DNA of 63,205 bases, the filler included, from Pelomyxa schiedti (taxonomy: Eukaryota > Protista > Evosea), in assembly GCA_020536535.1 (NCBI GenBank). It is 6 parts of 6 records of this genome, joined end to end, with 100 filler letters (N's around TTAATTAATTAA, not from the genome) between each part and the next. Parts side by side here need not be neighbours in the genome. Positions count along the whole stretch, not along the records: positions 1 to 18,469 come from JAHLWZ010001117.1; 5 more parts are not named here. One strand, given 5' to 3'. Positions 1 to 63,205 of the stretch are shown one piece after another. The position numbers and the translations under genes are program-made. Within the stretch, counting starts at the first letter, position 1; the number at the start of each line of letters is the position of its first letter. The notes beneath the pieces are model-generated. The model worked only from the letters and a program-made list of their open reading frames with translations, did not search any database and was not told the DNA's origin.

Positions 1-69
1 ACGGTCCAAGTAACAGCTTCTTGTTATCTGTTGTTAATTTCTTTTATCCACAACAATGTAGTACACCCA

Positions 70-2423
70 TCAGTGGGGGTCGTCTGTTGACACAGTGAAT
101 TCACAGCCTCCTTGTTTCTCTGACTGAGCCACACTGTGGTAGGTAGGTTGGTCTAGGCAAGGAGCCCCCGCCACATGAACTGGGGGTAAAAGCACTGCAT
201 TCAGCATAGCCACTTTATCACTCAGCGTAGTTTTGGTGTTGTATGCCTTACTATGGATGTGAGTGGTTGTTTGGGACTTATGGACATTTTGGAGGTGAAT
301 TTTGAGAGAGACAATGGCGGAGTAACGTGACGCATAGTTGCTCCAACCACGCCTGTTGTAGGTTGTGCAAAGTGGGCATGTGTACGGTTCGTCCTTCTCG
401 GTTGGCACAAGGGCTTTGGCTGTCTCATATGCTGCTGTTGTATTTTTCGCTGTTGCCTGTGGGCTGATTGGCAGTTTACACTCAGTGGAAGCAGAGTTGC
501 AACGTGCAAGAGGAACGCCGTTGGCATTACATGTCTGTGGCAAGGTGAGAGAATAGCAGAAAGTAGGAACAAATAAATACGCACATTGCCAAGCAGTGTT
601 GATGGTGAAGCACACCCATCCCAACCTTGTTGTTTTCCGGCTGAAGACTGATTTTTGTCGGCTTGCTTGCTTGAGTTCCCCATCTCTGACTGTGGCCCGT
701 CTGCCTCGGGTGATAGAAACATTCCAGTTCCGGGTCTCAGCGCCGCTTTCTCTTTCGAGAGTGGGTCTCCTTCACATTCGGAGCTGTAATAATCTGTGTC
801 ATTTTCTGTTGGCGTGCTCGTTGATTTTGCTTGCAGAGGTTGCTGGTTTTGGCGAGAGCTGCGTTTGCGCTTCTGCGCCGATTTTTGCTGAAATGGTGGA
901 ATGCTACTTCTGTGTACGTCCGCATAGCTTTCGCTGTGTTGGTGTTGGAGGTGGCAGTACAAGCTGGTGAAAGCATTCTTTCTTGATGCATACTCTGACC
1001 AGCCGGACTTTTTGTAGTTTGTGCACAGTGGGCATTTGTAAGGTATATTGCTTTCGAATGGAACAACAGCCTTGGCTTTCTCGTACAGGAGATGATTTGA
1101 CTCGCCTTGATAAGGAATGAAATTTCACCAAAGCAAAAAAAGGGATCATACTCTTCCTCTGGTCATCGTTTTCCTGTGATCCAATGGTGCTTGGTATTTT
1201 GCTCTTGTTATCTTGAATGTAGGCTTGGTTGTTGAATGGTTCCAAAGGGTTGATGTCTACTTCGACATTGTGATCCATGGTGGTCTCAGGCTGTTATTAT
1301 AATTCTCGTTAGACAGTCAAAAATTGATCCCTACTCACCTTTGGGGTTCGTGAGGACGTGACACACTGCAGGGCAGTCGGTGTTGATTGTAATTGATTGC
1401 TTGGAGCAGTTGGGTTCAGAGGGCATTCGTACGGTGTGTTCTTCTCTCTTGGCACAGTATCTCCCCATGTCGTTTCTGAGGGTGAGCATTTGTTGGGTGC
1501 ATCATGCGTTATTCTTGTTCGTGTGTTGGTTGCCATTTCCTCATCTTCAGATTCAGATTCGGTTTCGGTTTCAGAGGTTGTTGTCTCACTGTACAAACTG
1601 TCGTCTGAGTAATATGAGGAATCTGATTCTAATACTGTCACAGGGTGTCTGCGTTTATGAGCCTGTCCGCATTTGCGATGCTGAGAGGACTTGGGTTCAA
1701 ACGGAGGAATGTGACTCCTGCACATGTCCTCGTCTTTGTCAGTGTGCGTTTTGAGGTGGCGGAACAAATTCATAATGGCATGTCCCCTTGATGGGAACCC
1801 TGACCAACCTGGCTTGTTATGACCGTGTGTGCACATCGGGCATTTGTACGGTGTGTGACACTCCACAGGCACTACCGCATTGGCTCTCTCCCACGTGAGG
1901 TTATTCCGTACTCCCCCTGTGAATAACAGTCAATAAGAATGAATGAAACCAACGTAAATACCATTGCTCTTTGCGTTATAATCACATTTCGTGGCGTGAG
2001 TGCTACTGCTGATGGTGCTGTGTTCACGTGTTGTGTGAGCGTGCATGGACATGTGAATACGCAGATACCGGACCGCGCTACNNNNNNNNNNNNNNNNNNN
2101 NNNNNNNNNNNNNNNNNNNNNNNNNNNNNNNNNNNNNNNNNNNNNNNNNNNNNNNNNNNNNNNNNNNNNNNNNNNNNNNNNCCATTGCTCTTTGCGTTAT
2201 AATCACATTTCGTGGCGTGAGTGCTACTGCTGATGGTGCTGTGTTCACGTGTTGTGTGAGCGTGCATGGACATGTGAATACGCAGATACCGGACCGCGCT
2301 ACTTTTGGAGTCGTAGTTGCACCACCCATATGGCCGGCTGTATTGTTCAGTGCAGATCGGGCACTCGTACGGCTCTTCGGGGTTGTCGGGTATGATAGTC
2401 GTGGCAACGCTACGCTTTCCCAT
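70..2423 (-). CDS. Long-spacer C2H2 zinc-finger array gene A (4 intact + 1 truncated fingers, spliced; 3' end approximate)
   Basis: Fingers CPICTEQYSRPYGW...LRIHMSMH, CPMCTHGHNKPGW...LFRHLKTH, truncated PYECPLN, CPLCTNYKKSGW...LYCHLQHQH and CPLCTTYNRRGW...LKIHLQNVH. GT-AG intron about 1962-1918. Spans a 100-N gap with duplicated flanks. Could be two genes. Confidence 0.72.
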
Positions 2424-2733
2424 CTTCCGATGTGTGTTTACAGCGATGGCTTTAAAAGGGGAAAAAACACAGCCAAGATCTACGGATCGATGTTACGTTA
2501 CGCGCAGGGTGTGTAACAGCATTTCATCAGGAAAATCAGACTTTCTGAGAAAGCTCGTCTGATTTCCCGCGTATGAACGGATCAAAATACTTACAGCAAC
2601 ATAATAAAACCCAACACAAACGTGGAAGAGGCGTTCACCACCACAGTGTTTGGTTCTGTATCTCTATTTTGCATAGAAATTAATTGTAATAGATGATAGG
2701 AGAAATCTTTTTTTTTTGTTGTTCCCTTTACAG

Positions 2734-4409
2734 TTAGATGAGGGTGAGTGAGGTCAGTGCCCTACCGGCAGTTGTGGTTGCGACTCAAACAGTTCCACTT
2801 TCACCTCCCACTCTCGAGTGCAACCATTATGGCCATTGTGGAAACTGTCAGGCCAAGACACGTGCACTGGTCCTAGGAAGGGTATTTGGGTTTTGTAGTT
2901 ACGTGCATTTTTACACTGTACACTAAGAAGTAAATACTTTTGGAATCACTGCTTCCAGTGCTTGTTGGTGTTTTTGGTTGCGGTTCTGGCATAATATAAT
3001 TATGTTTATATTTGGTCCGTGGGGAAAGAAAAAGGGAGAATCACATCAGTCCTGATTCCTGGGCATTGGTCGGTTAGACAGACTGAAGATAGTAATTGCA
3101 TGAATACCTTAGGTGATTGCAAGGAGGAAAGGACACACTGTGTAGCACTTGTGTTAATTGCTTCGTTGTGGTGTTATCGTCACGCTGATTTGCTGGGAGT
3201 TCGGTGTCTAGATTTTGTGACGAAGTCAAGGTGTGTGTACATGCAAGTTGCGTTTCATGTTTCGGTTCCTTTCTGATTGTATTCACATGCTCAGCTTCCC
3301 TATGACAACAGCAGCAGGGGCAACACATCCGCTGATACAAGATATCTATATCCTGCTCTCTGACTGCTCCGTTTTGATGTTGGGTCAGATTATTTGGGTG
3401 GCAATGCGGGGTACCCTGCATGCAAAATGGAACCACACCCTCTGTATAAACTGGGGGGGCCATCAGGTACCCTCCCAGCCTCTCCACTTTCTCACTCAGG
3501 GAAGCTTGCCTTCGCCCACGGCGACGATGAGTGCTGGTGTGGGCCTGGAGGTGGGTTTTTAAGTGTACGTGGAGACTGTTTATAGCGGAGAAGCGTGATA
3601 CGAAGTGCGTCCACCCAGGCCTGGAGTAGTTTGTGCACAGTGGGCATGCATAAGCTATGTTCCCATGTCTTGGTACAATCGTACCTGCCGTAAACTTACG
3701 AGGCCTTGTGGTGGGCAATTCACCCTCATCTGACTCAGAGTCGCAGGGTGCAAGTGCCATTATCTGCGGCTCGGCTTTTATAGGACTGGGGCTTGAGGTT
3801 GTCTCTTCTTGTTCATAGTCGGAGCTGGAATCAGAATCGCCTTCCATTGTTGGACTGTGTGTTGAATTCAAATGCGTTTGTTGTTGACTGCGGCCGTGCT
3901 TGTTCTTCGGAGGGAGTTTGGGTGGAATTTGGCTTCTATTCATGTGTTCAACATCATCACCGTGATTTTGAAGGTGATGGAACAAGTTGGTGATGGCATG
4001 ATGCCTCGAAGGGCACTCTGACCATCCCGATTTGTGATAATCTTCGCACATCGGGCATTTGAATGGCGTTTGCTCCTTGATTGGGACTATCGCCTTGGCT
4101 CTCTCCCACGTCGGATTAACGGGTGCCCCTTTTAGTAATATGAGATGAGAATTTCGAGTACGAAAGAATGGCAAACATACACATCTTCTTTGTCACATTG
4201 GTTTGTGTGTGAGAGCTTCTCTCCGTGTCATTCTGGGCGTGGCGTTTCAGATGTGCCTCCAAAAAATGTACAGCACGGTCTCGCGAGTCGTAGTATTGCC
4301 ACCCACTTCTCTTGAAACTCGAGCAAATAGGACAGTTGAAAGGCTCGTCGGCTACGGTTGGCACAACAGACTGCGACAATGCGTTCAGCCTACTCAGATC
4401 TTCTTCCAT
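2734..4409 (-). CDS. Zinc-finger array gene B (3 fingers; 3' end approximate)
   Basis: ORFs 4116-4409 and 3074-4174 joined by a short GT-AG intron (~4179-4132). Fingers CPICSSFKRSGW...HLKRH, CPMCEDYHKSGW...HLQNH and CPLCTNYSRPGW...HLKTH. Confidence 0.75.
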
Positions 4410-4430
4410 TTCTTTCCCGTATGCCTTTCT

Positions 4431-4466
4431 TTTCGAAGATCTGACGCACGTTTAAACGTGACATGC
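4431..4466 (-). promoter_or_regulatory. Conserved upstream motif of zinc-finger genes (gene B copy)
   Basis: + strand TTTCGAAGATCTGACGCACGTTTAAACGTGACATGC, 22-57 nt upstream of the ATG; recurs upstream of genes E and H. Confidence 0.55.
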
Positions 4467-4560
4467 TTGCCGGGCGATGCTGCGGAATTTTGATTTTTTG
4501 ATGACAAGAAAGAGCCGATTTTAAATCTTTCTGCGTAGTGAATGAATCTATTCCTCAGTG

Positions 4561-7500
4561 TCAGACTTGACGAACGCGAGGTGGTCGAGGCAGTTCGGAA
4601 TTTAGTTGTTGTCTGACAGCAGTGCGGTTGGTTCTGATGGTTGCCTTTTGGTATGTTGGTGATGGAGGTACTTCATGGTCACTTGTTGGCTGTGGTGGAT
4701 TGGTGTAACACATCTGATTGGGCTCGGTCTGTCAGTCCCTCAGTGTTAGTTTTTTCACAAGGTGAAACCAATGAATTCCATACCTTTGGAGCCGCCGGAG
4801 AGGAGAGAACAAGAATTTGATCGTTTGGAGAAGTGTTCCCCCCGTGTGGAACGTGTTTCAGTGCCGAGAGTTCTGTGTCGACTTGTCGATAAAGCTCTGG
4901 TAATTTAGTGCGGCCTTCTGGAGTCGGGGGAAAATTGTCTGCATCTACATTTGTTTCATCTCGACGCTATAGTAACAGAAAAGGCACCAGTATTGTAAGT
5001 AAAGAAAAACCAAAAACACATACATTATTAACATCACCAGTGGAGGGCAATGCCATCAGCCCATTTTGTCTCAGTTTCATTTGGGAGTTATCGTTGTGGC
5101 TCTCACACTGTGTTGTGTTTCTAGGAACAGGGACAAACATGATGTTTGCAAAGGTCGTATCCTTCTCCGTAGTTGCGGGTGTCTCAGAATTTGCCAACAC
5201 TGAATTCGGCTCGGAATCTGGATTCATATCATACTCAGACTCAGAGGCAGCAGAGTTCTCCATGTCAGGCTGTGCCTGTGCAGGGAGAACCAACATTGTC
5301 GATCGAGGCCCTGTTACTTTTACAAGTGTTGTTTCATTGTGAGAACTGGAATCTGAGTCGTTAGAGCCAGAATTTGACTCGTAAGAGCTCTCCGGAGTGA
5401 AATTTGGGAATGGTACACTTTGCAGTGCCTGTGAGCTGCTGGATACCAACATTGTCGTTCGAGGAGGTCCTGTCACTTTTACCTCAAGCGTTGGTGTTTC
5501 ATGGTGAGAACTGCAATCAGAGCTTTCACCCTTCCTCTGTGTATCACATTCCGGGGCTGTCGGGCATCTCTGCGTGATGTGTTTCTTTCCAATGTGGGGA
5601 TCCAAATGGCTGCTCAGAGAAGAGATTGCACTGTATGTGGACTCGTGGCAGTATTTTCCACTGTGCTGTTGACAAGAAAGGACTTTGTCATTTGTTGACG
5701 GGTTGGATGGCGGTTCATCCGCATTACCTTTGCCAGCTTTGCGGCTCTAAGCATAGTATTGTTAGGAGTGTCAAGAGTGAAGTGGAGTGAAAATCGAAGT
5801 AAAATGTACATACATTAGCAGGAAGCTGTGAGGAAGAGCCAACGCATGCTGGGCGTATTGCATCTACCAGGCCTGCTAGTGTGTCCTTAGCCGCAGTCTC
5901 GTTGTCACCACAGTAGGAGCCTAACTGAGCCATAATAGGGCTATAGTGCGGCTCCTGTTGTGTCCTATGGGAGAGGCTGAAGTGCAACTGGAGACGGTAA
6001 ACTGCAAGTTTGCGAGTTCCGTATTGATTCCACCCAGGTATTGTGTAATCTGTGCACAGTGGGCATTCATAGGGTGTGTCTTTCTCTGTTGGTACAATAT
6101 CTTCGGAGCTTCCAGAGATCATAAGTGTTCTACCGGGCACACTAAGGGGTGAATTTCCTCCCGGTGCTACAATTTCCAAATTGTTTTCTCTTTCGGACTC
6201 GTAGTTACAGGATTTGCCACTTCCAATCTGATCCTGTTGTATAGAGGTCTCTGCCTCTGGTAACATTTGAGCTCTAAGACTCATCAGTTCCCCCTCCCAG
6301 GGTGTCCCATGATCTGGGCTGGAGTCTGCGTCGTAAGATACGGAATCGGCGGACTGAAAAAAAATCAGACATAGACTAAATAAAATGTAAAATACCTTAG
6401 GAGATGGAAAGGGAGGAACATATTGTGTAACACTTTGTGTTGATTGTAATTGTTTTATATCAAGAATCTTCAGATTTCTGGACGCGCTTTTATTACTCTG
6501 TTGTATTGGGGGTATGATATCCGGGTGTCATATAAGAAAGGGCATACCACTGGCGGTGCTCCCTCCTGCTGGTTTGTAGATGCACTCGCAATCTCAGCAA
6601 CTCTATGGCTATTGTAGCTCATATTGTGATACATAATATCTACAGTATTCTTTCCGAGTGGTCTGCCCTGGAGTTGGGCAAGTTTATCCTCCTGATAGTC
6701 GGTATTGAGTGTGACAGTCCCTGTCCCATTGGGCGGGACCTTTAGCACGGCTCTTAGCATGGCAACTTCATCACTCAGTGTCGTTTGGGTGTTGTAAGTG
6801 TGATTGTGTGCCTTGCTTAGATGATGTTCCAAGTGCCTACGGAGGCTGAGAACGGCACTCTGGCGAGATACAAAGTGGCTCCACCCGAGCTTGGTGTATG
6901 TTGTGCACAGTGGGCAGGTGTAAGGTTTTTCCATCTCCCTTGGAACAATGGCTTTGGCTGTATCATATACGGTTGTATTAGTTACGGTTGACTGTGAGGG
7001 TTCTCTTGGCAATTCGCCCTCGTCTGATGCAGCGGCACTCTGTGGCATGCCGTTGGCATTACTTGTCTGTGGCAAGGTGTGAGAATACTGGAAAGTATTG
7101 CGAAACTAACACGAACCCGAAAATTGCTGCGTGATGATGGAGAAGCATATCTATCCCCACCCTCCCGTGTTGTGGTCAATTGGTGAGACTGAGTACATTG
7201 AGCAATCTCTGTCTCGGTTCCTAACATTACAGGTGTCTCTATTTCATGTTCGGAGCCAAATTCATGGTCTTCTCCCACCGGTGTGCGTGCGCAATTCATC
7301 ACAGGCATTTGTTGTTGGTGTTGATGATGATAATTGCGATTGCGCTTCTGCGCCGATCCAGGCGGAAACGGTGGAATTTGACTTCTGTGTGTGTCTTCAC
7401 CATCTTCGTTGTGGCGCTGGAGGTGCCGGAACAAGTTTGCTACGGCGTTCAGCCTTGACTTGAAACACTGAGACCAGCCGGACTTGTTATAGCTCCTGCA

Positions 7501-7858
7501 AAGCCGGCATTTGTAGGGAGTGTACCCACCGTTTGGAACAATCTCCTTGGCTCGTGCCCACGCGATACGGCTCGGTCGCCCTTTATCAGAAGAAAGTGAT
7601 TACAGGACACACGAAGTTGGTTAACTCACAGTAGACAGCTACTCTGGGTGTCTGGTCGTTTTTTTCTTGCGAGCAAAGGAGAAGGGTGGCCCCGTTGGCC
7701 TTTCGCGTGTGGTGGTCCAAGTGTAGGTAGATAGCATGGACAGCATTGTATCTGGTAGCGTAGTACTCCCAGCCAGGCCTCTCGTAATTTGTGCAAGTTG
7801 GACACTTGTATGGCACCTCTGGGTTTGCTGGTACGACTGACTCGGCCCAAGACCACAT
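4561..7858 (-). CDS. Zinc-finger array gene C (4 fingers, long Ser/acidic tail ending SELPRPPRVRQV*)
   Basis: Fingers in ORF 7586-7858, at ~7560-7420 (CRLCRSYNKSGW...LFRHLQRH), and in ORFs 6470-7075 and 5724-6284. C-terminal peptide shared with gene G. Confidence 0.7.
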
Positions 7859-8321
7859 CGTCGTGGTATTTTCCCCTTAATTCTTGGGTGAGGATCGGGC
7901 CGCAATCTCGTCCTTGTCGTAGTAGAACCCAACCGTTGTTGGCCTCTTGATTATATTTCGTGAATAACTTTGTGACCATAAAAAGGGCAGATTTTGATCA
8001 TTAGTCTAAAGTGAGATGGTGATAAAACAAACTCTTAGATTAAGCAGTCCTGGACAAGTGTGATGTGGAATTGTTTGTAGCACGCCTATCTACAAACAGC
8101 CTGGTTGTTTTGTGGTTCATTTGGTCTGAAGATTACTTCAACCTTTGGATCCGTGGCACTGGTCTTTTGGCACATAATGGCATTGTTAGAAGTTCAACGG
8201 ATGTAAACTGTTGATGTAGACTGGACTGTATTATCCGGATCCGCTTATGTGGTTGAGGAGGATTGAGTTCCGGCTGTTTTGCATTGTCTGTTGGGCTGGC
8301 ACTCGTCGTTGGTGTTGATGG

Positions 8322-8790
8322 CAACCGAGTATCGAGGTCAAACTCAACCCAATGTAGTGTTCTCTCCCAATTGCTAGGGAATTGCTTCTTGGCAAAGTAC
8401 TTATCAGATCCGTTTTACTGCATGAACTGTGATTTCAGCGGCTTCATTGCTTTGCGGTTCATAAGCAATGACGGTTACTTTCTGTATTCCCCAAGCGCGG
8501 TAGAATTCGGCATTCAGTTCACTGATGAATGACTTGTCTCGATCGCTAAGAAGGTTCGTTGGACATTCTTGAGTACGAATCCATGTCTTTTGTCTATTGT
8601 TCGCAGTACAGTTGGTACTTCTCGATTCTTCAATGCTTTCAACCTCACCAATCTTGAGTGTAGATCGACCATGAGCAGCACACATGTGTCTGTCTGAGGG
8701 TACTGGTGGGAAGAAGAAATCCATAGTTACCTATTCTCCTGGGAAGGGTGCTATGAGATTCTTTGGTTCAAAGGATGGCTTGTAGCTTTG
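8322..8790 (-). mobile_element. Frameshifted retroviral-type (rve/DDE) integrase core relic (Ty3/Gypsy or Ginger/TDD-like)
   Basis: Reading across frameshifts: APFPGE*VTMDFFFP / CVLLMVDLHSRLVRLKALKNREVPTVLRTI / WIRTQECPTNLLSDRDKSFISEL...WGIQKVTVIAYEPQSNEAAEITVHAVK / NWERTLHWVEFDLDT. This matches the D..D(35)E layout and the YxPQSNG motif of integrases. Confidence 0.85.
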
Positions 8791-9401
8791 AATTGCGTCA
8801 AATCAAAGTTCAGTAATAAGTGAATAGGTTTTATTTTTGTATTATAATCGTGCTGTGGGTTTTTGTTGTGCCTGTGACGTACCCTTGTTGTGGATTGAAT
8901 CTATTGTTTGGGAGCAGTGGTGTTCAGCCAGAATTCTGGCACAACTTCTTTTTTTTCTGAGCATTTGNNNNNNNNNNNNNNNNNNNNNNNNNNNNNNNNN
9001 NNNNNNNNNNNNNNNNNNNNNNNNNNNNNNNNNNNNNNNNNNNNNNNNNNNNNNNNNNNNNNNNNNNATCGTGCTGTGGGTTTTTGTTGTGCCTGTGACG
9101 TACCCTTGTTGTGGATTGAATCTATTGTTTGGGAGCAGTGGTGTTCAGCCAGAATTCTGGCACAACTTCTTTTTTTTCTGAGCATTTGATTCTCGTCTCC
9201 AATATATATTCACAACCCCCTTCCAAAGAGTGAAACGCTCAGCCCTGATGAGCGTGATCTGATCGAGGCCCTTCAGAATCGTGGACCGGTTGTATGCCGG
9301 CACTGTTTGCCTTTAGGTCCGGTTCCTGTGTTGGGTTGGCTACTTGTATCTTTTGGTAGATGCTGCAACTTGTCTATTTAATACCGTAAAAACAAATGGG
9401 A

Positions 9402-10751
9402 TCAAAGGCATACCGTGGGGGCGGTTTCTGGGTTGATATATCTGCGCACCAATTTCCGTTTGTGTGGTTGATGAGGAGGCTTCAGCTCCAAATTCACCTG
9501 TTTTATGTTGTCTGTTGAACCACCTTTGCTGCTCTGTTTAAATTGTAGAGAGGGAAGGAGCGAGGAAAAACCAAAATGCACGTCTACATTAGCGCGACGC
9601 TGTGAAGAAGAGGGAGCACATACCGCAGATACATTCATATCCTCCGTATCTTCACAGCAGTAGTACTTTGTTTGGGCACTGTGATTGTGTGTGATCGCGG
9701 GGTGTCTTCCAAGGTGCTTGTGGAGACCATTAACGGCACGCTCGCGAGACATGTAATATTTCCATCCAGGCCTTCTGTAATTTGGGCACAGTGGGCACGC
9801 ATAGGGTGCACCCATCTTCCTTGGTACAATGGTGTTAGCTCTCCTCCATGTAGAAGCTGTGGGTTGGAATCTTCCGGGCACATTGTGAGACACATTGCTT
9901 TCAGGGGCATTTGTTGTCAATTTGGTTTCCTCTTCGGACTCGGAGTCAGGTTCAGAGTCACAGGATTCACTGAGTTCAGGACTTTCAGTTGGATCAGGTT
10001 CCAATGAGCTCTCTGTCTCTGGTACTGACATTCGAGCTTTGAGCCGCATAACTTTCTTCTTCAACAATGGTGTTGTTGCCTCATAATCCGAGCTGGGGTC
10101 TGAGTCATCGGAACCGGATTCTGATTCCTCCTGAGTCCTTGAATACCTCGATTTACAAGCCCGTTTGTGTCTCTGTGGTTGACAACGGCTGCGTTTGCAT
10201 TTCTTAGGTGAGGATTTGAGTGGAAAAGGATGGATGTGACTTCTGCCCGCGTCCGCGTAGTGAAGTGAAAGGATGTGGTGGAACAACCCCGTGGTGGCGT
10301 TATTCCTCGATGAGTACTGTGACCAGCCGGAATGCCTGTTATAGTTTGTGCATAGCGGACATTTGTATGGTTTACGACACTGTAACGGTACAATGGTCTT
10401 GGCTCTCTCCCACGCCATGTGACTTGGTTGCCCTTTTGATTTAAGAAATGAAAGACGTGGGGCATGCGTACCCACACCTTCCTCCTCCGTGTGCGTGTCA
10501 TCGCATTTACGTTCATTTACGGCGGTGTCGCTTCCATTGTGATGAGATCGGCGTATCTCAATCTTTCCGTCTTCTCCGTGCCAGATGTGGTTATCGTACA
10601 CATGCTCTGTCATACAATTGACCGCCCGATCTCTTGTCTCTTGGCCTCGCCACCCCGCGTTCTTGTTCTTTGAGCAAAATGGGCACTCGTATGGCACATC
10701 AGGGTCATTGGGAACAATAGAGGCTGCAACTTTCCATGCCAACACCAACAT
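9402..10751 (-). CDS. Zinc-finger array gene D (3 fingers; tail may extend toward ~8130)
   Basis: ORF 9402-10754 with CPFCSKNKNAGW...EHVYDNH, CPLCTNYNRHSGW...HHILSLH and CPLCPNYRRPGW...HKHLGRH, plus basic and acidic linkers. Confidence 0.75.
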   Translation of the reverse strand: MLVLAWKVAASIVPNDPDVPYECPFCSKNKNAGWRGQETRDRAVNCMTEHVYDNHIWHGEDGKIEIRRSHHNGSDTAVNERKCDDTHTEEEGVGTHAPRLSFLKSKGQPSHMAWERAKTIVPLQCRKPYKCPLCTNYNRHSGWSQYSSRNNATTGLFHHILSLHYADAGRSHIHPFPLKSSPKKCKRSRCQPQRHKRACKSRYSRTQEESESGSDDSDPSSDYEATTPLLKKKVMRLKARMSVPETESSLEPDPTESPELSESCDSEPDSESEEETKLTTNAPESNVSHNVPGRFQPTASTWRRANTIVPRKMGAPYACPLCPNYRRPGWKYYMSRERAVNGLHKHLGRHPAITHNHSAQTKYYCCEDTEDMNVSAVCAPSSSQRRANVDVHFGFSSLLPSLQFKQSSKGGSTDNIKQVNLELKPPHQPHKRKLVRRYINPETAPTVCL

Positions 10752-10814
10752 CACCTTGTGACAGAGATGAAGATCTCGTAGTACACTCTGGGGTTTGTTA
10801 TTGTTTATGTGAGG

Positions 10815-12328
10815 TTATGTTTTTGTCGGGCAAACAAAAAATGACACATTGCATACAGCCAAATTATTTACATTATAAGTCCTTATGACGATGAGATGGA
10901 GATGACTGAGGTAGTTCAGGTCTGTGGAACGTCTACCACTGATGTAATTTCGTGGGTAGCTGGTGTTTTGGTGCCTATTGCGGCAGAACAAAATGTTAGG
11001 TTGGCCAAATAGAGAGGTGTGTACCTTGGGTGATTGCGAGGAAGTGTCCCTAGAATGCATCTGTGTTGGGAGAGCTAAGGGAGCACATGACAGTGATGGT
11101 TCATCCTTTTGCTTCTCGGGTGTACTGGCATTGTCAGCTTCATTATGGCCACATAAACAGCAGCTGCTGCTACTGCAAGCCCTCATGTGCTGATACAAGA
11201 TATCTACAGCCTCTCTTACTGAAACGTTCTGATGTTCTTGCTTCTTCGGGCAGTAATGTGTGCCACTCTGCAAGCAACCAGGGGCAGCACCCTCTGTATA
11301 AACTGGGGCTGTCAGAGCTGCTGTGAGCATCACCAATTTGTCACTGAGTGTAGTGGGGGTGCTGTGGTCGTGGTGGTGATTGTGATTGTGACTGCGAGTG
11401 GACGCCTTGGTATGTCGCGTATGGCTTAGAAGGTGTACGTTGAGACTGGATATGGCGCAGCTGCGGGATACAAAGTGATTCCACCCGGGCCTGTTGTAAT
11501 TTGTGCAAAGTGGGCATCTGTAAGGTTCGTCCCCCCGCCTTGGTACAATGTAGTTAGCTGAAGTACGCGGAGTCCTTGGTGTGGCTGCCAATTCACCTTC
11601 ACTCGATTCAGAGTCGCAGGGTCCGGGTGATATCTGTGGGGAGGTGAGAATACTGGAAAGGTGGAGCAAACGACGCACATTCTCTCCCTGTGCTTGTGTC
11701 TCTGCTTCAGATGTCATGGAGCTCGAGGTTTGTGTATTTTCTTGTTCATAGTCCGAGCTGGAATCAGAGTCGTCTTCCGTTGGTGGGTTCGGTGTTCGTT
11801 GTTGACTGCAGCTCCGCTTGTTTTTCTGAGGGTGTTTGGGTGGAATGTCACTTCTGTCTGGCCCCTCGCCATTTTCGCGATGGTTCTGGAGGTGACGGAA
11901 TAAGTTGGTGATGGCATTAGCCCGTGATGGGCACTCTGATGACCAGCCCGACTTGTTATAGCTTGAGCAAAGCGGACATTTGTACGGCGTGTGCCCGTCT
12001 GTTGGGACACTCTCTTCGGCTCTCTCCCACATTATACTCTTGGGTGCCCCTTTCATTAGTATGAGTTAGATGATAGTATTTCGAGCGTAAAGAAGAAGAG
12101 ATCTGAAATACCCGTCCTCTCTGTGGCATCGGTTTCTTGTCTACGAGAGTATCTGTCCGTGTAATTCGGCGTGTGCTTGTTCAAGTGTACCTGCAAAAAC
12201 CGGACAGCACGGTCTCGCGAGTCGTAGTATTGCCACCCACTTCTACGGAAGCGTTTACAGATCGGACAATTGAAAGGCTCATCGCTGCTGCTTGGCACAA
12301 TCGACTTGGCACACGAGCATGAACTCAT
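10815..12328 (-). CDS. Zinc-finger array gene E (3 fingers; closest to gene B; 3' end approximate)
   Basis: ORFs 12056-12328 and 10815-12056 joined by a GT-AG intron. First finger shares GWQYYDSRDRAV with gene B. Confidence 0.77.
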
Positions 12329-12370
12329 CCCCCTTTATTCAAGTGTCTGTTTCTTCCCGTGTATGGATCG

Positions 12371-12409
12371 TCAGATCTGACGCGGTTAAACGTGACACGC
12401 AGGGAAACG
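12371..12409 (-). promoter_or_regulatory. Conserved upstream motif (gene E copy)
   Basis: TCAGATCTGACGCGGTTAAACGTGACACGCAGGGAAACG. Confidence 0.55.
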
Positions 12410-12654
12410 GGTGTCATTCCAAAAAAATCGAAGGGGTGTTGACACAAAACAAAGTTGGTGCAAGAAAAACCGACAATGACGAAAATTACAGTGTTCCGGT
12501 CCTTTGATTATTTTATTCACCAGCCAGTTCACCTTTCTTCTCTGTCCCACGATCAACACTTGTATTCCTTCAAAAGGCCAGTACCACTGTTGGTGGGTTG
12601 GTGTGCAAAGTGCCTGGGTGATTCGAGAAAAAGACATGTTACATTCACACGGTG

Positions 12655-14093
12655 TCAAGTCCACAGACCTGACGGGCGTGAGGAGGTCGAGGGAGTTCGG
12701 AATTGTGGGTTGGTTGAATGCTGGCACTTTCGGCCTGTGATGGATTCACAGCCTGGTTGCTTTGTGGTTCCATTGGTTCGGGGACAACTTCAACCTTGAT
12801 ATCAACCGTGGTACTGGCCTTTGAAGGAATACAATGTTAGGAAGTCTAAAAAGGGGCCAAAATGTACCTTGGGAGCTTCTTGAGTGGACCTGGTGGCTTG
12901 GAATTGTGTTACTGCCATTCTGCCTTGAGGGTGTTGGTTCAGTGCGGAGACATTTCCGCACCCATTTCCGTTTGCGTGGTTGACGACAAGTGAGTTCCGG
13001 CTGTTTTGTATTGTCTATTGGGCTGCTGATAGCCGTTGGGTTTGATGGTACTATGCCCGAATTAATTTTGATGTTGCCGTTCTATGTCAGTATTATGAGT
13101 GTAAAAAAGTGATGTATACATTGACGGGAAGCTGTGAAGAAGAGGGAGGATATGCCAGCGGCTGTTTTGCGGGTGTATTCACATGCGCAGCCTCCTTTGC
13201 TTGAGCCTTATTGTCATGTCTCCAGAGGTGCTGGCGTAGAGATTCTATGGCGCCTTTGCGAGATGCAAACTGGCGCCAGCCAGGCCTTTTGTAATATGTG
13301 CATAGAGGGCATGCATAGAGTACATCCTTCTCCATTGGTACAATGGCTTGGGCTCTTCCCCGTGCAGTGATTGTGGGTGAGAGCACAGGCGTATCAATTT
13401 TCAGTTGTCAGCATCTTCGGACTCTGTCTCGGACTCGGACTCAGACTCAGACTCAGACTCTGAGCTAGGGTCACAGGGTTCACTGCTTTCAGTTTGATGC
13501 TGTTGTGTTGAGTCTGGTGCAGGCATGCGAGCTCTGAGCCTCATCACTTTCTTCTTCAACAATGGTGTTGTTGCCTCGTAATCCGAGCTGGAGTCCGAGT
13601 CGCTGGAACTGGATTCTGGTTCCTCTTAAGTCATGGAACTCTGACCAGCTGGAAAGTTTATAAATCTTGCACGAGGGGCACTTGTATGTCGTTCGGCGTT
13701 CAATTGGGACAATTGTCTTTGCTGTCACCCACGGGAGGTGATTTTGTGGCCCTATTTCGGTCGAGAGAGTTAGCGCCACCGCGTGAGAAAAATACTAATA
13801 CTATCAACACACAACACACCGTCCGTATGTTCGACGACATCGCGATGTTTAGGCACGTTGTTCCTTGCGTGGCAACTGGTCGCTTGTCTCGCTTTCCAGG
13901 GCCTGGCTGAGTGTGGCAGCAGAACAAGTGTCTTCTCAACGAATGACTGATGGAACTTCCAACCACTCCTCTTGTAGTTCGAGGTTTTCCTCATTGACCC
14001 TGAAACAAACTGAACACAATACCATGAAATTGGAACGGGAGCTACGTTGACGAAGATCACAGCCCCACAAAAGACGTTGGTACTCGGCACCAA
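12655..14093 (-). pseudogene. Degenerate zinc-finger array gene F (1 intact, 2 damaged fingers; related to gene D)
   Basis: Finger 1 has lost its CxxC (…NYKRSGWKFHQS). Finger 2 is cut after CPSCKIYKLSSWSEF and jumps into the gene-D-like acidic linker with frame disruption. Finger 3 CPLCTYYKRPGW...RQHLWRH is intact. Confidence 0.6.
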
Positions 14094-14252
14094 CGTGGGA
14101 TTTTTTTTACTTGGTTGTTTGGCGAAAGATGCTGACCTTGAGCACTATTTTTAGAAAAGTCTCAACAAATACTTGCAAGGACTTGTTGAACGCAATGACA
14201 CTCTTTGTCTTCACATGAAGAACTCGTTTTACAGAGATTATTTTGTATTGTC

Positions 14253-15659
14253 TCAGACCTGACGAACGTGAGGAGGTCGAGGCAGTTCGGAATTCAGTCT
14301 CGCTGTTGGGGAAGTTGTTATCTTTTGGTGTTGCGGTGATGGAACCACCTGAGGATTGCTGTGTATCATCACCTGGGGTATATCGGTAAAACAGAATGGA
14401 AGGATAGGGCACACCTTGGGCACCTGCAAGGAGGGTGGTGCACACTGGGCCACGCTTACCGGTGCTGATTGTAATCTATGACTGGGAGCGGTGTTCATAG
14501 GAACTGTGTCAAGGGGAGGACATTGTTGTTCGAGCTGTTGGCAAGCTTTGAGCTCCGGGCATTTGATGACGTTGGCTGGGTCAAGGGGGGGCATTGTTGT
14601 TTGGGCTGTTGACATTTGGTGTTGTTTAGTGCTCTGTGTAAATATAACGAGTGTAAAGAGTGAGTAAAACCAAAATGCACATACATCGGCCGGAAGCCTC
14701 ATAGAATTCTCAGGCTCCTTGTTGCAACAACACTGACAATTTCCCCTCAGGTGCTGATACAAGGTTGTAGCGCGCTCTCTGAGTGATCCGTTATGCTGTT
14801 GGGTTCCCTGCAAACAACGTGGCACAACGCCAACTGCGTAAGCTGGAGCCATCAGCACCGCTCTGATCATTGCTACTTTGTCACTGAGTATCGCTTGGGA
14901 GTTCCGGCTGTGACAGAGAGGAGTATTGGTATTAGGTACGGTCGACTGTGGGTATCCCTCTGCATGATAAGTGCTTGTGGTTGACAATTGTCCCGAATCT
15001 AACTGCGAAAAGGTAACAATACTATAAGGTTGGAGGAAAATAAACGCGTGTATCTCCTTTATATTTGGAGCTGGAATGTACGTGGCTCTCCCGTGGCGTG
15101 CTCCCCTTTTGATAACCGCTTCGTATGTGCTTCAGTGGAATGTGACTTTTGTGGATATCTTCATCACCGTGGTGTTGCAAGTGCTGGAACAAGTCGGAGA
15201 CGGCGTGCCCTCTTGATGGGAACTGTGACCAGCCAGGCGTTTTATAGTTTTTACACAGCGGGCATTTGAAAGGAGTATGGCACTCCATTGGTACAATCGC
15301 CTGGGCTCTGTCCCACACAAGATGGTTCGTTTCCCCTTTACGATAATTGAGCAAACACATTCATTGAGAATAACGGGGAGCAAGAAGTGATGTGACAAAG
15401 AAAAAAAAAAAGTGAGTGGAGATATGGGGCACATACAGAGCCTCTGGGGATCTTTTTCACACGCGCAAAGGCTCAATCCGGCTCCCCCAGTTTTTTCCAC
15501 GTGGTTGTTCAAGTGAGAATGCAAGGAATGGACTGCTCCATCTCTTGAACTGTAATAATCCCAGCCGCTCCTCTTGAAATTTGAGCAGATCGGACACTCG
15601 TAAGACACCCCACTGTTTGTAGGAACAACCAACTTGGCCCACGCCCACGTCGTGCTCAT
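14253..15659 (-). CDS. Zinc-finger array gene G (2 fingers; ends SELPRPPHVRQV*)
   Basis: CPICSNFKRSGW...HSHLNNH and CPLCKNYKTPGW...FQHLQHH. The LSDKVAMIRAVL motif is kept although the third finger is missing. Confidence 0.7.
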
Positions 15660-16108
15660 CCTCGCCTCGCTCAAGTTTGCACAACGTGTCAGTTTTGTTC
15701 CTTATTTTCCTGCAATACAGGAAGTAAATAGGCTATTGACACGCAGGCAAGCCGTAGTCGTCATTCAGCGCCCACTAAAAAAATTTGTTTAAAAACTGAA
15801 AATGTGTTTAAAAATGAAAAGACCAAGTCAGCTTTCTTGTTTGCCTGGAGTAGCTAGCAGTGTAAGTGGCACGCATAAAGTTAGTCCCTTTGGGACGATG
15901 TGGGAGAACCTTTGAGTCAGTTTCTTGAGAATTTGATGTTTTGAGTGCTGGTTATATCAACCAAGTTTTTCTTTTCTTTTCAGTATCCTTAGAAATATGT
16001 TCTGAGGTGCGGTGCTAGGTGCGGGCTTGTGTTGGGGAATGCTTTTTTGGAGTTATGTGGCACTTTACAGTGAAGGGGACTGTACCCCTGACTGAGCGGC
16101 ACTAGGGT

Positions 16109-18330
16109 TCAAGTACCCTGGAGGCCACATGTAGCTGGAGTCATCCCAGCTCTGAGAATTGCTACTTTATCACACAGTGTTGACTGGGGGAGGCAACTGC
16201 GAATGGAGTGGAATTGGTGGAGATGTCTTTGTAAGTGGTAGTTGAGACTGACTATGGCCGATTGGCGTGATACAAAGTTGCTCCACCCAGGCCTGGTGTA
16301 CTTTGTGCACAGTGGGCATGTGTAAGGTTCGTCCCTTTGCCTTGGCACAACACCTTTGGCTATCTCGGCTGTTATGTGCGCAGTTCCTATTACGGCCGGG
16401 ACTTGGTTTCCTTCCGCACTGTCATTTGACTCAGAGTTGCAGGGTGCAAGTTGCCTTCTGTCGACAAGATATGTCTGTAAAAAAGGTGAGAACACCAAGT
16501 GGAAGGAAAACAAACAGACGCACATGAACATTGCCTAGCAGTGTTGATGATGTAGCAGCACCTTGTTGTGTTGTTGTGGTGGTAAATTGGGGAGACCGAG
16601 TCTGTTGAGCCAAGTCCTTGTCAATTTGATGTGTTGAGTGACCCGTCCCTTCTGGTGTCCCTGTCTCGGGTAATTCCAACACTCCCGCTCCTAGCCTCAT
16701 TGCTTTGTCCTCCTTCAAGGTTATCTCTCCTTCAGAAGTGTTGGAGCTGGGATTACATGTGGTGTTCGTTGATTTCAAATGTGTGGGTTGCTGTTGTCGA
16801 CGAGAGCGGCGTTTGTGCTTCTGCTCCGGCTTCGACGGAAAGGGTGGAATCTTACTTCTGTGGACATTGTCACTGTGATGTTTGAGGTGATGGAACAGGT
16901 CGGTGACGGCCTGCTTTCTTGACGGGAACTCTGACCAGCCAGACCTCATGTCATAGTCTGAGCACATTGTGCATTTGTATGGTGTATGACACTCAATTGG
17001 AACAATCTCCTTGGCCCACCCCCATACCCGACGATTCAATCGCCCTTTTTGAGAGATTTGAAAAGGAAAAAGTGATCATATTATCATACCCTCACTCTGT
17101 GTGTAGTCACCTTTCTGCGGTAAACTGCTTGGTGTTTTGCCCTTGTAGCCTTGTTTGCCGAATGGTTCAAGCAGCTTGCCGGCAACTTCAGCCTGGTGAT
17201 CAATGGTATCGATCTAGTTTCGGAAAACCTCTCGTTAGAATTTAAAGACAAATGGGCTCAAGGGCAGGAACCTTTGGGGCTTGTGAGGGCAGGGCACACT
17301 GTGTGGCGCTCGGCGTTGATTGGGCTTGGGATGGGTTGTTTGGGGCAATTGGGTCCTGTTCAGAGAGCTGTGCTCTGAGCTGCACCACTTTATCACCCAA
17401 CTTCGTTTGAGGACTTAATATGTTGCCTGTTGCGGTTACGGTCTCGTCTTGGTGGTGGGAATGGAAGTGCCCCTGGAGGGCCGTTATGGCATGTCTGCGA
17501 GATGTGTACTGGTTCCACCCGGTCCTCTCAAATTCTAAACATAGAGGGCATGCATATGGTGTAGTCTCCTTTCTTGGTACGATGGCTTTGGCTCTCAGCC
17601 GTTCTGTTGTTGCAGGGGAGTCTCCCTCCAGTGCGTTGTGGTGTGTATATCTTGTTATTATGCGTGCATCATCTTCAGAGTCAGGCTCACAGGTTATTAT
17701 TGTCTCATCACTGGAGCTGGAGCACGACCCGTCGCAACTGGGCTCGGATTTGTTCGCTGTTACGAAATGGCTGGATTTCCGGGCACGTCTGCATTTGTGG
17801 TTCTGAGGAGATTTGGGCTGAATGTGACTTTTGTGTGTGTTCTCATCTTTTTCACTATGGCGGTAGTGTAAGTGGCTGTACAAGCTAGTGGTGGCATGTG
17901 TTCTTGATGGAAACGCTGCCCAGCCCGACTTGACATATGTTTCACACAGTGGGCATTTGTATGGCGTATGAGGCTCGATTGGTACGATGGCCTCGGCTCT
18001 CTCCCGCATTGATTGATGATTCGGTCCTTCATCAATACAAGAAGAGTAATAACAATAAATCAGACGTGTAGGAGTGAGAAAGCCAAGCATACCCTTCATG
18101 TGTGCGTCATCACATTCCGTCACTTTGTACATTTTGTGTGCGCGAGGGCGGTGCTGTAATCTCTTATCCTGCGGTGTGTGGCGGCAGAAATGCAGGGACA
18201 AGGCGCGTATTGCGTGGCATCTGTCCTCGAAGAAGAGGCGCCACCCTGGCCTGTCGTATGTTTTGCATATGGGACACTCGTACGGCTCATCGGGATTTTC
18301 TGGTATAATCGCTGCCGCTCTCGTTTCCAT
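16109..18330 (-). CDS. Zinc-finger array gene H (5 fingers; parallels gene A; 3' end approximate)
   Basis: ORFs 17242-18330 (3 fingers), 16431-17039 (1) and 16109-16531 (1). Could be two genes. Confidence 0.72.
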
Positions 18331-18410
18331 TCCTTAAATGCGTGAGCGATAAGAAAAGATCTCACGTAACAACCTCCCTCTTCGTATTCGGGTTTTGTGT
18401 ACTGCTGTCA

Positions 18411-18455
18411 TTTCGAAGATCTAACGCGCTGTTAAACGCGACACGCAGGGAAACG
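18411..18455 (-). promoter_or_regulatory. Conserved upstream motif (gene H copy)
   Basis: TTTCGAAGATCTAACGCGCTGTTAAACGCGACACGCAGGGAAACG. Confidence 0.55.
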
Positions 18456-18469
18456 ACGTTGCCAATCGT

Positions 18470-18569
18470 NNNNNNNNNNNNNNNNNNNNNNNNNNNNNNN
18501 NNNNNNNNNNNNNTTAATTAATTAANNNNNNNNNNNNNNNNNNNNNNNNNNNNNNNNNNNNNNNNNNNN
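18470..18569. other. Artificial scaffold spacer (N-TTAATTAATTAA-N); also at 29977-30076, 43638-43737, 55082-55181 and 56402-56501
   Basis: The same six-frame-stop 12-mer is centred in each 100-nt N block. Confidence 0.97.
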
Positions 18570-19996
18570 GAAGAGATCCTTTGGATCACAGAACGAGAAA
18601 ATGTTCAGCCACAGTTCGTGCGGAAGCATCCCGAAAACGTTGCTGAAAAGCTGAAGCCACCACGCATCACCGTGCATCTTTCCTTGTGTGGTTGTGTTGT
18701 GTGTTGCCTATCAGTTGTGGTTCGTGAGTGGATTGGGAAGGAAAGAACCTGATGGTGTGAGAGCACGACCACCTGCCAGGATCAATGAACCAGTCTCTGA
18801 TGAAAGAAGAGTGTGGAATTCACGAACAGGTGGTGTGTTTCCGATCTCAACTCGTGTCCATTCAAATGTCGATCCCAATGTGAGTCTGTGAGTGAATAAT
18901 TTGGAGAATGAGGAAGAAAAGAGAGGGGAATACTTGAACAAAGCCATTGAAGAAGGATTTGCAGGGAGATCACAAGAGCACACAAACATTTCATCACCAA
19001 TCACAGCAGCTGCGTGGCCTCGCATCGGTGGTGGTGTGGTCCCCTGCGTCGCTGGTTGCAGCCACACCTTCGAGGAAATATCTGGGTGTGTGTTGTCATG
19101 TTATATTACCGTCAGGATTGGCATTGAAGAGATTGTTCACCGAAAATCCACACATCGTTGAGCCTCTTCCCGTTCATTGTTCCACCTGTGTGAGGGGTAA
19201 TGGGTGAGTGAGTTATTGTGGGTGAGTTTGATGAGAGGTTCACCAAAGATAATCATGGTTCCGTTGTGGCGAACTGCTGTGTGATGGAATCTCCGGCTTG
19301 GTGTTTGTACTCCCGGTTTGATTGCCACCTGTGTGTATGTGAACGGGGGGTAATTACTGCGAAAAAGGGGTGTCATTGAAAACGCATACCGGAATCCAAG
19401 TTTGAGCAGTCAAGTCATAACAAATCACGTCTACACCTGCAAAACCATCGCAATCATACCTGCATCACACGCATCACTCAAGACTGTTATTTCGGAGGAG
19501 AGTGGAACATACCCTCCAAACACGAACAAGCACTTCGAGAATGAGATCATTGATGAACCATATCGAGGTGAGGGCGCGTATGCACGGTTTCCTTCCGGGA
19601 GAAGTGACCACTCACCTGTGGTCAAATTCAGGCAATGCAACGAGTTTGTGTAACTGTCGCTCCTCCCTGTGTGCGGTGTGAACAGAATGAAGAGATGAAA
19701 AACGAACCTCCAAAGAGGAACATCAGGTTGTCAACGAACCTGTTCGAGATTGAGTCAAATAAGAAACTGAGAGGTGAGTGTTATTGTTATTGCCAGACGT
19801 ACGCGGAAGCAGCGAAAGTCATCCCTTTGTAAACAACAGAGTGCCTCGGGTTCTCGTTGCAAGCTGCGGTACCAGGAGGAATTGGTTGCAACCAACTCCC
19901 GCTCGAATATTCGAACCTCAGAACCTCAGGTGCGGGTGGTGCACCCTCGGCACACATTCCACCAACTGTGAACAGCACGCTTCCACATCGTGATTG
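18570..19996 (-). CDS. Kelch repeat + F-box C-terminal half of a Rac-Kelch-F-box gene (partial; either the end of copy 1 or a fourth paralog/haplotype)
   Basis: Kelch-type blades ([54 protein letters not shown]) and F-box start MLPHELWLNIFSFCDPKDL at the contig edge. Confidence 0.75.
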
Positions 19997-20096
19997 NNNN
20001 NNNNNNNNNNNNNNNNNNNNNNNNNNNNNNNNNNNNNNNNNNNNNNNNNNNNNNNNNNNNNNNNNNNNNNNNNNNNNNNNNNNNNNNNNNNNNNNN

Positions 20097-22400
20097 GTGT
20101 GTGAGGGGTAATGGGTGAGTGAGTTATTGTGGGTGAGTTTGATGAGAGGTTCACCAAAGATGATCATGGTTCCGTTGTGGCGAACTGCTGTGTGATGGAA
20201 TCTCCGGCTTGGTGTTTGTACTCCCGGTTTGATTGCCACCTGTGTGTATGTGTGAACGGGGGGTAATTACTGCGAAAAAGGGGTGTCATTGAAAACGCAC
20301 ACCGGAATCCAACTTTGAGCAGTCAAGTCATAACAAATCACGTCTACACCTGCAAAACCATCGCAATCATACCTGCATAACATCACTCAAGACTGTTATT
20401 TCGGAGGAGAGTGGAACATACCCTCCAAACACGAACAAGCACTTCGCGAATGAGATCATTGATGAACCATAGCGAGGTGAGGGTGCGTATGCACGGTTTC
20501 CTTCTGGAAGAAGTGACCACTCACCTGTGGTCAAATTCAGGCAATGCAACGAGTTTGTATAACTGTTGCTCCTCCCTGTGTGCGGTGTGAACGGAATGAA
20601 GAGATGAAAAACGAACCTCCAAAGAGGAACATCAGGTTGTCAACAAACCTGATCGAGATTGAGTCAAATAAGAAACTGAGAGGTGAGTGTTATTGTTATT
20701 GTCAGACATACGTGGAAGCAGAGAAAGTCATTCCTTTGTAAACAACAGAGTGCCTCGGATTCTCGTTGCAAGCTGTGGTACCAGGAGGAATTGGTTGCAA
20801 CCAACTCCCACTCGAATATTCGAACCTCAGAACCTCAGGTGCGGGTGGTGCACCCTCGGCACACATTCCACCAACTGTGAACAGCACACTTCCACATCGT
20901 GATTGTGTGTGACCGTACCTGTGTGTGTGTGTGTTTGCGTTCGTGAGACACTCCCTGAATTATAAGGAGAGATTACCTCGCAGCCACATCAACGTTGGTG
21001 AAAAGTGGTGACCATGACAGTCGATGAACTGTGGAAGCAGACCTTGATGTTCCAATGAGAGGAGCAACNNNNNNNNNNNNNNNNNNNNNNNNNNNNNNNN
21101 NNNNNNNNNNNNNNNNNNNNNNNNNNNNNNNNNNNNNNNNNNNNNNNNNNNNNNNNNNNNNNNNNNNNACACTCCCTGAATTATAAGGAGAGATTACCTC
21201 GCAGCCACATCAACGTTGGTGAAAAGTGGTGACCATGACAGTCGATGAACTGTGGAAGCAGACCTTGATGTTCCAATGAGAGGAGCAACCGCGTTCCACA
21301 GAGTTCCCTGTTTTTTTTAGAGAGTGAGTTTGTCTGAAGGGTGAGTGTTTACCCATGAAAATGATGAAGCTGATTTCTTTCTTTTCGAGCACGGCATTTC
21401 AGTTGATCCTGTTGTGGCGATCCTGATTGCGAGTGTGAAAAGATCTTGAATGTGATCTCCAGTCAATGAACTGATTTCAATGTACGCTGATGCATGAAGC
21501 TCTCGCGCCATCTGAGGTTAAGATGTCAATTTTTATTAAATCCCTGATCGACCAGGCTTTACCTCAGAGGCCATTTCGAAAGAAACAGGTGTCTGATCGC
21601 GCTCTCTTAGACGCTGAAGGCAAACAGGATCAGTCCTCAAGTCCCGTTTTGTACCAACGATGAGGCGCGGGGCGGTTGGGCAATGAGAAATCTATCCGAA
21701 ATTTTGGGGCAAAAAAGAGGTGCAGGAATGTCTCACCTCACGGAACCACTTGAATGAAAATTAATTTGGTGAATAAAGAACAAAAGGATCTATGGTTGTA
21801 CCTTTGACCGAACGTGCTCTAAAGAGGGAGGTGACACAATCGAAAAACAGACCTTTGGGTGGGTGTCATGACAAAATGAAAACACAACGTGGGAATCAAA
21901 CCAAGAAGAGATCTGTTTGGGGATAGCTCAGTGGTCTCAGTCCGTCATAATCGTTTTGCCCTAAATTTCTGAGTTGAAAATAAAATCGAGCACAAACAAA
22001 AAAAAAAGGAGGTTGTCACACCAGGAGTGTCCCAAAATCCCAAAGTGTACGGCTTGTTCTCAAACATAACATTCACACTTGATACAGTCAATCAAACACG
22101 CTCCCGCCCCTTTTTTTTTACCTGTGAGTATCTAACACCTTAAACTTAACTTGTCAGCAACAAAAAGTAGCCGAAAAACACCACAAGTTCAACTGAAAAA
22201 AAGCGTACATGGGCGATGTGCTCTGCCGCTGGGAAATAGCCCAGAGTGCACTGCATAGTCAGACAAGTCTTGAGCAAAAGTTAAGAACCCGCGAAAGATG
22301 TGAATTGTGGGAGGCGTTGCGTAGAACAACAGTGCAACGTAACGTTACACACTTTCCCCACGGCTCCGTCTCCAACGACAACAATCTTGAGTGCTTGCAT
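20097..22400 (-). CDS. Rac/Rho GTPase-Kelch(-F-box) fusion, copy 1 (divergent switch I/II; interrupted by gaps)
   Basis: Exons [16 protein letters not shown] / TCLTMQCTLGYFPAAEHIAH / VLDTH / ...TLGFWDTPG / [19 protein letters not shown] / ...VGTKRDLR / ...YIEISSLTG, spliced in frame to GTLWNAV and then Kelch exons. Confidence 0.8.
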
Positions 22401-22852
22401 TCGTGCCTCCTCGTCTGCCCTCCTCCGAGCTCCGCAACCGGTTTTCGCTTTTTATGATGAACAAGCCGGCTGTGTGGGGTGATTACTGCGAAAAAGGGGT
22501 CACTGAATCCAAGTTTGCGCAGTCTAGTCATAACAAGTAACATCCTCAGGGGGAGGGGTATAACACACCAGTACCATAATACCGCACTGTATGGTTTGTC
22601 CTCAAAAGAAATACAGTAACACTTCATGCAGTCACAACCTCAATTGTAAACTCGTTTGTTTTTTTACCTTGTATTATTAATAATAACACAATATTATTAA
22701 ATTAAATGCACGTCTAGCAGAGAGAAAAACCGGGAACGGGTTAATTGTGGGAAGGCTATTTAAACACACTTTTCCCACACCTCCATCCCAACAGCCACCA
22801 TCTTTGATTGCTGCATTGTGTTAGCGATCACATCTGTTTCTTCGAACTTCAG

Positions 22853-25800
22853 TTAGGGAACAAAAATCCTGAGGTATGTTCAGGTGAATTGAATGCAAAA
22901 AGGAAAAAAGGAAAAAAAGAGCACAGCATACCAATCACCAGCGAGGTTTGCCCCACTGGAATAAATGTAAAACGCAGCGGATGATCTGAACAGGGACTTG
23001 AGGGGAGCACCCTTGTTCGANNNNNNNNNNNNNNNNNNNNNNNNNNNNNNNNNNNNNNNNNNNNNNNNNNNNNNNNNNNNNNNNNNNNNNNNNNNNNNNN
23101 NNNNNNNNNNNNNNNNNNNNAAGGAAAAAAGGAAAAAAAGAGCACAGCATACCAATCACCAGCGAGGTTTGCCCCACTGGAATAAATGTAAAACGCAGCG
23201 GATGATCTGAACAGGGACTTGAGGGGAGCACCCTTGTTCGATGATGAACTTATTATGCTCGTCGGAATAAACCGCGTCCACAGTCCGTCTGTTGATGCAA
23301 GTGCCCGGAAATCCCGGCAAACCTGTGTGTGTGTCAATTTGAGGGGGGTTTGATACACATACAGCGGAAAGCCGGAAGAGATCCTTTGGATCACAGTATG
23401 AGAAAATGTTCATCCACAGTTCGTGCGGAAGCATCCCAAAAACGTTGCTGAAAAGCTGAAGCCACCACGCATCACCGTGCATCTTTCCTTGTGTGATTGT
23501 GTATGTCAGTGAATCGCATTTCTTGTATTTTGGAGATAACCAACCTGAGGGTGTTCCGGATGGAGTGAGAGCACGACCACCTGCAAGGATCAAAGAACCA
23601 GTCTCCGATGAAAGAAGAGTGTGGAATTCACGAACAGGTGGTGTGTTCCCGATCTCAACTCGTGACCACTCAAGTGTTGTTGCTCCCAACGTGAGTCTGT
23701 GTGGGAGAGGGAGAATCAATTGGAGGAGGAAGAATTATGATGAAGGAGGAAGAAGAGAGAGGGGAATACTTGAACAAAGCCATTGAAGGAGGATTGGCAA
23801 GGGGATCGCAAGAGCACACAAACATTTCATCACCAATCACAGCAGCTGAGTGGCCTCGCATCGGTGGTGGTGTGATCCCTTGGGTTGCTGGTTTCAACCA
23901 CACCTTGGAGGAAATATCTGGTTTTGAAGTTAAAGCTAGGACTTGGGATTGTTCTGATTGTTTTACCGAAAATCCACACATCGTTGAGCCTCCTCCCATT
24001 CAAAATTCCACCTGTGAGCGTGTTGTTTGTGGGGAGGATTTTGGTGAGTCATTGTTGTGGGTTCAAATTGAGGGGGCGTTTTACCGAAGATAATCATGTT
24101 TCCGTTGTGGCAAACAGCGGTGTGGTGGAATCTTCCACTTGGTGCTTGTCTTCCCGGTTTGATTGGAACCTGTGTGGGGAGTGAATATGTGTCAAGGTTC
24201 TCAGGGGAATGCTGATTTTTGTAAAAAAAGAATGCAACGGTTTTCGTGGAAAAGCATGTGAGAAAATACACACTGGAATCCAAGTTTGAGCAGTCAAGTC
24301 GTAACAAGTCACATCCTCACCTTCAATCCCGTTGCAGTCATATCTGCAGCATTGTTCAGCCCAACCCCCACAACATTCATTCTCAAATAATGAGATGGAA
24401 AATGGTTGGTGTTGCTGAGCATACCCTCCAAACACGAACAAGCACTTCGCGAATGAGATCATTGATGAACCATATCGAGGTGAGGGTGATTCTGCACAGT
24501 TTCCTTCTGGAAGAAGTGACCACTCACCTGTGGTCACATTCAGGCAATGCAACGAGTTTGTGTAACTGTTGCTCCTTCCTGTGTGCGGTGTGAACCCCCC
24601 CACAATCAGTGAAGAAGAAATGAATGGAAGAGATGAAAATCGAACCTCCAAAGAGGAACATCAGGTTGTCAACAAACCTGTTTGAGATTGAGTCAAATAA
24701 GAAACTGAGAGGTGAGTGTTATTGTTATTGCCAGACATACGCGGAAGCAGCGAAAGTCATTCCTTTGTAAACAACAGAGTGCCTCGGGTTCTCGTTGCAA
24801 GCTGTGATCCCGAGAGGAATTGGTTGCAACCAACTCCCGCTCGAATATTCGAACCTCAGAACCTCAGGTGCGGGTGGTGCACCCTCGGCACACATTCCAC
24901 CAACTGTGAACAGCACGCTTCCACATCGTGATTGTGTGTGACCGTACCTGTGTGTGTGTGTGTGTGTGTGTTTGTGTGAGAAAAAGTTGAAAAACAATGT
25001 TTGTGTCACCTTGCAGCCACATCAACGTTGGTGAAAAGTGGTGACCATGACGGTCGATGAACTGTGGCTGCAGGCCTTGATGTTCCAATGTGAGGGACAA
25101 CTGCATTCCACAAAGTTCCCTGTTTTTTTTTTTCAGTGTGTGAGTTTATCTCTGGAAGGAAAGTTGAACTGAAGTACCCAAGAAAAAGATGAAACAGATT
25201 GTTTTCTTTTTGAGTGTAGCACTCCAGTTGATCCTGTTGCGGCAATTTTGATTGCACACGTGAAAAGATCTTGAACGTGATCTCCAGTCAATGAACTGGT
25301 CTCAATGTATGCCGACGCGTGAATTTCCCGTGCCATCTGACGATGAACAAGTCAACGAAATGTGAACATGTGATGGGTATTTGTGATAGGATTTACCTCA
25401 GAGGCCATTTCAAAAGAAACAGGTGCCGCACCACGGTCTGCAAGACGCTCAAGGGCATCAGGATCAGTCCTCAGATCACGCTTTGTGCCCACAATGACGA
25501 ATGGGGTTCCAGGGCAATGATGTGAAATCTAAAACAAACGATAACAAACACACTATGGGTTCGCAACAGGATAAAAAAAAATAAGGAGAAGACTCACCTC
25601 AGGGTACCACTATTTGAGCAGAGAATTCAGTGAATGAAGAATCAGAAAAAAAAAAAAAAGGATTTCTGGGTTGATTGTACCTTTTCCCGAACATTCCGAA
25701 AAGAGCAAGGAGAGACAATTGAAAAGCAGACCTTGTGAGTTTATCAGATAAAAATGAAAGCACCAGGACATGACTCATACCAAGAAAAGATCTGTTTGGG

Positions 25801-26330
25801 GATAGCTCAGAGGTCTCAGTCTGTCATAATCTTCCTCGCCTTATGTAACTTCTCAGTTTTTACAAATAGTAATTTTTTTTACTACGAATCACCCACATAA
25901 TAAACAGCACACAACTAAAGTGGGGGGTGTAAACACAGTCACACACACACCAGCAGTGTCCCACAATCCCACACTGTATGGCTGGTCGTTGAACATGACA
26001 TTCACACTGCATGTCGTGTGACTTTACGCCACAAGAAGAGAGGGTAAAAACGGTCTTACTTGTAATTGTCAAACACCTTTGGATAACCGTGTGTCACTCA
26101 AAGTTTGTGAGTGAGATAAAGAAAATGACATACTGTTGGCACGTAGTCTGACGGATACGACCCCGAAGCGTACCTGATGTACATTGCACGTCTTGAACCA
26201 GTGGAAACGAGTTAATTGTGGGAACGGGCCGACAATGCCAACACCAATACTATTACATTAATTAACAAATTGACATTACTTTCCCCACGGCTCCGTCGCC
26301 AACGGCGACCATCTTGAGTGTCCTTATCAT
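22853..26330 (-). CDS. Rac/Rho GTPase-Kelch-F-box fusion, copy 2 (apparent +1 frameshift in exon 2)
   Basis: [17 protein letters not shown] / TC-a-MYIRYASGSYPSDYVPT / VFDNY / ...LWDTAG / [19 protein letters not shown] / VGTKRDLR, Kelch blades, F-box [39 protein letters not shown], ending WIFVP*. Confidence 0.8.
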
Positions 26331-26503
26331 TTTCAATAAAAACAGAAACGCCAACGTTGTTCGCATTTCTGAGAACAAAGCACAGCCAAATAGAAATAGC
26401 AGGGCTGTCTTTTGTTGTACGCGGGGTTTTTACGGCCCCCTTGCACTTGTTGTGGATTTCGCATTAAGTGAGGGGACCGGTTTTGGCCTGTGGTTCTCGT
26501 TTC

Positions 26504-29500
26504 TCAGGGAACAAAAATCCTAAAGTCAAAGGGGTGAATGAATTGTAAATGCAACGGATTTGCACACCAATCACCAGTGAGGTTTGCCCCACTGGCATAA
26601 ATGTAAAAAGCACCGGAAGATCTGAACAGGGACTTGAGGGGAGCACCCTTGTTTGCCGACGAACTGATGATGCTCGTCGGAATGAACCGCGTCCACAGTC
26701 CGTCTGTTGATGCAAGTGCCCGGAAATCCCGGCAAACCTGTGTGTATGTGTGATGTGAGTCAAGTGAATATTCATTGTGAGTTGCGAGCGAAGTGTGAAG
26801 TGGGTGCCCAACGCGTAGGGGGAATTGGTGACGGTCGATGAATGNNNNNNNNNNNNNNNNNNNNNNNNNNNNNNNNNNNNNNNNNNNNNNNNNNNNNNNN
26901 NNNNNNNNNNNNNNNNNNNNNNNNNNNNNNNNNNNNNNNNNNNNAAATCCCGGCAAACCTGTGTGTATGTGTGATGTGAGTCAAGTGAATATTCATTGTG
27001 AGTTGCGAGCGAAGTGTGAAGTGGGTGCCCAACGCGTAGGGGGAATTGGTGACGGTCGATGAATGTGAGGGCTCGATACACATACAGCGGAAATCCGGAA
27101 GAGATCCTTTGGGTCACAGTATGAGAAAATGTTCATCCACAGTTCGTGCGGAAGCATCCCGAAAACGTTGCTGAAAAGCTGAAGCCACCACGCATCACCG
27201 TGCATCTTTCCTTGTGTGGTTGTGTATGTCAGTGAATCGCATTTGTTGTATTTTGGAGAAAAACAACCTGAGGGTGTTCCGGATGGAGTGAGAGCACGAC
27301 CACCTGCAAGGATCAAAGAACCAGTCTCCGATGAAAGAAGAGTGTGGAATTCACGAACAGGTGGTGTGTTCCCAATCTCAACTCGTGTCCATTCAAATGT
27401 CGATCCCAATGTGAGTCTGTGTGTGAGAATCAATTGGAGGAGAGGAATTATGAACTGAGGAAGGAGGAGGAAGAGAGAGAAGAATACTTGAACAAAGCCA
27501 TCGAAGAAGGATTTGCGGGGGGATCACAAGAGCACACAAACATTTCATCACCAATCACAGCAGCTGCGTGGCCTCGCATCGGTGGTGGTGTGATCCCTTG
27601 TGTGGGCGGTTTCAACCATACATTGGTGGAAAGATCTGGGATTGAGAAATTAGAATCAGGATTTGGGATTGTTCTGATTGTTTTACCGAAAATCCACACA
27701 TCGTTGAGCCTCTTCCCATTCAGAATTCCACCTGTGTGTGTTGTGTGGGGAGGATTTTGGTGAGTCATTGTGGTGGGTTCAAATTGAGGGGGCGTTTTAC
27801 CAAAGATAATCATATTTCCGTTGTGGCAAACAGCGGTGTGGTTGAATCTTCCACTTGGTGCTTGTCTTCCTGGTTTGATTGGAACCTTCGTTGGTGTGAA
27901 TGTCTGTGTTTAAAAACAAAGGGGTGCATTTGTGTTGTGAAAAGAAGTTGTCGTGTGTTGTTCTGTAAAAACCACAGGAGAAAACACGCACCGGGATCCA
28001 AGTTTGAGCAGTCAGGTCATAACAAGTCAAGTCCTCACCTGCAATCCCGTTGCAGTCATATCTGCAGCATTGTTTAGAATGAGAATGGTTGAGGTTGATG
28101 AACATACCCTCCAAACACAAACAAACGCTTTGCGAATGAGATCATTGATGAACCATATCGAGGTGAGGGTGATTCTGCACGGTTTCCTTCTGGAAGAAGT
28201 GACCACTCACCTGTGGTCACATTCAGGCAATGCAACGAGTTTGTGTAACTGTTGCTCCTTCCTGTGTGCGGTGTGAACCCCCCCACAATCAGTGAAGAAG
28301 AAATGAATGGAAGAGATGAAAATCGAACCTCCAAAGAGGAACATCAGGTTGTCAACAAACCTGTTTGAGATTGAGTCAAATAAGAAACTGAGAGGTGAGT
28401 GTTATTGTTATTGCCAGACATACGCGGAAGCAGCGAAAGTCATTCCTTTGTAAACAACAGAGTGCCTCGGGTTCTCGTTGCAAGCTGTGATCCCGAGAGG
28501 AATTGGTTGCAACCAACTCCCGCTCGAATATTCGAACCTCAGAACCTCAGGTGCGGGTGGTGCACCCTCGGCACACATTCCACCAACTGTGAACAGCACG
28601 CTTCCACATCGTGATTGTGTGTGACCGTACCTGTGTGTGTGTGTGTGTGTGTGTTTGTGTGAGAAAAAGTTGAAAAACAATGTTTGTGTCACCTTGCAGC
28701 CACATCAACGTTGGTGAAAAGTGGTGACCATGACGGTCGATGAACTGTGGCTGCAGGCCTTGATGTTCCAATGCGAGGGACAACTGCGTTCCACAGAGTT
28801 CCCTGTTTTCCGAAGGTGAGTTTAACTTTATGGGTGATGTGGAACTCGATTAGAGAGAGAGTACCCATGAGAAGGATGGCACAGATTGCTTTCTTCTCGA
28901 GTGTGGCATTCCGGTTGATCCTGTTGTGGCAATTCTGCATACATGTGCGAAAAGATCTTGAACGTGATCCCCAGTCAATGAACTTGTCTCAATGTACGCT
29001 GGAGCATGAAGCTCTCGTGCCATCTGAGGTTAAGATGTCAGGTTTTTGTAATCTCTGATCGAGCTTTACCTCAGAGCCCATTTCAAAAGAAACAGGTGCC
29101 TGACCGCGCTGTATAAGACGCTGAAGGCAAACAGGATCAGTCCTCAAGTCCCGTTTTGTACCAACGATGATGAACGGGGTGGTGGGGCAATGATGAGAGA
29201 TCTAACCGAAATTTTGGTGCAAAAAAGAGGTGCAGGAATATCTCACCTCAGGAAACCACTTGAATGTTGTCCAGAAAAAATTAATTTGGTGAATAAAGAA
29301 GAACAAAGGGATTTATGGTTGTACCTTTGACCGAACGTTCTCTAAAGAAGGAGGTGACATAATTGAAAAACAGACCTTTGGGTGGGGGTCATGACAAAAT
29401 GAAAACACAACTTGCGAATCAAACCAAGAAGAGATCTGTTTGGGGATAGCTCAGTGGTCTCAGTCTGTCATAGTCCTCCTCACCTAAATTTCTGAGTTGC

Positions 29501-29927
29501 AAATAAAATCGAGCACCCCATCCCAAAAAAAAAAAAAAGGAGGTTGTCACACCAGCAGTGTCCCACAATCCCAAATTGTACGGCTTGTTCTCAAACATAA
29601 CATTCGCACTTGATACAGTCACAATTTCATTTCAATCAAACACGCTCCCGCCCTTTTTACCTGTAATTATCAAACACCTTTTGAGTTGTAAGCAACAAAA
29701 GTAGCCGAAAAACCACAACAACTAAAAAAAAACCGTACAGTCGGGATGTACTCTGACGGAAATGAGCCCGTAGTGTAACGTATAAACAGGCAAGTCTTGA
29801 GCAAAAGTCAAAAACCCGCGATATATGTGAATTGTGGGAGGCGCTGCGTAGAACCACAGTGCAACGTAACGTTACACACTTTCCCCACGGCTCCGTCTCC
29901 AACGACAACAATCTTGAGTGCTTGCAT
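26504..29927 (-). CDS. Rac/Rho GTPase-Kelch-F-box fusion, copy 3 (appears intact)
   Basis: G1 GDGAVGKT, switch [15 protein letters not shown]3 [23 protein letters not shown]4 GTKRD, G5 ETSSL. Phase-0 intron 28864-28803 joins to the Kelch exons. C-terminal F-box, then WIFVP*. Confidence 0.88.
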
Positions 29928-30446
29928 TCGTGCCTCCTCGTCTCGTACCCCGCGACCGGTTTTCGCTTTTTATGATNNNNNNNNNNNNNNNNNNNNNNNN
30001 NNNNNNNNNNNNNNNNNNNNTTAATTAATTAANNNNNNNNNNNNNNNNNNNNNNNNNNNNNNNNNNNNNNNNNNNNAAAATAGTTTACAACAAAAAAACC
30101 TGCTCACCAATAATAATCATCTTTGTATGATAGCAGTCACTAAGAACACAAGTAAGGGGAACGCATTGCAAAAAATGAAAAAAAAAAAAAAAAAAAAGAA
30201 AACAAGTGAAAGATGCCAGCCACGTGCCTGACGCCTACTTTCTTCGCACAAAACTGACGCATTGGCTCGGTGACCAAGGGGCTCCCGCTAACATCCAGCA
30301 CCTTCTCCCCACTTCCACTCATTTATTTATTAATGATAAATCCACCCCACACACGCCACGACGTCCCCGCCCGATTTGATTTCGTTTGTTCTTTGAAAGT
30401 CGAGCGACTTGGAATGGAAATAGCTTTTTTAGGGGCTGTGGAATAC

Positions 30447-31700
30447 TCAGTGTTTTAAGGGTGGAGGGTGATTCTGGTCAACCTGAGGGCAGTCGGCTAC
30501 GGTGGTGGACACAAGGCCCGTGGAGGCCTCGAGGGCCGAGGATGAGGCTGATAACACGGCCCGCAGAACCCCTTGGCTTTGCGGTGAGCCAGAGGAAATC
30601 CAGTCTGAAACGAGTGGTGGGAGTGTCAGGAATGCCGGGGGAATGACTGTGGAAGCTGCGGTGAGGGGTGTTGTTATTGGGTGCGGGGTGGAGGATTGCC
30701 AGTTGGACAACATGATGGCAACGTGCGTGAGAACATCGGCTTCATCTGGAGGAATTAAGTGATTCAAAAAAAAAAAAAGGGGTGTTGGAGTACCGTCAAA
30801 GTCGTTGTGGGTTGCTGTTTCGGAAAGAGCTAGTGTTTTATTTGCGCTTCTACATCGAGTGTGTAGTTCTTGAGCGTGCTGGTATGGTATGAGGGTATCC
30901 ATCTGTCAAAGAACATAAGACCACTTTTAATAGGCAAACAACCTTGCCGTGAATTATAAGAACAGGGCATGTGACTTTTTCAATTTCCTTTTTATTGTTG
31001 AATCTCTCCATAACAAAAGCAGCCACTGCTGATCCCACAAGGGTTCTGAAGCTGTTGTTACGCGAAATTATACATAATTGTAATTTACACACTTGCACAA
31101 AGATTTTACAGATAAGTAGGGACTAGTGAGGATAAGTCCTCCTAGGGCAGCGGAAGCAGGATGATTTGCAACAGCACCACACGCAACTCCTGTTCCGATA
31201 GAACGGCCCCACACAAAGATTTGCGATGGTGGAATATGCAGTTCATTGATTAAGAAGAACATAGCTGCATCAATAGATCGTTTGCATCCTCCCTATTATT
31301 GGGCCAGTGAGCGCAAGATTTGTGATATAGTGCACGGAATGGCACCTCAGAAGCAGTCCCAAAGGCAGCACAGAGACCGTAGCCAATGTACTCAACTACA
31401 GCAGTATTACAGCCTAGAGCTCTACCCCAATTTCTCAATTGTGGTCCACAATGACCGATATCCTCTGTTCACATTCAAAAAAGCAAAAAGAGCAACACGA
31501 GCACGGGGTGTACCTCCGTTGCCATGAGCGTATAGGAGAATGGGCCTGTCTGATACGCCGCAAAGATATATTCTCATGCACGTGTAGGCACCGCCGCCCA
31601 ACGGCAACCACACCAAAGGCGGCTCATGGGCTTTTGCGGTAGGTCCATATGACCCCGGGGGTGCTGGGAAAATGAACCTTAATAACTGTTGACCAAACGG
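30447..31700 (-). CDS. ABHD17-like alpha/beta hydrolase (5' end unclear, possibly truncated)
   Basis: LLYAHGNG, VEYIGYG, nucleophile elbow WGRSIGTG, LILTSPYLS, PVLIIHGK-MDTLIP and THND; Ser-Asp-His triad complete. Confidence 0.82.
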
Positions 31701-32159
31701 CGTTCACAAGCACGTGGAATATGAGCGGGGAAAAAAAAAAAGAAAACAGAGAAAAAGTCACACCTGTTGACGAAGCTTGTGTCTTTGATGCTCTGCATTC
31801 GTAAGACTGTAAAAACACCAAGACCGAGGGCAAAAAGAGCTGAAATGGAAACGAACGCGTGTGTTAGCACGAAGTTGTTCGCCGTTATTTTTTTTCTTTA
31901 TGTTTGTGATTGGCACGTTACCTCCACCTGTGAAACCACAATTTGGCAACAAGGCAGGGGAGTGGTGTCAAGGTGTCAATCTCTGGGTAACTCCATTAAC
32001 TTTCCAACTATCTTCTCAAACCAGTAAAACTGCCCGAAATAGATGGACGGGTATTCATTATTTTTTAAAAACCAGGCAACTAAGGTACCCGACACCCAAC
32101 GAAGTCTTTGTCATTATTTTTTAATTACAGGCTACGTAGGGCAACACGTGGTGTCCGAG

Positions 32160-35100
32160 ATGAACCAGGAGGTGTTGGAGCAAATAAAAAAGCGACAAAA
32201 GACGAGCGAGACCACCGAATCTGCGATACCCGCATCGGCGACAGCGACATCGGCCGAGGCGCCAACGACAGGGAGCAGTGGTGCCGTAAAAACGACCAAA
32301 TTCGCCGTGTGGGATCACACAACCAAGAATGGCAAGCCAGTAAAATTCTACGTTACCGTTGACTCGATGGGCACTATAGCGGTATGTATTTGTTTAACTT
32401 CGGAGGGATGCCTTTTTATTTCCTCTGCAATCTTTTAACTTGTTTTTTTTTCCACCACTTCCATTGTGGCTCTCAAGTAAATTGATTCCTAGGATTTGTT
32501 GAGAGCGATTGTTGGGGAGACACATTACACGGAGCACTCGATTACCATTGCCCCATTCACAAATCAAAATCACGATCTCACTGCTTTCCGTGACCACACT
32601 CTTGCACAACTCGGTTTGCTGAAACTTCCTATAGTTATAATAAAGGCTGCCCCTGGTTGTGAGGTGTGATTAGCAATAAGTGTTCTCCCATCTCTTAACA
32701 CCTTTTTTTAAGTTTGTGGGACCAATGACCCAGCAAGCAATGCACGAGGGTATGCTGTTTCTTTTCCTTGTAGTAAATAATTCCTCATAGTGGGTGCAAT
32801 TCGACTTGGTGCCTCTCGTGGTGACGACCCTATGGACACATCCCATTCCTCTGCAGTGGTTCCTTATACAGGATCAGCATCCTCCACTGCCTCATCTGGT
32901 AGTGGGTGGGGTTGGTTCAGCAATTGGTCATATAGTACAACTAAGTCTTCTACTGGCTACGTTGGGCTAGCCAACCAGGGGGCAACATGTTATATGAACA
33001 GTTTGATCCAAGTGAGTACATGGCTCCTAAAGGAAAACCTCACAAAAGAAAAGAGTTTGTTCATGACACCTGAGTTCAGGCGGGCAGTATATAACTGGTC
33101 CTTTGAAGACAAGTATGCTCGTGACCTTGCTGCCAAGGAAAAGGCAGCGGCTGAAGCAGCTGCTAGTACTGCTACTGGGGAACAACTAGCACCTACTGCT
33201 GCCTCAGCCTCAACTGGTGAGACTCCCCTCTTTTCTAAACCAACTCATTTATCTGCAGGGAAAGCTGCTCCGAAACGTATTTTATCCAGCGTAACCTATT
33301 ATTCACTAATGCTCCCAATAGAAGTACTGAATAAAGATGGCACACCAGAGACATATAGACAAAGAAAGGAGCGCCTGTCAATTCCTCTGCACCTCCAGAA
33401 GCTATTTTTGCGACTACAGACTTCTGAAAAGCGTGCCGTCCAAACCAAGGTATCATACTTCCCTGACCAAACAACTACAAAAACCACAAAAAAGGGTCTC
33501 ACAAAGAGTTTTGGCTGGAATGACGCTGAAGCATTTACTCAGCACGATGTGCAAGTAATATTGTCTGAGTATTTTAAATACCTTTTCAGCAGCCTGTAGG
33601 AGCTCTGCAGAGTATTGTTTGATGCTCTTGAGGAAAACTTCACACATACTGATCAAGCCAATCTTATAAACAAGCTCTGGCAAGGGAAGATGAAAGACTA
33701 TGTTAAATGCCTGGTATTCCTTATCAACTAGTTTCCAGTCTTACTAGTGAAGGAATGTGGTACAGAATCGGCCAGGCAAGACACCTACCTCGATATTGCA
33801 CTTGATGTTAAAGGCTTCGGCCAGGCTGTTGCTGTTAAGAGTATACAAGAAGTACGCCCATGAATGCTCATTCCGTAAAAATGACCGATTTTAAAGGCAC
33901 TGGCAAAATATATTCAACCAGAGATTCTTGAAGGAAGAGATCAGTACAGTTGCGAAAAATGTCACAAGAAAGTGAATGCGAAGAAGGGGCTTGCTTTTGT
34001 CAATTTCCCATATTTCCTCATGTTGCAACTGAAGAGATTTACTTTTGATTTTGCAACAGTATGTAGAATTCCTCAGTAACTAGCTCACATTTGTAGGATA
34101 GGAGAGTTAAACTAAATGACCGCGTTGTTTTTCCTTTATTTTTGGATATTAACGATTTCTTGGAAGGTGGGCACATTTCTCATCTCATTTCCAAAAAAAT
34201 TAATCAAAACCAGGAAATGAAGAAGTTGCTCAAACTAAGTACATCACCTCCGAAATACCGGTGTTCGATCCCAGACAAGAGCGTCCCGTTCCTACACCAG
34301 AGCGCCCCTATGTGTATGAGTTATATGCCATTCTGATTCACCGTGGAAGGTAAATCCTTTTCCCGCACTTTTGTACTTAGGTGCATTCAGTGCTCTGGGG
34401 GGACACTATTATGCATACATCAAGGTAAGTGTCATATCCTAAAATCCGAAGTAAAAATCTGCAGGCGTTTGATAAAAATAAATGGTTTGAGTTCAACGAT
34501 AGTACTGTTGTTGAGATCTCGTTTGATGATATTGAAAAGAGGTAATTTCTTTTTCTCCTTTAATTTCCAACATTAAATAGCTTTGGACAAGATGACGACG
34601 ACTCTACCCCCAGTAGAGGTGGGTGGTTCAGTGCGTTTAAATCTGGTGCCAATGCCTACATGCTTATGTACCGAAGAAGTGCGGCTGTTCCTTTCTTTAA
34701 TCGAGCACTAAAATATTCTAGTTGACCCCTCGAACCAAAGCATTCCCACCAAAGAAGATCTTTCGCCATCCTTACTAAAACAACTCGAAGAAGATACAGC
34801 AAGGCAATTATTCCGTTTTCCTCTTCATATTTAACACTATCTAGGTCAAAGGCTAAAGCGGAGAAAGAGAAACTTGAGAGAGAAACTTATAATGTGCGGA
34901 TTTATTTCAAGGGACAGGAAAAGACTCTTTCCGTTCACAAATCGGTTTCATTCCGAGATGCATTGGTATTAAAACTTTGTTCTTGTTTTACAACTGATCC
35001 CAGTAGATGAAAGCTGCTGAAATGTTTGGGCAGCAGCACAGACCACTTGACTGCATACGAGTAAGGCAATATCAACCCCAAAGTGATGTTCCCCTTGACC

Positions 35101-37086
35101 CCCTGAACGGAAACCTCGATGAACCTGTTGAAATGCTCAAGCTGTCGTACAAGGTTGACCGTTGTATTGTGTGCGTCTAAATGACACTCCTCCGAAGCCA
35201 CTACTTCTTGAAGTGCGGGAACCTGATCAAGAATTCCCTGCATACGACCCCAATCTTATGGCACTAAAAATAGCACTTTACAAACCTGACACCAAGGAAT
35301 TCGTTCTCCACGATATTTCCGTTCAAAAGCAGGGAACCGTAGCTACTCTGAATGTGAATGGCTCCCTGTCCTTAATTTAGATCGATTAACTTGCCCAAGG
35401 AATTCATTTCTGAAAAGTTTGGCATTCCAACAGGAGAGCAACTTATCCTTCAAGAGCGCTTACAGGCCTGGGGCAATTCTTTGCCCTATGCCATCCTTTC
35501 CGATCCAGCTGCAAGACTTAGAGGGGATTGCATGCTGTGGGAAGGCTCCAAGTTATACGTAGAGTGCGCTACTCCTTCAAAGTATTTTGCGTTTGTTAAC
35601 GAATCACTCAGGAGGCACGCACCAGTACCAGACAATACTATTCCAACCGACAGTGCCTGTGTTGCCGAGATAGAGCGAGCACGCAATTTGTTGAACATCA
35701 AGATCATTCACATTGGGCTTGGGGAGAAGCCAGATCTCAATCTTCAAATGTCTCGACAAGCCACTCTCGAGGAGCTCAAAGGAATTTTAAGTACCGTATG
35801 TATTGAATCTTCTAGTGAATGATGATTTGTTCATTTTCACGTAGAGCACTGGAATCCCTGCTGACGACATGAAACTTTCTCGAGGAACAGCAAATTGGAG
35901 ATTCGAGGTACTGGTTTCTTGCTCAAGTTTGTAGTTAAGTTAAAAACAGATGAAAGATGTTGCGCTCACTCTAGAGGAGCACCACGTCAATGACGGGCAA
36001 GAACTCTTTGTTGAGAGAGGCAGGCCTCTTAAACCCACAGAGACAATCATGATGTAAGGCAGTACACCTCTTCAACTATGTCCTTGACACAGACAGGTTT
36101 TACATATACACACCCGAGTCTTCAGATAAGGTGTATGACCATGTCTTCAATCTTCCAGTAGACGAGACCCGCACAGTCTTGGACCTCAAGAGACAAATCA
36201 GCGAGGCACTTAAAGCTCAGAAGAACATCGACCTTCCTCCTGAGACAATGAGACTAAGGGATATGTACACTCAAACACAGCTGGCCTCAAAGGTTTTTCC
36301 CTCCCACTTTCACATCCCGGTCAATAACCACAATAGGTACTACCAGACAGTGTTGTAATGAAGAATGCTCTCTCTGTAATATACTCCAACAAACCAATTG
36401 CAATTCAGGTAACATCTTCAAAGCTCACAACAAATCACTCATAGCCACTTTGCACAGCGACTCCCGGGACCCGAGCCTGTTACCACACAATCCCAAATGG
36501 TGCTGCTCCTTCAAAAGTGGAATCCCTCTACTTTCACAGTTGGGCCACGTGTTGAGGTAATTGATACTTGAATAACGTACCCATTTTTCACCTTCCAAAC
36601 TCTAGGTCGTTGTCCCAGACACTCTGACTGCTAGTGACCTTCGTAGAAACTTGGCACAGCAAATGTCTCTCCCGGAACTCGAGTGGACAAGGGTAGGCCT
36701 TGCCAAAGAGATCTACGCCTCTGTTGGCCCCACCAACGTTCTCGACATTCCAGAGCTTCAGTGGGACAGAGTTCCGGCCGCTGAAGAGAAAATCAGTATG
36801 ACTCCTATGCTCCGTGTATTATCCGCTCACCTCACTCGCAGAATTGCGTGACATGCCGATGTTCGTTCGCGACGGGGATGTGATCTTCTACCGCGACAAT
36901 ACCGAAAAGCTCAAGGTTCTCACTCCCGAAGAAAAGTCCGCCATTCAGAAAGAACTTGCTGCCCATACACCGTGTGTACCATTAAAACAAAATCCACCAA
37001 ATAACACCGCCAACAGTGCCCATGCGGTGACCAACTTCTGGGGACGAAAAGAAACCGCTCTCAAAATACACACCGATAAGGACTAA
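32160..37086 (+). CDS. USP47: Ubiquitin-specific protease, USP47-like (many short introns)
   Basis: Cys box [19 protein letters not shown]; [27 protein letters not shown]; LQLKRF; His box GGHYYAYIK...WFEFNDS...NAYMLMYR; C-terminal RKETALKI like USP47. Confidence 0.88.
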
Positions 37087-37217
37087 GCCAAACAACCAAA
37101 ACCCATTCCAATACCACACCAACTCCGCACACCCAATAATTATGTCTGCCCCTGACTGAGAAGCAGTGTTTGTTTCAATCCAAAAAAAACGACAATCACT
37201 TTTTGGGAAAACAAAAA

Positions 37218-38760
37218 ATGATGATGCAACCCGGGACAGGGAGGGGGGTTTCGCCCGCGACGCCAACCGCGTCGCCTTCGCCCTCCCAACCCCACCACAA
37301 CCACAACCACCAACAACCATTGCCACCTCCATCCACCCCAGCCCAGATCCAAACCAACCAACAACAACAAACCTCGCTCCTTACGACGCCTCCTCCTCCC
37401 ATAAGTAGCGCCGCCGCTAGCGCCCCGACGCAACACCAGCAACAGCACCAACAACAACAGCCCGCCGTGCGTCTTGGGGGTGGCAGCGGCGGCGGAAGCG
37501 GACTGCTACCAATTGTGGGAGGCGGTGGCGCGACGGCGCCAGGTGGGCGCGGGGCCAGCGTCGGCGGCGGCGGCGGGGGGCTCGTTATGATGCCGGGCTC
37601 GCTGCACCCCCACGGCCACATGTCTCTTGCGATGGGCCCAACCCACGGCGGGCCGCACGCACACGGGCCGCACCCCGGCCAGCTGCAGACGCCACCGATC
37701 GCGCTGCCCGTGGGCGGCAGCAGCACTGGTATCATCAGCGGCGGGAGCCTGGGCGGCGTGGGAGTTGGAGGGGGGGCACAGACAAGCAAGCCGAGCGCGA
37801 GTGCTAGTGTTGGCGTGGGCGGGAGCGGGAGCGGGAGCGGGGGGGCACAGTCACAAACACAATCACAGCCGCAGGGGGGTGCTACGCAGCAGCAGCAACA
37901 GCCACAACAACAGCAACAGGGGAGGGACTTACACCCGTTGGAGTGCAGGTGGGTGATGTGGTATGACCAGGTGCAGCTCAGTGGCTTGGTGAATGCTAGC
38001 AACTGGGGTGACAACTTGAAGCGCTTGCTGGAATTTGGACACGTGGAAGATTTTTGGGGGTATGTGCATGCCTCCTCATTCTATCCCTCTTTTTTTTTTC
38101 CCCTGGAAGGAGTAACTAAGTTTTATTAGGATGTACAACCACATGCACGCGCCGTCTTTGTTGCCGGTGAATACCAACTACCACATGTTCAAGACTGGAA
38201 TTGAACCGAAATGGGAGGACCCAAGCAACGAGAACGGTGGAAAGTGGCTTTTGACATTGAACAAGAAAGTTCCCAAGCTGGATGAGATGTGGCTTGATGT
38301 CGTATGAACACACCCTCCGCCTTAAAGTTGCGAACGAGAGTTTCCCGTTTGGTCTCACAAGACAACACTCCATAGATACTTGCATGCATTGGCGAACAGT
38401 TTGAGGAGGGAGCCGATTTCATCTGTGGAGCGGTTTTGACCATAAAACCCAAGGAAGACCGCATAGGTAAAAAAAAAAAAAAACACAACTAAGTAAACCG
38501 GCTCACCTTTCTCTCCACAGCCCTATGGATTAAAGAGGCAGATACGGAGATTACTTTGAAGATAGGGTTCGTGTGGCTCATTTCCTCACCCACACAAACA
38601 CCAATTCAATCAACACTGATTCCTTCACAGCCGGATATTCAAAGCTAAATTGGGGCTTCCCGACAGCATGAAAGTACAGTTTAGCAAACACACTGATGCC
38701 GCAAAGCGTGGTCGCAACCGCGGCTCCTACGGTTCTGGTTCTGACGTCCTCGCCCTCTAA
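37218..38760 (+). CDS. eIF4E: Cap-binding translation initiation factor eIF4E family with long Q/G/P/H-rich N-terminal extension
   Basis: HPLECRWVMWYD, NW, VEDFW, YHMFKTGIEPKWEDPSNENGGKW, EMW, ACIGEQF, ICGAV, DRIALW across 4 short introns. Confidence 0.92.
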
Positions 38761-38886
38761 TCCCCCACACACCCAACACACACCACCCAGAATAATAAGC
38801 AAAAAAAAAAAACCCAAAAACCTTGTCTTGTTCACCAACAACAACCAGAGGTCTATGTTCATCAAGCGATAACGGTTCACTGAAAC

Positions 38887-40140
38887 ATGGAAGGGCTTGC
38901 CTTCAAAGTGACCAAGCCGGAATGGCTTGGCGACGTTGTGCTTCACGAGGGGGGGCTGAGTGCGCCGGCGCAGTTCTCGTCGTTTGCACTCGCGGTTGTC
39001 TCGGCGAGGTGCGGGAGTCGGTCGCCCGCCCGCGCGCTGGGAACACACCTGTTGAGGCAATTGTGGGACGACTGGGTCGTGGGCTGCCAGAGGGCAATCG
39101 TCGTGGACGTCCTTCTTAAGCGCAAAGAAGATGATGGCGAGGAAAGGAAGACATCGTTTCCGATGTGCGCATTCAGGTTCAGTGTGTCGCCGCTGCTCCT
39201 CGGGATTATGGGTCGAATGGTTGCCATACCTTCGGCGCAAATCCCTGCCGTCGATGGTGCACAGTGGGTTGATGAAAACAGGTTCATTGGGGTGGATGGC
39301 CTCACAACCGAGAGGCCTGAGGTTCTGATGTTCGATGCGTTGAGTGGTGCGAAAAAAATGGTTATCAGGCGGGAGGAGGGGAGCATTTCTCACTTGTGTG
39401 CAAACAGGAGTTGGTTGGTGAACCTCAAGAGTGGTGGAGAGCTGTTTGTTGTGACAAATATGGAAACAGTTGGAGTGGATCCTCATGGCGTTGCTGTTGT
39501 ACTTCCCGATCCTTATTCTCGAGCCACGTTCCTTGTGCTGAACAAAGTCATTACATCTCAGGCAGTGATGCTCGTGGTGGAGCGCACTGAGGGAAAGAAT
39601 GCAAGAAGCCATTTCATGGTGGTGGATGTGGCCAAGACATACTCCACCAGAATCCTAAATGTTGTGGGAACAACACCATTTCCACAACATCGGAAGCTTC
39701 ACGTCAGCATGGTAGAAGCCATTGTTGTGACGCAAAACAAGGTGGGTGAGAATGTATTCATTATCTCTGTTGTGAACGATCGCAGAGAGTCTGTTGTGAT
39801 GTCGGTGCAATCAGATGGAGAGATCAGAAGGCTCTGTGCCCAAAAGAAGGACATCTTATTGCGCCAAGTGAGTGGCTCCCAATTCTCACTCTACCACAAG
39901 CAGAGGCTGGATATCTGGGACTGCAATGACACCACACATAGATACCCAGTCATAAAGTGCATCCCCCAACATGTGGACGCCCCTGCATTCCTTGTGGGTG
40001 GGGGATTAATTGTGCTCATTGAGAAACATCACGAAACACTGCGGTTTATCGACACCTCTTCGATGCGCGTGGTCGTGTCATTTGGGATAAACGGATGGTT
40101 GATCACGGACTTGGTGCCTGACACCTGTTTCTTGTGGTGA
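38887..40140 (+). CDS. Lineage-specific family protein (SAPAQF...RCGSRSPARAL...LWDDW N-terminal motif, beta-rich body)
   Basis: Intronless 417-aa ORF with an adjacent paralog aligning end to end. Confidence 0.8.
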   Translation: MEGLAFKVTKPEWLGDVVLHEGGLSAPAQFSSFALAVVSARCGSRSPARALGTHLLRQLWDDWVVGCQRAIVVDVLLKRKEDDGEERKTSFPMCAFRFSVSPLLLGIMGRMVAIPSAQIPAVDGAQWVDENRFIGVDGLTTERPEVLMFDALSGAKKMVIRREEGSISHLCANRSWLVNLKSGGELFVVTNMETVGVDPHGVAVVLPDPYSRATFLVLNKVITSQAVMLVVERTEGKNARSHFMVVDVAKTYSTRILNVVGTTPFPQHRKLHVSMVEAIVVTQNKVGENVFIISVVNDRRESVVMSVQSDGEIRRLCAQKKDILLRQVSGSQFSLYHKQRLDIWDCNDTTHRYPVIKCIPQHVDAPAFLVGGGLIVLIEKHHETLRFIDTSSMRVVVSFGINGWLITDLVPDTCFLW

Positions 40141-40289
40141 TAAAATTAGTCCTACAAGTACAAGGAAAAAATCCCCAGAAAACGGCACACACCGATCCGA
40201 CGTCGCCGACCCGCAAGACACGGAGGACCCACAATGATGATGGACCGCCACGGCACGGGATCGCTCCGTCGACGACTACGACGGCTGCA

Positions 40290-41769
40290 ATGACGGAGGC
40301 ACGTCAAACGACAGCGATCATCATCGACGTGACGAAGCCAGGATGGCTCGGTGACGTGGCCATCCACGAGGGGGGGCTGAGCGCCCCCGCGCAGTTCGCG
40401 TCGCTGGCCCTCGGCGTTGTCTCGGCGAGGTGCGGGGCGCGGTCGCCCGCTCGCGCGCTGGGTGCGCACGTGCAGAGGCAATTGTGGGACGACTGGGTCG
40501 TGGGCTGCCAGAGGGTATTTGTCGTGGGCGTGGAACTGAGGACTCGAGGGGGACCCGACGGCAACACCGAGGTCACCCACGTGTGCGCCCTCAAGTTTGG
40601 CCTGTCGCCGATGCTTTTGGGGATTATGGGTGGCGGTGTGAAGATTGTGGGTTTTGATGACCTGCCCTTGTTTGAGAATGCACAATGGGTAGATGAGAAT
40701 AGATACTTTGTGGATGCAGGACAACCTGAGAGGTCGGTGGTGAAGTTGATTGATGCGTTCAGGGGGTGTCAATGGCTCAGAGGAAGGAAGAGGGGTACAT
40801 CCATAACTTGTGTGCAAACTGGAGTTGGTTGGTGAACCTCAAAAATGATGGCAAGCTGCTTGTTGTCACAAGAGTGGCCTCTTNNNNNNNNNNNNNNNNN
40901 NNNNNNNNNNNNNNNNNNNNNNNNNNNNNNNNNNNNNNNNNNNNNNNNNNNNNNNNNNNNNNNNNNNNNNNNNNNNNNNNNNNGGGGTGTCAATGGCTCA
41001 GAGGAAGGAAGAGGGGTACATCCATAACTTGTGTGCAAACTGGAGTTGGTTGGTGAACCTCAAAAATGATGGCAAGCTGCTTGTTGTCACAAGAGTGGCC
41101 TCTTTTAATGTGGATCCTCATGGTGTTTCCATTGCCCTTCCTGATCTTTATTCTAGAGCTATCTTCCTTGTGCTGAATAAAGTGATTCCATCACAGGCAG
41201 TGATTCTCGTTGAGCACAAGGATCAAGAGAGCAGCTCTATCTTGGTGATTGACGTTGCCAGTACCTACTCAGTGAGAGCACTTAGTGTTGTGAGAAGAAT
41301 CCCATTTCCACATCACCAGCTCGAGGGGTGGGTGGTTCAAAGAATGATTGCAATGCAAAACAAGGTTGGTGAGAATGTGTTCATTATCTCTGCTTCAAGT
41401 GATGACAATACTGTTGTGCTTTCCACACAATCGAACGGACAGATCAGGAAGCTCTACACCTATTCCACCCACAAATCTGGTCTCTACCTGGCTCAAGTGA
41501 GTGGCTCACTGTTCTCTGTACACAACAACAAGAGGCTGGATATCTGGGACTGCAATGACACAACAAACAATTACCCACTGGTCAAGAGCATTCCAAGGCC
41601 TGTTGACGATACCACCTTCCAGGTTGGTGGTGGCTTCATTGTGCTCATTGAAAACAGGCGCGACAGGCTGAGAGTGATTGATGCCTCATCAACAGACCTC
41701 ATTGTGTCACTCGGCATCAGTGGCTGGTCAATAACGAAAATGTGGCCTTGCATATCTTTCTTGTGGTGA
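40290..41769 (+). CDS. Tandem paralog of 38887-40140 (gap, plus a 1-nt frameshift in a G run near 40765)
   Basis: Shares VTKPxWLGDVxxHEGGLSAPAQF, WVDENR, CANxSWLVNLK, RLDIWDCNDT and the terminal FLW*. Confidence 0.72.
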
Positions 41770-42930
41770 TTTCCCAAGCACCAGGGAATGTAGTCCTAGG
41801 TGATACCGATCAAGGTTTGAGTACTCACCAAAAAAAAAAAAAAAGGAAAAAACAAGGAAGAAGAAGATGATGATGAGGCGCAGGGGCGCGCACCCCCGCA
41901 ACCACAGCTGTCATCAGACCGTGATGACGTCGAAAAAGCAGCGACAGGGTTCCTGTGTCGGTGCGGCACCACGCCATCCGCCTCCTCCTCCATCGTCGTC
42001 GTCTCCGGAGTCCACCATCAGATGTACTACGACGGTGCCGCCACATTCGACTGTTGTTCCCGTGGCGGCTGCAACCATGCACGCGGCGGTATCGGCAACA
42101 ACGCGGCGGGCCACAGTTTGCTTGGCGGCATGCCCACGCTCTTCCGTTGAAACTCATTGTTGGTGGTGGTGGTGGTGAAGACACGCAGCAGAGTGTTGCG
42201 GAGCAACAGAGGGGAGTGTACCGGCACCTGCTGATGCTGCTGCATAGTAGTAAGCGCGACCAGCGGGAGGGGCATCATCAAAAAACGATCTAGCTTCGAT
42301 AGAGAACAGGCTGTTGGAGCCTTTGAAGCCATTGGAGGAGACCATCCCTGACAATTTCTGTCTGGGTGCACAGAGTCACCCGTTGTCTGCACAACAATGG
42401 ATGGTTGAATTCCTAGAATCCACAATTACTTCAGCAGCCACTGCTACTACTGGTTTTGGTTTGCACTTTTCTTTTCATTAATGCTGTTTCTGATACAACC
42501 TCGATGATTAACAACGGCTCAGAGGAGACAAGAAATGAATCTCCGAAGTTGAGCAGTTTGGCACATTTCATGACAAAAAAGGAGAAGGATGTACGTCGGT
42601 GGTTGTCATGTCAGCAGCGGCAGGCAAGTTGACCACCTAAGTGTAAAAAAAAAAAAAAAAAAAAGCATACCAGTGTCCCAGCGCTATGGGAAAAAGAAAA
42701 CAAAGAAACAAGCCACATACCAGTGGAAGGCTCGGAAATACATTAAAGGGGTGCGGCAATGCTGTAGGCCTTATTACAAGGCGTAAATGCGTAAAAAATT
42801 ACTTTTAATTAAATTAATAATAAATAATTANNNNNNNNNNNNNNNNNNNNNNNNNNNNNNNNNNNNNNNNNNNNNNNNNNNNNNNNNNNNNNNNNNNNNN
42901 NNNNNNNNNNNNNNNNNNNNNNNNNNNNNN

Positions 42931-43637
42931 ACAGATAAGTAGGGACTAGTGAGGATAAGTCCTCCTAGGGCAGCGGAAGCAGGATGATTTGCAACAGCAC
43001 CACACGCAACTCCTGTTCCGATAGAACGGCCCCACACAAAGATTTGCGATGCTGGAATATGCAGTTCATTGATTAAGAAGAACATAGCTGCATCAATAGA
43101 TCGTTTGCATCCTCCCTATTATTGGGCCAGTGAGCGCAAGATTTGTGATATAGTGCACGGAATGTCACCTCAGAAGCAGTCCCAAAGGCAGCACAGAGAC
43201 CGTAGCCAATGTACTCAACTACGGCAGTATTACAGCCTAGAGCTCTACCCCAATTTCTCAATTGTGGTCCACAATGACCGATATCCTCTGTTCACATTCA
43301 AAAAAAGCAAAAAGAGCAACACGAGCACGGGGTGTACCTCCGTTGCCATGAGCGTATAGGAGAATGGGCCTGTCTGATACGCCACAAAGATATATTCTCA
43401 TGCACGTGTAGGCACCGCCGCCCAACGGCAACCACACCAAAGGCGGCTCATGGGCTTTTGCAGTAGGTCCATATGACCCCGGGGGTGCTGGGAAAATGAA
43501 CCTTAATAACTGTTGACCAAACACACTGGCTCCCTCGACGAGGTACGCGAAGTCACACAGGCAGCCCACTTGCTGTTGACGCCCCACGCCCTGTCGTTCC
43601 GCGTCTCCCTGGCTACGACGGCCTGCGCCTCCTCAGA
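42931..43637 (-). CDS. Second, near-identical ABHD17-like hydrolase copy (partial; between a gap and the contig end)
   Basis: 42931-43521 is nearly identical to ~31108-31700; the 5' side continues in frame (VGCLCDFAYLVEGASVFGQQLLRFIFP). Confidence 0.75.
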
Positions 43638-43737
43638 NNNNNNNNNNNNNNNNNNNNNNNNNNNNNNNNNNNNNNNNNNNNTTAATTAATTAANNNNNNN
43701 NNNNNNNNNNNNNNNNNNNNNNNNNNNNNNNNNNNNN

Positions 43738-46060
43738 GAGTACGTTTCCCAGAATTTCGTTGTGTATTCAAAAGCCTGGTGATGCATTTGTCAGACTTTG
43801 TTCAAAATGATTGGAAAACGAGAAATTATTACCAACGTGTGAGTGCTTTTCCCGTCAATGCACCTCTCTTTCATGGAGAACGGTCCCTGGAAATTTGGGA
43901 AGGTGTCTCCAGAAGGCCAATACTCAGGCAAGCAGAAGGCACTCAACAAGTGATGATCCAACCCACTCCGCACCGTTCCGGCAACGTCACGATCGTTGGA
44001 TTGGTTCAGGTCCTTTCTGAGATAAAAATAAAACCAGTCCCAACAAGAGTTGTCAATGAGAGCAGTCACATGCCCCGAGTCGTGGAATCGCTTCCAGAGT
44101 GATGTCCCTCCTGTGTCAAACCGACCAGTGAACATCGCTCTGGCGTTCAAGAACGTGTTGGGTGCAACCTTTGTTTGGAATCAGTTGTCAAGTTGGAAAT
44201 TCGTCAGACACACACAGCATGATAACGGAAAAATTGGAACGCAAGGTGATAATCGTCGTCATCCTTTTCTGTCGTTTTCAGGTTCGGTTCATCCAGAAGA
44301 GCAACTGTCTTGGGAAAGTTCCTCATGAAGGAGTTTCTGAGAACCAAAGGTGAGATGAAATGGGAACTCATCGTCATCGCGCAATCACGCACCTCCCAAT
44401 TGCATCCAGGAAGACAACAAGAACGTTTGATGGAAGAGACTCCAACTTTGGTTTCACACTCTGCCTCCTCTGTGATTCTCTTGAGACACAAATTTCTTCG
44501 ATCCTCTCTTCATCTCGTTGGACTTGAACCAACACTTGCTTGTTCAGACCACCACAGCTCACTTCCACTGTGCTGATTGTCCTCCGAGAATTGAAGTGCG
44601 AAGAGTTGAATCCNNNNNNNNNNNNNNNNNNNNNNNNNNNNNNNNNNNNNNNNNNNNNNNNNNNNNNNNNNNNNNNNNNNNNNNNNNNNNNNNNNNNNNN
44701 NNNNNNNNNNNNNTTTCTTCGATCCTCTCTTCATCTCGTTGGACTTGAACCAACACTTGCTTGTTCAGACCACCACAGCTCACTTCCACTGTGCTGATTG
44801 TCCTCCGAGAATTGAAGTGCGAAGAGTTGAATCCAGAAACGGAAAGGGAGAATCTCCCATTGGGATCGGTTTCCTGGGATCCTTCAAAACTGTGTTCAAG
44901 AACCCACCTGAAGGAAATAAAGAGTGAGATTAAACGAGTGTTGGTGTGATGGAACATACTTTTGGATGCACCCCAGTTTTGGGAGGAAAACAGCGGAGGG
45001 TGGAACATCCTCTGTTGGTGGAAACACAATGAAGTTCACTTGACCTTTAAAGAGTCATGGGACGAAAGTCCTTTGTCAGGAAAATACCTGGAGTGGGGCA
45101 TTTTCCAGAGATGCAGGAGTTGTTCACGAATTGCACAGAAAAAGGAGGTGGAGCAGGTTTGCACTGTCCGGACTTCAATAACCAAAAAATGAAACTGGAG
45201 GGCATAAGATCAAACCAACTGATGCTTGGAACGTGTATCGAGCATCCCTGGGTAAAGTGAGCGGTAATTTACAATTAACGGTTTACTAGGCATACCGGCC
45301 AATTTGTCGCCAAAGTGCCTCCATGAATCCCGATTTTCCACAAGTCGTTCGAAGATAGAACAGTTGTAGTGATGCAAACGCCTGCAATGCAGAGTGCAGC
45401 AAGGAAGACAATAGGCAGAGTACTGCAGCCAGTTTTCAAGATGGAAGAAACAGTTTTGCCCAACATCCACACAAGTGACATGCCACAAGAAAAAAGGGCA
45501 ACAAAGAACACAAGGGAGATGCAGCAATATAAGCCGTGGTGCTCTGGGTCCACCCCATGATCTATGAAGGTTGAGTGGAAGAGTAAAGTGAGAAAACGTA
45601 CCAGCACAAAGGAGAGTGAGAACAAGCCACGTTATCGTAAGCACAGAAAGGAGAATCCCGCCGGTAGTGGAACCATGCACTTTCGATTTCCCCTCTGGAG
45701 TACTTCAATATCAGCTCGAATTGCACCCTTAGAGTTGTGGTACATACTGGAGACTGCCGTGAACGAAGAGAACAAAGAACAAGTCCATAACGCAGCCGCG
45801 CACAAAACGAAAACGCCGCATCGCCGCGCTCGCTCAGGAAGCTCAGTCTCAACATCGAAAGGAGAAATGGAGTCACTATGCAGTCGCGGGGCGCCGCTGT
45901 CAACGTCGTACGACGAGCCAGCAACCACAGACCAGCGGCCAAACACCGGGTTGTTGAGCGGATACAAGGAGATGGCGAACAAATAACTGCCGCATGTAGC
46001 CAACAACACGCTGACAACGCCACACCCAGCACAATCTTTCCTTAATTTTTCTGCTGTTAA
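43738..46060 (-). CDS. Multi-pass membrane protein with DUF229-like (alkaline phosphatase/sulfatase superfamily) domain; partial, 5' end approximate
   Basis: N-terminal hydrophobic exons with DHGVDPEHHG, then PSNVLVVFLDAIGR...FMRNFPKT...FQFFRYHAV...SLWKRFHDSGHVTA...ERCIDGK. Confidence 0.65.
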
Positions 46061-46372
46061 TCAATCCAGAGGGTGGTGTGAAGATCTTACATGCAGCCCC
46101 GATCCCTCGTGTCACAATGCACTCACAAGATGGGGAAAAAAAGGAACACATTGCAGGGGAATCACTTGCGTTGTTTGACAAGGCGATCGCCCATCAAAAA
46201 AAAAAAATACGTTCGTTGGTTCAGTTGAAAAAGAAATTCAATTTCTGTTTCTGCTGTTTACAAAGTACTTCTGGGCCAGGAGAACTGGTTATTGTGAGGA
46301 TGAAACACCCATTTGGTTGTATGTATTGTCACCCATTCCATAGACTTCTCCTGTGGCTGCATTTTGTAGTAT

Positions 46373-48205
46373 TTAGTATGTGCAAGCTATTGTAACACAC
46401 AGAGCAAAAAAAAACACAACAGCCAAAATGTGGTTTTGCTGGAAAAACCTGTGAGGAACAGAGAATGGCGGTACCCGGCAGACACCTGAACAACATCCCT
46501 ATGAGAGAGTTCAACCAGGAAAGGCTGGAACTGTGGTTCCTCAGAAACAATACCAACTCCGCCATACTCGGCACACCCACAAGCATAGATGTGCTGTTTC
46601 CCGGCGGATTCTGAACATAATGTGGTTAGATATCACACATAGAAGTTTGTTTTTGGAATAGGCATACCAAGTACAAAGTAAGAGTTCGCGTAAGAGCTTG
46701 CTGATACGGTGTGGATTGGCAGATCCTTGTGGTTGGGAAACGAAACCTTTTCGGGAGCTAAAACATCCCCGATTTGGCGGCACATTTGGCCGTAGTAATT
46801 CCAGCCCCACGAGAATGCTTCTCCATTTTCTGTATTGTTGAGTTAGTGTATGAAGGAATGATTATCGCACCCCAAAAAAAATACAACCTGTTATGACAAC
46901 TATGTGGTCACCCCCACAGCTCATGTTTGTTATGGGCGGAAGTCCTTCAACCACTCGCGGGTAGAGAGTGTTTTCCGCTGTTCCATGACCAACAGCCCCA
47001 AAGTCACCCGAGCCAAATGTGAAGACTTCCTTTCCTAAGGAACTTTAACTTGAAGTCATAGGGTTGTTTGATGAATACTACCTGACAGAATGGCAGTGTA
47101 GTGACCTCCACAGCATATCTCAGTACCCTCAAGTGGGACACTGTGCCCTGCTGGTACAGTCATCTCAGGACGCACTAGTTTGGGAATCAATTCCGGTTTT
47201 GTGCCACGGCCAAGTTGTCCATGTTCAGCCAATCCCCAGGTGTATATCTTGTGAGTGCCTGCAAATCGATTAGGCTTTATAATATTTGGATTTTGGAACC
47301 AGCCGTTAATTACTTGTGATGGCTGCACTGTGGGAAAATCCTGCTCCAATGGATACCACAGTTTCTCGAGAAAGGGACTTAATGACTCTGGGAGTGCCTT
47401 CATCATTTTCCCCTCCATGTCCAAGAACTCCGTTGAGGCCTCTACCAAAACTATACACTCTCCCTTTATCTTTGTTTTGTTTAGAGTTATTTCGCAACTG
47501 TAAATTGCCATACCATCGAGTACAAGGATGTGGTAACTCCCGCATGTGATACGTGCTACCTTTGTGTTCACCTCTGGAAACTGTATGACTGTAGGTGACT
47601 TTATTTCGCCATTAAAGAACCCCCACACAACAAGTTCGGAATCTTTCTCTGAGGGAATAATAAATTTAAGGCAAAACAATTGGGAATCCAGCTCTATACC
47701 GGTAATTCCTGCAGAGAAATATCCGCCAGCACAAATCTGTGTCAGTCTTGGTATTCCGACAACAGGCAGAGGTTCCAGAGAAAACCTACACACATTTTAA
47801 GTGCCAACCACTGAGCTGCACGTGGACCAAAATGGGATAGAAGTGTATGACTATAACATATTACATTACATGTATATCTGAAATAGGTTAATATAAAAAT
47901 TCAAAACGCAACTGGTCTCTTTCAAGTAAGTTCCTCGACTTTGTAATGTCGATGTCGTCGTCCTGGTCAACCTGCCCGGCACCGCCCATAATCGGGTTTT
48001 GCTCGGCCGCCGTCATGGTAACCACCTCAGCGCTTGGGTCCCCGCTCGCCAGGGCATCACCACTTGCGCCACCTACCGCGACCATCCCATAACCGCCGCC
48101 TGACCCGTCTTGCTGCTGGGCACTACAACTCCCGCCAATACAACACCCCACAAACAGCAGCACGAGCAGAACAACGCTTCGTTTCGCCGTTGCGCTTCCC
48201 ATCAT
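46373..48205 (-). CDS. RCC1/BLIP-II repeat protein with predicted signal peptide
   Basis: N-terminus KRSVVLLVLLFVGCCIGGSCSA; repeats ICAGGYFSAGIT, ITCGSYHILVL, VYSFGRGLNGVLGHG, IGAGFSHSAAIT, IYTWGLAEHGQLG, ICCGGHYT, VFTFGSGDFGAVGHG, MSCGGDH and VSAGYRHSLFLT. Confidence 0.82.
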
Positions 48206-48347
48206 CGCGTTGCCACCCAAATGTTGCAAGCTAGCCTTTAAAAAAAAAGATTGGGTTCCACGTGGCCGCCACGCCCTCGACCCTTGTCCTCAAATTTTTT
48301 TTCGCCGTTTGTAATAACTGATTAATGAAAATAAAAAAAAATGTGTC

Positions 48348-49739
48348 TCAGGAAGAGTGTACAATTGACATTGACAAGTGAGAAGACCACTCCTGCGGGA
48401 ATGAAATGGTAACAGAGCAACACTGTGAGGTGGACTCAATCACCCGTATGCGCGAGTCACTCTGGTTGATGTGGAAGAGGAACCCACGTGCACCTGTGAC
48501 TGAATTCTTCTTCTTGGGCTCTTCTGGGCTGTGGTGGAATGCGCACAACACCTTTGATATAGCTTCTGGGTTGTTGGTGTTGTTGCAGTTCCAGATGGGA
48601 ACATGGCCGTCTGCGTTTGAACCCCCAATGAAGTACTCAGAGTCATTCAGTTGGCAGTATTGCTTGTCTGGGAGCCTCCTGGTTGTCCCGCTGGTCTCTT
48701 GAACCTCCAATGACAGGGACTCTGGAACATAATGGGCCAAAGTACTTCCTTCAGTGATGAAGGTACGGGAGCCGTCCTGCTTCCTCATTGGAAGCAAGTA
48801 TGAGAAAGCATATGATGATTCCACATCAACACGTGTGACACTAATCACAGAAAGGGAACCAGTTGAATGCGTGCTCTCCACGTCAACAACGAGAATTGAT
48901 GGTGTGATCTTCTCATGCTGTTCCAATACAGTTAGCAGCAATTCATCAACTCCAGTCTGTGAGAACTGCATGATGAACACAGACTTGGAATCGACTGCAT
49001 GTGGGCTGAGTGCAACAGATGCAACCTCCTCACCACATCTGTGATAACCTCTTGCACTGTTGCTAACAAGCCTCATCAAACGCTGTGTGACCATCATCAA
49101 TTGGCGGCCTCCTTTTCCATCACTGAACTCACCACACGTCACCAGCCACTTTGAGTTGACAGCACACCTTCCAGGAATACCCTCCTCCGGGTGCTCAATA
49201 ACCCGAACCACGCTCATTTCTTCAGGATTGCCACCGCCACACAGCTGCCACTTCTCAGGCACAATTGAGCACGCACTCCTATCAGCGTTCCAATTGAACC
49301 TGTAGCCCGCCTTGTGCAGGAAAAACCTGTCATTCACCCAGAACACCCCCCCCACCGCGCCGCTCCACCTCCCCTCAACAACACCAACCACTCCAGCCAG
49401 AACAGGTGACACCCTGAGGCAAACACACCCCCCTGGTCGGCCAAACGCCAATCGGCTTCCTCCATTCACCTGGATCACAAAGGTCCTGGCTGTGTCCCTC
49501 ACCAACTCCCACATCAGCCTCCCGACCACGTGCCCCTCACGTGCCAGTGTGTTGTTCTCACTGATGACCGCGGAGCGAGCGGGGCTGGGCCCATAATCGC
49601 TGGGTGATGGTGGCTGGTGAGGGGGTTTTCGGCCGAAAGGCGACGAGTGAGCCACAATGAGGGCTCTGATTTGGTCGCTGGCCCTCAGGGTGTACTGGGC
49701 GGCCCACCGGTGTGCCGACGTATCTGCTGTGGTGTGCAT
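48348..49739 (-). CDS. Distant member of the 38887/40290 family
   Basis: 463-aa intronless ORF with RASDQIRAL...SPAR...LMW, VSPVLAGV, CAVNSKWLV, VVDVESTHSTGSLSV, IWNCNN and RIRVIE. Confidence 0.75.
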   Translation of the reverse strand: MHTTADTSAHRWAAQYTLRASDQIRALIVAHSSPFGRKPPHQPPSPSDYGPSPARSAVISENNTLAREGHVVGRLMWELVRDTARTFVIQVNGGSRLAFGRPGGCVCLRVSPVLAGVVGVVEGRWSGAVGGVFWVNDRFFLHKAGYRFNWNADRSACSIVPEKWQLCGGGNPEEMSVVRVIEHPEEGIPGRCAVNSKWLVTCGEFSDGKGGRQLMMVTQRLMRLVSNSARGYHRCGEEVASVALSPHAVDSKSVFIMQFSQTGVDELLLTVLEQHEKITPSILVVDVESTHSTGSLSVISVTRVDVESSYAFSYLLPMRKQDGSRTFITEGSTLAHYVPESLSLEVQETSGTTRRLPDKQYCQLNDSEYFIGGSNADGHVPIWNCNNTNNPEAISKVLCAFHHSPEEPKKKNSVTGARGFLFHINQSDSRIRVIESTSQCCSVTISFPQEWSSHLSMSIVHSS

Positions 49740-50261
49740 CTTGAGCTGATCAAACCCAGCGCAGTGTTACCAGGTAAAAAAAGGGATGTTTTTGGACTTT
49801 CTTCTGAAGCCAACCTGGTGATGTTGAATCCACTGAAGTACAAAGCTAGTGTGGCCTGTGTAACTACCCAAAACAACAGCAACTGGTGACGCTGTGTGGG
49901 AAAATTCAGGCAAATGAGCCATTTGCAACGAAACAGGAAGAACACGTTGGATACTCAAAAAACGAATTGTGGGACGTGTGGTGGAGAGATACAAAACAGT
50001 CATTGTTGCTCTGGGGCCTCAACATGCTGTTGTCAACTCTGCTTGCTTTTCCCATCATCACATCATTCTTGGAACCACTATGGCAAAACACTGGTGTGGC
50101 TTTGTGTGCTTCTGACACTTCAGGACTCGAAAACGAACGTTCATCAATTACTGGCGTTGCCGTCACATCAACGCCACACTCCGGCACCAGCATGAAGGAA
50201 GGTTATTCTTGGGAATAATAGAATATGTTATTATTATGAATATCAAAAGATATCTGTAGCA

Positions 50262-52183
50262 CTAAGCCTTGTTGATGTAGTCGGTGAGAATGTCGGCAAT
50301 GATGAGCTGACGCCTTGCGGTGGCAATGTGGTGTGCCTCCTTGATTTTGGAGGATGGAATTCTGGTTGTTGATGCCGGTGGGAAGGTGGTGCACAGCCAC
50401 TGCACTCCCGCGACGTTGCCTGTTGTGCACCAGTGAAGTAGAACCGAACTTATGTCTGAGGAACCGAGCCGGAATGCACTCACGATCCAGGATGCAACCT
50501 CAATGTGGTTGTTCCCAACAGCTGATGCCAGTGGCAAGTAGTTGTCAAACCTTGAAATGAGAAGTAAGAGGTAACTCATTTAATTTATTAATATGTATAT
50601 ATACCTCACATCGGATATGGTCAGGGAGAATGTTTGTTTGAGCCACTGTGCAAAAGGGAGAAACCCCTTGGAACACAGTATAGCAAATATTGGCATTCCT
50701 GGATTCTCCCGGATTTGTTTTATTGTGAGTTTGGATATGCCGTGCAAGAATTTCGCCATCTCTAGCCATCCATTGTTACATGCGTTTCTGGAAAAAAAGA
50801 GTGTGGGCAAGGCCGAATTCATTTGGGAAACATTACCGGAAAAGAGATGGCACAATAAAAGAGACTGAAGGCAATTTAAAGTTACCATAGAGCCACATGG
50901 CAAAGTCAATATGCCCACGCTCACAACTTGAGAAGTGTCAGCTGCAAAAAAAGGAATCAACTAACCTCTCATAAAACGCATAATTATTTCCGGTTGAAAC
51001 ATCCATGGAATCTAAAGAAAATGTTTTTGTGAACCATTTTGCTGTCTCCAAGTCACCAGCTTCTGCAAATGACTTGAACACAATGTTATCTTCGGTTCGC
51101 ACTTCCCCTGAGCTAAATGCATACTTCTCAATGAGCCACTGCAGTGAAAAAATTAAATTAAATATAAATTAATAATGAAATTTGTCACACACCCTTGCTG
51201 TATGGCATTGATGCTTCCTGCAGGTGCATTCAAGAACTCGCTGCACTACAATCCGATGCTTGTCAGTGTGAACCTGTTGGTCAAGCAGCAGAAGCAACTC
51301 TTGCCGGCCGTTTTCGCACAATATCCTGAAGGCGTCTGTAGCACACACCGGAGTAATTTGGTTTGAAAGTTTGTCAAGGAACCACAAGATGGAGTCTTTA
51401 TCGCCAAGCTGGCAGCAGAGGTGGAAAGCTCGCTGCACACATATTGATGGGCTCCCACTGTTCAGATAGGCTTCAGAAACCACCCAATTAGAAAAGTCAA
51501 AGCATTTTCCTCGAGAGAGTTCATCCCGGGAATTGAGGTAATTTGTGAATGCAACCTCGAACATCTGCGGGCCAGTGGTGTATATGCTAAACTGGGAAGT
51601 TCTGTCTTTACAAAACACGTGCCTGGCCACTGACAACGCACAAGTATTTGCACATATCTTTCCGATTTCAAGATAGGCAGTACTATACAGTTGCCTCAGA
51701 AGAGGTCCCACAAGGTAAGCCCTTGTTAGAATATATTAATTTTATGGTAATTCGAACAGAGCAAAACTAGAAAGATAAACAATTTTGAAATAAGGCATTA
51801 TTTTTGGGGGAAGCGAAAAAAAAACACACACACAGAGGGAAAAGAGCCTCGCCAAGCGACACAATGACACCAATCATCCCGACATCAACTCCAACAAAGT
51901 CCCTCCCATAACTCCGCGCCGCCGGCGCGTCCCTCTCCCCTCCCGGCCAAGAGAACTTTGACGAAGGCCATAAAGACCTCAGACTACTCGTGTTGTTGGG
52001 CAAAGTAGCTGACGACGACGACGAGGACGACGACGCCCCGCTCCCATAATACCTGAGCCTGATTACTGTTGGCAGCACCACCGACCACATCGTGTGCGAC
52101 ACCCACAACACGCGCTCGGCCTCGCGCCTCCTCTCTGCCGTAATCCCGACGCCCACCACATCACGACTGCCGCCGACGTCCAT
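50262..52183 (-). CDS. Ankyrin-like helical repeat protein of a lineage-specific family (spliced)
   Basis: Repeats such as AFHLCCQLGDKDSILWFL, AFRILCENGRQELL, NACNNGWLEMAKFL, ILCSKGFLPFAQWL and SAVGNNHIEVASWI; N-terminal RVLWVS...W...VLP and LGEALFPL motifs. Confidence 0.68.
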
Positions 52184-52386
52184 GTTGGTTCATGTGATAA
52201 GTCCCCAAGTTCCGTACCTTCGGTTTGTGTGCTCTGACTTTGGGCTGCTGGACTCACAGGTCCTTGCGGTCAACACTCCGCGTAGTAACACGTGGTTGCT
52301 GGGGAGGGGTCAAATCTCCAGAAGTGGTTCATTGCAATGATTGATTCAAATCGAAACGACACCGATTAACTGCCTGTCTGGTTTAG

Positions 52387-52956
52387 ATGAGCGGGGCAAG
52401 TCAAGTTCCGGCTAGTGCTGCTGCTGCTGCTACTACTACAATAACACCAACGGCGCCTACGTCGGCGTTCCCGTACGTGACGCGCCTCGACGTGGCGTAC
52501 GGGCCCCTGGAGGTGTTCGACGACGGGGCGATCGCGTCGTCGTGCCCGCACCGGTGGTTCAACCAGACCCTGTGCGCGGTCAACTCGTCGGTCGTGCGCG
52601 TCGGCGTCGTGCAGGGCGAGTACCACTGGCACCACCACCCCGACGACGACGAGTTCTTCTACTGCGTCGACGGCCTGCTCTTCGTAGATGTCGTGATGCC
52701 ATCGCCATCGCCGTCGCCATCTGCATCGGCTGCTGCTACAACGACGCCGAGTTCGAGTGGTGGTGGGGGAGGGGAAGGGGAGAGGGTGAGCCCCAAGGAG
52801 GGGGAGTACAGGGTGATTGAGCTGAGGCCGAGGTGTGGGGTTGTGGTGCCAAAGGGGGTGCTGCACAGGACGAGGGCCGACGAGAAGACTGTTATGCTGA
52901 TGGTTGAGAACAAGGGAATAGTGCCAACTGGAACACCCTCCTCTTCCTCTTCATAG
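52387..52956 (+). CDS. Cupin domain protein (cupin_2 / mannose-6-phosphate isomerase-like), bacterial type
   Basis: Cupin motif 1 GEYHWHHHPDDDEFFYCVDG and motif 2 VVPKGVLHRT; intronless and GC-rich. Confidence 0.88.
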   Translation: MSGASQVPASAAAAATTTITPTAPTSAFPYVTRLDVAYGPLEVFDDGAIASSCPHRWFNQTLCAVNSSVVRVGVVQGEYHWHHHPDDDEFFYCVDGLLFVDVVMPSPSPSPSASAAATTTPSSSGGGGGEGERVSPKEGEYRVIELRPRCGVVVPKGVLHRTRADEKTVMLMVENKGIVPTGTPSSSSS

Positions 52957-53060
52957 ACTTCACCACCGATGAAACTCTAATGCCATGTTTAAAAGATAAA
53001 AGGGTTATTCACTATTTAGTAAGTGCCCAATGCTTCCAAAAACCAAAAAAAAAAAACCAG

Positions 53061-53275
53061 CCTCTCCCACTTCAGATTTTCCGACGCTCCTTCCCGTACG
53101 GCTCTTCCTCTCTCCCCTTTGGCCAAGGCAGTGATATATATGCGTGTCACCTCCCGTTGCTCTGCGCCTCTCTCTCACATAAGGCATCCCGGCGATGCCC
53201 CAGGCCACGCAGGCGTGCCCGCCTCTCCTTTTCCATGTCCTCTCCCACTTCAGATTTTCCGACGCTCCTTCCCGG
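53061..53275. repeat. ~36-bp direct repeat pair
   Basis: CCTCTCCCACTTCAGATTTTCCGACGCTCCTTCCCG at ~53061 and ~53239. Confidence 0.8.
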
Positions 53276-54599
53276 TATGTGCTTCTGTGGGATGTGTAGT
53301 TTGTTGCAAAGCAGAGAACAAGAACAAGATCAAGAAAGCGATTCTATTATTTGTTTTGGTTGTTTGCAGACCCCCCTCACATATTGTTTTTCTTTCGATT
53401 CAAATTCCAACGAGGCTCCATATAAAGAAGTCCCAAGGGGGTCCAAACAGGGTGATAGGCTTAAGAGATCGAATTTAGAAGGTTAGATTGGACCATAGCC
53501 ATACAATTAGACAATAGCATACTGGGTCACAGGTCAGAGAGGGTAACCAACAGAGAGGACCTGACCCTTACCAACTACCATGAGACTCACGAAGATAGGA
53601 ATACTGCCTCCCAGCAGCATCAGTGCAGGACCTGCACTGACACAGAAGGAAAGGCATTGTTTTTCCCTTATTGTGCATCCAAGACGCAAGGACAGCTGGA
53701 CTGTGGGCTGTGACGTGCTGGTCCTGTTCCCTTGTTGTGTCAGGAGTAAGACTCACACAAGAGCATTGTTGCCGAATCTACAACACAGCCCAACAGTTGA
53801 AGAAGAAAAAAAAAGAGAAGTTTTAAGGGAATGATCACAGACACACTAGCAACTCTGCTGCCCTCGCTGTTGCAAATCCCCAAGTCCACTTAATTACTGT
53901 TTACCCCTGTTTTCTTGGTTATGCCTGTTGGTACCAACCCCTCACCCCTTGATGGCTGTTTTTGGCTTGTTGGAAAATCAAAATAAGCAGGATAAAGAAA
54001 AAAGAAATAGTGAGGGGGGCCCTGTTGTTTGTTGTTTGCTTATATTTGTGAGGTTTAAGTTGTGATTCTACAGGTCTGGACTCGAAAACGACTTGAAATC
54101 GAGGTGAATGATAAGGTAGATTTCCGTGAACTTGATTTCCTAAGACGTCTGGTCCGAGTGCTGACTAAGCAGGTCAGTCTCTCAGTCTCAGTGTTCGTGC
54201 TTGTGTATTCTACAGAATCACACACCAGAACAAAAATGGTGTTTGGCAATTGATGGTTTATGGGCCAATAAAGGCCAAGAGTCATTGAGAAACTGGTAGA
54301 ATGCCAAAGATGTGGTCTTACATCGTTGCCAATGCAATGTTCATTGGTTTTTGTTCATTATTGGAGGTTGTACCCAAAAGATTTTCCTCATGAGCAAACA
54401 AAAAACCAAAAGGAGGATCTGGGGACCAGGATTATGGGATTGGCCCAAATTGGGTGGCCTTGAGTTTACCCAAAGTAAAAAACACCTACAATTATGTGTG
54501 CAGGGCTACAGCCACAATGTAAAGGTGATGATGCTTAATTATAAGAGTACATGAATATTTATGACTAAGGTACAAATGTGGAGGGTGTGATGACATAAG

Positions 54600-54920
54600 G
54601 ATAGTCAGGCTTATTCTGTAGCCACTGAACAACAAGGTCAGTGCCCCAGAATAAATCCTCATAGCCAGTAACACTCATTCCAAGTGTGCAGCACACTGTT
54701 CCTCCTCCCATGCACACTCCTCTATCAGAAGATGAGGAGGGTTCACACAATGAAGGCAGCTCCAGAACGATGTTGTACACGCAATGGACCACTGGGAATT
54801 GAGAGCAGTCAACCACAGGGGCTCAGTCTTTGCCATGTGATACAGTTGCTTACACGTTCGCGATACTCTGATGAGGGATATGAAGTCCAGGTGCTCCAGT
54901 ATAGCTGGTTGAGGCATTGA
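54600..54920 (-). pseudogene. F-box-like gene remnant
   Basis: AILEHLDFISLIRVSRTCKQLYHMAKTEPLW resembles the second half of an F-box; stops and frame breaks follow. Confidence 0.5.
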
Positions 54921-56501
54921 GTTTTGAAGTGTAAGCATGCAAAGCATACATAACCAAATATCCAAAGAAAGTATGCATAAGGAATTTTGAACAACTTTTG
55001 AAGCTGACAGTTTAGTCATTAAGTGCCTGAAATGCACGATAGGAGGGATAACAACAATGAAATAAAGACTCACCCAAAGCCNNNNNNNNNNNNNNNNNNN
55101 NNNNNNNNNNNNNNNNNNNNNNNNNTTAATTAATTAANNNNNNNNNNNNNNNNNNNNNNNNNNNNNNNNNNNNNNNNNNNNGGCTGGGGTCTGTTAGCTT
55201 GAACTCGCTGGTTCCCGTGAATGGCCATAATTAGTTGGCCAACTTGGCGCCCAATCATCACACCAAGATTCCCTTAATCCTTCGCCCATCACTCCTCACA
55301 CATGCTTTTGTTGTTGGAGGGAGAAAAACGGGAAGTGTGTGGCCTCGATCACGGTGGTGCAACAGCCTTGTTTGGGTGTCAGGTGACATCCATTAAATCA
55401 CTGCAACCAGAAACACAGTGTTCACATGTGTTTCTGGTTGTCACTCAGTCCACATGCGCCACAACAGGAGATGGGTTGTATGAGGTGGTTGTCCAGAACA
55501 CTCAGAAGCTGGTTTTTGTATTTTACCCCAAGTCCTGCTTGTATTCTTCCACACAGTTAGGATCGAACGTTCACAGGGTCTCCACGCCTGTGGGTTGTAT
55601 GAGGTCGCAAAGTCTCATCATGCACTCTGGAGACACCCTGATTCCAAAGTGTGTGCAAGTTCCCCAATTTGGATGGGATCGGGGAGATTTAAGACAATTT
55701 GTGTGGACATTGGGTACCTGAATTTGTACCCAAATTGGTAGTCGATACCCAAAGTGGGGATCGCTCAATCCCACTAAGTCAGACTCAGAAGTCGATTCGC
55801 TCCGACCGGGAAGGGACCAACGCGCCCAGGATTAATTAACTGAGTTGATTGTTTATACACTTGCCTCCTCTCAGTTGGTGCCGACTGCAGCAAGACGGTC
55901 TGACTTGGTGCTGAGAGTGTGGATTTTCGGGGAACATGTTGTTTCTGTATCTTCCGTTTCCAGTTGCAAAGAAGAAGAACAAATAAAATTTAATGCCGTT
56001 TGGTTGGGGGCCGGTGTGTGTCACGGGTGGGTGACTGGTGTGACAGACCGTCGCATTTTGGTGCCAGGTCAGAACGTTCTGTTGTTCGGTATCGGTTTTT
56101 TTTTTCCCGATGTTTTCTTTGTTTATAATTTTATTGTGTTTTGTCCACCGGTCTTTTGTTGTTGTTTCTCGGTTTTGCTTTTGTTTTTTTTTCCCAAACT
56201 GTTGAGGCAACACTTCAATCAAGTTCTTTTTGTTTTGCTTTGTTTTTCGTGTTTGTTTTATTTCGTTTTCGTTTAGCTTACTTCTTTCTGTTTTTGTTCT
56301 TGTTCTCACAACAACACAGGTCATTGAAGATTCCATGACGAGGAGAAGGGGCACAGCGGTATGTTTCCATTTCTCTTCTCCATTTTTCTTTTTCGACTTC
56401 TNNNNNNNNNNNNNNNNNNNNNNNNNNNNNNNNNNNNNNNNNNNNTTAATTAATTAANNNNNNNNNNNNNNNNNNNNNNNNNNNNNNNNNNNNNNNNNNN
56501 N

Positions 56502-57309
56502 GCGGCCACCACAGGCACCCTCGGGTCTCCTCCTCCAGCCCACCCTCCACCAGCCTCTTGGCCACCTCCCTGTGTCCCCCAACACAAAGCCCAGCCAGCA
56601 CCACAACAAGCTCCTTCACCCCAGCCCTGCTCCCATTCCCCCTCCTCACCGTCTCCCCACCATCACCACCACCACCACTATCCACAAGCAATGACGGGGG
56701 CACATGATTCCTCAGTGAATCCCCCATCGTCATCATTGTTGTATGGTGTGATACCATCCAGGCCACGCACCTCACGGCGCCGTTGCGGGCGGCGGCCCAC
56801 AGCGCCCCGGTGCGGCTGCCCGCGCACTCCCTCGCGACGTGGCGGCACGCCGCCGGGGTCAGCGGGAACAGGGCCTCGCCGAGCCGCAGCACCGTAGCGG
56901 CGGACTCGCGGGCGGCGGCCAGGGCTCCGGGGCGCAGGTGGGGCTCGCGCCCGACGGCGGCCCACGCCAGCGAGTCGTGGGCGCTGTCGCGGCGGCAGGG
57001 CTGCGGCTGGTCGCTGTTGTTGCTGGACCACAGCACCGCCTCGCACTCGTAGTCGATGGCGGCTGCGTACGAGGCCCTTCGTAGAAGCCGATCGGTCTCG
57101 TCGGCGACAGCATCAGGGGTGGTTGTTGCTGGTGAGGATTCTGTTGTTGTTTGTGACGGGGACAGTGGTCGAGTGGCGGCGGTGATTCCTGTTGATGGGA
57201 GGACGATGTCCCACAGCAGTTTGGACACAAGCAACAATCGGTCCTTATTGTTCTTTCTCGCCGCGGCGTGAGCGTCGGCGCCCTCTTGTGGGTGTATGTC
57301 GTTGGACAT
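56502..57309 (-). CDS. Ankyrin-like family protein related to 50262-52183 (partial, runs into contig end)
   Basis: DRLLLVSKLLWDIVLP...VLRLGEALFPLTPAAC...ALWAAARNGAVRCVAWMV...GLCVGGHREVAKRLV. Confidence 0.7.
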
Positions 57310-57653
57310 GGTGGGTGGGTACTACCCTTGTGTGTTGTGAAATTCTGTTGTTCTTTGTTGTTTGTTGCGCGTCGAATCTTCTTCGAACGCCATCAATTTT
57401 GCCGTCACACTCTCACGTGATTACCGTTAATTGATTGTACTGTCCGACTTGGAATAAGGAAAGCTGAGTTGTAAAAATCGATGTTCAGTATGAAGTAAAA
57501 ACCTCAGCAGGGGTCACTCAGTGAGGCAATAAAGTCATCACTTGTGTGCTGGATGGAAATCCAGACGCAGGCCTATTCCAGGTCGTTACCGGAACGATCT
57601 ACTTATGGGAGGGGAAAAGAAAAATTGAGTACAAAAGCTCACTTTCAGCTATT

Positions 57654-59158
57654 TTAGTTTTTGTGGAGAATCAGATATTGCAGTATGAAAGCGAGCAGTA
57701 GGACAGCAGAAATTATATGCCAGGGAATACCGGTCCCTGTTTGTTTTGATGGTTGTTGTGGTTGGCACACCTCAGAACGGGTCCGGCTGAGTGCGGCAAT
57801 TTCCTTCTGTCATTATGGTTAGAACCTTTATGTGAAGTTGGTTTGGAGAAAGAAAGTACCTCCTTCTGCGCGAGTAAGGATAGCTTTTGTTCTAGAGTAG
57901 ACTCCAAATTCTTTCGAACGTTACACGGAAGATATTTGTTGTTTTTAGAGGTACCTTTATCCTTTCGTTCAGGGAGTTGACCAGAAGGTTTTCGGTTTGT
58001 GTATGGACTTCTTCGAGAGTACCAATATCTTTCTCAGTATTGTTTGCCGGTGGTTGTGAAGTTGCTGCAGATTTTTGAGTTTGCTCTTCTGGTGTTGGGG
58101 GGTTAATTAATTCCACCACGGTGGCAGAAGTGGTAGTGGGTGTGACGATCTCCGGTGGTGGCACACTTGTGTGGGCAGAGCTGGGGGAGGTTGTAGAATC
58201 TGGAGCATTGACAGGTGAAATCTGTGTTTGCATTTGAGCCTGTGGCTCCTCTTGAGGTGAAACCACAGAGAGTTCCTTCTCCACTTGCTTATCTTTTTCC
58301 GGCGGAACTTGCACAGGTTGGTCCGGGAGAACTTCAGGCGGTGGCGTTTGAGTCTGGTTAGTCTGTTCTATTTTTGCTTCGATGATCGGAGTTTTTTCGC
58401 CTTCCATTGGGGGGTTTACTGCAGGTCGTTCCACTTTATTGTCGATTACAGAAGATTCCATAGGCATTCCGCAGGACTTGAACATGGTACTTGTAATCAT
58501 GGGTGTGTCCACACGCTGACTAGGACTTACTGTTGTGGTGTTCCCACAAAAAATAACTTCCATGTTCTTGAAGAAACAGGACTGCTTGTTTGGTGCTTGT
58601 AACTTGAGTAGATGTAAGATTTATGTAAGAAGAGTACAGCGATACACACGACATCCGGGCTATTGGTATCTGAATGAACTCCCATGAGCCTGAACTTGTC
58701 ATTTGGTGCGCCGGGGATTCCAATGCCATCCTTGGAACGCAGAGAAACTGCAACACAGTCAAACAAAAGTAATATCATAATAATAATCGACGGGAATGTA
58801 ATTCACACGTACTCCTTACAGTAGCGGAATCCCCAGGGACGAGGAATCCTTGAGGGGGATTCACCTTGTACTTTCCTTTCACGGTATTCAACAACTTGAA
58901 CATTGTGGGAGACGTCCCTTCGTTCTTGATGGTCACGCTAGTCTATCACATATCGACACGTGAACAATTCCACAATGAGCGACAACAACACAAAACAAGA
59001 GAGAGAAGCACCGCGGTCCAGGTGATGAGACATGATGATGGGAGAGGTACCTCAGGGACCGCCTCAGACAGCGACGTGAATATTATATCAGGGGGCACCA
59101 CCCCCAACTTGGGCCGTGCGTCGACGACACCCCCCGCGGACACCGTCCCTGTCGTCAT
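57654..59158 (-). CDS. MSP-domain tail-anchored protein (VAP/MOSPD family)
   Basis: Spliced SVTIKNEGTSPTMFKLLNTVKGKYKVNPPQGFLVPGDSATV...NDKFRL, a Pro/Thr/Glu-rich linker, a coiled segment and C-terminal TM IPWHIISAVLLLAFILQYLILHKN*. Confidence 0.8.
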
Positions 59159-59182
59159 CAACTCCAAAATCTTTTTATTTCT

Positions 59183-62180
59183 TTATCGCCACAGGATGAA
59201 CAGTGCTGCACCATCACCACCAGTTCCTTCGTTGCAGTTATCAGCACCACCTTCGTCGTTGCCGCCAGCACCGCCGCCGTACCTCCCACCTGGTGTTCCA
59301 CACTTCTTGTCCGCTCCCGATCCTCCTGGCTGCCCACCAACTCCCGGTGCAAGCCAGCTGCCTCCACCTCCCCCTGCTGAAAATGTGTAGGCGTTCCGTT
59401 TCCCACCTTGGCCACCTTTTCCTCCGTGTTGTCCTGGGTTTCCTGCTTGTTGGGAGTTAGACGTACCACGTGGTCGTGTGGTGGCGTTTGCGTGTTTGTG
59501 TTTTGGAGTTTCGGCAACATTGTACATCAACTTCTGGACCTTGGGATGAGCCACCACCAGAGCCTGCACCCACACCACCACCATCACAACACTCACCATG
59601 ACGATAATAGGCGTTCTTCCCAGCACCGCCGTCACCCCCTGCTCCTGCTGCGCCGCCGCCCCCTCCCCCTCCATCGCACGCACCCCCGCCCCTGCCCCCT
59701 TTGTGTGCCCCTGTCCTTGCGGCGCTGCACGTGCCTGGCAGTGCAACTGACCCAACTCCACCGAGCCCCCCCAGTTGGCCGTAGTCCCCTCCTGTTTTGT
59801 GTGTTTTCCCGCCATCACCGCCGCCACCGCAAGCGAGTGTCACCCCGGACAGTGCGACGGTGGTGTCGCCGCCCCTCCTGCCCTGCTCGCCCATCCACGA
59901 CCCGCCAGCACCACCCCTGCCAACAACAACAACGAAGGCGTCGCCCTCAGCGACCGCGAGCCCAAGCACCAAAGCACAGCCGCCGCCGCCGCCCCCTGCT
60001 CCACCACCCTCGCCTTGGTCGTGGCAGCCGGCGCCGCCACCAGCCCCAACCACCACAAATGACAGCACACTCACCCCTGGTGGCACAACCACTTTGTGCT
60101 CCCCTGGGGTGTCGAAAACTAGGCGCTCATCAACCACTTTGTGCTCATCCCCTGGCGTGTCAAACAGCAGCTCACCAACAACCAAGGTGCCTAATCTAGC
60201 AACGGCTTTCTGCAGGTGGGCACACTTTGCTCGGAGATACTTTACTTCACCTGGTTTCTCTCTTGTTAGTTCATGAACAGTGTCCATCACTTCCTTGATT
60301 TCTGGGGCCACATTTGCATCATTGTGTTCACTGGTGGCTTGAGTTGATGACTCCACGAAGGCTTTCTGCAAGGTTGGCTGAAGTTGCAAGAACACATTCA
60401 CGAAAGCAAAGCTGCTTGTGTTGTTGTCAAGCATTGGAGGGCGTTTCACAGAGGATGGTCCAAAGGAAGATGACGTAGTTTCACCCACTTTGATTCCTTC
60501 CAGTGAGCACAATCGTTTGCCCAGCACAATGTTGTTGGAGAGAACGTAAAATTGATTCCTGGATTGTGTGACAACGTTTTCCAAACTTCGACTCTGTGCC
60601 ATGAGGAAGGTGAGAAGGTTTTACTTATTAGATAACATATTCCCAACCTTGGTTGTGACCAATTTCCTGAGATTTATTTGGCAACCCTTGAGTACCTCAA
60701 GGATGGATTTCACAAGCTGTTGAACTTCAGTCTCCATGCCTTTGTCACAGTCATTTAATTGGCGTTGCAACGCAGAGAGCTGAGCCTCTGCATTGCATTT
60801 CGTATTCAAGGCATTGGCACACCGCTGGGTGAGTGTTTCAATCACTTCCTCCAGGGAGCCGCGCAACCTTTTTTCAGCAACTGCCAGGTTCTCGTGGTTG
60901 GTGTGTCCAACATGTTCACCTGAGAAAAGGCATTCAGTGCAGATGATCTTTGGATGATGGTCTGTTGTAGTTGCTGCTGATTTCTGGAAACTGTTGGAGG
61001 CTTGTGGTGTGGGAGGAGGCAAGGTCTTTGAAGTTGGTGGGTTTGGGCCCCAGCAGAGTATTGTGAGAGGGATTCCATGGTGTTCACAGAATCTGCTTCC
61101 GGGTTGTGGGAGTACAACACACCCCAATGCTGGAATCAGTGTTGGGGTGGTGTGTTGTTGTTGCAATTCCTTCCTGGCTGAATGCACCACATGATCCACT
61201 GCGAAGAACTCGTGGCTCTGTTTCGAGTTACTGCCGGATGTACAAGGTGAAATGTTACTTACCTTGTGCCAACTGAGTTGGCAAGATGAACAAATGAAGG
61301 CGTCACAACAAGTGCAATACAATTTCGCTTTCCTGTTGTCGTGAACGCATTTAAACATCGCATTGGCAGTAGAAGTGACATTTTTCGGAATTATCTCACT
61401 CAAAAGTTAACAAGTTACTTGGTATTTGAGAGAAGTTACTTTTCCAGTGGGAGTGTGGTCAGCGAAGAAAGAATCATGAAGGAAATCACAGCAATTTCTA
61501 CAAAGAGATCTGTCACACTGGGGGCAAAAAATGGCAGCAGGCATGCCACATCCTTTTTTATCTGTTTTGTGTTTGAGTGTACAAAAAAAAAAAAGAAGAC
61601 AACAGCATACCACAGCTTTTTTCAGAAGAACAGATAGCTTCCTTATCTTCAGTAACAGCAAGTGGGTCAATTTTAAGCACGCTTCCTAACGCTCTGATCA
61701 CCGCTTCCTCAATCGGCAATGAATTGTTCCCCTCGCTTTCAGGAACCACACCCAAAGTACCCAATGGAAATTTGGAGCCACAAACAGGGCACACAGCCGC
61801 CCACTCTGTTGGTTCTTCGTGTGGCGCGCTCGAAGTTGAGGTAGTATTAGTTGTGGCAGTGCCACTCTCACTGCCAGTAGTACTAGTAGGCACTGTGCTG
61901 GTGGAAGCAGTAGGAGTGTTCGTCGCTGGCGGCACCACTTTTATGCATGAAAGGTTGACACCATGAAGGCACGGCAACAGCCTGTCGATAACACCGAACG
62001 ATTAAAGGAGGAGACGAACGAAACACACACAGGCACGACCCCACGATTGATCAAAAGTGAGACGGCGTACGCTTTATTGTTGAAATACCTTGGGTCGTTG
62101 TAAGGCGTTGAACAACACGGGCACACCGATGCGCAAGCTCTCTTGCCCTCCCTGGCCGCAAGCCCCGCTGGAGTCGTCAT
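59183..62180 (-). CDS. TRIM/RBCC-like protein (RING, 3 B-boxes, coiled coil) with C-terminal glycine-rich domain
   Basis: CPCC...LLPCLH..NLSC...CPVC; FCPQCDRSLCRNCCDFLH...H; CVHD...YCTCCDAFICSSC...H; CEHH...ICTECLFSGEHVGH; coiled coil; FDTPGEHKVVVPPGVSVLSFVVVGAGGGAG...GGDGAALFILWR*. Confidence 0.8.
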
Positions 62181-62223
62181 TGATTTTTCTCAAAGTTTTC
62201 AATTGACAATTATTTCACACAAG

Positions 62224-62456
62224 ACAGTGTGACGGTGGTGTTGCCGCCCCTCCTGCCCTGCTCGCCCGTCCTTCCCCCGCCAGCACCACCCCTGCCAACA
62301 TCAACAACAACGAATGTGTCACCCTCAGCAACACCGAGGCCAAGCACCAAAGCACAGCCGCCGCCGCCGCCCCCTGCTCCACCACCCTCGCCTTGGTCGT
62401 GGCAGCCGGCGCCGCCACCAGCCCCAACCACCACAAATGACAGCACACTCACTCCT
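62224..62456 (-). pseudogene. Partial duplicate of the glycine-rich domain exon
   Basis: Near-identical to ~59847-60075 (GVSVLSFVVVGAGGGAGCHDQGEGGG...); stops at 62210. Confidence 0.7.
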
Positions 62457-62789
62457 GAAAACTCGTCTTCCTTTGGACCATCCCACTGTGATTCCAGATC
62501 ACACCCAGAGTGGGTTCCAAGCTGTTCCCAAAGGGTGGTCTCAAAATGTGAAAAAACACTACCCAAGTGGAGAAAGTGGAGGTAACATCACAACGGGCTC
62601 AATTTGGGTGCTCCCAATGTGGACACACAGTGGTCCCCAGGTGGTCCCTGTTCCAGCCCCTCACCCCCAGTACTTTCATAAAGAAACTTTTTTTTTCTTT
62701 TGCCTGAAGTCGAAAACCAACTTCAGGCCAGGCCACATCATGGAGAGGTGTATGTTGGGAATGTGGAGTGTAGGAGCCCAGTGGAGTGC

Positions 62790-63060
62790 GTAGGAGCGAG
62801 AGTGAGAGAATGCGAGAGCCAGAGCGAGAGAATGAGAGAGCGAGAGAGCGAGAGAATGAGAGAATGAGAGAGCGAGAGAACGAGAGAACGAGAGAATGAG
62901 AGAATGAGAGAGCGAGAGAGCGAGAGAATGAGAGAGCGAGAGAGCGAGAGAATGAGAGAGCGAGAGAATGAGAGAATGAGAGAGCGAGAGAATGAGAGAG
63001 CGAGAGCGAGAGAGGGAGAGGGAGTGAGAGAGCGAGAGAATGAGAGTGAGAGCAAGAGCA
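62790..63060. repeat. GA-rich compound microsatellite (GAGAGAAT/GAGAGAGC units)
   Basis: Directly visible tandem 6-8 bp purine-rich units. Confidence 0.9.
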
Positions 63061-63205
63061 AGGGGTGTTAGTGCCGAGGGGAACTGGGTGGAGGCGGAAG
63101 TAAAGCCTGACATTGCACTCTGTTCGGCAGTCCTTCTGGCATCCAGGGTCCTGTTGTTGTTGAGTGGGGTGATAATAAAAAGGGAATGTACCTTGGTAAT
63201 AGATT

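Follow-up and report, generated by a model that had tools for sequence, protein, structure and literature searches.

A minus-strand array of genes built on a long-spacer, putatively C2H2-derived zinc finger in Pelomyxa schiedti

The window analysed here, 63,205 nt of the Pelomyxa schiedti genome (GCA_020536535.1), contains 25 intact long-spacer fingers on the minus strand of one contig, between positions 271 and 18330. The finger pattern occurred on average 0.08 times, and at most once, in 50 codon shuffles, and the count agrees with the approximately 25 intact copies given by a previous sequence-only reading. The fingers are distributed over about 8 genes, one among them a probable pseudogene, all on the minus strand as that reading had proposed. 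A common gene plan is found in the family, with finger classes in the order A-B-C, a decayed fourth finger (D) and a C-terminal PRPPHxRQ motif, and intron positions are conserved among the genes.

G1 (16109-18330) carries A (18169-18330), B (17848-18015) and C (17443-17610), followed by a linker exon, a further B (16866-17033) and C (16211-16378), and the decayed start of D. Splice signals and the parallel layout of G8 suggest that both halves of G1 form a single gene. In G2 (14253-15659), A (15489-15656) and B (15157-15324) are followed by a decayed D (about 14720-14891) with no C between them, and the gene ends with the PRPPH motif and a stop codon (14253-14294). The probable pseudogene, G3 (12660-14090), contains a frameshifted A (about 13944-14090), a B lacking its second half (13630-13740) and an intact C-class finger (13204-13371); the stop codon position of its C-terminal motif reads TGT. 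It is a paralogue of G5, with 85% identity across 126 nt. G4 (10932-12328), which overlaps the NCBI model Pelo_16370, has A (12161-12328), B (11871-12038), C (11409-11576) and a decayed D, while G5 (9270-10754, 3' end approximate) has A (10578-10745), B (10254-10421) and C (9690-9857). The 3' part of G6 (4561-7864) corresponds to Pelo_16369. Besides A (7697-7864), B (7402-7569), C (6809-6976) and a decayed D, this gene contains an additional C-class finger (5958-6125), a weak helix-only remnant (5591-5650, E 0.04) and the C-terminal motif (4561-4602). G7 (3107-4409), a paralogue of G4 whose 3' part is Pelo_16368, shows A (4227-4394), B (3950-4117), C (3539-3706) and a decayed D. G8 (70-2423) repeats the layout of G1, with A (2256-2423), B (1735-1902), a truncated finger that breaks off after the first Cys (1417-1458), B (927-1094), C (271-438) and the start of D.

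The 13-residue C-terminal motif seems to be specific to the family, with 7 of its 8 genome matches ending finger genes and 1 match for the control. About 75-120 nt before the gene starts, a motif (GCGTGTCACGTTTAA...AGATCT) was found on the minus strand upstream of G1 (18415-18451), G4 (12366-12405) and G7 (4440-4471), and in weaker form before G8 and G2; it is a candidate for a shared promoter element. Between G5 and G6 there is a fragment of an LTR-retrotransposon integrase (8328-8796, minus strand), a passenger outside the finger family.

Each of the two N runs in the array is flanked by an exact duplicate of 121 nt (1961-2081 = 2182-2302; 8847-8967 = 9068-9188), a length equal to the largest k-mer that SPAdes was run with in the P. 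schiedti assembly (PMC8887013). Both gaps (1961-2181 and the intergenic 8847-9067, each a duplicated 121 nt plus 100 N) are scaffold overlaps. Removing the N run and the duplicate from the first one gives back fingers A and B in order, with a GT..AG intron between them; continuity across the second one is suggested by the exact overlap alone. The partial finger at 2035-2079, inside the duplicated overlap, is therefore no damaged copy but a product of scaffolding. Of the three damaged copies initially reported, this one is thus lost, but damage does occur at the four sites described above in G3, G6 and G8, one of them weak. Contig C3144, whose ends are the same 121-nt sequences, is an alternative path, probably an allele. 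Contig C1432, about 25 kb long and with about 34 intact fingers, very likely extends the array.

Transcription, whose absence had been proposed as evidence against the family, was found for G5. RNA contigs span 9401-10129, with a 90-nt GT..AG intron (9534-9623) spliced out, and cover G5 alone among the four genes examined. The exons of G5 were joined in silico for a frame check only; the searches used frames, fingers and annotated models.

The 25 window fingers do not vary at P, C, C, G, W, A and the first H, and conservation reaches at least 90% at V, P, R and L and at the last H. This matches the W..IVP..GW..SR consensus proposed before. Across the family, C, C and H are invariant in 51/51 fingers, and the last ligand is H in 45 and Cys in some (about 6/52). 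The N-terminal Trp is present in 22/51, with an Ala three residues on in 46/51. The spacer between the second Cys and the first His has 23-24 aa in 43/52, the length first reported. The fingers are dispersed as described, at least 50 residues apart and devoid of TGEKP linkers in the array genes; basic tracts follow most B fingers and Ser/acidic tracts come next.

None of the frames, fingers or annotated models reached a Pfam cut-off. PF00096 gave a best E of 0.068, for 1 of 25 members, and had no match on the array contig; the 10 frames of the window and the 5 annotated models examined contained no KRAB, ZAD, SCAN or BTB domain above cut-off. In pairwise hhalign comparisons, which are not library searches, classical C2H2 scored 31-42 at a probability of 94-97%, whereas column-shuffled controls did not exceed 18 and BED reached 11.6. 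Sequence and profile show that the finger has retained the classical PY-x-C-x2-C-x2-[YF] hairpin and L-x2-H-x3-H end and has gained an 11-12-residue GW-x2-[YF]-x-SR-x2-A insertion and an N-terminal W-x2-A-x2-IVP segment. Contrary to the first impression that it could not be assigned to a known family, it can be placed as a classical C2H2 finger modified by insertion, although no Pfam family matches it significantly. A Rua1 origin found no support, the PF14616 HMM having no match in the P. schiedti genome at E up to 1.

AlphaFold predicts the finger as a compact 55-residue unit (pLDDT 92, pTM 0.75) in which an N-terminal helix precedes the hairpin and a further helix of 17 residues; in the model, the GW..SR..A insertion lengthens the helix and the N-terminal helix is an addition. 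When finger C and the decayed D were folded together, D gave two low-confidence helices. Compared with solved beta-beta-alpha fingers, the model has a hairpin and a helix; its best structural match overall (Z 4.2) was with unrelated folds, and SWI5 finger 1 reached Z 2.9. Foldseek against PDB and viral structures, VIA-align and an Atlas shape search found no clear match from which a function could be transferred. The PDB sequence search likewise gave no significant match (best E 0.02, partial).

The family HMM has at least 57-58 matches on 11 contigs of the P. schiedti genome, where PF00096 has at least 5. The family is small, some 20 genes that carry 1-5 fingers each. Dispersed members adjoin host-like genes, as judged by eye, and no transposase-like frame was noticed around them. 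Among 1.84 billion representatives, in libraries whose archamoeba content is unproven, the HMM found full-length kin in P. schiedti alone. Word-based searches, with the finger alignment or Pelo_11858 as query, returned no match or only self (targets of 0.55-1.75 times the query length), and a metagenome scan with one finger as query returned none. The Atlas feature search gave scores up to 0.90 with clusters unnamed or weakly C2H2, and no paper on a long-spacer Pelomyxa finger family was found in the literature search. As far as searched, these results support a lineage-restricted family, as had been proposed.

In a finger tree, copies group by position (support 90/90/88 for A/B/C), while paralogous fingers within a class are only 35-70% identical and array copies only 60-80% alike. 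The sequences show whole-gene tandem duplication of an ancestral A-B-C(-D) gene that bore the C-terminal motif, after which copies lost, gained or broke fingers. Together with the pseudogene G3 and fingers broken by transposons, this fits the proposed birth-and-death evolution. A DNA tree and a codon model with fixed topology were used for the selection analysis. Purifying selection acts on the fingers (omega 0.40; LRT 247 vs neutrality), the ligands, P, W and A being invariant in that alignment and R present in 49/51. Exposed positions have omega near 1, which fits relaxed constraint and changing specificity equally well, and no site in the family fingers has omega significantly above 1. The description as "rapidly expanding" is overstated, given the low identity within classes and the lack of positively selected sites.

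We consider it reasonably probable that this is a host gene family whose derived fingers serve as zinc-binding modules of nuclear regulators acting on nucleic acid, most likely DNA. The proteins would be nuclear, and each finger would bind zinc and act as a stand-alone module. A constant surface for backbone contacts or packing may consist of the Trp, the basic residue ahead of GW and the near-invariant Ser-Arg with which the helix starts, with target choice left to variable exposed positions of the helix. Recruitment of a shared partner could fall to the C-terminal motif and the disordered Ser/acidic tracts, and the proteins would thus act much as regulators of transcription or chromatin do. 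The -1/2/3/6 code of classical fingers cannot be used here, since position -1 falls within the lengthened helix and is always Ala. The mean net charge of the fingers is +3.2, and the 7 annotated models show no clear transmembrane-like stretch, their highest hydropathy over 19 residues being 1.66.

C2H2-like fingers that stand alone often have RNA or proteins as their ligands, which counts against a DNA regulator. The same host family could possibly, though less probably, consist of adaptors or scaffolds whose fingers bind such partners instead of specific DNA sites. The wide spacing in disordered tracts without TGEKP linkers, the invariant Ala at -1 and RNA- and protein-binding fingers among the sub-threshold Pfam neighbours all favour this, and the extra helix and invariant Trp may form an interaction surface; the basic charge, the near-invariant Arg at the helix start, the NLS-like tracts and a pattern of duplication and loss typical of transcription-factor clusters speak against it. 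A convergent amoebozoan counterpart of KRAB-ZNFs, with an enlarged finger reading DNA as a single module by its own code and a repressor-recruiting C-terminal motif, directed at transposons or else forming the chief class of transcription factors specific to this lineage, seems unlikely to us. Rather improbable, too, is a transposon-silencing system of this kind in which the variable fingers target mobile elements, with the C-terminal motif bringing in a common repressor. The constant motif beside variable fingers and the presence of a young 89-bp MITE and LTR elements in the genome would suit it, and ZNF number tracks retroelements in animals (PMC10547256). Against it stand the lack of positively selected sites, the small number of genes and fingers, the age of the copies, and the fact that transposons within the array show insertion only, not targeting.

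The finger might also be a BED- or TTF-type DNA-binding domain spread by, or domesticated from, a transposase, a very unlikely origin that the data largely refute. The fingers formally satisfy the BED signature Cx2CxnHx3-5[H/C] (PMC3365051), which is nonspecific, some with an upstream Trp or a terminal Cys, and one weak Pfam match was to zf-C17orf113 (E 0.056). However, zf-BED matches at 9 places in the genome, none on the array contig, and hhalign with the genome's own BED fingers gave 1%; a BED origin was not supported, in line with the distinction from BED drawn earlier. PF25431 (E up to 1) and DUF4371 have no match in the genome either, although positive controls were equally silent. The family proteins carry no transposase or integrase domain, no notable inverted or terminal repeats were seen, and the conserved introns also argue against this origin. 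The two N gaps, allele bubbles and the absence of most genes from the RNA contigs could suggest an assembly artefact or a non-functional repeat, which we regard as practically excluded: the copies are too divergent, two runs cover the 6 kb examined at 95-99+%, and purifying selection and splicing refute it.

The array genes probably encode gene regulators, and their family adds a zinc-finger subtype not described so far, having no Pfam model and members named only "hypothetical protein". Among eukaryotes, new C2H2 variants confined to a single lineage are no rarity. The family brings cluster-type birth and death of finger genes, a pattern best known from animals, to an anaerobic amoeba, and, if single fingers do bind DNA specifically via the lengthened helix, this would be a new small DNA-reading module.

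The finger shares with classical C2H2 (PF00096) the hairpin with its following aromatic residue and the helix end, but differs in the spacer (23-24 vs 12 residues with F-x5-L-x2-H), the GW and Ser-Arg-x2-Ala insertion, the extra N-terminal helix with IVP, the lack of TGEKP and the occasional final Cys. With BED (PF02892) it has in common the long variable spacer, the H/C last ligand, an upstream Trp in ~40% of copies and a stand-alone finger; unlike BED, it shows Ala in place of Phe in the W-x2-F signature and no hAT transposase, and no HMM, profile or fold match links them. The Trp-containing long-spacer C2H2 families Rua1_C (PF14616), TTF-type/zf-C17orf113 (PF25431) and zf-Di19 also carry an aromatic residue in the stretch from the Cys pair to the His helix, but are only weak, sub-threshold neighbours. 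The animal KRAB-, ZAD- and FiNZ-ZNF clusters are likewise lineage-restricted and tandem, evolve by birth and death and combine variable fingers with a constant short segment. In Pelomyxa, by contrast, the fingers are few, dispersed and non-classical, without TGEKP and in about 20 genes, no positive selection was detected, and the constant segment is a short C-terminal motif instead of an N-terminal domain.

In six-frame translation the minus strand of the array contig (positions 1-18,469) carries all 25 of the intact fingers found; shuffled sequence gave 0.08. The sequence-only reading had counted about 25 same-strand copies, and its consensus and 23-24-residue Cys-to-His spacer are confirmed. 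Its count of three damaged copies needed revision, since four are truly damaged and the partial copy at 2035-2079 is an assembly artefact. An exact 121-nt duplicate is present on either side of each N gap, 121 being the top k-mer of the published P. schiedti assembly (52.4 Mb, 5,337 scaffolds; PMC8887013). Removal of gap 1 (1961-2181) with its duplicate restores finger A, intron and finger B, and another contig, C3144, offers an alternative path there, sharing both 121-nt ends and about 90% identical between them; hence the verdict of an artefact. The array contig, carrying three NCBI models (Pelo_16368-16370), is nuclear DNA of this intron-rich archamoeba.

Eight genes (G1-G8) could be drawn, in line with the earlier estimate, with borders placed by inference except where RNA shows them. 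In a DNA tree the fingers cluster according to where they sit in a gene (classes A, B and C, with supports of 90, 90 and 88), and a same-place intron acceptor is readable ahead of nearly every B finger; the whole gene is the unit of duplication. G1 and G8 have the order A-B-C-B-C, the middle finger being truncated in G8, G4 and G7 have A-B-C, G2 has lost C, G3 is a decayed paralogue of G5, and G6 is the remaining gene. The B fingers have a short S-x-IPP motif downstream of them, in most cases with a basic tract, and then Ser/acidic sequence, as the description of basic and Ser/acidic tracts between fingers had it. Many family genes end in (N)SE-x-PRP[PQ]H-x-RQ-x-stop; seven of eight genome-wide matches to this pattern end finger genes (control, one match). 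The motif also closes the short contig C2288 (1607-1636; L040), with no finger there, and is probably the 3' end of a further member.

The segment after C (about 14720-14891, 11150-11351, 6560-6781 and 3300-3500) aligns with the intact fourth finger, D, of dispersed members on C795 and C2123 (L015:6491-6664, L020:182-355), the Cys pair being lost in the array. AlphaFold predicts only two weak helices for decayed D, and both helices and a terminal Cys cluster are retained in several genes; it was perhaps repurposed. A DNA motif conserved upstream of several genes (18415-18451, 12366-12405, 4440-4471, about 2470-2510 and about 15720-15750) is a candidate promoter element or autoregulatory site; its 15-mer has six genome matches at one mismatch (control, eight), three of them in the array.

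Two profile searches of the genome (52,367,397 bases, 5,337 contigs) agreed on 57-58 family matches on 11 contigs, two of which are allele bubbles (C3144 and C3227, the latter an alternative path for the start of C1174). Classical PF00096 had 5 matches at E up to 0.01, both counts being lower bounds. An end of a contig from sequencing run X2 with the last 14 bases of the array contig runs on into 16 letters that occur at C1432:124-139; the 8 letters preceding them on C1432 equal the array contig's last 8. C1432, with 9 further intact fingers in the same orientation, therefore very likely adjoins the array, which would reach about 25 kb. The end of C2123 and the start of C1174 share a 121-nt overlap, so that the finger genes of the two make up a second small cluster, which adjoins a large kinase-like gene. 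Dispersed members neighbor frames resembling, by eye, actin-like, ubiquitin-conjugating, kinase and similar host genes.

An 89-bp MITE-like element (L013:4827-4915), which has terminal inverted repeats of 12 bp and a 4-bp target duplication (AAAT), splits one finger on C1432; an older partial copy lies at 12471-12519 of the array contig. The element has 411 genome candidates and was recently active, the best of them being 96-100% identical. An LTR-retrotransposon integrase fragment (8328-8796, minus strand) shares 85% identity with elements on C1462 and C66; the C1462 element has an open pol frame of 1,540 codons containing RT, RNase H and integrase.

Among 1.84 billion representatives, HMMER returned 18 proteins, 11 with the Pelomyxa finger. 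Ten of these were looked up, all from P. schiedti, and the eleventh (P0010) maps to the array contig. In the other seven the match covers just 12-26 profile positions, added up over many fingers, and the one inspected is a TGEKP-linked array of the classical type. No further relatives came from word searches, a metagenome scan, Pfam, PDB or Atlas. The array is real, and the libraries and papers searched contain no description of its finger type; the lineage specificity suggested earlier is provisionally retained, for Pelomyxa.

Two runs of a single sample gave RNA contigs that span 9401-10129 of G5; both skip a 90-nt GT..AG intron, and one has an additional join near 9414, so G5 is transcribed. 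Among the contigs placed on 9401-15390 none fell on G2, G3 or G4; such contigs can reveal a transcript but cannot prove that one is missing. Allelic variation is high at G5: X2 departs from the assembly at 12 positions of the open frame (9627-10641). Read in that frame, 5 of them are silent and 7 change the amino acid, just one of the seven within a finger.

A codon model of 51 fingers gave omega 0.40 (LRT 247). Site values, rough because synonymous divergence is high, are near 0 at the ligands, Pro, Trp, Ala, Gly and Arg and near 0.8-1.0 at exposed positions of the helix, which was singled out earlier for a dN/dS check; none of the sites is significantly above 1. The domain is thus functional and tolerates change at its surface, and the pattern is not that of an arms race. 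Transposon silencing in the manner of KRAB proteins is unsupported and in our view improbable.

We lean slightly towards nuclear regulators in which each finger would work singly as a nucleic-acid-binding, probably DNA-binding, module and the constant C-terminal motif would recruit a partner. The data show the fold class (by profile), the history of duplication, the constraint on the fingers and one transcript, whereas localisation, ligand and partner we infer. The main rival, binding of RNA or protein, appears distinctly less probable.

The finger itself we read as a classical C2H2 finger that has been enlarged, by an insertion and by a helix added at the N-terminus. When its profile is aligned with that of classical C2H2, the hairpin and His helix match across a 12-residue gap (score 31-42; at most 18 for controls with ligands kept and other columns shuffled). 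The genome's own BED fingers score 11.6, and we do not count the finger as a BED member, as the sequence-only reading had it. Its view that no known family could be assigned holds for Pfam and PDB, but the alignment places the finger by classical C2H2. A transposase origin is unlikely. The AlphaFold model (pLDDT 92) has a helix at the N-terminus, then a short hairpin and a helix of 17 residues; fold searches gave no clear match, which for a domain of 56 residues is weak evidence either way. By profile, the hairpin and His helix are common to the classical C2H2 and the Pelomyxa finger; with its insertion and predicted N-terminal helix, we do not count the latter as a member of PF00096.
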